Part shown: one piece after another, positions 1 through 37,360 of the stretch
Layout of the letters: each line of letters begins with the position of its first letter
How positions within the stretch are numbered: position 1 is the stretch's first letter
IMG/VR virus record: IMGVR_UViG_2541047905_000010
Strand: one strand, 5' to 3'
DNA: 37,360 bases
DNA from: a virus
Taxonomy: Duplodnaviria > Heunggongvirae > Uroviricota > Caudoviricetes
The notes under the pieces: generated by a model
What the model was told of the DNA's origin: nothing
Database searches by the model: none
What the model saw: the letters and a program-made list of their open reading frames with translations, nothing else
Translations under genes and position numbers: made by a program

Positions 1-39
1 AGGTTGCTCCGGGCTATGAAATAGAAAAATGAATCCGTT

Positions 40-134
40 GAAGCCTGCTTTTTTATACTAAGTTGGCATTATAAAAAAGCATTGCTTATCAATTTGTTGC
101 AACGAACAGGTCACTATCAGTCAAAATAAAATCA
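40..134. other. attL: attL (host B arm - 15-bp core - phage P' arm); core GCTTTTTTATACTAA at 47-61
   Basis: Sequence gttgaagcctGCTTTTTTATACTAAgttggcattataaaaaagcattgcttatcaatttgttgcaacgaacaggtcactatcagtcaaaataaaatc matches the lambda att core and P' arm from memory; bases 1-46 are not phage-like; int lies immediately adjacent. Confidence 0.85.
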
Positions 135-1205
135 TTATTTGATTTCAATTTTGTCCCACTCCCTGCCTCTGTCATCACGATACTGTGATGCCATGGTGTC
201 CGACTTATGCCCGAGAAGATGTTGAGCAAACTTATCGCTTATCTGCTTCTCATAGAGTCTTGCAGACAAACTGCGCAACTCGTGAAAGGTAGGCGGATCC
301 CCTTCGAAGGAAAGACCTGATGCTTTTCGTGCGCGCATAAAATACCTTGATACTGTGCCGGATGAAAGCGGTTCGCGACGAGTAGATGCAATTATGGTTT
401 CTCCGCCAAGAATCTCTTTGCATTTATCAAGTGTTTCCTTCATTGATATTCCGAGAGCATCAACATGCAATGCTGTTGGGATGGCAATTTTTACGCCTGT
501 TTTGCTTTGCTCGACATAAAGATATCCATCTACGATATCAGACCACTTCATTTCGCATAAATCACCAACTCGTTGCCCGGTAACAACAGCCAGTTCCATT
601 GCAAGTCTGAGCCAACATGGTGATGATTCTGCTGCTTGATAAATTTTCAGGTATTCGTCAGCCGTAAGTCTTGATCTCCTTACCTCTGATTTTGCTGCGC
701 GAGTGGCAGCGACAGGGTTTGTTGTTATATGGCCTTCAGCTATTGCCTCTCGGAATGCATCGCTCAGTGTTGATCTGATTAACTTGGCTGACGCCGCCTT
801 GCCCTCGTCTATGTATCCATTGAGCATTGCCGCAATTTCTTTTGTGGTGATGTCTTCAAGTGGAGCATCAGGCAGACCCCTCCTTATTGCTTTAATTTTG
901 CTCATGTAATTTATGAGTGTCTTCTGCTTGATTCCTCTGCTGGCCAGGATTTTTTCGTAGCGATCAAGCCATGAATGTAACGTAACGGAATTATCACTGT
1001 TGATTCTCGCTGTCAGAGGCTTGTGTTTGTGTCCTGAAAATAACTCAATGTTGGCCTGTATAGCTTCAGTGATTGCGATTCGCCTGTCTCGGCCTAATCC
1101 AAACTCTTTACCCGTCCTTGGGTCCCTGTAGCAGTAATATCCATTGTTTCTTATATAAAGGTTAGGGGGTAAATCCCGGCGCTCATGACTTCGCCTTCTT
1201 CCCAT
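135..1205 (-). CDS. int: Tyrosine integrase (lambda Int, 356 aa)
   Basis: 356-aa ORF; C-terminal HxxR...Y catalytic region (HELRSLSARLY, LLGHKSDTMASQYRDDRG) typical of lambda Int; sits next to the att core. Confidence 0.97.
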   Translation of the reverse strand: MGRRRSHERRDLPPNLYIRNNGYYCYRDPRTGKEFGLGRDRRIAITEAIQANIELFSGHKHKPLTARINSDNSVTLHSWLDRYEKILASRGIKQKTLINYMSKIKAIRRGLPDAPLEDITTKEIAAMLNGYIDEGKAASAKLIRSTLSDAFREAIAEGHITTNPVAATRAAKSEVRRSRLTADEYLKIYQAAESSPCWLRLAMELAVVTGQRVGDLCEMKWSDIVDGYLYVEQSKTGVKIAIPTALHVDALGISMKETLDKCKEILGGETIIASTRREPLSSGTVSRYFMRARKASGLSFEGDPPTFHELRSLSARLYEKQISDKFAQHLLGHKSDTMASQYRDDRGREWDKIEIK

Positions 1206-1401
1206 TTCTGATCCTCTTCAAAAGGCTACCTGTTACTGGTCGATTTAAGTCAACCTTTACCGCTGATTCGTGGAACAGATATTCTCTTCCATCCTTAACC
1301 GGAGGAGGGAATATCCTGCATTCGCGCACCCATCGACGAATTGTTTCAAGGCTTCTTGGGCGTCGCTGGCGAGCGTTCCACTCCTGAAGTGTCAAGTACA
1401 T
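1183..1401 (-). CDS. xis: Excisionase (lambda Xis, 72 aa)
   Basis: 72-aa ORF MYLTLQEWNARQRRPRSLETIRRWVRE... overlapping the int start; classic int-xis overlap. Confidence 0.95.
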   Translation of the reverse strand: MYLTLQEWNARQRRPRSLETIRRWVRECRIFPPPVKDGREYLFHESAVKVDLNRPVTGSLLKRIRNGKKAKS

Positions 1402-1426
1402 CGCAAAGTCTCCGCAATTACACGCA

Positions 1427-1451
1427 AGAAAAAACCGCCATCAGGCGGCTT
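1427..1451 (-). terminator. Intrinsic terminator for leftward transcription upstream of xis
   Basis: Minus-strand RNA gives hairpin GCCGCC-UGAU-GGCGGC followed by a U-run (plus strand aaaaaaccgccatcaggcggctt). Confidence 0.55.
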
Positions 1452-1956
1452 GGTGTTCTTTCAGTTCTTCAATTCGAATATTGGTTACGTCTGCATGTGC
1501 TATCTGCGCCCACAGCATCCAGTGGTTATAGCAGTCGCTGATGTTCTCGGCTTCGATAACTCTGTTGAATGGTTCTCCATTCCATTCACCTGTAACTCGG
1601 AAGTGCATTTATCATCGCCATAAAACAAAACTCGCCGTAGCGAGTTCAGATAAAAGAAAACCCGCACTCGGCGGGTTCGCATTCGTTCAAATTGCGTTTA
1701 CTTCTTGGCGTTCTGTTCATCCATATCGATATACCATGGGTTGCTTCCCTTGGGCATGTTTAACGACTGCTCGCGATAGTATCTGATGCGCTCCATGAAA
1801 TACTCGCGTGAGTGCTCAGGTTGCTCTCATGATACCTGCTCAGTGATAACAGGTATGTTAAGGCGCTCTCTGTACTCCATGCCTGATGCTGCAAGGTCAA
1901 CGTTTACCTTGTTCTGTTTTTCTTTCGATTTCTCGGCGATGTTATGCCTGACATTG

Positions 1957-2241
1957 TCAACCCGCCTCCTTCTGAACATAACGGTTATAAATCAGTCCCT
2001 GAGGGCCATAAGGAAGCGGGATGTGCAACTCCTCTGGTTCAGAAACTATCCATTCCCCGGCCATCTCCGCTGGAGAGGTAATGATAAGTTGTTTGCTAAT
2101 AAAAGGACCACTCCTCTCAACAACAAGCTTACCATCTTCATTAATAAAAGCTTGGATGTCAGGTGTGCTTCCACACTTGGTGATGCAGCGTTTGAACATT
2201 TTGTGTCCCCCCATTTTATGGACGGGGTAATTATAACACAT
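1957..2241 (-). CDS. Hypothetical early-left protein, Ea8.5-like by position
   Basis: 94-aa minus-strand ORF in the slot between xis and the ea22-like region; cysteine-containing N-terminus. Assignment is positional only. Confidence 0.4.
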   Translation of the reverse strand: MCYNYPVHKMGGHKMFKRCITKCGSTPDIQAFINEDGKLVVERSGPFISKQLIITSPAEMAGEWIVSEPEELHIPLPYGPQGLIYNRYVQKEAG

Positions 2242-2325
2242 TGAAATATAGTAATATTTGACGTAGATTTCTTTTGATCTATAAGCGATTTTTTAATGCT
2301 TTTAAGTTATAAATACTTGTTTTCA

Positions 2326-2901
2326 TCACCCATCTTGCTGCGGTGCTACTATTGAAAAGTACTCACACCCTTTAGCCCAAATAGTTTTGATAGTTGTCCA
2401 ACTGACTGGAACCTTGATTTCGATTCTTCCGCTGCCGTCACAAGTTTCGCAATCATCATCACCAAAGCATTCCGGGCAGCTTATAAACGTAGTTTCTGAA
2501 AATTCACCGGATAGCACACCCTTAGCGCCGTTCTCAGCGGTTAGTTTCTTCGGCACTATAACCCAACCATCCGGAGTTACCGGAGAATTGCCATTTATAT
2601 CGAAGTTTGGCTCTGCGTCCTGAACCAGGAGGATGTAACCATTCTTGGCAGTATCAAGTTCTAACGCCTCGGTGACGGTACCGAAATAGCGATTACCTAA
2701 ATCCGCATCACAAGTGCTTACATCAATGGAAACCTCCATGCCTTCGATTAATTCTGGCAAGTTGTAAGTTTGGCTTACAGGTTCTGCTCCCAGTGATGCC
2801 AGTGCAATTCGTGCCAGTTCCATTTGTTCGCCACGAGTAAGCCCGTTTTCAAGCGGATTTTTAATGAACAATTCAATACGTTCTTTGGTAATAGTGGTCA
2901 T
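2326..2901 (-). CDS. Hypothetical protein with C-terminal CxxC...CxxC zinc-ribbon motif
   Basis: 191-aa ORF; AAGGA ribosome-binding site 8 nt upstream of ATG; motif CPECFGDDDCETCDGSG; tightly packed with the upstream gene. Confidence 0.6.
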   Translation of the reverse strand: MTTITKERIELFIKNPLENGLTRGEQMELARIALASLGAEPVSQTYNLPELIEGMEVSIDVSTCDADLGNRYFGTVTEALELDTAKNGYILLVQDAEPNFDINGNSPVTPDGWVIVPKKLTAENGAKGVLSGEFSETTFISCPECFGDDDCETCDGSGRIEIKVPVSWTTIKTIWAKGCEYFSIVAPQQDG

Positions 2902-2911
2902 TTGTTAGTCC

Positions 2912-3667
2912 TTAAACTGCTAGTTGCAATTGCATTTCAAAGCGGTCGCGTTGTTCACAATACGCAAGAGAACCAGGGCTATTGTGTGCCTCAATCCGTT
3001 CTACCATTAATGCTGCGCGTGTCTCTTTACTTGCAGGTGCATAAGCCCCAGACCAGGCTTTATCAATACCGATGTTTCGAGCGACGTTCGTACTATCTGC
3101 GCTGGCTAAGGGTAATTTTGTGAATATCAGCGGATTTAACATGCGCAATCCATGTAGTTTCGTAACCAGCTGACCATGCCCATCAACAATGTGACGAATC
3201 AGGTCTTTCATTCTGGCTACCGCAAGAGTTGGGCGCTTTACGTCATAGTCGCCACAACTACCGATAGCCACTCGCGGAAACTCATTGCACAAATGAATAA
3301 ATCGCTCGTCACTTTCATTCATGTGCCACACTGGAACGCCAGCTAGTTTTCCGTGAGGCCACTCATTCAGAAGCGCATCATTTTCCTCCTCTCCGCCATC
3401 AATAACATCCGGGATAATGGCAAAATCGAATCTTGGGTGATTCTTCCAGCGAGCAACAAACTCGTAGTAATCGCTCCAGTCGATTTTGTTTTTGCCAGCT
3501 GCTTTCCAGGCGGTGAATGCACCGTTGTCCAGCGCGAACGACTGACAGTATTCAGCCGCGAGATTGATCTGGCCTGAATGCGCAAAACTGATAAACGCAT
3601 GTCGCCCTTTCCATGCTCTCATTGCGCACGTATCAGGAGTAATAGGCCCACCGTGGTAGTGAATCAT
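2912..3667 (-). CDS. Hypothetical protein (251 aa from the second Met; the track ORF extends to 3709)
   Basis: AAGGAGAG ribosome-binding site 6 nt upstream of the ATG at 3667, placed 1 nt after the upstream gene's stop codon; no family recognised by eye. Confidence 0.55.
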   Translation of the reverse strand: MIHYHGGPITPDTCAMRAWKGRHAFISFAHSGQINLAAEYCQSFALDNGAFTAWKAAGKNKIDWSDYYEFVARWKNHPRFDFAIIPDVIDGGEEENDALLNEWPHGKLAGVPVWHMNESDERFIHLCNEFPRVAIGSCGDYDVKRPTLAVARMKDLIRHIVDGHGQLVTKLHGLRMLNPLIFTKLPLASADSTNVARNIGIDKAWSGAYAPASKETRAALMVERIEAHNSPGSLAYCEQRDRFEMQLQLAV

Positions 3668-3668
3668 C

Positions 3669-4076
3669 TCACTCTCCTTTGATGCGAATGCCAGTAGCGC
3701 GGATTGCATCGATGACTTCAGAAACTTTGTATGCCATTACCGTTTGGTAATCATCGTGAAAATCTGTTCGATGAAGCATGCTGCTACGTTCCGGGAGCAG
3801 TATTTCCCGCGCTTCCAGTTCTGCAATGCGCTTTTTTGCTGCTTCCAGTTCATCCAGTAATTCCAGCACGGTAGCCGGATTAGCCTTGGCAACAAAATCC
3901 CGGACTGGCTTACAATCAATCTCCGCAATGGGTTGATACGATGTGTAGCCATGCTGTCTTGTATAACTACCGTGACGAATAACGAAAAAATCACCATTTA
4001 TTTTTTTAGCCTGCCACTTATCTTCACCGGCTTTCTCTGCCGCTTCACGCAGTGCCTGAGAGTTAATTTCGCTCAC
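3669..4076 (-). CDS. Ead/Ea22-like protein
   Basis: 135-aa ORF with a coiled-coil segment (LLDELEAAKKRIAELEAREI) characteristic of Ead/Ea22-like proteins in lambdoid early-left operons. Confidence 0.55.
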   Translation of the reverse strand: MSEINSQALREAAEKAGEDKWQAKKINGDFFVIRHGSYTRQHGYTSYQPIAEIDCKPVRDFVAKANPATVLELLDELEAAKKRIAELEAREILLPERSSMLHRTDFHDDYQTVMAYKVSEVIDAIRATGIRIKGE

Positions 4077-4294
4077 GTCGAACCTCTCTGTTTACTGATA
4101 AGCTCCAGATCTTGCTGGCAACTGGCACAAGTCCGACAACCCTGAACGGCCAGTCGTCTTCGTTCATCTATCGGATCGCCACACTCACAACAATGAGTGG
4201 CAGATATAGCCTGGTGGTTCAGGCGGCGCATTTTTATTGCTGTGTTGCGCTGTAATTCTTCAATTTCTGATGCTGAATCAATTATGTCTGCCAT
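4073..4294 (-). CDS. DksA/TraR-family C4 zinc-finger protein (lambda Orf73-like)
   Basis: 73-aa ORF with CCECGDPIDERRRLAVQGCRTCASCQ, the four-cysteine finger of the TraR/DksA family. Confidence 0.75.
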   Translation of the reverse strand: MADIIDSASEIEELQRNTAIKMRRLNHQAISATHCCECGDPIDERRRLAVQGCRTCASCQQDLELISKQRGST

Positions 4295-4392
4295 CTTTCA
4301 TTAATCCCTGAATTGTTGGTTAATACGCTTGAGGGTGAATGCGAATAATAAAAAAGGAGCCTGTAGCTCCCTGATGATTTTGCTTTTCATGT

Positions 4393-4608
4393 TCACCGTT
4401 CCTTAAAGACGCCGTTCAACATGCCGATCGCCAGGCTTAAATGAGTCGGTGTGAATCCCATCAGCGTTACCGTTTCGCGGTGCTTCTTTAGTACGCTACG
4501 GCAAATGTCATCGACGTTTTTATCCGGAAACTGCTGTCTGGCTTTTTTGATTTCAGAATTAGCCTGACGGGCAATGCTGCGAAGGGCGTTTTCTTGCTGA
4601 GGTGTCAT
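4393..4608 (-). CDS. Hypothetical small protein (71 aa from the internal Met)
   Basis: Minus-strand ORF in the early-left operon; start chosen at MTPQQENALR. Confidence 0.45.
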   Translation of the reverse strand: MTPQQENALRSIARQANSEIKKARQQFPDKNVDDICRSVLKKHRETVTLMGFTPTHLSLAIGMLNGVFKER

Positions 4609-4684
4609 TGAACAAGCCCCATGTCGGCAAGCATAAGCACACAGAATATGAAGCCCGCTGCCAGAAAAATGCATTCAGTGGTTG

Positions 4685-4876
4685 TCATACCTGGTCTCTC
4701 TCATCTGCTTCTGCTTTCGCCACCATCATTTCCAGCTTTTGTGAAAGGGATGCGGCTAACGTATGAAATTCTTCGTCTGTTTCTACTGATATTGGCACAA
4801 ACCTGACTCCAATTTGAGCGAGGCTATGTGCCATCTCGATACTCGTTCTTAACTCAACGGGAGATGCTTTGTGCAT
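4685..4876 (-). CDS. Hypothetical small protein (lambda orf63-like position)
   Basis: 63-aa ORF immediately upstream (in the leftward operon) of the exo-proximal small ORF. Confidence 0.45.
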   Translation of the reverse strand: MHKASPVELRTSIEMAHSLAQIGVRFVPISVETDEEFHTLAASLSQKLEMMVAKAEADERDQV

Positions 4877-5037
4877 ACAGCTCCCCGTTTATTATTTATC
4901 TCCTCAGCCAGCCGCTGTGCTTTCAGGGGATTTCTGATAACAGAAAGGCCGGGAAATACCCAGCCTCGCTTTGTAATGGAGTAGACGAAAGTGATCGCGC
5001 CCACCCGGATATTATCGTGAGGATGCGTCATCGCCAT
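4849..5037 (-). CDS. Hypothetical small protein (lambda orf60a-like position)
   Basis: 62-aa ORF overlapping the exo start region; positional assignment. Confidence 0.35.
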
Positions 5038-5708
5038 TGCTCCCCAAATACAAAACCAATTTCAGCCAGTGCCTCGTCCATTTTTTCGATGAACTCCGGC
5101 ACCATCTCGTCAAAACTCGCCATGTACTTTTCATCCCGCTCAACCACGACATAATGCAGGCCTTCACGCTTCATACGCGGGTCATAGTTGGCAAAGTACC
5201 AGGCATCTTTTCGCGTCACCCACATGCTGTACTGCACCTGGGCCATGTAAGCCGACTTTATGGCCTCGAAACCACCGAGCCGGAACTTCATGAAATCCCG
5301 GGAGGTAAACGGGCATTTCAGCTCAAGGCCATTGCCGTCACTGCATAAACCATCGGGAGAGCAGGCGGTACGCATACTTTCGTCGCGATAGATGATCGGG
5401 GATTCAGTAACATTCACGCCGGAAGTGAATTCAAACAGAGTTCTGGCGTCGTTCTCGTACTGTTTTCCCCATGCCAGCGCCTTAGCATTAACTTCCGGAG
5501 CCACACCGGTGCAAACCTCAGCCAGCAGGGTGTGGAAGTAGGACATTTTCATGTCAGGCCACTTTTTTCCGGAGCGGGGTTTTGCTATCACATTGTGAAC
5601 TTCTGAAGCGGTGATGACGCCGAGCCGTAATTTGTGCCACGCATCATCCCCCTGTTCGACAGCTCTCACGTCGATTCCGGTACGCTGCAGGATAATGTCC
5701 GGTGTCAT
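5028..5708 (-). CDS. exo: Lambda exonuclease (Red-alpha, 226 aa)
   Basis: 226-aa ORF matching lambda Exo from memory ([40 protein letters not shown]...). Confidence 0.97.
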
Positions 5709-6490
5709 GCAGCCACCTTCTGCTCAGTGGCTTTCTGTTTCAGGAATCCAAGAGCTTTCACTGCTTCGGCCTGTGTCAGTTCTGACGATGCGCGAATGTC
5801 GCGGCGAAATATCTGGGAACAGAGCGGCAATAAGTCGTCATCCCATGTTTTATCCAGGGCAATCAGCAGAGTGTTAATCTCCTGCATGGTTTCATCGTTA
5901 ACCGGAGTGATGTCGCGTTCCGGCTGACGTTCTGCAGTGTATGCGGTATTTTCGACAATGCGCTCGGCTTCATCCTTGTCATAGATACCCGCAAATCCGA
6001 AGGCCAGACGGGCACACTGAATCATGGCTTTATGCCGTAACATCCGTTTGGGATGCGACTGCCACGGCCCCGTAATTTCTCTGCCTTCGCGGGTTTTGAA
6101 TGGTTCGCGGCGGCATTCATCCATCCACTCGGTAACGCAGATCGGATGATTACGGTCCTTGCGGTAAATCCGGCATGTACAGGATTCATTGTCCTGCTCA
6201 AAGTCCATGCCATCAAACTGCTGGTTTTCATTGATGATGCGGGACCAGCCATCAACGCCCACCACCGGAACGATGCCATTCTGCTTATCAGGAAAGGTGT
6301 AAATTTCTTTCGTCCACGGATTAAGGCCGTACTGGTTGGCAACGATCAGTAATGCGATGAACTGCGCATCGCTGGCATCACCTTTAAATGCCGTCTGGCG
6401 AAGAGTGGTGATCAGTTCCTGTGGGTCGACAGAATCCATGCCGACACGTTCAGCCAGCTTCCCAGCCAGCGTTGCGAGTGCTGTACTCAT
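5705..6490 (-). CDS. bet: Beta single-strand annealing protein (Red-beta, 261 aa)
   Basis: 261-aa [62 protein letters not shown]...; overlaps the exo start. Confidence 0.97.
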
Positions 6491-6495
6491 CCGTT

Positions 6496-6792
6496 TTATA
6501 CCTCTGAATCAATATCAACCTGGTGGTGAGCAATGGTTTCAACCATGTACCGGATGTGTTCTGCCATGCGCTCCTGAAACTCAACATCGTCATCAAACGC
6601 ACGGGTAATGGCTTTTTTGCTGGCCCCGTGGCGTTGCAAATGATCGATGCATAGCGATTCAAACAGGTGCTGGGGCAGGCCTTTTTCCATGTCGTCTGCC
6701 AGTTCTGCCTCTTTCTCTTCACGGGCGATCTGCTGGTAGTGACGCGCCCAGCTCTGAGCCTCAAGACGATCCTGAATGTAATAAGCGTTCAT
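6496..6792 (-). CDS. gam: Gam, RecBCD inhibitor, short form only (98 aa)
   Basis: [21 protein letters not shown]...[10 protein letters not shown]; the reading frame upstream of this Met has an in-frame stop and no start codon. Confidence 0.9.
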
Positions 6793-6867
6793 GGCTGAAC
6801 TCCTGAAAATGGCTGTGAAAATATCGCCCGCGAAATGCCAGGCTGATTAGGAAAACAGGAAAGGGGA

Positions 6868-7158
6868 TTAGCGATTCAGGCCGTTACCGCGTCCGTCGAG
6901 AAAAACTTCCACGAGCAAATCACGGGTATAAGTGCGCTCGATGCCGCGATGCAGATAAAGCCGTCCGCGTAAATTAGCTGATGCAGTCCAGGTACCATCT
7001 TTGTGTTTGACCAGCATTCCTGGCATGACCGCACCTCGATTAACGGTCTGCGTTCCGTAATGTTGATGAACCATAAAAACTCCTGCCCGTAAGCTGGGCT
7101 GCTGAACATATAGAGACTTCTGCGCGTATTCAGGCGGTGGATGGCCGCCGGTTGTCAT
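6868..7158 (-). CDS. Hypothetical protein in the first-gene position of the leftward early operon (96 aa from ATG; track ORF extends to 7278 from TTG with an Arg-rich N-terminus)
   Basis: Only substantial minus-strand ORF between the candidate pL/OL and gam; not recognisably N, kil or cIII. Confidence 0.35.
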
Positions 7159-7295
7159 AACTAAGTCGCCTCGTTGAAGCGACTGAGGTATGAAGTGTTG
7201 AGTTGATTTCAGCTGGTCACACCGACGTTCACGCGTCCGCTTCACCCCTCGCACTCCCCGAAGCCTGCTGAAATTCAAACTGCGGATCTAAGCGG

Positions 7296-7347
7296 TCATC
7301 GCAACGGTGAAACAGGTGGTTACCGTATCGTTGTGTCGTTGCGATGA
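7296..7347 (-). promoter_or_regulatory. 11-bp perfect inverted repeat (tcatcgcaacg / cgttgcgatga) with 30-bp spacer, in the leader of the leftward early transcript
   Basis: Read directly from the sequence; no U-tract follows, so it is not an intrinsic terminator. Confidence 0.3.
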
Positions 7348-7363
7348 ATTTATTTAAAACTAT

Positions 7364-7430
7364 AGTTGTTTTATCGTCAACAACAAAAGTTGTTTTGTCG
7401 GTTGTTTTAAATATAACTGGTTGTATTTAG
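7364..7430 (-). promoter_or_regulatory. Candidate OL/pL operator-promoter region
   Basis: gttgtt-N8-aacaac at 7365-7384 has the same half-sites as the palindrome between the repressor and cro-like genes; further GTTGT repeats follow at 7389-7425. Confidence 0.35.
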
Positions 7431-7516
7431 GATGGATTTATTTTGTGACTTGCATCGCATAGCGATAACTGAAGTGAGGTGTGGTGGTTTTTTGGACGGT
7501 ATGAGTTATGAGGGGG

Positions 7517-7546
7517 AGGAAAAGAAAACCCGGCGCGGTTGCCGGG
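7517..7546 (-). terminator. Intrinsic terminator downstream of the lipoprotein gene
   Basis: Minus-strand RNA: CCCGGC-AACCGC-GCCGGG followed by UUUUCUUUUC, 9 nt after the stop codon. Confidence 0.65.
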
Positions 7547-7554
7547 TATGATTA

Positions 7555-7935
7555 TCAGTCAGCCCAACCTGATTTCGAGTTTATTTGGGTTTCTGACATT
7601 GTGTATTTCTTAATCGTGTCATCGTTAAAAAGAATAGTAAGTTCTTTTTTCGTACCGTTCGTTCCATTATGGAATAATCCATAGAATGGAATAAAAGTGG
7701 TGCCATTAACTTTTACTTTTGCAAAGGCGTACTTCCAGATCTCGTTTCCACTGTCAGTATATGAAACAGCATCAGGAGAACCAAAGTAAGATTTAACCTC
7801 ATTCTTGGTTGTTTTACCTTCCTGAAGTTTAGACTGGACACTAATTTCAGTTTCATTTTTGAGTTGCTGGTTGCCTGAAGAAGCACACCCAGCCAATACA
7901 GATGCCATCATGGCAGCGATTAGGATTTTTCTCAT
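7555..7935 (-). CDS. Lipoprotein (signal peptide with LAGC lipobox), BamE/OmlA-like fold suspected; lysogenic-conversion moron
   Basis: MRKILIAAMMASVLAGCASS...; AT-rich codon usage; sits directly downstream of the repressor gene on the same strand and has its own terminator. Confidence 0.8.
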   Translation of the reverse strand: MRKILIAAMMASVLAGCASSGNQQLKNETEISVQSKLQEGKTTKNEVKSYFGSPDAVSYTDSGNEIWKYAFAKVKVNGTTFIPFYGLFHNGTNGTKKELTILFNDDTIKKYTMSETQINSKSGWAD

Positions 7936-8164
7936 TTTATGTTTCCATTCATTATAATCAGAAACATCTTAACATAATGATTCGAAATAAAAACCGCTAC
8001 GAGATAGGGGGACATTTTGCTGACAGTAGCAACAAATCTCAGCTAACAACGAGAATATTTACTGAAATATGCAAACAGATTTGGCGTTCTTATAGAGAAT
8101 TTAGTGCAATATCTAATCCGAGTGGTATAAACCTTAACCTTCGCTCCCTTAAGTCGTAGATAAA

Positions 8165-8854
8165 TTAACCATGCTTCCTGTACGTCTGCGGCATGCTTCC
8201 AATGACCTTACCGAATATGAACACCCGGTTCATCTCGTCTTTCTCGATCGGGTCCCACGGCGAGTAGCTCTTGTTATCAGAGATAACCAGCAGCTTATCC
8301 TTCATCATTTGAAGACGTTTTACATGGGCAGTGTCGTCGTACAGAAACGCATAGATGCCATCACCGTCGAAAGATTTAACAGTGATATCAACGAACAGCA
8401 GGTCACCTGGTTCGATCGTCCCTGACATGCTGTCACCTCGCACGTTAATGATGCGGATATTTTCCGCCTTCCTGCCATCGAACATGTGACGAGCATCGTC
8501 AAACGAGTACTCAACCGAGCGTAGAACTTCTACAAACTCACGGTTGATTACACCTGGCCCGGCACTGACTTCTATATCAAGAACGTCAATTTTGAAGTAT
8601 TTGGAATGGCTGACAGTTGATTGTATTGGTTGCACTGTACTGTCTGACATATTTCCAACGCCAGAAGATAACCATTCTGCGCGCACACCCAAAGCGTTCG
8701 CGATCTCCACGATTTTAGTTGTTTGGTTAGCTTTCCCTGTTTCGATTTTCTGAATAGCAGCCTGGCTAACCCCGACCAAATCCCCAAGCGCCTTTTGTGT
8801 AAGGCCTCGCGCTAATCTGGCTTCTTTAAGTCTTTCTGAGAGTGTTGTTTTCAT
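8165..8854 (-). CDS. Prophage repressor, HTH (XRE) + S24 LexA-like peptidase domain (CI-type, not lambda cI)
   Basis: 229 aa; N-terminal LTQKALGDLVGVSQAAIQKIETGK helix-turn-helix; C-terminal Ser/Lys autocleavage module (GDSMSGT...KRL); divergent from the cro-like gene. Confidence 0.9.
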   Translation of the reverse strand: MKTTLSERLKEARLARGLTQKALGDLVGVSQAAIQKIETGKANQTTKIVEIANALGVRAEWLSSGVGNMSDSTVQPIQSTVSHSKYFKIDVLDIEVSAGPGVINREFVEVLRSVEYSFDDARHMFDGRKAENIRIINVRGDSMSGTIEPGDLLFVDITVKSFDGDGIYAFLYDDTAHVKRLQMMKDKLLVISDNKSYSPWDPIEKDEMNRVFIFGKVIGSMPQTYRKHG

Positions 8855-8958
8855 AGATCAAATGTACAACCAAGGTTTTATTTCATCAAACGAAAATGGT
8901 TGTTGACTAAAAACAACCATAGTTTTAATCTTGATTCGGATTAACCACGGAGGTTGTT
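8855..8958. promoter_or_regulatory. OR / pRM-pR divergent promoter-operator region
   Basis: Palindrome atggttgtt-gactaaa-aacaaccat at 8896-8920 overlapping a TTGACT -35-like hexamer; further ACAACC/GGTTGT half-sites at 8866-8876 and 8952-8957. Confidence 0.6.
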
Positions 8959-9189
8959 ATGAACCCAGCAATCAAAACAGCGATCAATATCGTTGGTTCA
9001 CAAAAGAAACTAGGCGATGCCTGCGAAGTTTCACAGCAGGCCGTCTATAAGTGGCTTCACAACAAAGCAAAGGTATCCCCTGAACATGTCGGCAGCATTG
9101 TTACGGCTACTGGTGGAGTTGTGAAGGCATACCAGATTCGCCCGGATCTTCCGAAGTTGTTTCCACACACCGAAAAGAACGCAGCTTAA
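8959..9189 (+). CDS. Cro-like regulator (YdaS/Cro family HTH)
   Basis: 76-aa ORF divergent from the repressor; GGAGG ribosome-binding site; resembles Rac/CP-933P YdaS-type Cro. Confidence 0.8.
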   Translation: MNPAIKTAINIVGSQKKLGDACEVSQQAVYKWLHNKAKVSPEHVGSIVTATGGVVKAYQIRPDLPKLFPHTEKNAA

Positions 9190-9201
9190 ATTTCCATTTC
9201 A

Positions 9202-9213
9202 CGCTCTTTAACA
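9202..9213 (+). promoter_or_regulatory. boxA-like antitermination element (CGCTCTTTAACA)
   Basis: Matches the boxA consensus GCTCTTTAACAA at the position expected for nutR (just downstream of cro); no obvious boxB hairpin follows. Confidence 0.4.
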
Positions 9214-9258
9214 ATAAGCAATCAACTTAACAGTCAATTCAAACTAAAGGAGTCAATT

Positions 9259-9798
9259 ATGCAACCACTTACATACCAACAGACTAGCGGATTTATTCCG
9301 ACTGCGGTGATAAATCGTTCTCAAACAAAACAAGCTCCAGGCCACGAAAAAATCCGTGATGCCGTCCGCGCCTGGTCGGCTGTAGATAATCAGGATGTCG
9401 TTGCCGCACTCATTGTGAATGAGTATCGGGAGCAGGGCGACGGCACCATCGATTTCCCTGATGATGTCAGCCGTGCACGCCAGAAGCTGTTCCGCTTCCT
9501 CGATAACAAATTCGATTCTGAAAAATACCGAAATAACGTGCGTGAACTGACCCCGGCAATTCTGGCGGTACTACCGCTGGAATATCGCGGTTACCTGGTT
9601 GAGCAGGATAGCTTCATGACTCGGTTGGCTGAAATGGAAAAGGAACTCAGTGAGGCAAAACAGGCTGTCATTCTCAACGCACCACGCCACCAGAAACTGA
9701 AGGAAATGAGTGAAGGTATTGTGTCGATGTTTCGTGTGGACCCGGATCTGGCTGGTCCATTAATGGCGATGGTGACCACCATGCTGGGGGCAATATGA
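9259..9798 (+). CDS. YdaT-family protein (proposed CII functional analogue)
   Basis: 179 aa; occupies the cII slot; motif LTPAILAVLPLEYRGYL resembles the YdaT family as recalled. Confidence 0.65.
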   Translation: MQPLTYQQTSGFIPTAVINRSQTKQAPGHEKIRDAVRAWSAVDNQDVVAALIVNEYREQGDGTIDFPDDVSRARQKLFRFLDNKFDSEKYRNNVRELTPAILAVLPLEYRGYLVEQDSFMTRLAEMEKELSEAKQAVILNAPRHQKLKEMSEGIVSMFRVDPDLAGPLMAMVTTMLGAI

Positions 9799-9884
9799 CA
9801 GGTTCAGAAATGGCGAAAGTCGGTCTGCGGGAACAGAACCGACTTTCAGGTGCAAATCGTAACACACTCATTGCGGGAGGAATT

Positions 9885-10814
9885 ATGGCAAACACTGCTG
9901 AGATATTCAATTTTCCAGTGCCGGATGCGGCACAAAAGGAGCCGCGCGTGGCAGATCTCGATGATGGTTATACGCGCATTGCAAATGAGTTGCTGGAAGC
10001 TGTGATGCTGGCCGGATTAACACAGCACCAGCTTCTGGTCTTCCTGGCTGTCATGCGCAAAACATATGGCTTTAATAAAAAACTGGATTGGGTGAGCAAC
10101 GAGCAACTTTCCGAGTTGACCGGGATATTGCCGCACAAGTGTTCTGCTGCAAAAAGCGTTCTGGTAAAGCGTGGGATTCTTATTCAGAGCGGGCGGAATA
10201 TCGGCATTAATAATGTGGTCAGTGAATGGTCAACATTACCCGAATCAGGTAAGAAAAATAAAGTTTACCTGAAAGAGGTAAATTTACCTGAATCAGGTAA
10301 GAAAAGTTTACCCAAATCAGGTAAAGGCGTTTACCCGAATCAGGTAAACACAAAAGACAAACTAACAAAAGACAATATAAAACCTTTTTCGTCCGAGAAT
10401 TCTGGCGAATCCTCTGACCAACCAGAAAACGATCTTCCTGTGGAGAAACCAGATGCTGCAATTCAGAGCGGCAGCAGGTGGGGGACAGCAGAAGACCTGA
10501 CCGCCGCAGAGTGGATGTTTGACATGGTGAAGACCATCGCGCCATCAGCCAGAAAACCGAATTTTGCAGGGTGGGCTAACGATATCCGCCTGATGCGTGA
10601 ACGTGACGGACGTAACCACCGCGACATGTGCGTGCTGTTCCGCTGGGCATGCCAGGACAACTTCTGGTCCGGTAACGTGCTAAGTCCGGCCAAACTCCGC
10701 GACAAGTGGACCCAACTCGAAATCAACCGTAACAAGCAACAGGCTGGCGTGACAGCCGGAAAATCAAAACTCGACCTGACAAACACTGACTGGATTTATG
10801 GGGTGGATTTATGA
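9885..10814 (+). CDS. O: Replication initiator O (lambda O family); track ORF starts at 9795
   Basis: N-terminal region VADLDDGYTRIANELLEA...RKTYGFNK matches lambda O; ori iterons embedded in the coding sequence; GGAGG ribosome-binding site before ATG 9885. Confidence 0.9.
   Translation: MANTAEIFNFPVPDAAQKEPRVADLDDGYTRIANELLEAVMLAGLTQHQLLVFLAVMRKTYGFNKKLDWVSNEQLSELTGILPHKCSAAKSVLVKRGILIQSGRNIGINNVVSEWSTLPESGKKNKVYLKEVNLPESGKKSLPKSGKGVYPNQVNTKDKLTKDNIKPFSSENSGESSDQPENDLPVEKPDAAIQSGSRWGTAEDLTAAEWMFDMVKTIAPSARKPNFAGWANDIRLMRERDGRNHRDMCVLFRWACQDNFWSGNVLSPAKLRDKWTQLEINRNKQQAGVTAGKSKLDLTNTDWIYGVDL
10236..10385. repeat. Origin of replication: four to five ~19-bp iterons (tttacccgaatcaggtaag-type) plus A-rich tract
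   Basis: Direct repeats at about 10236-10253, 10283-10301, 10307-10325, 10329-10347 with a degenerate copy at 10264-10282, then cacaaaagacaaactaacaaaagacaatataaaa. Confidence 0.85.
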
Positions 10815-11512
10815 AAAACATCGCCGCACAGATGGTTAACTTTGACCGTGAGCAGATGCGCCGGATCGCCAACAACATGCCGGAACAGTACGACGAAAAG
10901 CCGCAGGTACAGCAGGTAGCGCGGATCATCAACGGTGTGTTCAGCCAGTTACTGGCAACTTTCCCGGCGAGCCTGGCTAACCGGGACCAGAACGAACTGA
11001 ACGAAATCCGCCGCCAGTGGGTTCTGGCTTTCCGGGAAAACGGGATCACCACAATGGAACAGGTTAACGCAGGAATGCGCGTAGCCCGTCGGCAGAATCG
11101 ACCATTCCTGCCATCACCCGGGCAGTTTGTCGCCTGGTGCCGGGAAGAAGCATCCGTTACCGCCGGACTGCCAAACGCCAGCGAGCTGGTTGATATGGTT
11201 TACGAGTATTGCCGGAAGCGTGGCCTGTATCCGGACGCAGAGTCTTATCCATGGAAATCAAACGCGCACTACTGGTTGGTTACCAACCTGTACCAGAACA
11301 TGCGGGCCAATGCGCTGACTGACGCGGAATTACGGCGTAAAGCTGCCGATGAGCTGACCTGTATGACCGCGCGAATTAACCGTGGTGAGGCGATACCTGA
11401 ACCAGTAAAACAACTTCCTGTCATGGGCGGTAGGCCTCTAAATCGTGCACAGGCTCTGGCGAAGATCGCAGAAATCAAAGCGAAGTTCGGACTGAAAGGA
11501 GCAACTGTATGA
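10811..11512 (+). CDS. P: Replication protein P (DnaB helicase loader, 233 aa)
   Basis: 233-aa ORF matching lambda P from memory (MKNIAAQMVNFDREQMRRIANNMPEQYDEKPQVQQVA...). Confidence 0.96.
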   Translation: MKNIAAQMVNFDREQMRRIANNMPEQYDEKPQVQQVARIINGVFSQLLATFPASLANRDQNELNEIRRQWVLAFRENGITTMEQVNAGMRVARRQNRPFLPSPGQFVAWCREEASVTAGLPNASELVDMVYEYCRKRGLYPDAESYPWKSNAHYWLVTNLYQNMRANALTDAELRRKAADELTCMTARINRGEAIPEPVKQLPVMGGRPLNRAQALAKIAEIKAKFGLKGATV

Positions 11513-11682
11513 CGGGCAAAGAGGCAATTATTCATTATCTGGAGACGCACAAGAGCTTCTGTGCGCCGGACGTTGCTGCGACAACAGGTGTGACATTAAC
11601 CAGCATAAATCAGGCTGCGGCAAAAATGGCGCGGGCAGGAATCCTGGTCATTGATGGTAAGGTCTGGCGAACGTTTGTTTAA
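11509..11682 (+). CDS. ren: Ren-like protein, C-terminally truncated (57 aa)
   Basis: MTGKEAIIHYLETHKSFCAPDVAATTGVTLTSINQAAAKMARAGILVIDGKVWRTFV matches the N-terminal ~55 residues of lambda Ren as recalled; start overlaps the P stop (ATGA). Confidence 0.7.
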   Translation: MTGKEAIIHYLETHKSFCAPDVAATTGVTLTSINQAAAKMARAGILVIDGKVWRTFV

Positions 11683-11828
11683 CGGTTAGCTACTCAGGAT
11701 GATAGGGCGGGGCAAGTGAGTATGAAGCGGATTTTCAGGAATGCCATCAGAGTTTGGAAATAAAGTGGGTTTTCTAGTGGCAAGAGACTTGATAATATTT
11801 AGTTCTTTAAATCCAAGGAGATAGGGTT

Positions 11829-12323
11829 ATGAGAAAATTTATTATAGCCTTTGTCATAAGTGCCTCGTTTACTGCAAATGCTGGTGTAGAGAAGTTAGGG
11901 TCGTGGATAACAAAGTCTGAGATAAATAAAATGACTGACCAGACTGACTTTGTGGCTCTTAATTTATCACCAGATTCATATAACAAAGCAGGTACTGATC
12001 GTGCAACTTCACTGGTGTTGCGTTGTAGTGATAACAAAACAGATGCCTATTTATCATTCAATGATTATATGGGTTCGGACAACCCAAGAATTACAGTGCG
12101 GTTAGATGGCGGAAAGCCGGTCAAGAGTGCTTGGGGAGGTGGGGAAGGCGGTGATTCTGCATTTGCTCCACAACCAATACAATTTATAAAGACCTTGGCT
12201 AAGCATAAAAAAGCTATTTTTGGGTTTGAACCTTATGGATCAACTATGCAAGTAGTTGAGTTTGACTTGTCTGAGATTGATAAGGTTGTGGAAAAAATTT
12301 CACAGTCTTGCAATTGGAAATGA
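11829..12323 (+). CDS. Secreted/periplasmic hypothetical protein (Sec signal peptide, two Cys); AT-rich moron
   Basis: 164 aa; MRKFIIAFVISASFTANA signal peptide; AAGGAGA ribosome-binding site; followed by an intrinsic terminator; lower GC than the flanks. Confidence 0.7.
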   Translation: MRKFIIAFVISASFTANAGVEKLGSWITKSEINKMTDQTDFVALNLSPDSYNKAGTDRATSLVLRCSDNKTDAYLSFNDYMGSDNPRITVRLDGGKPVKSAWGGGEGGDSAFAPQPIQFIKTLAKHKKAIFGFEPYGSTMQVVEFDLSEIDKVVEKISQSCNWK

Positions 12324-12340
12324 CAAAAAAATTTCATATG

Positions 12341-12368
12341 AACCCAGTTGGCGCTGGGTTTTTTATTT
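12341..12368 (+). terminator. Intrinsic terminator after the secreted-protein gene
   Basis: aacccag-ttggcg-ctgggtt hairpin followed by ttttatttc. Confidence 0.65.
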
Positions 12369-13096
12369 CAGTAGCCAATAATGCATTCAAAATCTCTTAC
12401 TTGAGAAACGGCCTATTTGAGATTTCAGTCGTGGCAGGATGATCAGTTGATTCGAGTATTGACGCATTTGCGTTCGGAGCGATTACAGTAGATTGTAAAT
12501 AATAATGAGAAACACATAGCCACATAGCCACCCCGTGGTATTGAAACCATATAATGTTGGATTTGAAAACAGATCTTTTCCCATGTATTAATAACTACAT
12601 CCCCGCGAGTGATTCAAAAAGGAGGGCCCAATTTTGTCCGAGTTTTTGTATTCCCCCGCATGCCGCTGCGGAGCACTACATCTGAGTGTCTGACTAGGGG
12701 ATAAAATTAGACTGGATAGTGAGAAGAAAGTGGCGCGCTAGGCTGTGCCGAGTGCTACCAGTACACCTTGGGGGTGTGCAGCTTTCGCCGAGACTGTAGT
12801 GGGTATCGGTTAATGCACGAAAAACCGAGAGGTCAGACAACCAATTTGCCGTAGGATTGTTTCCGGTGCGATACCGGTCTACTAACTGAAAGCAATGCGA
12901 AAAAGCATAAACTCGGTCCTTCAGTCGCCCTACACACTATTTACTAAGAAGGGCTGAAGCATGGATACAATTATTACATGGATGGGAGATCGTCTGTTGG
13001 GGGGGACACAAAAATCCGATCTGCAGCAGATGGCGATCACTGGATTAACTTCCGCGATTTGTTCAACAATTTTGTACACTGAAAAATTAAAACATG

Positions 13097-13105
13097 GTGA
13101 GCCTA
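13097..13105. repeat. IS1 target-site duplication, left copy (gtgagccta)
   Basis: Identical 9-mer directly flanks both IS1 ends. Confidence 0.9.
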
Positions 13106-13120
13106 GGTAATGACTCCAAC

Positions 13121-13624
13121 TTATTGATAGTGTTTTATGTTCAGATAATGCCCGATGACTTTGTCATGCAGCTCCACCGATTTTGAGAACGACAGCGACT
13201 TCCGTCCCAGCCGTGCCAGGTGCTGCCTCAGATTCAGGTTATGCCGCTCAATTCGCTGCGTATATCGCTTGCTGATTACGTGCAGCTTTCCCTTCAGGCG
13301 GGATTCATACAGCGGCCAGCCATCCGTCATCCATATCACCACGTCAAAGGGTGACAGCAGGCTCATAAGACGCCCCAGCGTCGCCATAGTGCGTTCACCG
13401 AATACGTGCGCAACAACCGTCTTCCGGAGCCTGTCATACGCGTAAAACAGCCAGCGCTGGCGCGATTTAGCCCCGACATAGCCCCACTGTTCGTCCATTT
13501 CCGCGCAGACGATGACGTCACTGCCCGGCTGTATGCGCGAGGTTACCGACTGCGGCCTGAGTTTTTTAAGTGACGTAAAATCGTGTTGAGGCCAACGCCC
13601 ATAATGCGGGCTGTTGCCCGGCAT
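13121..13624 (-). CDS. insB: IS1 transposase InsB (expressed as InsAB' by -1 frameshift)
   Basis: 167-aa ORF matching IS1 InsB from memory ([58 protein letters not shown]...). Confidence 0.93.
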
Positions 13625-13818
13625 CCAACGCCATTCATGGCCATATCAATGATTTTCTGGTGCGTACCGGGTTGAGAAGCGGTGTAAGTGAACTGCAGTT
13701 GCCATGTTTTACGGCAGTGAGAGCAGAGATAGCGCTGATGTCCGGCGGTGCTTTTGCCGTTACGCACCACCCCGTCAGTAGCTGAACAGGAGGGACAGCT
13801 GATAGAAACAGAAGCCAC
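13543..13818 (-). CDS. insA: IS1 InsA (transposition inhibitor / N-terminal part of InsAB')
   Basis: 91-aa [45 protein letters not shown]... Confidence 0.93.
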
Positions 13819-13873
13819 TGGAGCACCTCAAAAACACCATCATACACTAAATCAGTAAGTTGGCAGCATCACC

Positions 13874-13882
13874 GTGAGCCTA
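13874..13882. repeat. IS1 target-site duplication, right copy (gtgagccta)
   Basis: Identical to 13097-13105. Confidence 0.9.
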
Positions 13883-14144
13883 TTAACCCAAACGAAGAAG
13901 AAAAACTTTATAGGCTTTGGTATGAAGGAAACGCTTGAAAGAATAAAGCACAATTAAAACCTTTGATTTGCGATAATCAACTTGCCATAATTAAGTAATC
14001 GGAGCCTGAACAACTCCGGTGACTTCTGCGCTAAACGGGGACGTTTATGCGCACATACAATCCAAACTATCTTCTCCTTTCACAGATGCAGAAATGCACC
14101 TGCAATTCTTTGCATCTAGCGTTTGACCTCTGTGGAGGTGAAGC

Positions 14145-14600
14145 GTGAACCTCCCACAAGATGGCATCAAATTGCATCGCGGTAACTTCACCGCTATCGG
14201 TCAGCAGATCCAGCCTTATCTGGAAGACGGCAAATGCTTTCGCATGGTGCTTAAACCGTGGCGAGAGAGACGCAGTCTTTCCCAGAATGCACTCAGCCAC
14301 ATGTGGTACAGCGAAATCAGTGAATACCTCATCAGCAGGGGGAAATCGTTCGCTACCGCAGCATGGGTAAAAGATGCTCTCAAACACACATACCTCGGTT
14401 ATGAAACCAAGGACCTGGTTGATGTCGTAACCGGCGAAATCACTACTATCCAGTCGTTACGCCATACCTCCGATCTTGATACCGGAGAGATGTATGTCTT
14501 CCTGTGTAAGGTTGAAGCCTGGGCGATGAATATTGGCTGCCACCTGACTATTCCGCAGAGCTGCGAGTTCCAGCTGCTGCGCGACAAGCAGGAGGCGTAA
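14145..14600 (+). CDS. ninB: NinB-family recombination protein (DLP12 YbcN-like)
   Basis: 151 aa with GTG start; [20 protein letters not shown] motif typical of the NinB family; first gene of the nin module. Confidence 0.75.
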
Positions 14601-14770
14601 TGGCTACACCGCTTATTCGTGTCATGAACGGACACATCTACAAAGTACCAAATCGTCGTAAGCGTAAACCTGAGCTGAAGCCATCCGAAATACCAACACT
14701 GCTCGGATATACCGCTAGCCTGGTTGATAAAAAATGGTTGCGACTGGCAGCAAGGAGGAATCATGGCTGA
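14600..14770 (+). CDS. ninE: NinE-like small protein (56 aa)
   Basis: Small ORF overlapping the ninB stop (TAATG); basic KPxxxP...WLRLAARR pattern resembles lambda NinE as recalled. Confidence 0.55.
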   Translation: MATPLIRVMNGHIYKVPNRRKRKPELKPSEIPTLLGYTASLVDKKWLRLAARRNHG

Positions 14771-15053
14771 TTTGAGAAAAGCAGCGCGTGGTCGGGAATG
14801 CCAGGTAAGAATCCCTGGCGTATGTAATGGCAACCCTGAAACGTCTGTACTGGCACATATCCGGCTGACTGGATTGTGCGGCACCGGTACGAAACCGCCA
14901 GACCTGATTGCCACCATTGCATGTTCTGCCTGCCACGACGAAATCGACCGCCGCACGCATTTTGTTGACGCTGGATATGCAAAAGAATGCGCGCTGGAAG
15001 GTATGGCGAGAACGCAGGTTATCTGGCTGAAAGAGGGGGTAATTAAGGCGTGA
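14763..15053 (+). CDS. DUF1364-family zinc-finger protein (DLP12 YbcO-like, 96 aa)
   Basis: CQVRIPGVC...[11 protein letters not shown] cysteine motifs; gene immediately precedes rusA as in DLP12. Confidence 0.7.
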
Positions 15054-15412
15054 ATACTTACCACATCACACTACCCTGGCCGCCGAGCAATAACCGCTAC
15101 TACCGCCATAATCGAGGGCGCACGCACATCAGCGCAGAAGGGCAGGCATACCGCGATAACGTCGCCCGAATCATTAAAGGCTCAATGCTGGATATCGGTC
15201 TGGCTATGCCTGTGAAAATCCGCATTGAGTGCCACATGCCGGATCGCCGTCGCCGTGACCTGGATAATCTACAAAAAGCCTCTTTTGACGCACTCACCAA
15301 AGCAGGTTTCTGGCTGGATGATGCTCAGGTCGTTGATTACCGCGTTGTGAAGATGCCTGTTACCAAAGGTGGGAGGCTGGAACTGACCATCACCGAAATG
15401 GGGAATGAATGA
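15050..15412 (+). CDS. rusA: RusA Holliday-junction resolvase (120 aa)
   Basis: [26 protein letters not shown]...[11 protein letters not shown]; near-identical to E. coli RusA as recalled. Confidence 0.95.
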
Positions 15413-15549
15413 TGTTTGAGTTTTATATGGCAGAACTTCTTCGCCACCGCTGGGGGCATCTGCGCTTATATCGTTTCCCCGGTTCTGTTTTGACCGATTA
15501 CCGAATACTGAAGAATTACGCCAAAACCCTGACAGGAGCAGGAGTATGA
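15409..15549 (+). CDS. YlcG-like small protein (46 aa)
   Basis: Small ORF overlapping the rusA stop (ATGATG); corresponds to the ylcG slot between rusA and Q in DLP12. Confidence 0.45.
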
Positions 15550-15634
15550 AGTCAGAGATAACAATCAACTAATACTGTTTTGTTGATTTTTGCTTGTAAT
15601 TGGCGTTCTGGTCTGATTTTTGTGGAGTAAGTTG

Positions 15635-16018
15635 ATGCGTGATATTCAGATGGTTCTTGAGCGTTGGGGAGCGTGGGCGGCTAATAATCATGAAGATGTG
15701 ACCTGGTCGTCCATTGCCGCCGGTTTTAAGGGATTAATTACTTCAAAAGTAAAATCTCGCCCGCAATGTTGTGACGATGACGCTATGATCATTTGCGGGT
15801 GCATGGCCCGTCTGAAAAAGAACAACAGCGATTTGCACGATTTATTAGTAGATTATTATGTAGTCGGTATGACATTCATGTCACTGGCAGGTAAGCATTG
15901 CTGCTCTGATGGTTATATCGGGAAAAGGTTACAGAAGGCTGAGGGCATAATTGAAGGGATGTTAATGGCATTAGATATCCAGTTAGAGATGGATATCGTT
16001 GTTAATAACTCTAATTAA
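15635..16018 (+). CDS. Q: Late-gene antiterminator Q (DLP12 QuuD-like, 127 aa from ATG)
   Basis: Position between rusA and the lysis genes; cysteine-rich ([16 protein letters not shown]); track ORF begins at an upstream TTG. Confidence 0.8.
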
Positions 16019-16039
16019 TATGCCAATTGTTTACTAAAA

Positions 16040-16207
16040 ATTATTAAAAATGGGGCGTTGAGACGCCCCCAAAAATAAAGGGTAATATATAACAGAAGGT
16101 TTATATAGTTAGAAGCAAGGTTGTGCTTCTAAAGGAAGTGGCTTGAGGGAGCCACTTATATGTTGGGGAGGCAACGCCTCCCGCAACATATCTTTTTCGT
16201 AATCAGA
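16040..16207 (-). ncRNA. Candidate small RNA / structured 3'UTR downstream of the porin gene (IpeX-like position)
   Basis: Minus-strand RNA folds into consecutive hairpins (GCGGGAGGCGUUGCCUCCC; GUGGCUCCCUCAAGCCAC; GAAGCACAACCUUGCUUC) ending in GGGGCGUCUCAACGCCCC + AUUUUUAAUAAUUUUU. Confidence 0.3.
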
Positions 16208-17290
16208 TTAGAACTGGTAAACCAGACCTACAGCGACGATGTCGTCGGTATCAATATCAGCTGTTTTGGTAAACTTACTATCGTCAATTAAGTTGATTTT
16301 GTAATCAACAAAAGTGGACATGTTTTTATTAAAGTAGTAAGTAGCACCGACATCGACATACTTGACTAAGTCTCGGTCACCATGAACACCAAGGTCTTTA
16401 CCTTTTGACTGAAGGTAAGCAACAGATGGGCGCAGACCGAAGTCAAACTGATATTGTGCTACTGCTTCAAAGTTTTGTGCTTTGTTTGCAATATGGTTAT
16501 TACCAAAAACGGTCATATTCTGAGTTTCAGAATATGTGGTAGCCAGATAGATATTGTTCGCATCATATTTCAGGCCTGCAGCCCATACTTCCGCATTTTT
16601 GCCGGAGGCATTGAATTTGCTCTTACCATAGGCGACCTGACCGTCAGTGCGATCTGATTTAGCATAGGTTGCACCCACGCCGAATCCTTCATACTCATAA
16701 GTAGTGGAGAAACCGAAACCATCACCATTGGCTTCAGTTACGTCAGTGCGGTCATTTTTACCCTGATACTGAGCAGCAAAGTTCAGGCCATCGACCAGAC
16801 CAAAGAAGTCGTTGTTACGATAAGTTGCAACACCAGTAGTGCGACCAGTCATGAACACATCTGTTTGGGTCCAGGTATCACCACCGAATTCTGGCAGAAC
16901 GTCAGTCCACGCACCGATGTCGTATGCTACACCGTAGTTACGGCCGTAATCGATTGAGCCGTAATCACCAAATTTCAGGCCTGCAAATGCAAGACGGGTT
17001 TTGTCTTTGGAAGAACCTTGAGATTCAGCGCGGTTGCCTTTGAATTCATATTCCCACTGACCGAAACCAGTCAGTTGATCGTTGATTTGGGTTTCACCTT
17101 TGAAGCCAAGACGGGCATAAGTAGTATCACCATCATCTGCATCATTAGAGGAGAAGTAGTGCTTAGCATTAACTTTCCCGTACAGATCCAGCTTGTTACT
17201 GTCTTTATTATAAATTTCAGCTGCCTGAGCAGACATCGCCATCAGTACTGATGCAGCTACAGCAGAAATTGCCACTGTTAATTTTTTCAT
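16208..17290 (-). CDS. nmpC: Outer-membrane general porin, NmpC/Lc (OmpC/OmpF/PhoE family), intact; lysogenic-conversion moron
   Basis: 360 aa from [23 protein letters not shown] (signal peptide) to C-terminal ...VAVGLVYQF; track ORF adds 20 spurious N-terminal codons. Confidence 0.95.
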
Positions 17291-17717
17291 CGTGAGCCCT
17301 TTTTTTGAACTATTATTAAAAAATGATGTCACTGCGCGATAAATATTCATCTAATCAATGTGATTATTTCAAGATGTAAGTTTTGGTTTCTCGTTTGATT
17401 TGTGAAGTAGATCTCTATTTTTATCTGAACTTTTTTCTATCGAATCCTATTCATGGCTCTTGGCTGAATAAAAATAAATCTATTAGCCAATTTATATTAA
17501 TGGCTGTTATTTATAAGTGCTCTATAATTTGAAGGTTCAATTTAAATCGGCTAAAAATAACGCTGGAAATTATTTGTTGGTTATTTGTTGAGATTTGCTT
17601 ATGTATTTGTAGTGGTGTTTTCAATACTCGGTAGCATTCTCGCAAATATCATTTAGTGGTTTACGTACGTAAAAAATTGGTTATGCTGTTAAGAGTGGTT
17701 ACTTCGTCACACAGCTT

Positions 17718-17750
17718 AAACCCGCCGTCGAGCGGGTTTTTCCATTTTTT
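17718..17750 (+). terminator. Intrinsic terminator upstream of the lysis cassette (candidate tR')
   Basis: aaacccgc-cgtcga-gcgggttt followed by ttccatttttt on the plus strand, 113 bp before the holin start. Confidence 0.5.
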
Positions 17751-17862
17751 GAGTCTCGATATTAGCTGATAACCCAATACCTGAGTTATTCACTGACTCC
17801 GAGTCTGTTACGTTTCGTAGTATTCCCTCAATTTACACCCGCTTTGTCTGCGAGGTGGGGTT

Positions 17863-18078
17863 ATGAAATCCATGGATAAGTTAACAACGGGTGTCGCCTA
17901 TGGCACCTCAGCAGGTAGTGCCGGGTACTGGTTTTTACAGCTGCTAGATAAAGTCACGCCCTCACAGTGGGCGGCAATTGGAGTGCTGGGTAGCCTGGTA
18001 TTTGGCCTGCTGACGTACCTGACAAACCTTTATTTCAAGATTAAAGAAGATAAGCGCAAGGCTGCGAGAGGTGAATAA
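17863..18078 (+). CDS. S: Holin, phage-21 S-type pinholin with dual start (MKSM)
   Basis: 71 aa; Met1-Lys-Ser-Met4 dual-start motif; two transmembrane segments; C-terminal [13 protein letters not shown]. Confidence 0.9.
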
Positions 18079-18575
18079 TGCCTCCATCATTACGAAAAGC
18101 CGTTGCTGCTGCTATTGGTGGCGGAGCAATTGCTATAGCATCAGTGTTAATTACTGGCCCAAGTGGTAACGATGGTCTGGAAGGTGTCAGCTACATACCA
18201 TACAAAGATATTGTTGGTGTATGGACTGTATGTCACGGGCATACAGGAAAAGACATCATGCTCGGTAAAACGTATACCAAAGCAGAATGCAAAGCACTCT
18301 TGAATAAAGACCTTGCCACTGTCGCCAGACAAATTAACCCGTACATCAAAGTCGATATACCGGAAACAACGCGCGGCGCTCTTTACTCATTCGTTTACAA
18401 CGTGGGTGCTGGCAATTTCAGAACATCGACGCTTCTTCGCAAAATAAACCAGGGCGATATCAAAGGCGCATGTGATCAGCTACGTCGCTGGACATATGCT
18501 GGCGGTAAGCAATGGAAAGGTCTCATGACTCGTCGTGAGATTGAGCGTGAAATCTGTTTGTGGGGTCAGCAATGA
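18078..18575 (+). CDS. R: SAR endolysin (GH24 lysozyme with N-terminal signal-anchor-release domain)
   Basis: 165 aa; hydrophobic Gly/Ala-rich N-terminus [20 protein letters not shown] followed by a catalytic region with an E...D...T lysozyme pattern. Confidence 0.9.
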
Positions 18576-19033
18576 ACAGAGTAACCGCGATTATCTCCGC
18601 TCTGGTTATCTGCATCATCGTCTGCCTGTCATGGGCTGTTAATCATTACCGTGATAACGCCATTACCTACAAAGCCCAGCGCGACAAAAATGCCAGAGAA
18701 CTGAAGCTGGCGAACGCAACCATTACTGATATGCAGGTGCGCCAGCGCGATGTTGCTGCGCTCGATGCAAAATACACGAAGGAGTTAGCTGATGCGAAAG
18801 CTGAAAATGATGCTCTGCGTGATGATGTTGCCGCTGGTCGTCGTCGGTTGCACATCAAAGCAGTCTGTCAGTCAGTGCGTGAAGCCACCACCGCCTCCGG
18901 CGTGGATAATGCAGCCTCCCCCCGACTGGCAGACACCGCTGAACGGGATTATTTCACCCTCAGAGAGAGGCTGATCACTATGCAAAAACAACTGGAAGGA
19001 ACCCAGAAGTATATTAATGAGCAGTGCAGATAG
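18572..19033 (+). CDS. Rz: Rz i-spanin
   Basis: Start overlaps the endolysin stop (ATGA); N-terminal transmembrane segment then coiled-coil periplasmic domain. Confidence 0.85.
18792..18974 (+). CDS. Rz1: Rz1 o-spanin lipoprotein, embedded in Rz in the +1 frame
   Basis: 60 aa; [20 protein letters not shown] lipobox then proline-rich [15 protein letters not shown]; entirely inside Rz. Confidence 0.85.
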
Positions 19034-19064
19034 AGCTGCCCATATCGATGGGCAACTCATGCAA

Positions 19065-19358
19065 TTATTGTGAGCAATACACACGCGCTTCCAGCGGAGT
19101 ATAAATGCCTAAAGTAATAAAACCGAGAAATCCATTTACGAATGTTTGCTGGGTTTCTGTTTTAACAACATTTTCTGCGCCGCCACAAATTTTGGCTGCA
19201 TCAACAGTTTTCTCCTGTCCAATTCCCGAAACGAAGAAATGATGGGTGATGGTTTCCTTTGGTGTTACTGCTGTCGGTTTGTTTCCAACAGTAAACGTCT
19301 GTTGAGCACATCCTGTAATAAGCATTGCCAGAGCGGCAGAAAACAACATTTTTTTCAT
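19065..19358 (-). CDS. bor: Bor lipoprotein (serum-resistance factor), 97 aa
   Basis: MKKMLFSAALAMLITGCAQQTFTV...EARVYCSQ matches lambda Bor from memory; track ORF has a 16-codon spurious extension. Confidence 0.92.
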   Translation of the reverse strand: MKKMLFSAALAMLITGCAQQTFTVGNKPTAVTPKETITHHFFVSGIGQEKTVDAAKICGGAENVVKTETQQTFVNGFLGFITLGIYTPLEARVYCSQ

Positions 19359-19719
19359 CTTATTATCCTGCATTGTTAAAAACGGCAGAATCCTATGTGA
19401 CAACAATTAAACGATAGTTAAATGGATTGATGAAAATTAAAACTATATAGGTGGATGCTCAGCCTATTGGAGGAGGGGGGGGCACTCAGAATCCTGTGGA
19501 ATGAAATAAACCGCTCTATCTGTCCATTACCCTTTTAGCTGCGCTGTATCGTCGCCGTATTCCCGCATTAACCATGACCGTAGCCCGACGGGGAATTCCT
19601 TCTGCGTGAGTGTGCGGGAATAATCAAAAACGATGCACACCGGGTTTTACTGTGCTGACAGACGCAGGGTTACCCTCATAGTCGCTTTTCCGGTGCGATG
19701 GTGGAAGAAACCGGGATGT

Positions 19720-19914
19720 TCATCCATCATCACTTTGGATTGATGTATATGCTCTCTTTTCTGACGTTAGTCTCCGACGGCAGGCTTCAATGACCCAGGC
19801 TGAGAAATTCCCGGACCCTTTTTGCTCAAGAGCGATGTTAATTTGTTCAATCATTTGGTTAGGAAAGCGGATGTTGCGGGTTGTTGTTCTGCGGGTTCTG
19901 TTCTTCGTTGACAT
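19720..19914 (-). CDS. Hypothetical 64-aa basic protein of the lambda right end
   Basis: ORF located between bor and cos, as in lambda; function unknown. Confidence 0.5.
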   Translation of the reverse strand: MSTKNRTRRTTTRNIRFPNQMIEQINIALEQKGSGNFSAWVIEACRRRLTSEKRAYTSIQSDDG

Positions 19915-20113
19915 GAGGTTGCCCCGTATTCAGTGTCGCTGATTTGTATTGTCTGAAGTTGTTTTTACGTTAAGTTGATGCAGATCAATTAATACGATAC
20001 CTGCGTCATAATTGATTATTTGACGTGGTTTGATGGCGTAGATGCACGTTGTGACATGTAGATGATAATTATTATCATTTTGCGGGTCCTTTCCGGCGAT
20101 CCGACAGGTTACG

Positions 20114-20125
20114 GGGCGGCGACCT
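20114..20125. other. cos: cos cohesive-end site (cosN; 12-nt overhang GGGCGGCGACCT), with cosB/cosQ flanks
   Basis: ccgacaggttacg|GGGCGGCGACCT|cgtgggttttcgctatttatgaaaattttcc matches the lambda cos region from memory; immediately upstream of nu1. Confidence 0.88.
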
Positions 20126-20302
20126 CGTGGGTTTTCGCTATTTATGAAAATTTTCCGGCTTAAGGCGTTTCCGTTCTTCTTCGCCGTAACTTCATGTTTT
20201 TATTTAAAACACCCCCTAAAAAGAAAGGAAACGACAGGTGCTGAAAACGGGCTTTTTGGCCTCTGTCGTTTCCTTTCTCTGTTTTTGGCCGTGGAATGAA
20301 CA

Positions 20303-20822
20303 ATGGAAGTCAACAAAAAGCAGCTGGCTGACATTTTCGGTGCGAGTATCCGTACCATTCAGAACTGGCAGGAACAGGGAATGCCCGTTCTGCGAGGCGG
20401 TGGCAAGGGTAATGAGGTGCTTTATGACTCTGCCGCCGTTATAAAATGGTATGCCGAAAGGGATGCTGAAATTGAGAACGAAAAGCTGCGCCGGGAGGTT
20501 GAAGAACTGCGGCAGGCCCGCGAGGCAGATCTCCAGCCAGGGACTATTGAGTACGAACGCCATCGACTTACGCGTGCGCAGGCCGACGCACAGGAACTGA
20601 AGAATGCCAGAGACTCCGCTGAAGTGGTGGAAACCGCATTCTGTACTTTCGTGCTGTCGCGGATCGCAGGTGAAATTGCCAGTATTCTCGACGGGATCCC
20701 CCTGTCGGTGCAGCGGCGTTTTCCGGAACTGGAAAACCGACATGTTGATTTCCTGAAACGGGATATCATCAAAGCCATGAACAAAGCAGCCGCGCTGGAT
20801 GAACTGATACCGGGGTTGCTGA

Positions 20823-20848
<26 letters not shown>
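20303..20848 (+). CDS. nu1: Terminase small subunit Nu1 (181 aa)
   Basis: MEVNKKQLADIFGASIRTIQNWQEQGMPVLRGGGKGNEVLYD... Confidence 0.97.
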
Positions 20849-24529
<3,681 letters not shown>

Positions 24530-24549
<20 letters not shown>

Positions 24550-25849
24550 TCTCCCGCATATTGCCAGCATGGCCTTTAATGAGCCGCTGATGCTTGAACC
24601 CGCCTATGCGCGGGTTTTCTTTTGTGCGCTTGCAGGCCAGCTTGGGATCAGCCGCCTGACGGATGCGGTGTCCGGTGACAGCCTGACTGCCGGAGAGGCA
24701 CCCGCGACGCTGGCGTTATCCGTTAATGATGACGGACCACGACAGGCCCGCAGTTATCAGGTCATGAATGGCATCGCCGTGCTGCCGGTTTCCGGCACGC
24801 TGGTCAGCCGGACGCGGGCGCTGCAGCCGTATTCGGGGATGACCGGTTACAACGGCATTATCGCCCGTCTGCAACAGGCTGCCAGTGACCCGATGGTGGA
24901 CGGCATTCTGCTGGATATGGACACGCCAGGCGGAATGGTGGCGGGGGCATTTGACTGCGCTGACATCATCGCCCGTGTGCGTGACATAAAACCGGTATGG
25001 GCGCTGGCCAACGACATGAACTGCAGTGCAGGTCAGCTGCTTGCCAGTGCCGCCTCCCGGCGTCTGGTCACGCAGACCGCCCGGACAGGCTCCATCGGCG
25101 TCATGATGGCTCACAGTAATTACGGTGCTGCCCTGGAGAAACAGGGTGTGGAAATCACGCTGATTTACAGCGGCAGCCATAAGGTGGATGGCAATCCCTA
25201 CAGCCATCTTCCGGATGACGTCCGGGAGACACTGCAGTCCCGGATGGACGCAACCCGCCAGATGTTTGCGCAGAAGGTGTCGGCATATACCGGCCTGTCT
25301 GTGCAGGCTGTGCTGGATACCGAGGCTGCAGTGTACAGCGGTCAGGAGGCCATTGATGCCGGACTGGCTGATGAACTTGTTAACAGCACCGATGCGATCA
25401 CCGTCATGCGTGATGCACTGGATGCGCGTAAATCCCGTCTCTCAGGAGGGCGAATGACCAAAGAGACTCAATCAACAACTGTTTCAGCCACTGCTTCGCA
25501 GGCTGACGTTACTGACGTGGTGCCAGCGACGGAGGGCGAAAACGCCAGCGCGGCGCAGCCGGACGTGAACGCGCAGATCACCGCAGCGGTTGCGGCAGAA
25601 AACAGCCGCATTATGGGGATCCTCAACTGTGAGGAGGCTCACGGACGCGAAGAACAGGCGCGCGTTCTGGCAGAAACCCCCGGAATGACCGTGGAAACGG
25701 CCCGCCGCATTCTGGCTGCAGCACCACAGAGTGCACAGGCGCGCAGTGACACTGCGCTGGATCGTCTGATGCAGGGGGCACCGGCACCGCTGGCTGCAGG
25801 TAACCCGGCATCTGATGCCGTTAACGATTTGCTGAACACACCAGTGTAA
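24530..25849 (+). CDS. C: Head maturation protease C (439 aa, GTG start)
   Basis: VTAELRNLPHIASMAFNEPLMLEPAYARVFF...; ClpP/S49-like protease region; track ORF begins upstream inside B. Confidence 0.93.
25244..25849 (+). CDS. nu3: Scaffolding protein Nu3 (in-frame internal start within C)
   Basis: In-frame ATG (MDATRQMF...) in the C-terminal third of C, as in lambda. Confidence 0.65.
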   Translation: MDATRQMFAQKVSAYTGLSVQAVLDTEAAVYSGQEAIDAGLADELVNSTDAITVMRDALDARKSRLSGGRMTKETQSTTVSATASQADVTDVVPATEGENASAAQPDVNAQITAAVAAENSRIMGILNCEEAHGREEQARVLAETPGMTVETARRILAAAPQSAQARSDTALDRLMQGAPAPLAAGNPASDAVNDLLNTPV

Positions 25850-25858
25850 GGGATGTTT

Positions 25859-26191
25859 ATGACGAGCAAAGAAACCTTTACCCATTACCAGCCGCTGGGC
25901 AACAGTGACCCGGCTCATACCGCAACCGCGCCCGGCGGATTGAGTGCGAAAGCGCCTGCAATGACCCCGCTGATGCTGGACACCTCCACCCGTAAGCTGG
26001 TTGCGTGGGATGGCACCACCGACGGTGCTGCCGTTGGCATTCTGGCGGTTGCTGCTGACCAGACCAGCACCACGCTGACGTTCTACAAGTCCGGCACGTT
26101 CCGTTATGAGGATGTGCTCTGGCCGGAGGCTGCCAGCGACGAGACGAAAAAACGGACCGCGTTTGCCGGAACGGCAATCAGCATCGTTTAA
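25859..26191 (+). CDS. D: Head decoration protein D (110 aa)
   Basis: [43 protein letters not shown]... Confidence 0.96.
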
Positions 26192-26211
26192 CTTTACCCT
26201 TCATCACTAAA

Positions 26212-26233
26212 GGCCGCCTGTGCGGCTTTTTTT
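26212..26233 (+). terminator. Hairpin + T-run between D and E (terminator-like attenuator)
   Basis: ggccgc-ctgt-gcggc followed by ttttttt. Confidence 0.4.
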
Positions 26234-26246
26234 ACGGGATTTTTTT

Positions 26247-27272
26247 ATGTCGATGTACACAACCGCCCAGCTGCTGGCGGCAAATGAGCAGAAATTTAAG
26301 TTTGATCCGCTGTTTCTGCGTCTCTTTTTCCGTGAGAGCTATCCCTTCACTACGGAGAAAGTCTATCTCTCACAAATTCCGGGACTGGTAAACATGGCGC
26401 TGTACGTTTCGCCGATTGTTTCCGGTGAGGTTATCCGTTCCCGTGGCGGCTCCACCTCTGAATTTACGCCGGGATATGTCAAGCCGAAGCATGAAGTGAA
26501 TCCGCAGATGACCCTGCGTCGCCTGCCGGATGAAGATCCGCAGAATCTGGCGGACCCGGCTTACCGCCGCCGTCGCATCATCATGCAGAACATGCGTGAC
26601 GAAGAGCTGGCCATTGCTCAGGTCGAAGAGATGCAGGCAGTTTCTGCCGTGCTTAAGGGCAAATACACCATGACCGGTGAAGCCTTCGATCCGGTTGAGG
26701 TGGATATGGGCCGCAGTGAGGAGAATAACATCACGCAGTCCGGCGGCACGGAGTGGAGCAAGCGTGACAAGTCCACGTATGACCCGACCGACGATATCGA
26801 AGCCTACGCGCTGAACGCCAGCGGTGTGGTGAATATCATCGTGTTCGATCCGAAAGGCTGGGCGCTGTTCCGTTCCTTCAAAGCCGTCAAGGAGAAGCTG
26901 GATACCCGTCGCGGCTCTAATTCCGAGCTGGAGACAGCGGTAAAAGACCTGGGCGAAGCGGTGTCCTATAAGGGAATGTATGGCGATACGGCGATCGTCG
27001 TGTATTCCGGACAGTACGTGGAAAACGACGTCAAAAAGAACTTCCTGCCGGACAACACGATGGTGCTGGGGAACACTCAGGCACGCGGTCTGCGCACCTA
27101 TGGCTGCATTCAGGATGCGGACGCACAGCGCGAAGGTATTAACGCCTCTGCCCGCTACCCGAAAAACTGGGTGACCACCGGCGATCCGGCGCGTGAGTTC
27201 ACCATGATTCAGTCAGCACCGCTGATGCTGCTGGCTGACCCTGATGCGTTCGTGTCCGTACAACTGGCGTAA
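26247..27272 (+). CDS. E: Major capsid protein E (341 aa)
   Basis: MSMYTTAQLLAANEQKFKFDPLFLRLFFRESYPF... Confidence 0.97.
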   Translation: MSMYTTAQLLAANEQKFKFDPLFLRLFFRESYPFTTEKVYLSQIPGLVNMALYVSPIVSGEVIRSRGGSTSEFTPGYVKPKHEVNPQMTLRRLPDEDPQNLADPAYRRRRIIMQNMRDEELAIAQVEEMQAVSAVLKGKYTMTGEAFDPVEVDMGRSEENNITQSGGTEWSKRDKSTYDPTDDIEAYALNASGVVNIIVFDPKGWALFRSFKAVKEKLDTRRGSNSELETAVKDLGEAVSYKGMYGDTAIVVYSGQYVENDVKKNFLPDNTMVLGNTQARGLRTYGCIQDADAQREGINASARYPKNWVTTGDPAREFTMIQSAPLMLLADPDAFVSVQLA

Positions 27273-27274
27273 TC

Positions 27275-27299
27275 ATGGCCCTTCGGGGCCATTTTCTCT
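27275..27299 (+). terminator. UUCG-tetraloop hairpin + U-rich tract between E and FI
   Basis: tggccc-ttcg-gggcca followed by ttttctctc, 3 nt after the E stop. Confidence 0.4.
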
Positions 27300-27313
27300 C
27301 TGTGGAGGAGTCC

Positions 27314-27712
27314 ATGACGAAAGATGAACTGATTGCCCGTCTCCGGTCGCTGGGTGAACAACTGAACCGTGATGTCAGCCTGACGGGGACGAAAGAAGAA
27401 CTGGCGCTCCGTGTGGCAGAGCTGGAAGAGGAGCTTGATGACACGGATGAAACTGCCGGTCAGGACACCCCTCTCAGCCGGGAAAATGTGCTGACCGGAC
27501 ATGAAAATGAGGTGGGATCAGCGCAGCCGGATACCGTGATTCTGGATACGTCTGAACTGGTCACGGTCGTGGCACTGGTGAAGCTGCATACTGATGCACT
27601 TCACGCCACGCGGGATGAACCTGTGGCATTTGTGCTGCCGGGAACGGCGTTTCGTGTCTCTGCCGGTGTGGCAGCCGAAATGACAGAGCGCGGCCTGGCC
27701 AGAATGCAATAA
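27314..27712 (+). CDS. FI: DNA-packaging protein FI (132 aa)
   Basis: MTKDELIARLRSLGEQLNRDVSLTGTKEELALRVAELEEELDD...; GGAGG ribosome-binding site. Confidence 0.95.
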   Translation: MTKDELIARLRSLGEQLNRDVSLTGTKEELALRVAELEEELDDTDETAGQDTPLSRENVLTGHENEVGSAQPDTVILDTSELVTVVALVKLHTDALHATRDEPVAFVLPGTAFRVSAGVAAEMTERGLARMQ

Positions 27713-27723
27713 CGGGAGGCGCT

Positions 27724-28077
27724 GTGGCTGATTTCGATAACCTGTTCGATGCTGCCATTGCCCGCGCCGATGAAACGATACGCGGGTACATGGGAACGTC
27801 AGCCACCATGACATCCGGTGAGCAGTCAGGTGCGGTGATACGTGGTGTTTTTGATGACCCTGAAAATATCAGCTATGCCGGACAGGGCGTGCGCGTTGAA
27901 GGCTCCAGCCCGTCCCTGTTTGTCCGGACTGATGAGGTGCGGCAGCTGCGGCGTGGAGACACGCTGACCATCGGTGAGGAAAATTTCTGGGTAGATCGGG
28001 TTTCGCCGGATGATGGCGGAAGTTGTCATCTCTGGCTTGGACGGGGCGTACCGCCTGCCGTTAACCGTCGCCGCTGA
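27724..28077 (+). CDS. FII: Head-tail connector FII (117 aa)
   Basis: MADFDNLFDAAIARADETIRGYMGTSA... Confidence 0.96.
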   Translation: MADFDNLFDAAIARADETIRGYMGTSATMTSGEQSGAVIRGVFDDPENISYAGQGVRVEGSSPSLFVRTDEVRQLRRGDTLTIGEENFWVDRVSPDDGGSCHLWLGRGVPPAVNRRR

Positions 28078-28088
28078 AAGGGGGATGT

Positions 28089-28667
28089 ATGGCCATAAAA
28101 GGTCTTGAGCAGGCCGTTGAAAACCTCAGCCGTATCAGCAAAACGGCGGTGCCCGGTGCCGCCGCAATGGCCATTAACCGCGTTGCTTCATCCGCGATAT
28201 CGCAGTCTGCGTCACAGGTTGCCCGTGAGACAAAGGTACGCCGGAAACTGGTAAAGGAAAGGGCCAGGCTGAAAAGGGCCACGGTCAAAAATCCGCAGGC
28301 CAGAATCAAAGTTAACCGGGGGGATTTGCCCGTAATCAAGCTGGGTAATGCGCGGGTTGTCCTGTCCCGCCGCAGGCGTCGTAAAAAGGGGCAGCGTTCA
28401 TCCCTGAAAGGTGGCGGCAGCGTGCTTGTGGTGGGTAACCGTCGTATTCCCGGCGCGTTTATTCAGCAACTGAAAAACGGCCGGTGGCATGTTATGCAGC
28501 GTGTGGCCGGGAAAAACCGTTACCCCATTGATGTGGTGAAAATCCCGATGGCGGTGCCGCTGACCACGGCGTTTAAACAGAATATTGAGCGGATACGGCG
28601 TGAACGTCTTCCGAAAGAGCTGGGCTATGCGCTGCAGCATCAACTGAGGATGGTAATAAAGCGATGA
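28089..28667 (+). CDS. Z: Tail completion protein Z (192 aa)
   Basis: 192-aa ORF; lambda gpZ. Confidence 0.95.
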   Translation: MAIKGLEQAVENLSRISKTAVPGAAAMAINRVASSAISQSASQVARETKVRRKLVKERARLKRATVKNPQARIKVNRGDLPVIKLGNARVVLSRRRRRKKGQRSSLKGGGSVLVVGNRRIPGAFIQQLKNGRWHVMQRVAGKNRYPIDVVKIPMAVPLTTAFKQNIERIRRERLPKELGYALQHQLRMVIKR

Positions 28668-29059
28668 AACATACTGAACTCCGTGCAGCCGTACTGGATG
28701 CACTGGAGAAGCATGACACCGGGGCGACGTTTTTTGATGGTCGCCCCGCTGTTTTTGATGAGGCGGATTTTCCGGCAGTTGCCGTTTATCTCACCGGCGC
28801 TGAATACACGGGCGAAGAGCTGGACAGCGATACCTGGCAGGCGGAGCTGCATATCGAAATTTTCCTGCCTGCTCAGGTGCCGGATTCAGAGCTGGATGCG
28901 TGGATGGAGTCCCGGATTTATCCGGTGATGAGCGATATCCCGGCACTGTCAGATTTGATCACCAGTATGGTGGTCAGTGGCTATGACTACCGGCGCGACG
29001 ATGATGCGGGCCTGTGGAGTTCAGCCGATATGACTTATGTCATTACCTATGAAATGTGA
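28664..29059 (+). CDS. U: Tail terminator protein U (131 aa)
   Basis: 131-aa ORF; lambda gpU. Confidence 0.95.
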
Positions 29060-29066
29060 GGACGCT

Positions 29067-29807
29067 ATGCCTGTACCAAATCCTACAATGCCGGTGAAAG
29101 GTGCCGGGACCACCCTGTGGGTTTATAAGGGGAGCGGTGACCCTTATGCGAATCCGCTTTCAGACGTTGACTGGTCGCGTCTGGCAAAAGTTAAAGACCT
29201 GACGCCCGGCGAACTGACCGCTGAGTCCTATGACGACAGCTATCTCGATGATGAAGATGCAGACTGGACTGCGACCGGGCAGGGGCAGAAATCTGCCGGA
29301 GATACCAGCTTCACGCTGGCGTGGATGCCCGGAGAGCAGGGGCAGCAGGCGCTGCTGGCGTGGTTTAATGAAGGCGATACCCGTGCCTATAAAATCCGCT
29401 TCCCGAACGGCACGGTCGATGTGTTCCGTGGCTGGGTCAGCAGTATCGGTAAGGCGGTGACGGCGAAGGAAGTGATCACCCGCACGGTGAAAGTCACCAA
29501 TGTGGGCCGTCCGTCGATGGCAGAAGATCGCAGCACGGTAACAGCGGCAACCGGCATGACCGTGACGCCTGCCAGCACCTCGGTGGTGAAAGGGCAGAGC
29601 ACCACGCTGACCGTGGCCTTCCAGCCGGAGGGCGTAACCGACAAGAGCTTTCGTGCGGTGTCTGCGGATAAAACAAAAGCCACCGTGTCGGTCAGTGGTA
29701 TGACCATCACCGTGAACGGCGTTGCTGCAGGCAAGGTCAACATTCCGGTTGTATCCGGTAATGGTGAACTTGCTGCGGTTGCAGAAATCACCGTCACCGA
29801 CAGTTAA
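29067..29807 (+). CDS. V: Major tail tube protein V (246 aa)
   Basis: [42 protein letters not shown]...; C-terminal Ig-like domain. Confidence 0.96.
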
Positions 29808-29822
29808 TCCGGAGAGTCAGCG

Positions 29823-30245
29823 ATGTTCCTGAAAACCGAATCATTTGAACATAACGGCGTGACCGTCACGCTTTCTGAACTGTCAGCCCTGCAGCGTATT
29901 GAGCATCTTGCCTGGTTGAAAGAGCAGGAAAAAAAGGCTGAATCCAGTGGCAACCTGCAGGTGTCTGTAGAGGCGCTTATCAGAGGCGGGGCGTTTCTGG
30001 TGGCGATGTCTCTGTGGCATAACCATCCACAGAAGACAAAGCTGCCGTCCATGAATGAAGCCATTACGCAGATTGAGCAGGAAGTGCTTACCACCTGGCC
30101 CACGGAGGCAATTGCTCAGGCTGAAAACGTGGTGTTACGTCTGTCCGGAATGTCTGAGTTTGTGGTGAATAATGCCCCTGAACAGGCAGAGGACGCCGGG
30201 CCTGCAGAGCCTGTTTCTGCGGGAAAGTGTTCGACGGTGAGCTGA
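29823..30245 (+). CDS. G: Tail assembly chaperone G (140 aa)
   Basis: 140-aa ORF ending ...PAEPVSAGKCSTVS with the slippery sequence near its 3' end. Confidence 0.95.
   Translation: MFLKTESFEHNGVTVTLSELSALQRIEHLAWLKEQEKKAESSGNLQVSVEALIRGGAFLVAMSLWHNHPQKTKLPSMNEAITQIEQEVLTTWPTEAIAQAENVVLRLSGMSEFVVNNAPEQAEDAGPAEPVSAGKCSTVS
30221..30227 (+). promoter_or_regulatory. Programmed -1 ribosomal frameshift slippery heptamer G GGA AAG (G to G-T fusion)
   Basis: GGGAAAG in the G frame 6 codons before the G stop; the T frame opens at 30227 in the -1 frame. Confidence 0.85.
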
Positions 30246-30661
30246 GTTTTGCCCTGAAACTGGCGCGTGAGATGGGGCGACCCGACTGGCGCGCCATGCT
30301 TGCCGGGATGTCATCCACGGAGTATGCCGACTGGCACCGCTTTTACAGTACCCATTATTTTCATGATGTTCTGCTGGATATGCACTTTTCCGGGCTGACG
30401 TACACCGTACTCAGCCTGTTTTTCAGCGATCCGGATATGCATCCGCTGGATTTCAGTCTGCTGAACCGGCGCGAGGCTGACGAAGAGCCTGAAGATGATG
30501 TGCTGATGCAGAAAGCGGCAGGGCTTGCCGGAGGCGTTCGTTTTGGCCCGGACGGGAATGAAGTTATCCCCGCTTCCCCGGATGTGGCGGACATGACGGA
30601 GGATGACGTAATGCTGATGACAGTATCAGAAGGGATCGCAGGAGGAGTCCGGTATGGCTGA
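30227..30661 (+). CDS. T: Tail assembly protein T (expressed as G-T frameshift fusion)
   Basis: 144-aa ORF in the -1 frame relative to G, overlapping the G 3' end. Confidence 0.9.
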   Translation: MFDGELSFALKLAREMGRPDWRAMLAGMSSTEYADWHRFYSTHYFHDVLLDMHFSGLTYTVLSLFFSDPDMHPLDFSLLNRREADEEPEDDVLMQKAAGLAGGVRFGPDGNEVIPASPDVADMTEDDVMLMTVSEGIAGGVRYG

Positions 30662-33209
30662 ACCGGTAGGCGATCTGGTCGTTGATTTGAGTCTGGATGC
30701 GGCCAGATTTGACGAGCAGATGGCCAGAGTCAGGCGTCATTTTTCCGGTACGGAAAGTGATGCGAAAAAAACAGCGGCAGTCGTTGAACAGTCGCTGAGC
30801 CGACAGGCGCTGGCTGCACAGAAAGCGGGGATTTCCGTCGGGCAGTATAAAGCCGCCATGCGTATGCTGCCTGCACAGTTCACCGACGTGGCCACGCAGC
30901 TTGCAGGCGGGCAAAGTCCGTGGCTGATCCTGCTGCAACAGGGTGGTCAGGTTAAGGACTCCTTCGGCGGGATGATCCCCATGTTCAGGGGGCTTGCCGG
31001 TGCGATCACCCTGCCGATGGTGGGGGCCACCTCGCTGGCGGTGGCGACCGGTGCGCTGGCGTATGCCTGGTATCAGGGCAACTCAACCCTGTCCGATTTC
31101 AACAAAACGCTGGTCCTTTCCGGCAATCAGGCGGGACTGACGGCAGATCGTATGCTGGTCCTGTCCAGAGCCGGGCAGGCGGCAGGGCTGACGTTTAACC
31201 AGACCAGCGAGTCACTCAGCGCACTGGTTAAGGCGGGGGTAAGCGGTGAGGCTCAGATTGCGTCCATCAGCCAGAGTGTGGCGCGTTTCTCCTCTGCATC
31301 CGGCGTGGAGGTGGACAAGGTCGCTGAAGCCTTCGGGAAGCTGACCACAGACCCGACGTCGGGGCTGACGGCGATGGCACGCCAGTTCCATAACGTGACG
31401 GCGGAGCAGATTGCGTATGTTGCTCAGTTGCAGCGTTCCGGCGATGAAGCCGGGGCATTGCAGGCGGCGAACGAGGCCGCAACGAAAGGGTTTGATGACC
31501 AGACCCGCCGCCTGAAAGAGAACATGGGCACGCTGGAGACCTGGGCAGACAGGACAGCGCGGGCATTCAAATCCATGTGGGATGCGGTGCTGGATATTGG
31601 TCGTCCTGATACCGCGCAGGAGATGCTGATTAAGGCAGAGGCTGCGTTTAAGAAAGCAGACGACATCTGGAATCTGCGCAAGGATGATTATTTTGTTAAC
31701 GATGAAGCGCGGGCGCGTTACTGGGATGATCGTGAAAAGGCCCGTCTTGCGCTTGAAGCCGCCCGAAAGAAGGCTGAGCAGCAGACTCAACAGGACAAAA
31801 ATGCGCAGCAGCAGAGCGATACCGAAGCGTCACGGCTGAAATATACCGAAGAGGCGCAGAAGGCTTACGAACGGCTGCAGACGCCGCTGGAGAAATATAC
31901 CGCCCGTCAGGAAGAACTGAACAAGGCACTGAAAGACGGGAAAATCCTGCAGGCGGATTACAACACGCTGATGGCGGCGGCGAAAAAGGATTATGAGTCG
32001 ACGCAGAAAAAGCCGTCCGGCGTGAAGGTGTCTGCGGGCGATCGTCAGGAAGACAGTGCTCATGCTGCCCTGCTGACGCTTCAGGCAGAACTCCGGACGC
32101 TGGAGAAGCATGCCGGAGCGAATGAGAAAATCAGCCAGCAGCGCCGGGATTTGTGGAAGGCAGAAAGTCAGTTCGCGGTACTGGAGGAGGCGGCACAACG
32201 TCGCCAGCTGTCCGCACAGGAGAAATCCCTGCTGGCGCATAAAGATGAGACGCTGGAGTACAAACGCCAGCTGGCTGCACTTGGCGATAAGGTCACGTAT
32301 CAGGAGCGCCTGAACGCGCTGGCGCAGCAAGCGGATAAATTCGCACAGCAGCAACGGGCAAAACGGGCCGCTATTGATGCGAAAAGCCGGGGGCTGACTG
32401 ACCGGCAGGCAGAACGGGAAGCCACGGAACAGCGCCTGAAGGAACAGTATGGCGATAATCCTCTGGCGCTGAATAACGTCATGTCAGAGCAGAAAAAGAC
32501 CTGGGCGGCTGAAGACCTGCTTCGCGGGAGCTGGATGGCAGGCCTCAGGTCCGGCTGGAGCGAGTGGAAAGAGAGTGCCACGGACAGTATGTTGCAGGTT
32601 AAAAGTGCAGCCACGCAGACCTTTGATGGTATTGCGCAGAATATGGCGGCGATGCTGACCGGCAGTGAGCAGAACTGGCGCAGCTTCACCCGTTCCGTGC
32701 TGTCCATGATGACAGAAATTCTGCTTAAGCAGGCAATGGTGGGGATTGTCGGGAGTATCGGCAGCGCCATTGGCGGTGCTGTTGGTGGCGGCGAATCCGC
32801 GTCAGGCGGTACAGCCATTCAGGCAGCTGCGGCGAAATTCCATTTTGCGACCGGAGGATTTACGGGAACCGGCGGCAAATATGAGCCAGCGGGGATTGTT
32901 CATCGTGGTGAATTTGTCTTCACGAAGGAGGCTACCAGCCGGATTGGTGTCGGCAACCTGTACCGCCTGATGCGGGGCTATGCGGAAGGTGGTTATGTGG
33001 GCGGTGCCGGAAGTCCGGCGCAGATGCGGCGGGCTGAAGGCATTAATTTTAATCAGAACAATCACGTGGTGATTCAGAACGACGGTACGAATGGTCTGCC
33101 AGGTCCACAGATGATGAAGGCAGTGTATGACATGGCCCGCAAGGGTGCCCGTGATGAAATTCAGACACAGATGCGTGATGGTGGCCTGTTCTCCGGAGGT
33201 GGACGATGA
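30654..33209 (+). CDS. H: Tail tape-measure protein H (851 aa)
   Basis: 851-aa Ala/Gln-rich coiled-coil protein at the tape-measure position. Confidence 0.96.
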   Translation: MAEPVGDLVVDLSLDAARFDEQMARVRRHFSGTESDAKKTAAVVEQSLSRQALAAQKAGISVGQYKAAMRMLPAQFTDVATQLAGGQSPWLILLQQGGQVKDSFGGMIPMFRGLAGAITLPMVGATSLAVATGALAYAWYQGNSTLSDFNKTLVLSGNQAGLTADRMLVLSRAGQAAGLTFNQTSESLSALVKAGVSGEAQIASISQSVARFSSASGVEVDKVAEAFGKLTTDPTSGLTAMARQFHNVTAEQIAYVAQLQRSGDEAGALQAANEAATKGFDDQTRRLKENMGTLETWADRTARAFKSMWDAVLDIGRPDTAQEMLIKAEAAFKKADDIWNLRKDDYFVNDEARARYWDDREKARLALEAARKKAEQQTQQDKNAQQQSDTEASRLKYTEEAQKAYERLQTPLEKYTARQEELNKALKDGKILQADYNTLMAAAKKDYESTQKKPSGVKVSAGDRQEDSAHAALLTLQAELRTLEKHAGANEKISQQRRDLWKAESQFAVLEEAAQRRQLSAQEKSLLAHKDETLEYKRQLAALGDKVTYQERLNALAQQADKFAQQQRAKRAAIDAKSRGLTDRQAEREATEQRLKEQYGDNPLALNNVMSEQKKTWAAEDLLRGSWMAGLRSGWSEWKESATDSMLQVKSAATQTFDGIAQNMAAMLTGSEQNWRSFTRSVLSMMTEILLKQAMVGIVGSIGSAIGGAVGGGESASGGTAIQAAAAKFHFATGGFTGTGGKYEPAGIVHRGEFVFTKEATSRIGVGNLYRLMRGYAEGGYVGGAGSPAQMRRAEGINFNQNNHVVIQNDGTNGLPGPQMMKAVYDMARKGARDEIQTQMRDGGLFSGGGR

Positions 33210-33535
33210 AAACCTTCCGCTGGAAAGTGAAACCCGGTATGGATGTGGCTTCGGCCCCTTCTGTAAGAAAGGTGCGCTTTGGTGATGGCTATTCCCAGCG
33301 AGCGCCTGCCGGGCTGAATGCCAACCTGAAAACGTACAGCGTGACGCTTTCTGTCCCCCGTGAGGAGGCCACGGTACTGGAGTCGTTTCTGGAAGAGCAC
33401 GGGGGCTGGAAAGCCTTTCTGTGGACGCCGCCTTATGAGTGGCGGCAGATAAAGGTGACCTGCGCAAAATGGTCGTCGCGGGTCAGTATGCTGCGTGTTG
33501 AGTTCAGCGCAGAGTTTGAACAGGTGGTGAACTGA
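33206..33535 (+). CDS. M: Tail tip protein M (109 aa)
   Basis: 109-aa ORF; lambda gpM. Confidence 0.95.
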   Translation: MKTFRWKVKPGMDVASAPSVRKVRFGDGYSQRAPAGLNANLKTYSVTLSVPREEATVLESFLEEHGGWKAFLWTPPYEWRQIKVTCAKWSSRVSMLRVEFSAEFEQVVN

Positions 33536-34233
33536 TGCAGGATATCCGGCAGGAAACACTGAATGAATGCACCCGTGCGGAGCAGTCGGCCAGCGTGGTG
33601 CTCTGGGAAATCGACCTGACAGAGGTCGGTGGAGAACGTTATTTTTTCTGTAATGAGCAGAACGAAAAAGGTGAGCCGGTCACCTGGCAGGGGCGACAGT
33701 ATCAGCCGTATCCCATTCAGGGGAGTGGTTTTGAACTGAATGGCAAAGGCACCAGTACGCGCCCCACGCTGACGGTTTCTAACCTGTACGGTATGGTCAC
33801 CGGTATGGTGGAAGATCTGCAGAGTCTGGTCGGCGGAACGGTGGTCCGGCGTAAGGTTTACGCCCGTTTTCTGGATGCGGTGAACTTCGTCAACGGAAAC
33901 AGTGACGCCGATCCGGAGCAGGAGGTGATCAGCCGCTGGCGCATCGAGCAGTGCAGCGAACTGAGCGCGGTGAGTGCCTCCTTTGTACTGTCCACGCCGA
34001 CGGAAACGGATGGCGCTGTTTTTCCGGGGCGTATCATGCTGGCCAACACCTGCACCTGGACCTATCGCGGCGATGAGTGCGGTTATCACGGTCCGGCAGT
34101 CGCTGATGAATATGACCAGCCGACGTCCGATATCACGAAGGATAAATGCAGCAAATGCCTGAGCGGCTGTAAGTTTCGCAATAACGTCGGCAATTTTGGC
34201 GGCTTCCTTTCCATTAACAAACTTTCGCAGTAA
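33535..34233 (+). CDS. L: Tail tip protein L (232 aa)
   Basis: 232-aa ORF; lambda gpL. Confidence 0.95.
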   Translation: MQDIRQETLNECTRAEQSASVVLWEIDLTEVGGERYFFCNEQNEKGEPVTWQGRQYQPYPIQGSGFELNGKGTSTRPTLTVSNLYGMVTGMVEDLQSLVGGTVVRRKVYARFLDAVNFVNGNSDADPEQEVISRWRIEQCSELSAVSASFVLSTPTETDGAVFPGRIMLANTCTWTYRGDECGYHGPAVADEYDQPTSDITKDKCSKCLSGCKFRNNVGNFGGFLSINKLSQ

Positions 34234-34238
34234 ATACC

Positions 34239-34982
34239 ATGACAGAGACAGAATCAGCGATTCTGGCGCACGCCCGGCGATGTGCGCCAGCGGAGTCGTG
34301 CGGCTTCGTGGTGAGAGCGCCGGAGGGGGAAAGATATTTTCCCTGCGTGAATATTTCCGGTGAGCCGGAGGATTATTTCCGGATGGCTCCGGAGGACTGG
34401 CTGCAGGCAGAGATGCAGGGTGAGATTGTGGCGCTGGTCCACAGCCACCCCGGTGGTCTGCCCTGGCTGAGTGAGGCTGACCGGCGGCTGCAGGTGCAGA
34501 GTGATTTGCCGTGGTGGCTGGTCTGCCGGGGGACGATTCATAAATTCCGCTGTGTGCCGCATCTCACCGGGCGGCGCTTTGAGCACGGGGTGACGGACTG
34601 TTACACGCTGTTCCGGGATGCTTATCATCTGGCGGGAATTGAGATGCCGGATTTTCATCGCGAGGATGACTGGTGGCGTCACGGTCAGAATCTCTATCTG
34701 GATAATCTGGAGGCCACAGGGCTGTATCAGGTGCCGTTGTCATCAGCACAACCGGGCGATGTGCTGCTGTGCTGTTTTGGTTCATCGGTGCCGAATCATG
34801 CCGCCATTTACTGTGGTGATGGCGAGCTGTTGCACCATATTCCTGAACAACTGAGCAAACGAGAGAGGTATACCGACAAATGGCAGCGACGCACACACTC
34901 CCTCTGGCGTCACCAGGCATGGCACGCATCTGCCTTTACGGGGATTTACAACGATTTGTCCGCCGCATCGATCTGCGTGTGA
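34239..34982 (+). CDS. K: Tail tip assembly protein K (MPN/JAMM + NlpC/P60 domains)
   Basis: JAMM motif HSHPGGLPWLSEAD and NlpC/P60 Cys...His (GVTDCYTLF ... HAAIYCGDGELLHH). Confidence 0.9.
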   Translation: MTETESAILAHARRCAPAESCGFVVRAPEGERYFPCVNISGEPEDYFRMAPEDWLQAEMQGEIVALVHSHPGGLPWLSEADRRLQVQSDLPWWLVCRGTIHKFRCVPHLTGRRFEHGVTDCYTLFRDAYHLAGIEMPDFHREDDWWRHGQNLYLDNLEATGLYQVPLSSAQPGDVLLCCFGSSVPNHAAIYCGDGELLHHIPEQLSKRERYTDKWQRRTHSLWRHQAWHASAFTGIYNDLSAASICV

Positions 34983-35521
34983 AAACGGGGGCCGAAGCCA
35001 TCCGGGCGCTGGCCATGCAGATCCCGGCGTTTCGTCAGAAGCTGAGCGACGGCTGGTATCAGGTACGCATTGCCGGGCGTGATACAGGTGAAACGGAATT
35101 ATCAGCCCGTCTGAATGAACCGCTGGCAAATGGTGCTGTGATCCATATCGTGCCGCGTCTGGCAGGAGCCAAAAGTGGCGGTGTGTTTCAGGCTGTGCTG
35201 GGGGCGGCTGTTATGGCGGTTGCTATATGGATGCCGGGGGTAGGAATTATGGCGAGTAATCTGCTGTTTTCTCTCGGTGCCAGTATGACGCTTGGCGGTG
35301 TTGCACAGATGCTGGCCCCTAAACCCAAAACCCCCCGCACACAGACAACGGATAACGGCAAACAGAACACCTATTTTTCTTCACTGGATAATATGGTTGC
35401 CCAGGGCAATGTTCTGCCCGTTCTGTACGGTGAAATGCGCGTGGGATCACGTGTGGTATCTCAGGAGATCAGCACAGCAGATGAAGGTGATGGTGGTCAG
35501 GTTGTGGTGATTGGTCGCTGA
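34880..35521 (+). CDS. I: Tail tip assembly protein I (213 aa)
   Basis: MAATHTLPLASPGMARICLYGDLQRF...GDGGQVVVIGR; overlaps the K 3' end. Confidence 0.93.
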   Translation: MAATHTLPLASPGMARICLYGDLQRFVRRIDLRVKTGAEAIRALAMQIPAFRQKLSDGWYQVRIAGRDTGETELSARLNEPLANGAVIHIVPRLAGAKSGGVFQAVLGAAVMAVAIWMPGVGIMASNLLFSLGASMTLGGVAQMLAPKPKTPRTQTTDNGKQNTYFSSLDNMVAQGNVLPVLYGEMRVGSRVVSQEISTADEGDGGQVVVIGR

Positions 35522-35539
35522 TGAAAAACGTTTTATGTG

Positions 35540-35560
35540 AAACCGCCTCCGGGCGGTTTT
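35540..35560 (+). terminator. Hairpin + U-tract between I and J (terminator-like or processing element)
   Basis: aaaccgcc-tccg-ggcggttt followed by tatcgtttat. Confidence 0.35.
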
Positions 35561-35581
35561 ATCGTTTATGGAGCATGACGA

Positions 35582-37360
35582 ATGGGTAAAGGCAGCAGTA
35601 AGGGGCATACCCCGCGCGAAGCGAAGGACAACCTGAAATCCACGCAGCTGCTGAGTGTGATTGATGCCATCAGCGAAGGGCCGATTGAAGGTCCGGTGGA
35701 TGGATTAAAAAGCGTGCTGCTGAACAGTACGCCGGTGCTGGACAGTGAGGGGAATACCAATATATCCGGCGTCACGGTGGTGTTCCGGGCAGGTGAGCAG
35801 GAGCAGTCACCGCCGGAGGGATTTGAATCCTCCGGCTCCGAGACGGTGCTGGGTACGGAAGTGAAATATGACACGCCGATCACCCGCACCATTACGTCGG
35901 CAAACATCGACCGTCTGCGCTTTACCTTCGGTGTACAGGCACTGGTGGAAACCACCTCAAAGGGTGACAGGAATCCGTCGGAAGTCCGTCTGCTGGTTCA
36001 GATACAGCGTAATGGTGGCTGGGTGACGGAAAAAGACATCACCATTAAGGGCAAAACCACCTCGCAGTATCTGGCCTCGGTGGTGGTGGGTAACCTGCCG
36101 CCGCGCCCGTTCAATATACGGATGCGCAGGATGACGCCGGACAGCACCACAGACCAGCTGCAGAACAAAACGCTCTGGTCGTCATACACCGAAATCATCG
36201 ATGTGAAACAGTGCTACCCGAACACGGCACTGGTCGGCGTGCAGGTGGATTCGGAGCAGTTCGGCAGCCAGCAGGTGAGCCGTAATTATCATCTGCGCGG
36301 GCGCATTCTGCAGGTGCCGTCGAACTATAACCCGCAGACGCGGCAATACAGCGGTATCTGGGACGGAACGTTTAAGCCAGCATACAGCAACAACATGGCC
36401 TGGTGTCTGTGGGATATGCTGACCCATCCGCGCTACGGCATGGGGAAACGTCTTGGTGCGGCGGATGTGGATAAATGGGCGCTGTATGTCATCGGCCAGT
36501 ACTGCGACCAGTCAGTGCCGGACGGCTTTGGCGGCACGGAGCCGCGCATCACCTGTAATGCGTACCTGACCACACAGCGCAAGGCGTGGGATGTGCTCAG
36601 TGATTTCTGCTCGGCGATGCGCTGTATGCCGGTATGGAACGGGCAGACGCTGACGTTCGTGCAGGACCGGCCATCAGATAAGGTGTGGACCTATAACCGC
36701 AGTAATGTGGTGATGCCGGATGATGGCGCGCCGTTCCGCTACAGCTTCAGCGCCCTGAAGGACCGCCATAATGCCGTTGAGGTGAACTGGATTGACCCGA
36801 ACAACGGCTGGGAGACGGCGACAGAGCTTGTGGAGGACACGCAGGCCATTGCCCGTTACGGTCGTAACGTCACGAAGATGGATGCTTTTGGCTGTACCAG
36901 CCGGGGGCAGGCACACCGCGCCGGGCTGTGGCTGATTAAAACAGAACTGCTGGAAACGCAGACCGTGGACTTCAGCGTGGGTGCCGAAGGGCTTCGCCAT
37001 GTACCGGGCGATGTCATTGAAATCTGCGATGATGACTATGCCGGTATCAGCACCGGCGGGCGCGTGCTGGCGGTAAACAGCCAGACCCGGACGCTGACGC
37101 TCGACCGTGAAATCACGCTGCCATCTTCCGGCACCACGCTGATAAGCCTGGTTGACGGGCAGGGGAGTCCGGTCAGCGTGGAGGTTCAGTCCGTCACCGA
37201 CGGCGTGAAGGTAAAAGTGAGCCGTGTTCCTGACGGTGTTGCTGAATACAGCGTATGGGGGCTGAAGCTGCCGACGCTGCGCCAGCGACTGTTCCGCTGC
37301 GTGAGTATCCGTGAGAACGACGACGGCACGTATGCCATCACCGCCGTGCAGCATGTGCCG
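35582..37360 (+). CDS. J: Tail tip/central fibre protein J (5' part; runs off the window end)
   Basis: MGKGSSKGHTPREAKDNLKSTQLLSVIDAISEGPIEGPVDG...; open frame to the window end; absent from the ORF track because no stop is reached. Confidence 0.95.
   Translation, partial: MGKGSSKGHTPREAKDNLKSTQLLSVIDAISEGPIEGPVDGLKSVLLNSTPVLDSEGNTNISGVTVVFRAGEQEQSPPEGFESSGSETVLGTEVKYDTPITRTITSANIDRLRFTFGVQALVETTSKGDRNPSEVRLLVQIQRNGGWVTEKDITIKGKTTSQYLASVVVGNLPPRPFNIRMRRMTPDSTTDQLQNKTLWSSYTEIIDVKQCYPNTALVGVQVDSEQFGSQQVSRNYHLRGRILQVPSNYNPQTRQYSGIWDGTFKPAYSNNMAWCLWDMLTHPRYGMGKRLGAADVDKWALYVIGQYCDQSVPDGFGGTEPRITCNAYLTTQRKAWDVLSDFCSAMRCMPVWNGQTLTFVQDRPSDKVWTYNRSNVVMPDDGAPFRYSFSALKDRHNAVEVNWIDPNNGWETATELVEDTQAIARYGRNVTKMDAFGCTSRGQAHRAGLWLIKTELLETQTVDFSVGAEGLRHVPGDVIEICDDDYAGISTGGRVLAVNSQTRTLTLDREITLPSSGTTLISLVDGQGSPVSVEVQSVTDGVKVKVSRVPDGVAEYSVWGLKLPTLRQRLFRCVSIRENDDGTYAITAVQHVP

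What the first reader, a model, noticed from the sequence alone, without database searches (positions are those of the whole stretch)
12330..12960. Approximately 630-bp ORF-free segment with hairpins: possible structured non-coding RNA or decayed gene
No frame on either strand holds an ORF longer than about 45 codons, and none has a convincing ribosome-binding site, yet the segment is less AT-rich than the flanking moron and contains several GC-rich imperfect palindromes. It lies between a terminator and the start of a small ORF, which fits a long 5' leader, a cis-regulatory RNA, or an independent non-coding RNA. I could not assign it to any RNA family by eye.
Basis: seen in the sequence. Interest (0 to 1): 0.55.

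Follow-up and report, generated by a model that had tools for sequence, protein, structure and literature searches.

The report
New structured RNA gene in lambdoid phages
Most of the ORF-free stretch is a previously undescribed, roughly 335-nucleotide folded RNA gene with its own promoter, carried by lambda-like phages of E. coli, Klebsiella, Enterobacter, Citrobacter and Obesumbacterium; its role is unknown, and the rest of the stretch is a broken gene remnant.

Summary
Window 12330-12960 has no ORF longer than 48 codons and lies between a terminator (12340-12361) and a small ORF (12961).

It is a composite:
- A 3' remnant of a Bro-N/P22_AR_C antirepressor-like gene (12405-12491).
- A conserved sigma-70 promoter (-35 at 12563-12568, -10 at 12586-12591).
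- A structured RNA of about 335 nt (12599-12932, + strand).

I collected about 100 copies (35 distinct sequences, 73-100% identical) from lambdoid phages and prophages of five enterobacterial genera. The fold is supported:
- 98% of cells pair, against 30-49% with slid partners.
- 16 pairs show compensatory changes, against 0-5.
- G·U pairs indicate the + strand.
- One compensatory change supports a pseudoknot.

The RNA is more conserved (79-82%) than the neighbouring gene (71-75%; third codon positions 46-56%). In relatives, three unrelated intrinsic terminators sit at its 3' end.

No Rfam 15 family, tRNA or tmRNA matches, and I found no paper describing it. The flanking genes change while the RNA stays constant, and the downstream genes also occur without it.

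Best reading: an autonomous, prophage-expressed "RNA moron" that acts as a folded RNA. Its function is unknown. A cis-regulatory leader is the main rival.

The parts
12340..12361 (+). Intrinsic terminator of the upstream VasI/TagO-like lipoprotein moron (ORF 11829-12323). Not part of the RNA gene.
   Evidence: Hairpin GAACCCAGTTGGCGCTGGGTTT followed by a T-run. Pfam VasI hit for the ORF.
12405..12491 (+). Decayed gene: 3' remnant (last ~29 codons plus stop) of a Bro-N/P22_AR_C antirepressor-like gene.
   Evidence: The translation ...ETAYLRFQSWQDDQLIRVLTHLRSERLQ* aligns with the C-terminus ...FQPWQDDKWSRVLPHLRSDRLQ* of the intact 202-aa ORF of phage IdasGreatGrand. Pfam Bro-N and P22_AR_C hits for that ORF. 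DNA identity is 82% here, against 99% in the RNA.
12513..12531 (.). 8-nt tandem repeat CACATAGC x2.4 in the spacer upstream of the promoter; one unit fewer in IdasGreatGrand.
12563..12591 (+). Promoter of the RNA: -35 TTGAAA (12563-12568), 17-nt spacer, -10 TATTAA (12586-12591, preceded by TG). The predicted start is A12599, 7 nt downstream.
   Evidence: Read from the sequence. In every sequence type a -35 hexamer (TTGAAA/TTGAAT/TTGTAT/TTGATA), a 17-nt spacer of unrelated sequence, a -10 hexamer (TTTAAT/TTAAAT/TTATAT/TATTAA) and 6-7 nt to the conserved 'ATCCCCGCGAG' keep the same register. The generic scan missed it because its rule requires T at position 6 of the -10.
12599..12932 (+). Structured non-coding RNA, about 335 nt, the core of the finding. 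The 5' domain is 12599-12702 (P1 12599-12604 / 12697-12702). The 3' domain is 12710-12926, closed by helix 12710-12715 / 12921-12926.
   Evidence: nhmmer and covariance-model hits of 304-401 bits for true copies only. RNAalifold consensus of 81 pairs. Covariation counts. The + strand gives 98.1% canonical pairs against 85.8% on the - strand. No Rfam, tRNA or tmRNA hit.
12689..12694 (+). 5' strand (UCUGAC) of the proposed pseudoknot linking the two domains.
   Evidence: It is complementary to 12832-12837 in 33 of 34 distinct sequences. C97:G235 becomes U:A in the Citrobacter copy L164, which breaks the rival local hairpin.
12832..12837 (+). 3' strand (GUCAGA) of the proposed pseudoknot.
12946..13106 (+). 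Ribosome-binding site (AAGAAGGG, 12946-12953) and 5' part of the small ORF 'c0' (ATG at 12961). In the window this is a decayed allele cut by IS1.
   Evidence: The uninterrupted 66-aa allele is in E. coli VR50. The full 118-aa form is in IdasGreatGrand and other genera. The length of a G-run varies between copies.
13107..13873 (-). IS1 insertion with a 9-bp target duplication GTGAGCCTA (13098-13106 and 13874-13882).
   Evidence: Sequence read. InsA/InsB-like ORFs 13121-13624 and 13543-13818 on the - strand. Identification as IS1 rests on my recognition of the terminal sequences and was not tested against a library.
13874..13938 (+). 3' part of the interrupted c0 allele (…INPNEEEKLYRLWYEGNA*).

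Best explanation
Window 12599-12932 (+) is a gene for a folded non-coding RNA of about 335 nt. It is an autonomous module, an 'RNA moron', of lambda-like phages of Enterobacterales.

Shown:
- The sequence is under purifying selection.
- It folds into two domains with covariation-supported helices, with a probable pseudoknot between them.
- The + strand is the folded strand.
- A sigma-70 promoter keeps a fixed register in front of it in all variants.
- In three of the six downstream-gene contexts (15 of the 35 distinct copies) an intrinsic terminator follows its last conserved base.
- The neighbouring genes on both sides are exchanged while the RNA is kept, and the downstream genes also occur elsewhere without it.

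Inferred:
- The RNA is transcribed from its own promoter independently of pR, probably also in the lysogen.
- It works as a folded RNA in trans, most likely by binding or decoying a protein. It probably does not work by coding for a peptide or by long antisense pairing to its own phage.

In the window lineage the terminator is missing. The RNA is therefore the 5' part of a transcript that continues into the small ORF c0, which here is a pseudogene (G-run frameshift, internal deletion, IS1). The biological role is unknown. It could concern lysogeny, superinfection or host physiology.
For: Family and conservation:
- About 100 copies, 35 distinct sequences, 73-100% identical.
- Found in Escherichia, Klebsiella phage Kp4856-1, Enterobacter bugandensis, Obesumbacterium proteus and Citrobacter braakii.
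- Always a single copy per phage, between the replication genes and the nin/Q genes.
- Between genera the RNA is 79-82% identical, the adjacent c0 gene 71-75%, and its third codon positions 46-56%.
- Within E. coli the RNA is 99.1% identical, against 82% and 91% for the two decaying flanks.

Structure:
- On the MAFFT alignment A2, 98.1% of cells pair against 32-49% with slid partners; 11 pairs have double changes against 1-5; the covariation score is 0.206 against at most 0.063.
- With five more sequences, 16 pairs have double changes against 0-5, and no shuffle out of 500 reached that.
- Strand: 12.6% of cells are G·U, giving 98.1% canonical pairs on + against 85.8% on -.
- Pseudoknot: one compensatory change.

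Transcription unit:
- Promoter register conserved while the spacers are unrelated.
- Three different terminator sequences at the same place, with z-scores of -3.0 to -5.5.

Autonomy:
- Four or more upstream gene families and six downstream gene families flank the same RNA.
- In L056 the RNA plus terminator is followed only by an ordinary DUF1367 nin-region gene.
- c28-like and c0-like proteins occur without the RNA in L161, L166, L167 and L168.
Against: - There are no expression data. The promoter, the start site and the 3' end are all predictions.
- In three of the six downstream contexts (c0, c63, c81), including the window, there is no terminator and the next ORF starts 27-50 nt after the RNA. 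There the RNA is physically a 5' leader.
- Where a terminator is present, there is no room for a separate promoter before the downstream ORF.
- No protein partner is conserved next to the RNA, so 'protein-binding' is a guess.
- The sampled family is shallow: a handful of clades and an effective sequence number of 1.09 in the model. Single-pair covariation is therefore noisy. The second count was made on an alignment fitted to the model.
- MFE z-scores are unremarkable.
Confidence: 0.55

Rival explanations
1. Cis-regulatory leader. The RNA is a long structured 5' UTR (riboswitch-, attenuator- or leader-peptide-type) that gates transcription or translation of whatever cargo gene lies downstream. 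It would do this by terminator read-through, or by hiding the ribosome-binding site.
For: - The downstream ORF is always on the same strand and 27-100 nt away, with no recognisable promoter of its own.
- A terminator sits directly between RNA and ORF in the c32, c28 and DUF1367 contexts.
- In the window the RNA tail GCCCU can pair with AGGGC of the c0 ribosome-binding site, at -6.9 kcal/mol.
- An SD-like AAAGGAGGG plus UUG plus 19 codons ends at a UGA inside the pseudoknot strand, as a leader peptide would.
Against: - The cargo genes are unrelated to each other: a four-helix-bundle c0, a 2-TM protein, c28, c63, c81 and DUF1367. None has a Pfam or PADLOC hit in common.
- These genes also exist without the RNA.
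- No convincing antiterminator alternative to the very stable terminators was found by inspection.
- The tail-SD pairing is not better than shuffles (z = -0.76).
- The mini-ORF has a stop codon in the L007 type and a frameshift in L075, and shows no synonymous variation in its first 10 codons.
Confidence: 0.22
2. Processive antitermination RNA acting in cis on RNA polymerase (put-like or EAR-like). It would let transcripts started at its promoter read through its own and downstream nin-region terminators towards Q.
For: It lies upstream of the nin/Q region, where lambdoid phages carry terminators. The arrangement is a promoter, then a structured RNA, then a terminator.
Against: - There is one copy per phage, not one per early operon.
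- It is not promoter-proximal to pL or pR.
- The window phage has an ORF with an arginine-rich N-like start, so an N-independent device is not required.
- A constitutive promoter driving Q would be lethal in a lysogen. The inverted repeat at the -35 is the same in phages with different repressors.
- At 335 nt it is far larger than put (about 70 nt; from my own knowledge).
Confidence: 0.06
3. Base-pairing (antisense) regulator of phage or host mRNAs, like the prophage sRNAs DicF, AgvB or AsxR or the immunity RNAs of P1 and P4.
For: It has its own promoter and a Rho-independent terminator with a U-tail in relatives. It has long invariant single-stranded stretches.
Against: - No complementary stretch of 12 nt or more is shared among three whole phage genomes; the counts are near chance.
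- No other similarity was found in 5,426 E. coli genomes at E <= 1.
- Size, multi-helix fold and pseudoknot are atypical for seed-type sRNAs.
- Short seeds of 7-10 nt were not testable.
Confidence: 0.08
4. No RNA function: the whole segment is decaying coding sequence or neutral spacer, or it acts only as DNA (protein-binding sites).
For: The left part (12405-12491) really is a gene remnant. No frame is open. The MFE is not exceptional.
Against: - The core is more conserved than neighbouring coding DNA across genera.
- The changes are compensatory within helices.
- G·U pairs that would be A·C on the other strand show a strand-specific constraint, which DNA sites would not have.
- No frame is conserved.
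Confidence: 0.04

Closest known systems
Morons of lambdoid phages (extra genes with their own promoter and terminator, expressed from the prophage; concept from HK97/HK022 comparative genomics, cited from my own knowledge)
   Same: It is an insertion-like module between conserved early genes. It has its own sigma-70 promoter and, in most relatives, its own intrinsic terminator. It is swapped as a unit. In K-12 DLP12 the equivalent position holds the morons ybcL and ybcM (my knowledge of the K-12 map).
   Different: The product is a structured RNA, not a protein. In the window lineage the terminator is missing.
GOLLD and ROOL large structured RNAs (Rfam families; prophage-associated, function unknown; PMC12286853)
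   Same: A phage- or prophage-borne, multi-helix, covariation-supported RNA with no partner protein and no known function.
   Different: There is no Rfam hit to either. It is much smaller (335 nt against roughly 580-800). It occurs in Enterobacterales lambdoid phages rather than Firmicutes or metagenomes, and is not next to tRNA genes. Oligomerisation was not tested.
HK022 put RNAs and other cis-acting antitermination RNAs
   Same: A lambdoid-phage RNA element on the early rightward transcript, upstream of terminators.
   Different: Single copy, its own promoter, about five times larger, not next to pL or pR.
Lambda pR'-tR' unit (the '6S' transcript)
   Same: A constitutive promoter, a short non-coding transcript and a terminator, followed by genes that have no promoter of their own.
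   Different: It lies in the early region. The same promoter region accompanies different Q types (clusters 5 and 29). The transcribed part is under strong structural selection, which is not known for the lambda 6S region.
Type III toxin-antitoxin RNAs (ToxI-like) and retron ncRNAs
   Same: A non-coding RNA placed directly upstream of variable, possibly toxic effector-like genes on a mobile element.
   Different: There are no tandem repeats. No reverse transcriptase appears among the neighbours. The RNA is constant while the downstream proteins are unrelated and also occur without it.

Membership tests
Any Rfam 15 family (4,227 models, including GOLLD, ROOL, OLE, HEARO, raiA, T-box, riboswitches, RNase P, 6S, tmRNA, C4, IsrK, STnc100, DicF) | A covariance-model match at the gathering score, or at least a marginal E-value | tested here: not met
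   No hits at gathering score in the whole window. No hits at E <= 5 in 12200-14200. No hits on the element at E <= 1 in five loci with divergent copies.
tRNA / tmRNA | Cloverleaf or tRNA-like domain detectable by ARAGORN | tested here: not met
   No genes found in 12200-13100.
Type III antitoxin RNA (ToxI, CptI, TenpI) | A tandem array of ~30-50-nt repeats directly upstream of an endoribonuclease toxin gene | tested here: not met
   The only tandem repeat is an 8-mer x2.4 outside the RNA. No internal direct repeats.
Retron ncRNA (msr-msd) | An adjacent reverse-transcriptase gene | tested here: not met
   No RT among the neighbours in gene maps of 80 contexts, nor in the precomputed Pfam lists.
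Moron (autonomous prophage-expressed module) | Its own promoter upstream | tested here: met
   The register of -35, 17-nt spacer, -10 and start is conserved across variants with unrelated spacers. Promoter activity itself was not tested.
Moron (autonomous prophage-expressed module) | Its own terminator downstream | tested here: inconclusive
   Present, in three unrelated sequences, in the c32, c28 and DUF1367 contexts. Absent in the window and in the c0, c63 and c81 contexts.
Terminator-type riboswitch / attenuator | A mutually exclusive antiterminator-terminator pair, and functionally coherent downstream genes | tested here: not met
   No stable alternative to the terminators was seen by inspection. 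The downstream genes are heterogeneous. Ligand binding is not testable here.
HK022 put-type antitermination RNA | Two copies, each just downstream of pL and pR, about 70 nt with two stem-loops | tested here: not met
   Single copy per phage at E <= 100. It lies about 3.5 kb downstream of cro. Direct comparison with put sequences is not possible with these tools.
Small-protein gene | An open frame conserved in all copies, with an excess of synonymous changes | tested here: not met
   The 19-codon UUG frame has a premature stop in the L007, L014 and L015 types and a frameshift in L075. Its first 10 codons show only non-synonymous differences.
Hfq-type base-pairing sRNA | A seed complementary to target mRNAs; Hfq dependence | not testable with these tools
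   Only long matches (11-12 nt or more) could be screened, and none is shared among three phage genomes.

The most novel reading that the evidence does not exclude
The RNA is a new functional class: a compact two-domain RNA (ligand- or protein-sensing, or catalytic) that lambdoid prophages express. It would either control a swappable downstream 'cargo' slot holding toxin- or defence-like genes, or itself interfere with competing phages or host machinery. That would make it an RNA-based analogue of a protein moron in the best-studied phage group.
Probability: 0.2. Interest if true: 0.85.

Novelty: new variant of a known kind. Interest (0 to 1): 0.62.

Why it matters
Lambda-like phages of E. coli are among the most thoroughly dissected genetic systems. 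Even so, this 335-nt RNA, with its conserved promoter, covarying helices and probable pseudoknot, is unannotated in all 159 complete E. coli genomes that carry it. It is absent from Rfam 15.

It sits in a gene-exchange hot spot next to unknown, possibly toxic cargo genes. It survives in defective prophages where both neighbouring genes have decayed.

If it is expressed from the prophage, it adds an RNA to the list of lysogenic-conversion or superinfection factors. It would also give RNA structural biology a new mid-sized fold in a tractable host.

The phage IdasGreatGrand and Klebsiella phage Kp4856-1 carry it, so knock-outs and Northern blots are directly feasible.

Tried and rejected
- Rfam at gathering and at permissive thresholds, on the window and on divergent homologues: nothing. 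ARAGORN: nothing.
- Single-sequence folding: z-scores not significant on either strand, so this carries no weight.
- Scan of one genome per species (185,579 species) with two patterns: only chance hits, L077-L080. The family is absent from species-representative genomes.
- Plasmid collection: no match.
- A pseudoknot-based pattern scan for distant relatives in IMG/VR brought only chance matches in coding DNA, L109-L128. L054, L060, L067 and L070 were chance hits too.
- All-against-all column covariation is too noisy with so few clades to find new pairs.
- Antisense targets in the window, IdasGreatGrand and Kp4856-1: near chance and not shared.
- A second copy per phage: none.
- CI-operator idea for the inverted repeat at the -35: rejected, because the same repeat occurs with different repressors.
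- Q-specific control: rejected, because the same promoter occurs with different Q families.
- Alternative long-range pairing 12638-12648 / 12906-12916: contradicted by G43C in L055, L056 and L157.
- c0 protein: predicted as a four-helix bundle (pLDDT 80) with no significant structural match. My by-eye 'HEPN' (c28) and 'PIN' (c63) labels got no support from Pfam, PADLOC, PHROGs or PDB sequence searches. They should be regarded as unsupported.
- Literature searches by topic and by sequence string found no description of this RNA. One possibly relevant 2026 preprint on genome-language-model mining of non-coding elements was listed but could not be opened.

Full report
**Setting**

The window is a lambda-like (DLP12-type) prophage of E. 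coli. Its layout is:
- integrase at 135-1205 (-)
- exo/RecT/Gam at 5028-6792 (-)
- an S24-type repressor at 8165-8854 (-), followed on the + strand by a cro-like gene
- a YdaT-type cII analogue at 9259-9798
- O at 9795-10814 and P at 10811-11512
- a short ren-like ORF
- a VasI/TagO-like lipoprotein ORF at 11829-12323
- the segment in question
- a small ORF cut by IS1
- ninB/ybcN from 14145

RefSeq annotation of identical regions in other E. coli strains gives the same order and nothing under the segment.

**Checking the observation**

- No ORF overlapping 12330-12960 exceeds 48 codons on either strand.
- The terminator-like hairpin at 12340-12361 and the ATG at 12961 bound the segment as described.
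- GC is higher than in the moron only in the right half: 0.44-0.52 for 12450-12899, against 0.36-0.37 for 12150-12599.
- Folding energies of the single sequence are not unusual. The case therefore rests on comparison, not on the hairpins themselves.

**What the segment is made of**

The left part, 12405-12491, translates to ...FQSWQDDQLIRVLTHLRSERLQ*. This aligns with the C-terminus of an intact 202-aa Bro-N/P22_AR_C protein of Escherichia phage IdasGreatGrand. It is a gene remnant, left when the lipoprotein moron and its terminator replaced the rest of that gene.

The right part is different. A Klebsiella phage (Kp4856-1) shares 78% identity with window 12599-12927 only, with unrelated flanks, and there the shared block ends in a perfect intrinsic terminator.

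**Collecting the family**

I ran exact-pattern scans of IMG/VR and of metagenome contigs, BLAST of phage and E. coli collections, and look-ups of contigs that encode relatives of the downstream proteins. Together these gave about 100 copies and 35 distinct sequences, 73-100% identical.

- Hosts named by the sources are Escherichia, Klebsiella, Enterobacter bugandensis, Obesumbacterium proteus and Citrobacter braakii.
- The element is rare: 159 of 5,426 complete E. coli genomes, 4 of 50,697 phage records, no PLSDB plasmid, and none of 185,579 species-representative genomes.
- It is single-copy in each phage.
- It always lies after the replication and early accessory genes and before the nin/Q genes.

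**Structure**

RNAalifold on a MAFFT alignment of 30 distinct sequences predicts 81 pairs in two domains.

- A 5' domain (columns 2-105) is closed by AUCCCC/GGGGAU.
- A 3' domain (columns 113-329) is closed by GAYUGG/YCAGUC.

On that alignment:
- 98.1% of sequence-by-pair cells are canonical, against 32-49% when the 3' partners are slid by 1-3 columns.
- 11 pairs carry double (compensatory) changes, against 1-5.
- The covariation score is 0.206, against at most 0.063.

The compensatory changes are concentrated in helices 129-134/184-189, 139-140/156-157, 190-198/205-213 and at pair 227/320.

Adding Obesumbacterium, Enterobacter and Citrobacter copies (34 sequences, model-based alignment) raises the double-change pairs to 16, against 0-5, and no shuffle out of 500 reached this. 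That alignment is fitted to the model, so it leans towards the structure.

G·U pairs make up 12.6% of cells. The same pairs read on the opposite strand are only 85.8% canonical, against 98.1%, so the + strand is the folded one.

Two invariant stretches, GUCUGAC (columns 91-97) and GUCAGAC (235-241), are complementary. In the Citrobacter copy C97:G235 has become U:A. This keeps the long-range pairing and breaks the competing local hairpin. That is one event only, so the pseudoknot is probable but not proven.

A covariance model built from the alignment scores true copies at 304-401 bits. Apart from the short pattern-matched pieces, it finds nothing in 16 unrelated control loci.

**Selection**

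- Between genera the RNA is 79-82% identical. The adjacent c0 coding sequence is 71-75% identical and its third codon positions 46-56%. DNA further upstream is unalignable, at about 40%.
- Between two E. coli lineages the RNA is 99.1% identical and its promoter region 97.8%. The gene remnant on the left is 82% and c0 on the right 91%.
- In the window both neighbours are dead: the remnant on one side, and a frameshifted, internally deleted, IS1-split c0 on the other. The RNA is identical to that of 13 other loci.

**Transcription signals**

In every variant the conserved 'ATCCCCGCGAG' is preceded by the same arrangement:
- 6-7 nt, then a -10 hexamer (TATTAA, TTTAAT, TTAAAT or TTATAT, mostly with an upstream TG)
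- a 17-nt spacer whose sequence is unrelated between variants
- a -35 hexamer (TTGAAA, TTGAAT, TTGTAT or TTGATA)

In the window this gives -35 at 12563-12568, -10 at 12586-12591 and a predicted start at A12599. This is inference from conservation, not a measurement.

At the 3' end, canonical intrinsic terminators begin within about 10 nt of the last conserved base. They occur in three unrelated versions: CCGCCnnnnGGCGG+U8, GCCACCGAAAGGTGG+U6, and the Citrobacter version. Their z-scores are -3.0 to -5.5.

The E. coli, Enterobacter and Obesumbacterium copies that precede c0 lack a terminator, as do the copies preceding c63 and c81. In those the RNA runs straight into the next ORF.

**Neighbours**

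The genes upstream belong to at least four families:
- VasI/TagO-like
- Bro-N/P22_AR_C
- dATP/dGTP pyrophosphohydrolase-containing
- an unknown family

The genes downstream belong to six:
- c0 (118 aa, predicted four-helix bundle, no significant structural match)
- a 178-aa protein with hydrophobic ends
- c28 (183 aa)
- c63 (177 aa)
- c81 (95 aa)
- an ordinary DUF1367 nin gene

None has a Pfam or PADLOC match; they match only PHROGs of unknown function. My first impression that c28 and c63 look HEPN- and PIN-like was not confirmed by any search.

Relatives of c28 (in Superficieibacter, Pantoea and one metagenome contig) and a 51%-identical relative of c0 occur without the RNA. The RNA with its promoter therefore behaves as a module of its own. 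Its 3' boundary is a recombination joint at which cargo genes are exchanged.

**What it is not**

- It matches no Rfam 15 family, even at E <= 5, and is not a tRNA or tmRNA.
- It is not a tandem-repeat antitoxin.
- It is not next to a reverse transcriptase.
- An SD-like AAAGGAGGG followed by UUG and 19 codons is present. That frame has a stop in the L007 type and a frameshift in L075, and shows no synonymous variation, so coding is unlikely.
- No antisense target of 12 nt or more is shared among three complete phage genomes.
- There is no similarity to other E. coli DNA.
- Literature searches by topic and by sequence found no description. One 2026 preprint on coevolution-based mining of non-coding elements could not be read.

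**Interpretation**

The best-supported statement is that this is a real, selected, structured RNA gene of lambdoid phages and a family not yet catalogued.

How it works is inference. I favour (about 0.55) an autonomous RNA made from its own promoter, probably also in the lysogen, that acts through its fold in trans, for example by binding a protein. The reasons are:
- It has promoter-plus-terminator architecture.
- It has module-like inheritance.
- It has invariant unpaired stretches and a compact two-domain fold.
- It has no conserved neighbour.

The main rival (about 0.22) is a cis-acting leader gating the downstream cargo slot. This rival is favoured by three points:
- There is no separate promoter for the cargo.
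- Half of the contexts lack a terminator.
- The RNA tail can weakly pair with the ribosome-binding site in the window.

Put-like antitermination, seed-type antisense regulation, and 'no function' are less likely, for the reasons given under the rivals.

**Unexplained**

Every variant carries a different inverted repeat at or just upstream of its -35 hexamer. This is not tied to the immunity type.

**Verdict**

- The RNA is new at the family level. In kind it resembles other phage-borne structured RNAs of unknown function and protein morons.
- It deserves experimental follow-up, which is straightforward because cultivable phages carry it.

Noticed in passing
window 13107-13873 (target duplications 13098-13106 and 13874-13882): An IS1 insertion with the 9-bp target duplication GTGAGCCTA splits the small ORF that follows the RNA. 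Precise excision restores the 66-aa allele seen in E. coli VR50.
   Followed up: partly
window 12961-13106 and 13874-13938; G-run at about 12999-13006: The small ORF c0 is a decayed allele. The full form is 118 aa (IdasGreatGrand, Enterobacter, Obesumbacterium). E. coli prophage copies differ in the length of a G-run near codon 14 and carry an internal deletion giving 60-66-aa products. The G-run could be a slippage site.
   Followed up: partly
window 11829-12323 (+), terminator 12340-12361: An AT-rich lipoprotein ORF with a weak VasI/TagO (type VI secretion-associated) Pfam match and its own terminator. It is a protein moron that displaced most of a Bro-N/P22_AR_C gene.
   Followed up: partly
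window 7555-7935 (-): A second lipoprotein-type ORF (signal peptide with Cys, weak BamE-domain match) directly downstream of the repressor gene, followed by a terminator-like hairpin near 7520-7545. Its position is analogous to rexAB in lambda.
   Followed up: no
window 6868-7278 (-) and 7290-7420: An ORF beginning with an arginine-rich stretch (GVRGVKRTRERR), reminiscent of N antiterminators. It is preceded by a region with repeated AAAACAAC motifs and a TTGACG promoter-like site, possibly pL with operators and nutL.
   Followed up: no
window 12530-12570, and the equivalent place in L004, L056, L063, L157: Each RNA variant has a different inverted repeat overlapping or just upstream of its -35 hexamer. 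The repeat is the same in E. coli prophages with different repressor and cro genes, so it is not a CI operator.
   Followed up: partly
window 12513-12531: An 8-nt tandem repeat CACATAGC x2.4 between the gene remnant and the RNA promoter. IdasGreatGrand has one unit fewer.
   Followed up: no
L132 (NZ_CP174001.1, 43,337-bp circular 'plasmid' pOHT76-1_1 of E. coli SZQ1): This record, annotated as a plasmid, carries the lambdoid replication, nin and Q genes and the same RNA. It looks like a circular phage genome rather than a plasmid.
   Followed up: no
L166 2654-2926 (Superficieibacter sp.): Where the c28-like gene occurs without the RNA, the 460-nt gap upstream holds an uncalled ORF of about 90 codons followed by a terminator.
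   Followed up: no
L004 4337-4362: The generic terminator scan did not report the clear terminator AAACCGCCTACCGGCGGTTTTTTTT. Folding confirmed it at -15.1 kcal/mol, z = -4.2. Negative results of that scan should not be relied on.
   Followed up: yes

Follow-up and report, generated by a model that had tools for sequence, protein, structure and literature searches.

The insertion sequence IS1 is 768 bp long, carries an A6C motif at which a frameshift takes place, duplicates 8 or 9 bp of its target, and has a weak promoter that overlaps IRL in part (PMC12428005). The described elements closest to the one reported here are IS1A and IS1E of Escherichia coli K-12, the IS1 'consensus' of that paper, which share with it the same 768 bp, the inverted repeats, insA, the insB frame, the A6C motif and the 232-aa InsAB'. 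K-12 IS1A lies in the nhaR-rpsT interval, whereas the present copy lies in the nin region of a prophage and differs from it by one base. As a setting for such an insertion, the closest described case is the cryptic K-12 prophage DLP12, which carries IS5B in nmpC and IS3C in renD; there, likewise, insertion sequences are found in non-essential genes of a lambdoid prophage with the ybcN...rzpD module. In our prophage, however, the element is IS1, the target is a small ORF upstream of ylcH/ybcN, and the porin gene is intact. A third case is strain 2EC1 (NZ_CP047571.1), where ISEc52 was independently inserted into the same short-allele ORF of a related prophage. That element belongs to the IS3 family, sits about 100 nt further upstream at a run of G within the ORF, and has its own transposase frameshifted.

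We analyzed a stretch of 37,360 nt of this prophage (IMG/VR record IMGVR_UViG_2541047905_000010), referred to below as the window. Our main reading, to which we give a probability of about 0.95, is that a canonical, intact IS1 moved by simple and recent insertion into an already degraded ORF in the nin region of a lambda-like E. coli prophage. The features of the insertion locus are the following.

12961-13110, plus strand: 5' section of the ORF split by IS1; its 48 original codons are followed by Arg and a stop from the IS1 end, giving a 49-aa product
12999-13005, plus strand: run of seven G inside the ORF, of length 6, 7 or 8 among genomes (allele alignment)
13097-13105, no strand: left copy of the 9-bp target-site duplication, GTGAGCCTA, identical to the right copy
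13106-13873, minus strand (genes on the minus strand): complete IS1, 768 bp, length and ends checked by script
13106-13128, no strand: terminal inverted repeat at the insB end (IRR type), GGTAATGACTCCAACTTATTGAT
13121-13624, minus strand: insB reading frame, 167 aa, DDE catalytic part of the InsAB' transposase (Pfam match)
13543-13818, minus strand: insA, 91 aa, zinc ribbon and helix-turn-helix (Pfam matches)
13561-13567, minus strand: A6C slippery motif (AAAAAAC) for the -1 programmed frameshift, in the insA/insB overlap at IS coordinate 307
13851-13873, no strand: terminal inverted repeat at the insA end (IRL type), reverse complement of GGTGATGCTGCCAACTTACTGAT
13874-13882, no strand: right copy of the 9-bp target-site duplication, GTGAGCCTA, identical to the left copy
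13883-13938, plus strand: 3' piece of the split ORF, with the final 18 codons and stop of the 66-codon allele
13917-13927, plus strand: TTGGTATGAAG, the one surviving copy of an 11-bp direct repeat at a 134-nt deletion scar (alignment of short and long alleles)

The initial annotation had described a complete IS1 with both terminal inverted repeats and intact insA and insB, flanked by identical 9-mers and splitting a small ORF, and on these points our checks agreed with it throughout. The length of about 768 bp and the imperfect inverted repeats with a GGTRATG start place the element in IS1; the two ends are identical at 18 of 23 positions. Through a Pfam scan of the window, InsA was matched to PF03811 (Zn_ribbon_InsA, 1.3e-21) and PF12759 (HTH_Tnp_IS1, 4.7e-31), and the insB frame to PF03400 (DDE_Tnp_IS1, 2.3e-78) with the full profile (1-131) covered. 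In the computed translation, a -1 shift at the A6C motif gives an open 232-aa InsAB' fusion. Compared with K-12 IS1A, 767 of the 768 bases are identical and the sole mismatch is at window position 13430, while many other E. coli copies, labelled 'IS1A family' in RefSeq, are 100% identical. A promoter-like match (CTGCCA, 16-nt spacer, TATGAT; 13866-13839, minus strand) overlaps the IRL-type end, which is the place where PMC12428005 puts the weak IS1 promoter. The whole window contains this one copy of IS1. Because its parts are intact and it is identical to widespread copies, the element is apparently a canonical and transposition-competent IS1.

On re-inspection, the 9-mer GTGAGCCTA was present on both sides of the element, at 13097-13105 and 13874-13882, and a search of both strands revealed no further copy elsewhere in the window. 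The identity of one given pair of 9-mers by chance would have a probability of about 4^-9 (4e-6). The duplication of 9 bp agrees with the 8- or 9-bp duplications made by IS1, and GTGAGCCTA is single-copy in the empty site of sister genomes. The claim that removing the element and one duplication copy restores a continuous 66-codon frame also proved correct: 12961-13105 joined to 13883-13938 forms 201 nt in frame, encoding 66 aa and a stop (MDTIITWMGDRLLGGTQKSDLQQMAITGLTSAICSTILYTEKLKHGEPINPNEEEKLYRLWYEGNA). During the insertion, the ends of the element would have been joined to a staggered cut in the target, and repair of the 9-nt stagger would have produced the direct repeat of GTGAGCCTA. IS1 landed after codon 48 of the 66-codon ORF, whose predicted product is now 49 aa (...GEPR, stop).

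For comparison with related prophages lacking IS1 at this position, the empty site was reconstructed from 400 bp on each side with one 9-mer kept (800 bp). Twelve complete E. coli genomes, including GB089, VR50, 582, DLI.6n, MS 196-1, N10 and SY033, contain this intact site with 100% identity over the 800 bp. Because the reconstructed site is matched completely in these genomes, the event is a simple insertion and not an IS-mediated deletion, an inversion or a composite transposon. None of our observations speaks against this reading. The identity extends far beyond the site: the left arm (1-13105; 13,105 bp) is 99.9-100% identical to IS1-free sister prophages in seven genomes, and the right arm (13883-37360; 23,478 bp) is 100.0% identical to VR50 and 99.9% identical to DLI.6n and SY033. 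In SY033 both arms abut directly, at record positions 3422213 and 3422212.

Megablast revealed the occupied site in none of 5,426 complete E. coli genomes. FG92-1, the sole record with at least 80% coverage, has another arrangement, in which IS1 is located about 400 nt upstream of the long allele described below. The exact left junction was not found in the GTDB species-representative genomes, nor in JGI metagenome contigs. The occupied site was reached through a search with the exact 49-aa junction product (…KHGEPR, stop), and is present in the NCBI draft assembly GCA_000460555.1, where scaffold KE701829.1 is identical over 6,150 nt including IS1 and both junctions. A Logan contig of run SRR786082 has the same left junction and breaks off after 23 nt of IS1, its 3,173-nt locus being identical to the window. 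The 49-aa junction product has the accessions EQX57652.1 / WP_021561733.1. A protein collection clustered at 90% identity places this product together with MtaB radical-SAM proteins of 197-472 aa, to which it is unrelated; this looks like a database clustering artefact and not biology.

The insertion had been called relatively recent on account of the perfect duplication, and our comparisons point the same way. Since the flanks equal the empty sites exactly, the IS1 copy equals many others, and none of the 5,426 complete genomes has the occupied site, the insertion is recent. It is also restricted to one lineage, because a single draft assembly and a single Logan contig were the only places where the occupied site was met with.

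The gene order of the prophage was derived from PGAP annotation of sister prophages and Pfam matches in the window, as follows.

Left part of the prophage: integrase, excisionase, exo, bet, gam and kil (PGAP of the identical sister prophage, Pfam of the window)
1698-1979, minus strand: DNA polymerase III theta-like gene, a pseudogene with an internal stop (PGAP, identical sister prophage)
7555-7935, minus strand: SEN1984-family lipoprotein gene, between kil and the S24-type repressor
After the lipoprotein gene: S24-type repressor, cro-like regulator, YdaT-domain protein, O and P (P at 10811-11512)
11509-11777, plus strand: ren, a pseudogene with a frameshift and an internal stop (PGAP, identical sister prophage)
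11829-12323: TagO/VasI-like protein, 164 aa, between ren and the nin region (weak PF11319 match, 2.9e-6; phrog_1848)
After the TagO/VasI-like gene: about 640 nt without annotated gene, then the small ORF and IS1
After the small ORF: ylcH-like ORF, ybcN, ninE, ybcO, rusA, ylcG and quuD (Q, 15620-16018) (PGAP and Pfam)
16208-17290, minus strand: OmpC/NmpC-like porin, intact, 360 aa, one residue different from the SY033 copy
After the porin: essD, rrrD and rzpD, then an iss/bor serum-survival lipoprotein homologue (19065-19358, minus strand)
After the iss/bor homologue: terminase and lambda-like head and tail genes, the prophage being near full length

The NinB-like, RusA, Q and porin domains were confirmed by Pfam in the window. 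No convincing ORF for a lambda N homologue was found between kil and the repressor (7075-8165), and none is annotated in the sister prophage. The theta-like and ren pseudogenes are signs of some decay in the prophage beyond the IS1 insertion. The porin and the iss/bor homologue are cargo genes of the prophage.

The resemblance to DLP12 is real in one module. By the PGAP names in the sisters compared with K-12, the series ybcN-ninE-ybcO-rusA-ylcG-quuD-porin-essD-rrrD-rzpD is shared. The contrast drawn earlier between the porin genes also holds, the window porin being intact with 360 aa and the K-12 nmpC being split by IS5B. Integration at argU with intD, as in DLP12, was not observed, since a sister with 100% left-arm identity lies beside ybhC: in SY033 the prophage directly adjoins ybhC, downstream of gal and mod. 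This position beside ybhC, on the gal side, we take to be the lambda attachment site. The window ends 134 nt past the integrase gene, and no tRNA or tRNA attachment site was found in it. Unlike DLP12, the window prophage has nearly its full length and includes head and tail genes of the lambda type. The small ORF has no similarity in K-12 DLP12, which has ybcL and ybcM at that place. Because the sister copies adjoin ybhC and DLP12 lies at argU, the prophage is not DLP12, and the resemblance is limited to the nin-Q-porin-lysis module. The position beside ybhC, which sets the prophage apart from DLP12, and the nature of the target ORF as a truncated phrog_12412 allele, are thus additions to the initial annotation.

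That IS1 splits a small ORF is supported by the unoccupied sister genomes, in which the reconstituted ORF is annotated by PGAP as the hypothetical protein WP_000379696.1. In PHROGs it matched phrog_8527 (66 aa) over the full length (2.2e-49), and its first 64 residues matched phrog_12412 (118 aa; 1.7e-25). Both PHROGs matches are to families without assigned function, and Pfam gave no match to either the 66-aa or the 118-aa form.

The DNA of the ORF is present in 158 of the 5,426 complete E. coli genomes and falls into two allele groups. The short-allele group has 59 copies at least 95% identical to the window ORF (57 of them at 99% or more); the long-allele group has 99 copies at 90-95% identity (91.2-92.2% among the matches listed), with a gene annotated as 357 nt, or 118 aa (WP_000379698.1, WP_000379700.1). 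Through the comparison of the two alleles, we found that the short one lacks 134 nt between two copies of TTGGTATGAAG, so that the frame is shifted and an early stop is reached. Homologues of the 118-aa form in Obesumbacterium, Enterobacter and other Enterobacterales have exactly 118 residues at 51-79% identity. The best-conserved stretch of the family is the C-terminal half (WYEASS…LAKRCLDKSEYWLNS…LNISLVGMKATLE), which is absent from the short allele; the window lineage keeps residues 1-64 only and does not match phrog_12412 over its full length. Considering that its length is kept at 51-79% identity and that it occurs in two Escherichia phage records (IdasGreatGrand and Turner, by tblastn), the 118-aa form looks like a real gene. 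The AlphaFold model of this form has four helices with a mean pLDDT of 80. A Foldseek search of the model against PDB revealed no significant neighbour, with a best E-value of 0.39 to designed helical bundles; a likeness to HEPN toxins was considered and rejected, the Foldseek rows being weak and not significant.

From these alignments, the 66-codon ORF appears to be the remnant of a conserved 118-codon phage gene (phrog_12412), left by a direct-repeat deletion and the resulting frameshift. As to the conservation of the 66-codon ORF, a point raised in the initial annotation, homologues do exist, but the conserved form has 118 codons and its best-conserved half is missing here. Compared with phrog_12412 (118 aa) and phrog_8527 (66 aa), the window lineage has the truncated form only, and this has been cut to 49 aa by IS1. 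Because the ORF was already degraded and its best-conserved C-terminal half was gone, the coding loss caused by IS1 was probably of no consequence.

An effect on transcription is another matter. IS1 is located in the rightward early unit running from the replication genes through ybcN...rusA... to Q, and could reduce read-through towards Q. A stronger form of this proposal is that polarity of IS1 interrupts, with substantial effect, the delayed-early transcription that runs on from the replication genes through ybcN-ninE-ybcO-rusA-ylcG-Q, which we regard as rather unlikely. If true, Q and late-gene expression would be lowered and the prophage would be locked into the chromosome, an early step of domestication. 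As polarity would have it, P (10811-11512) precedes the element and Q (15620-16018) follows it on the strand transcribed early and rightward. IS1 insertions are polar in both orientations, as in the classical gal and lac insertion mutants, and this counts for the proposal. The IS2, IS3-family and ISCro1 elements carried elsewhere by sister prophages also fit progressive decay. Against it, a strong intrinsic-terminator-like hairpin (12340-12361; nine pairs, then TTTTTATTT with its T run) precedes IS1, directly after the TagO/VasI-like gene. Early transcription arriving at IS1 must already be termination-resistant to have passed this hairpin, and would probably pass IS1 too. In addition, the interior of IS1 shows only a weak terminator-like match on the plus strand, and immediately downstream of the element (13963-13991) there is a sigma-70-like match whose -10 is of the extended type. 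Considering the hairpin upstream and this promoter-like site downstream, the downstream genes may not depend on transcription across the insertion site. The position of the hairpin is reminiscent of lambda tR2-type terminators ahead of the nin region.

It is also conceivable, though unlikely in our judgment, that the 66-codon ORF was a working small protein, e.g. an N-terminal helical or membrane-associated peptide, whose function was abolished by IS1. The ORF is annotated by PGAP in unoccupied genomes and has its own PHROG family (phrog_8527), and its residues 1-64 correspond to helices one and two as predicted for the 118-aa protein. The pN/pS between short and long alleles is 0.45, below 1, computed on 63 shared codons with only about 15 changes, too few to be decisive; a functional N-terminal peptide might still be produced from the short allele. 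However, the most conserved half of the family is missing from it, and the short allele was seen only in E. coli or in unattributed assembly and read data (67-100% identity). With the 118-aa query, whose first 64 residues are common to the short form, tblastn found only the two Escherichia phages, both full-length. The frame itself is often damaged: the G-run has a length of 6 or 8 in some genomes, where the frame is broken and PGAP annotates no gene. In an evenly spaced sample of matches, a frame-breaking length was found in 5 of 15 short-allele rows, so about one third of the sampled copies are broken and unannotated. Some of these length differences could be homopolymer sequencing errors in the assemblies.

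Considering that a direct-repeat deletion, homopolymer frameshifts, ISEc52 and IS1 have all hit this ORF, we might speculate that the 118-aa four-helix family (phrog_12412) is a real and conserved accessory gene within the lambdoid nin region, and one inactivated repeatedly in E. coli lysogens. We think this improbable. If it were so, such a pattern would suit a gene that carries a cost or is selected against in the prophage state, e.g. a toxic or host-interfering one, and the present IS1 would be one more instance. Lastly, that IS1 was put at this place by misassembly of a misplaced repeat copy is extremely improbable: IS1 is a multicopy repeat, at a median of 11 places in an E. coli genome, and interrupts short-read assemblies, the Logan contig of SRR786082 stopping 23 nt inside it, but a perfect 9-bp target duplication of the kind made by IS1 is present on both sides, this independent read-set assembly has the same left junction, and the NCBI scaffold of GCA_000460555.1 spans both junctions.

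The preferred reading, a simple and recent insertion of a canonical IS1 into a degraded ORF, describes an ordinary event of a known kind, which textbook IS1 biology explains in full. The insertion cleanly marks one E. coli lineage, has little weight beyond strain-level bookkeeping, and is one more case of insertion sequences accumulating in prophage accessory regions. There is a gain for annotation, in that WP_000379696.1 (phrog_8527) could be labelled as a truncated allele of the 118-aa family phrog_12412.

Near-identical sister prophages carry other insertion sequences: an IS3-family element in SY033, IS2 in 582, ISCro1 in DLI.6n, and the ISEc52 in the ORF of 2EC1 (sister loci L009, 36994-38207, and L011, 1323-2492). 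The occurrence of different elements at different places in the sisters suggests that this prophage lineage gathers insertion sequences independently in different hosts.

In the whole window no Rfam match reached the gathering threshold. Upstream of the small ORF, one chance-level match only (E = 0.98) appeared in 12300-13105, and the folding of 12690-12960 was no better than that of shuffles on either strand (z -0.5 and -0.7). The stretch 12403-12960, about 560 nt without annotated gene, accompanies the ORF, with 93-98% identity, in prophages that have another upstream neighbour; in EC931 a similar stretch follows a P22AR antirepressor-like gene.

Follow-up and report, generated by a model that had tools for sequence, protein, structure and literature searches.

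The region at about 16000-17650 of the window, a stretch of 37,360 nt, is very probably an intact lc/nmpC-ipeX lysogenic-conversion module of the type found in the lambdoid phages PA-2 and DLP12. The module would lie between the Q gene and the target of Q, the late promoter pR', and would be transcribed leftward from a host-type promoter of its own. Its transcript is predicted to encode a general-diffusion porin, and the structured 3' UTR of this transcript, about 166 nt in length, would be the IpeX RNA. A single-stranded linker within IpeX is predicted to pair with ompC across its Shine-Dalgarno region, and more poorly with ompF, so that every porin transcript would also carry a repressor of the host major porins, and the lysogen would exchange OmpC/OmpF for the phage porin. 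This would be textbook lysogenic conversion, in which a phage porin replaces the host major porins and thereby changes both outer-membrane permeability and the set of receptors that other phages can use.

The window is a lambdoid prophage adjoining ybhC (the lambda attachment region) and contains int, xis, exo, bet, gam, the repressor, the replication genes, the nin region, Q, and the lysis, terminase, head and tail genes. The porin gene sits between Q and the lysis genes S, R and Rz, on the opposite strand. Q and the holin gene are annotated as quuD and essD, respectively, in E. coli genomes with identical sequence, and the Q protein was 77% identical to that of 933W and 85% identical to that of PhiR40_1. 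The holin gene S (P21 holin S family) is followed by the lysozyme gene R, by Rz, and then by a bor/iss-like lipoprotein gene. At the tail end, the J tail-tip protein of strain VR50 was found to diverge from the window within the last 3 kb, with a C-terminus 56% identical to lambda J. The genes that frame and make up the porin locus are as follows.

15635-16018, plus strand: Q antiterminator gene of the QuuD type, 127 aa (Pfam Phage_antitermQ, PF06530, E 3.5e-53)
16208-17290, minus strand: intact porin gene of the Lc/NmpC type, 360 aa (open reading frame, Pfam match, and identity to Lc/NmpC)
17222-17290, minus strand: part of the porin gene coding for the signal peptide (read from the translation)
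17863-18078, plus strand: holin gene S of the phage 21 type (essD), the first late gene (Phage_holin_2_1, E 2e-35)

The start codon of the porin gene was set to the ATG at 17290, in line with the annotation of lc in J02580; the open reading frame as listed extends back to an ATG at 17350. In a Pfam search, residues 29-360 matched positions 1-337 of the 337-position Porin_1 profile (PF00267) with an E value of 9.5e-151, and the signal peptide, the PEFGGD motif of loop 3 (the constriction loop), and the C-terminal VYQF were all present in the translation. The best solved relatives were OmpC, Omp36, OmpK37, OmpK36, and PhoE (E of about 1e-133 to 1e-136), with OmpF also close, and the protein is, as judged from its sequence, a general bacterial porin of the OmpC/OmpF/PhoE family. 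Comparison with PA-2 Lc and with the rejoined K-12 NmpC gave 330 identical residues among 360 aligned (91.7%) in each case, and these two reference proteins were 98.9% identical to one another. The full-length profile match and this level of identity bear out the original prediction of a complete NmpC/Lc-type porin on the minus strand.

The differences between the porin and Lc/NmpC were clustered in five short patches, presumably surface loops, together with two small indels. At the DNA level, 143 of the 1,083 positions of the coding sequence differed from PA-2, compared with none of 189 in the 3' flank and 21 of 572 in the upstream region. Such uneven divergence across the porin module amounts to the kind of mosaic that surface-exposed proteins typically show, and the only departure from the module as described elsewhere is an ordinary loop-variant porin allele.

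The segment between the stop codons of Q and the porin gene (16019-16207) was identical to K-12 DLP12 and PA-2 at all 189 bases, which confirms the suggestion that the 3' flank of the porin occupies the position of ipeX in DLP12. IpeX has been reported to be 167 nt long and to be made from the phage porin promoter within the porin transcript and then processed (PMC12197685), and OmpC and OmpF are lowered by it (PMC12197685; PMC5069750; PMC3333887). The corresponding elements in the window are listed below.

16045-16210, minus strand: IpeX region (166 nt), the 3' UTR of the porin mRNA, reaching from the stop codon through the last base of the terminator U-run
16158-16191, minus strand: hairpin 1, 15 bp with one bulge (fold)
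16136-16157, minus strand: hairpin 2, 8 bp (fold)
16109-16132, minus strand: hairpin 3, 9 bp (fold)
16072-16106, minus strand: linker, conserved and for the most part unpaired, with complementarity to the translation initiation region of ompC; putative IpeX seed (duplex prediction)
16052-16069, minus strand: stem-loop of the intrinsic terminator for the porin/IpeX transcript, with AUUUUUA after it at 16045-16051 (terminator scan)

The three hairpins and the terminator that had been predicted 3' of the porin gene were thus recovered by the fold and by the terminator scan. The minimum free energy of the minus-strand RNA of 16019-16210 was -65.1 kcal/mol, compared with -34.5 +/- 3.8 kcal/mol for dinucleotide shuffles (z = -8.0; none of 200 shuffles was as stable), and the consensus fold of an alignment of 11 variants contained the same three hairpins and terminator. 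Among these variants, variable columns were fewer in stems (9 of 78) than in unpaired positions (27 of 89; Fisher p = 0.004), and all seven pairs of the terminator stem were invariant. The changes within stems were mostly G-U compatible, as in hairpin 3, where A-U to G-U changes in relatives retain the pairs; hairpin 1 contained one compensatory change, from C-G to U-A, in E. albertii. With identities of 87-100% among the variants, covariation contributes little evidence for the hairpins beyond this one compensatory pair, and the support is to be read as modest. The linker was unchanged in 7 of the 10 E. coli variants, carried one substitution in each of the other three, and carried two in E. 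albertii. The hairpins and the terminator would most likely stabilise the 3' fragment.

Pairing of the linker with porin mRNAs was predicted for the unpaired linker only; duplexes computed with full-length IpeX against 170-nt targets were unrealistic whole-molecule duplexes and were discarded. Against the K-12 ompC leader (-32 to -2), from which the leader of the window's own host may differ, the linker gave -26.7 kcal/mol, compared with -11.4 +/- 2.8 kcal/mol for shuffled sequences, none of which was as good in 1000 trials. The duplex is built of three helices with lengths of 3, 15, and 9 bp (27 pairs, one of them G-U), extends over ompC positions -31 to -3, and covers the GAGGG Shine-Dalgarno sequence. 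The values were -18.8 kcal/mol for ompF (shuffle p = 0.028) and -11.4 kcal/mol for ompA (shuffle p = 0.63), and the predicted order of pairing, ompC > ompF > ompA, agrees with the published target specificity (PMC5069750). On the strength of this complementarity and of the literature, IpeX would most likely act by occluding the Shine-Dalgarno sequence and so blocking the ribosome-binding site of ompC, and more weakly that of ompF; according to a review, its effect may not rest on complementarity alone (PMC12197685). An altered porin profile in the lysogen, as originally proposed, is the published behaviour of the module (PMC12197685; PMC5069750) and is consistent with how strongly the 3' RNA complements the ompC leader.

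Alternatively, the function of the 3' hairpins could be confined to termination and mRNA stabilisation where the Q and porin transcripts converge, with no role in trans. The outer hairpins are indeed terminator-like on opposite strands: the stem at 16052-16069 on the minus strand, and, on the plus strand, the copy of the hairpin at 16158-16191, which has a folding energy of -21.3 kcal/mol, is followed by CTTTTTCG at 16192-16199 (T5), and looks like a terminator for Q-sense transcripts. A search of Rfam 15 yielded no relevant match in the region, either at the gathering threshold or at E <= 10, and Rfam appears to hold no IpeX family. Against this interpretation, conservation of the linker nearly matches that of the stems, the predicted duplex of the linker with the ompC leader comprises 27 bp, and published genetics assign porin repression to the IpeX segment (PMC3333887; PMC12197685; PMC5069750). 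A purely structural function of the hairpins is therefore considered very unlikely; the terminator or stabiliser role and the trans-acting role are compatible and not mutually exclusive.

Upstream of the porin gene, the region 17291-17862 has a GC content of 34.6%, compared with 51.4% for the window, and within it the GC content is 29.3% at 17291-17655 and 44% at 17656-17862. The description of this interval as an AT-rich upstream region of 570 bp thus holds for its composition but not for its unity: approximately 365 bp are leader and regulatory sequence of the porin gene, and the remainder comprises pR'-qut-tR' and the leader of S. In the DLP12 remnant of Trh52, which is devoid of the late cassette and the lysis genes, homology to the porin module extends to about 17625 and is then lost, and homology to 933W begins at about 17659; the right limit of the porin module was therefore placed at about 17625-17655. 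The regulatory features on the porin side of this limit are the following.

17291-17655, minus strand: AT-rich leader and regulatory region of the porin gene (GC content and limits of homology)
17356-17371, minus strand: candidate core of the porin promoter, with an extended -10 element TGaAATAAT at 17363-17371 and a candidate start G at 17356 (sequence scan)
17398-17418, minus strand: CRP site ATTTGTGAAGTAGATCTCTAT (misc_binding feature of PA-2 lc in J02580, mapped over)

The bases from -199 to -1 before the porin start codon were 100% identical to the K-12 nmpC promoter region, within which deletion analysis and 5' RACE have located an active sigma-70 promoter, PnmpC, that starts at a G (PMC11677980). 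The candidate start G at 17356 lies seven bases downstream of the extended -10 element and would leave a 5' UTR of 66 nt; it is a plausible start for the porin transcript. The TGTGA half-site of the CRP site was invariant in 11 relatives. The built-in sigma-70 scan returned no promoter in 15900-18000, and it was judged too strict to be informative here because pR' was also missed.

In the lysogen that carries this window, the module is presumably expressed. The contrary view is that the porin gene is intact but quiescent under ordinary conditions, owing to repression by OmpR, IHF, MprA, and possibly H-NS acting on the AT-rich DNA or to dependence on CRP, and that the porin profile is essentially unchanged; the low GC content of the upstream region (29%) is in keeping with it. 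Intact nmpC is reportedly quiescent in E. coli B under standard conditions, as Prilipov et al. are said to have observed in 1998; PA-2 lysogens, on the other hand, make Lc as a major protein. Regulation of PnmpC itself can be cited on both sides, as it is repressed by OmpR, IHF, and MprA and depends on activation by Crp, whereas the K-12 promoter, identical to that of the window, gives a transcript detectable by 5' RACE and drives expression of the IS5 transposase (PMC11677980). Quiescence of the porin gene is accordingly regarded as rather unlikely, and expression of the module remains the preferred reading.

Beyond the right limit of the porin module lies the late promoter cassette, the placement of which rests on homology to 933W.

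17660-17687, plus strand: late promoter pR', TTTACG-N16-TATGCT (aligned with the annotated pR' of 933W and 24B)
17688-17717, plus strand: initial transcribed region with the qut/pause element GTTAAGAGTGGTTACTTCGTCACACAG (near-invariance across phages)
17701-17708, plus strand: qut ('qut' feature of 933W, mapped over)
17718-17745, plus strand: tR', the intrinsic terminator of the short pR' transcript (terminator scan; alignment of the 933W terminator at 17721-17743)

The sequence at 17659-17741 matched the stretch that directly follows Q in many Stx phages, among them 933W and 24B, in which pR', qut, and the terminator are annotated. The cassette was invariant in nine relatives with lysis genes, and its initial transcribed region was nearly invariant in the window, 933W, PhiR40_1, and SfII, with differing flanks. 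A weak match to the Rfam Trp_leader family at 17623-17745 was dismissed, as it corresponds to the tR' hairpin. By this homology, the pR'-qut-tR' cassette at 17660-17745 is situated to the right of the porin gene and its promoter and is directed away from the porin. Q-modified transcription would consequently start at about 17694 and run rightward into S, never crossing the porin gene.

This arrangement overturns the claim that the porin is read antisense by late transcription, since the porin gene lies upstream of pR'. It also contradicts its assignment to the slot of the stx genes: cargo of a late operon of the stx type lies downstream of pR'/tR' in the same orientation, as stx does in 933W, and the porin gene is located between Q and pR', to the left of the promoter and on the opposite strand. 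The idea behind both claims, that the porin belongs to the Q-dependent late unit like stx and is read antisense, so that porin expression and lytic growth interfere, draws on the position of the gene, which is flanked by the coding sequences of Q and S and is oriented against both. In addition, early transcripts from pR that read through past Q could enter the porin gene, with one terminator-like hairpin (16158-16199) present on the plus strand, and only such readthrough could read the porin antisense. The idea is nevertheless extremely improbable, given the location of the porin and its promoter to the left of the invariant cassette, the position of stx downstream of the cassette in 933W, and the organisation of SfII and PhiR40_1. 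In these two phages the homologous cassette precedes the lysis genes (SfII) or downstream forward-strand genes (PhiR40_1), and other reverse-oriented genes are found to its left.

A further proposal is that the gap between Q and pR' is a recurrent, insulated slot for reverse-oriented conversion genes and that the porin/IpeX transcript acts as a cis-antisense RNA on stray Q transcripts. The terminators lie at opposite ends of the intergenic segment, and therefore the 3' UTRs of the porin/IpeX and Q mRNAs would overlap convergently by about 150 nt. If true, cis-antisense pairing (e.g., with cleavage of the duplex by RNase III) would dampen Q and help to silence the late genes. We consider this proposal highly improbable.

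The upstream region had also been said to contain short direct repeats, and one was found at the following position.

17570-17590, no strand assigned: direct repeat TTATTTGTTG-g-TTATTTGTTG with units of 10 bp (sequence)

The repeat is real, but its frequency is near the chance level and it is not conserved: when the region was simulated with a first-order Markov model, about 4% of the runs contained a repeat of such length and spacing (P of about 0.04), and K-12, PA-2, and most other relatives have a different first copy, with the second copy conserved. Its distance is 280-300 bp from the porin start and 70-90 bp from the -35 element of pR', on the upstream side in both cases; the latter position is the wrong one for a Q-binding element, and the repeat was rejected as such. 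The direct-repeat binding site of Q21 could not be transferred to the window, because the Q protein of the window is only distantly related to the solved Q21 (E 1e-6). The repeat is probably without a function of its own.

The Lc/NmpC porin and IpeX module is already known, with descriptions for PA-2 and DLP12 that date back to the 1980s and 2006. The lc locus of PA-2 (J02580) shares with the window the gene order R, S, lc on the opposite strand, and Q, the identical 189-bp 3' flank, an upstream region 96% identical (21 differences in 572), the same signal peptide and barrel core, and the CRP site. It differs from the window in its allele, by about 8% of the protein residues and the two small indels. 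In DLP12 of K-12, quuD, ipeX, the nmpC-essD intergenic region, and essD are 99-100% identical to the window. There, however, nmpC is split by IS5 near its 3' end, so that the reading frame is parted from ipeX, whereas in the window the gene is intact and contiguous with ipeX; moreover, DLP12 is a remnant at argU, whereas the prophage of the window adjoins ybhC and carries int through the tail genes.

The late cassettes of 933W, 24B, and H-19B resemble that of the window in having a homologous promoter, initial transcribed region, and terminator, in addition to a related Q. In 933W there is overlap between pR' and the end of Q, and tRNAs and stx form a cargo that lies downstream in sense, whereas in the window Q and pR' are set 1.65 kb apart by reverse-oriented cargo and the interval from tR' to S is free of insertions. 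The antisense RNAs MicF and MicC repress porin translation by imperfect pairing across the ribosome-binding site and take part in a reciprocal porin switch. IpeX resembles them in that its predicted duplex with a porin mRNA is also imperfect and spans the ribosome-binding site, and differs in being the 3' UTR of a phage-borne porin mRNA, whereas MicF and MicC are transcribed separately from chromosomal genes.

Among 80 porin loci (one genome per species), the IpeX flank was present in E. coli and E. albertii only. The chromosomal ompD-type loci of Salmonella, Citrobacter, and Enterobacter showed no homology to the flank and therefore could not be used for covariation. What the window contributes is an intact porin, coordinates for IpeX, the location of the anti-ompC segment, and a late promoter to the right of the porin, which corrects the antisense idea. 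At 89-100% identity, the IpeX flank was found in 2,510 genomes among the 5,426 complete ones of E. coli; it was also found in 36 phage records, and the gene order from Q to the lysozyme gene, with all or nearly all of the 2.5-kb query matched, in 2,396 of the 5,426 genomes and in 36 phage records. Being well known and carried by nearly half of the complete E. coli genomes, the module is an ordinary one.

The porin coding sequence (16208-17290, minus strand) was found to differ from that of phage PA-2 at 13% of its bases, and the adjoining 189-bp 3' flank (16019-16207) was identical in the two. This mosaic of divergent coding sequence and identical flank suggests that recombination or diversifying selection acted on the patches of porin protein difference, which we infer to be surface loops. 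A partial copy of the module was located in E. coli O84:H7 Trh52 (sequence L088).

L088 2201-4000: DLP12 remnant comprising only the porin, the ipeX flank and approximately 330 bp of upstream DNA

The remnant is bordered by ybcM on one side and yedK on the other. It contains neither Q nor lysis genes, which suggests that the porin module was kept on its own in this strain.

In PhiR40_1 and SfII, phages of the same Q/pR' family, unrelated genes in reverse orientation also separate the pR' cassette from Q (or from the left flank).

L100 990-1583: unrelated genes, reverse-oriented, left of the pR' cassette of PhiR40_1
L101 1-1577: unrelated genes, reverse-oriented, left of the pR' cassette of SfII

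The gap left of pR' seems to house cargo recurrently; it is a different slot from that of stx, which lies downstream of tR'.

Within the pR' initial transcribed region, one element had been assigned a different function in the 1986 PA-2 record.

17694-17714: second annotated 'CRP site' of that record, AGTGGTTACTTCGTCACACAG

Because the AGTGGTTACTTCGTCACACAG block is nearly invariant among Q-related phages, it more likely belongs to qut than binds CRP. In the stretch from tR' to the start codon of S, one 16-17-bp segment (CTGCTTTTTTGCGATA-like) is missing from the window (at approximately 17828-17829), K-12, and F467, and is present in ABU83972, ETEC2265, War, NDM1, A5, RM11911, and PA-2.

At the other end of the module, the 3' ends of Q and the porin gene converge.

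16158-16199, plus strand: terminator-like element, consisting of hairpin 1 of the IpeX region followed by CTTTTTCG

This element resembles an intrinsic terminator that would end transcription in the Q sense, in which case the 3' UTRs of Q and the porin would overlap convergently by approximately 150 nt.

Two genes assigned to lipoprotein families lie elsewhere in the prophage.

19065-19358, minus strand: Bor/Iss-family lipoprotein gene (Pfam Lambda_Bor), after Rz and on the opposite strand
7555-7935, minus strand (9055-9435 of the relative L005): 'SEN1984 family lipoprotein' in the L005 annotation, between the repressor and kil

The former adds a second lysogenic-conversion gene to the prophage; in the identical prophage of VR50 it carries the annotation Iss (increased-serum-survival protein). 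The latter occupies the position held by N in lambda, and no N-like antiterminator is listed between the repressor and kil in the L005 annotation, in which ren is a pseudogene.

13121-13818: IS1 copy, with insA/insB ORFs on the minus strand

This copy is absent from otherwise identical prophages of other E. coli genomes, to which the window aligned in two pieces. It is inserted in the stretch that separates the nin genes from the replication genes.
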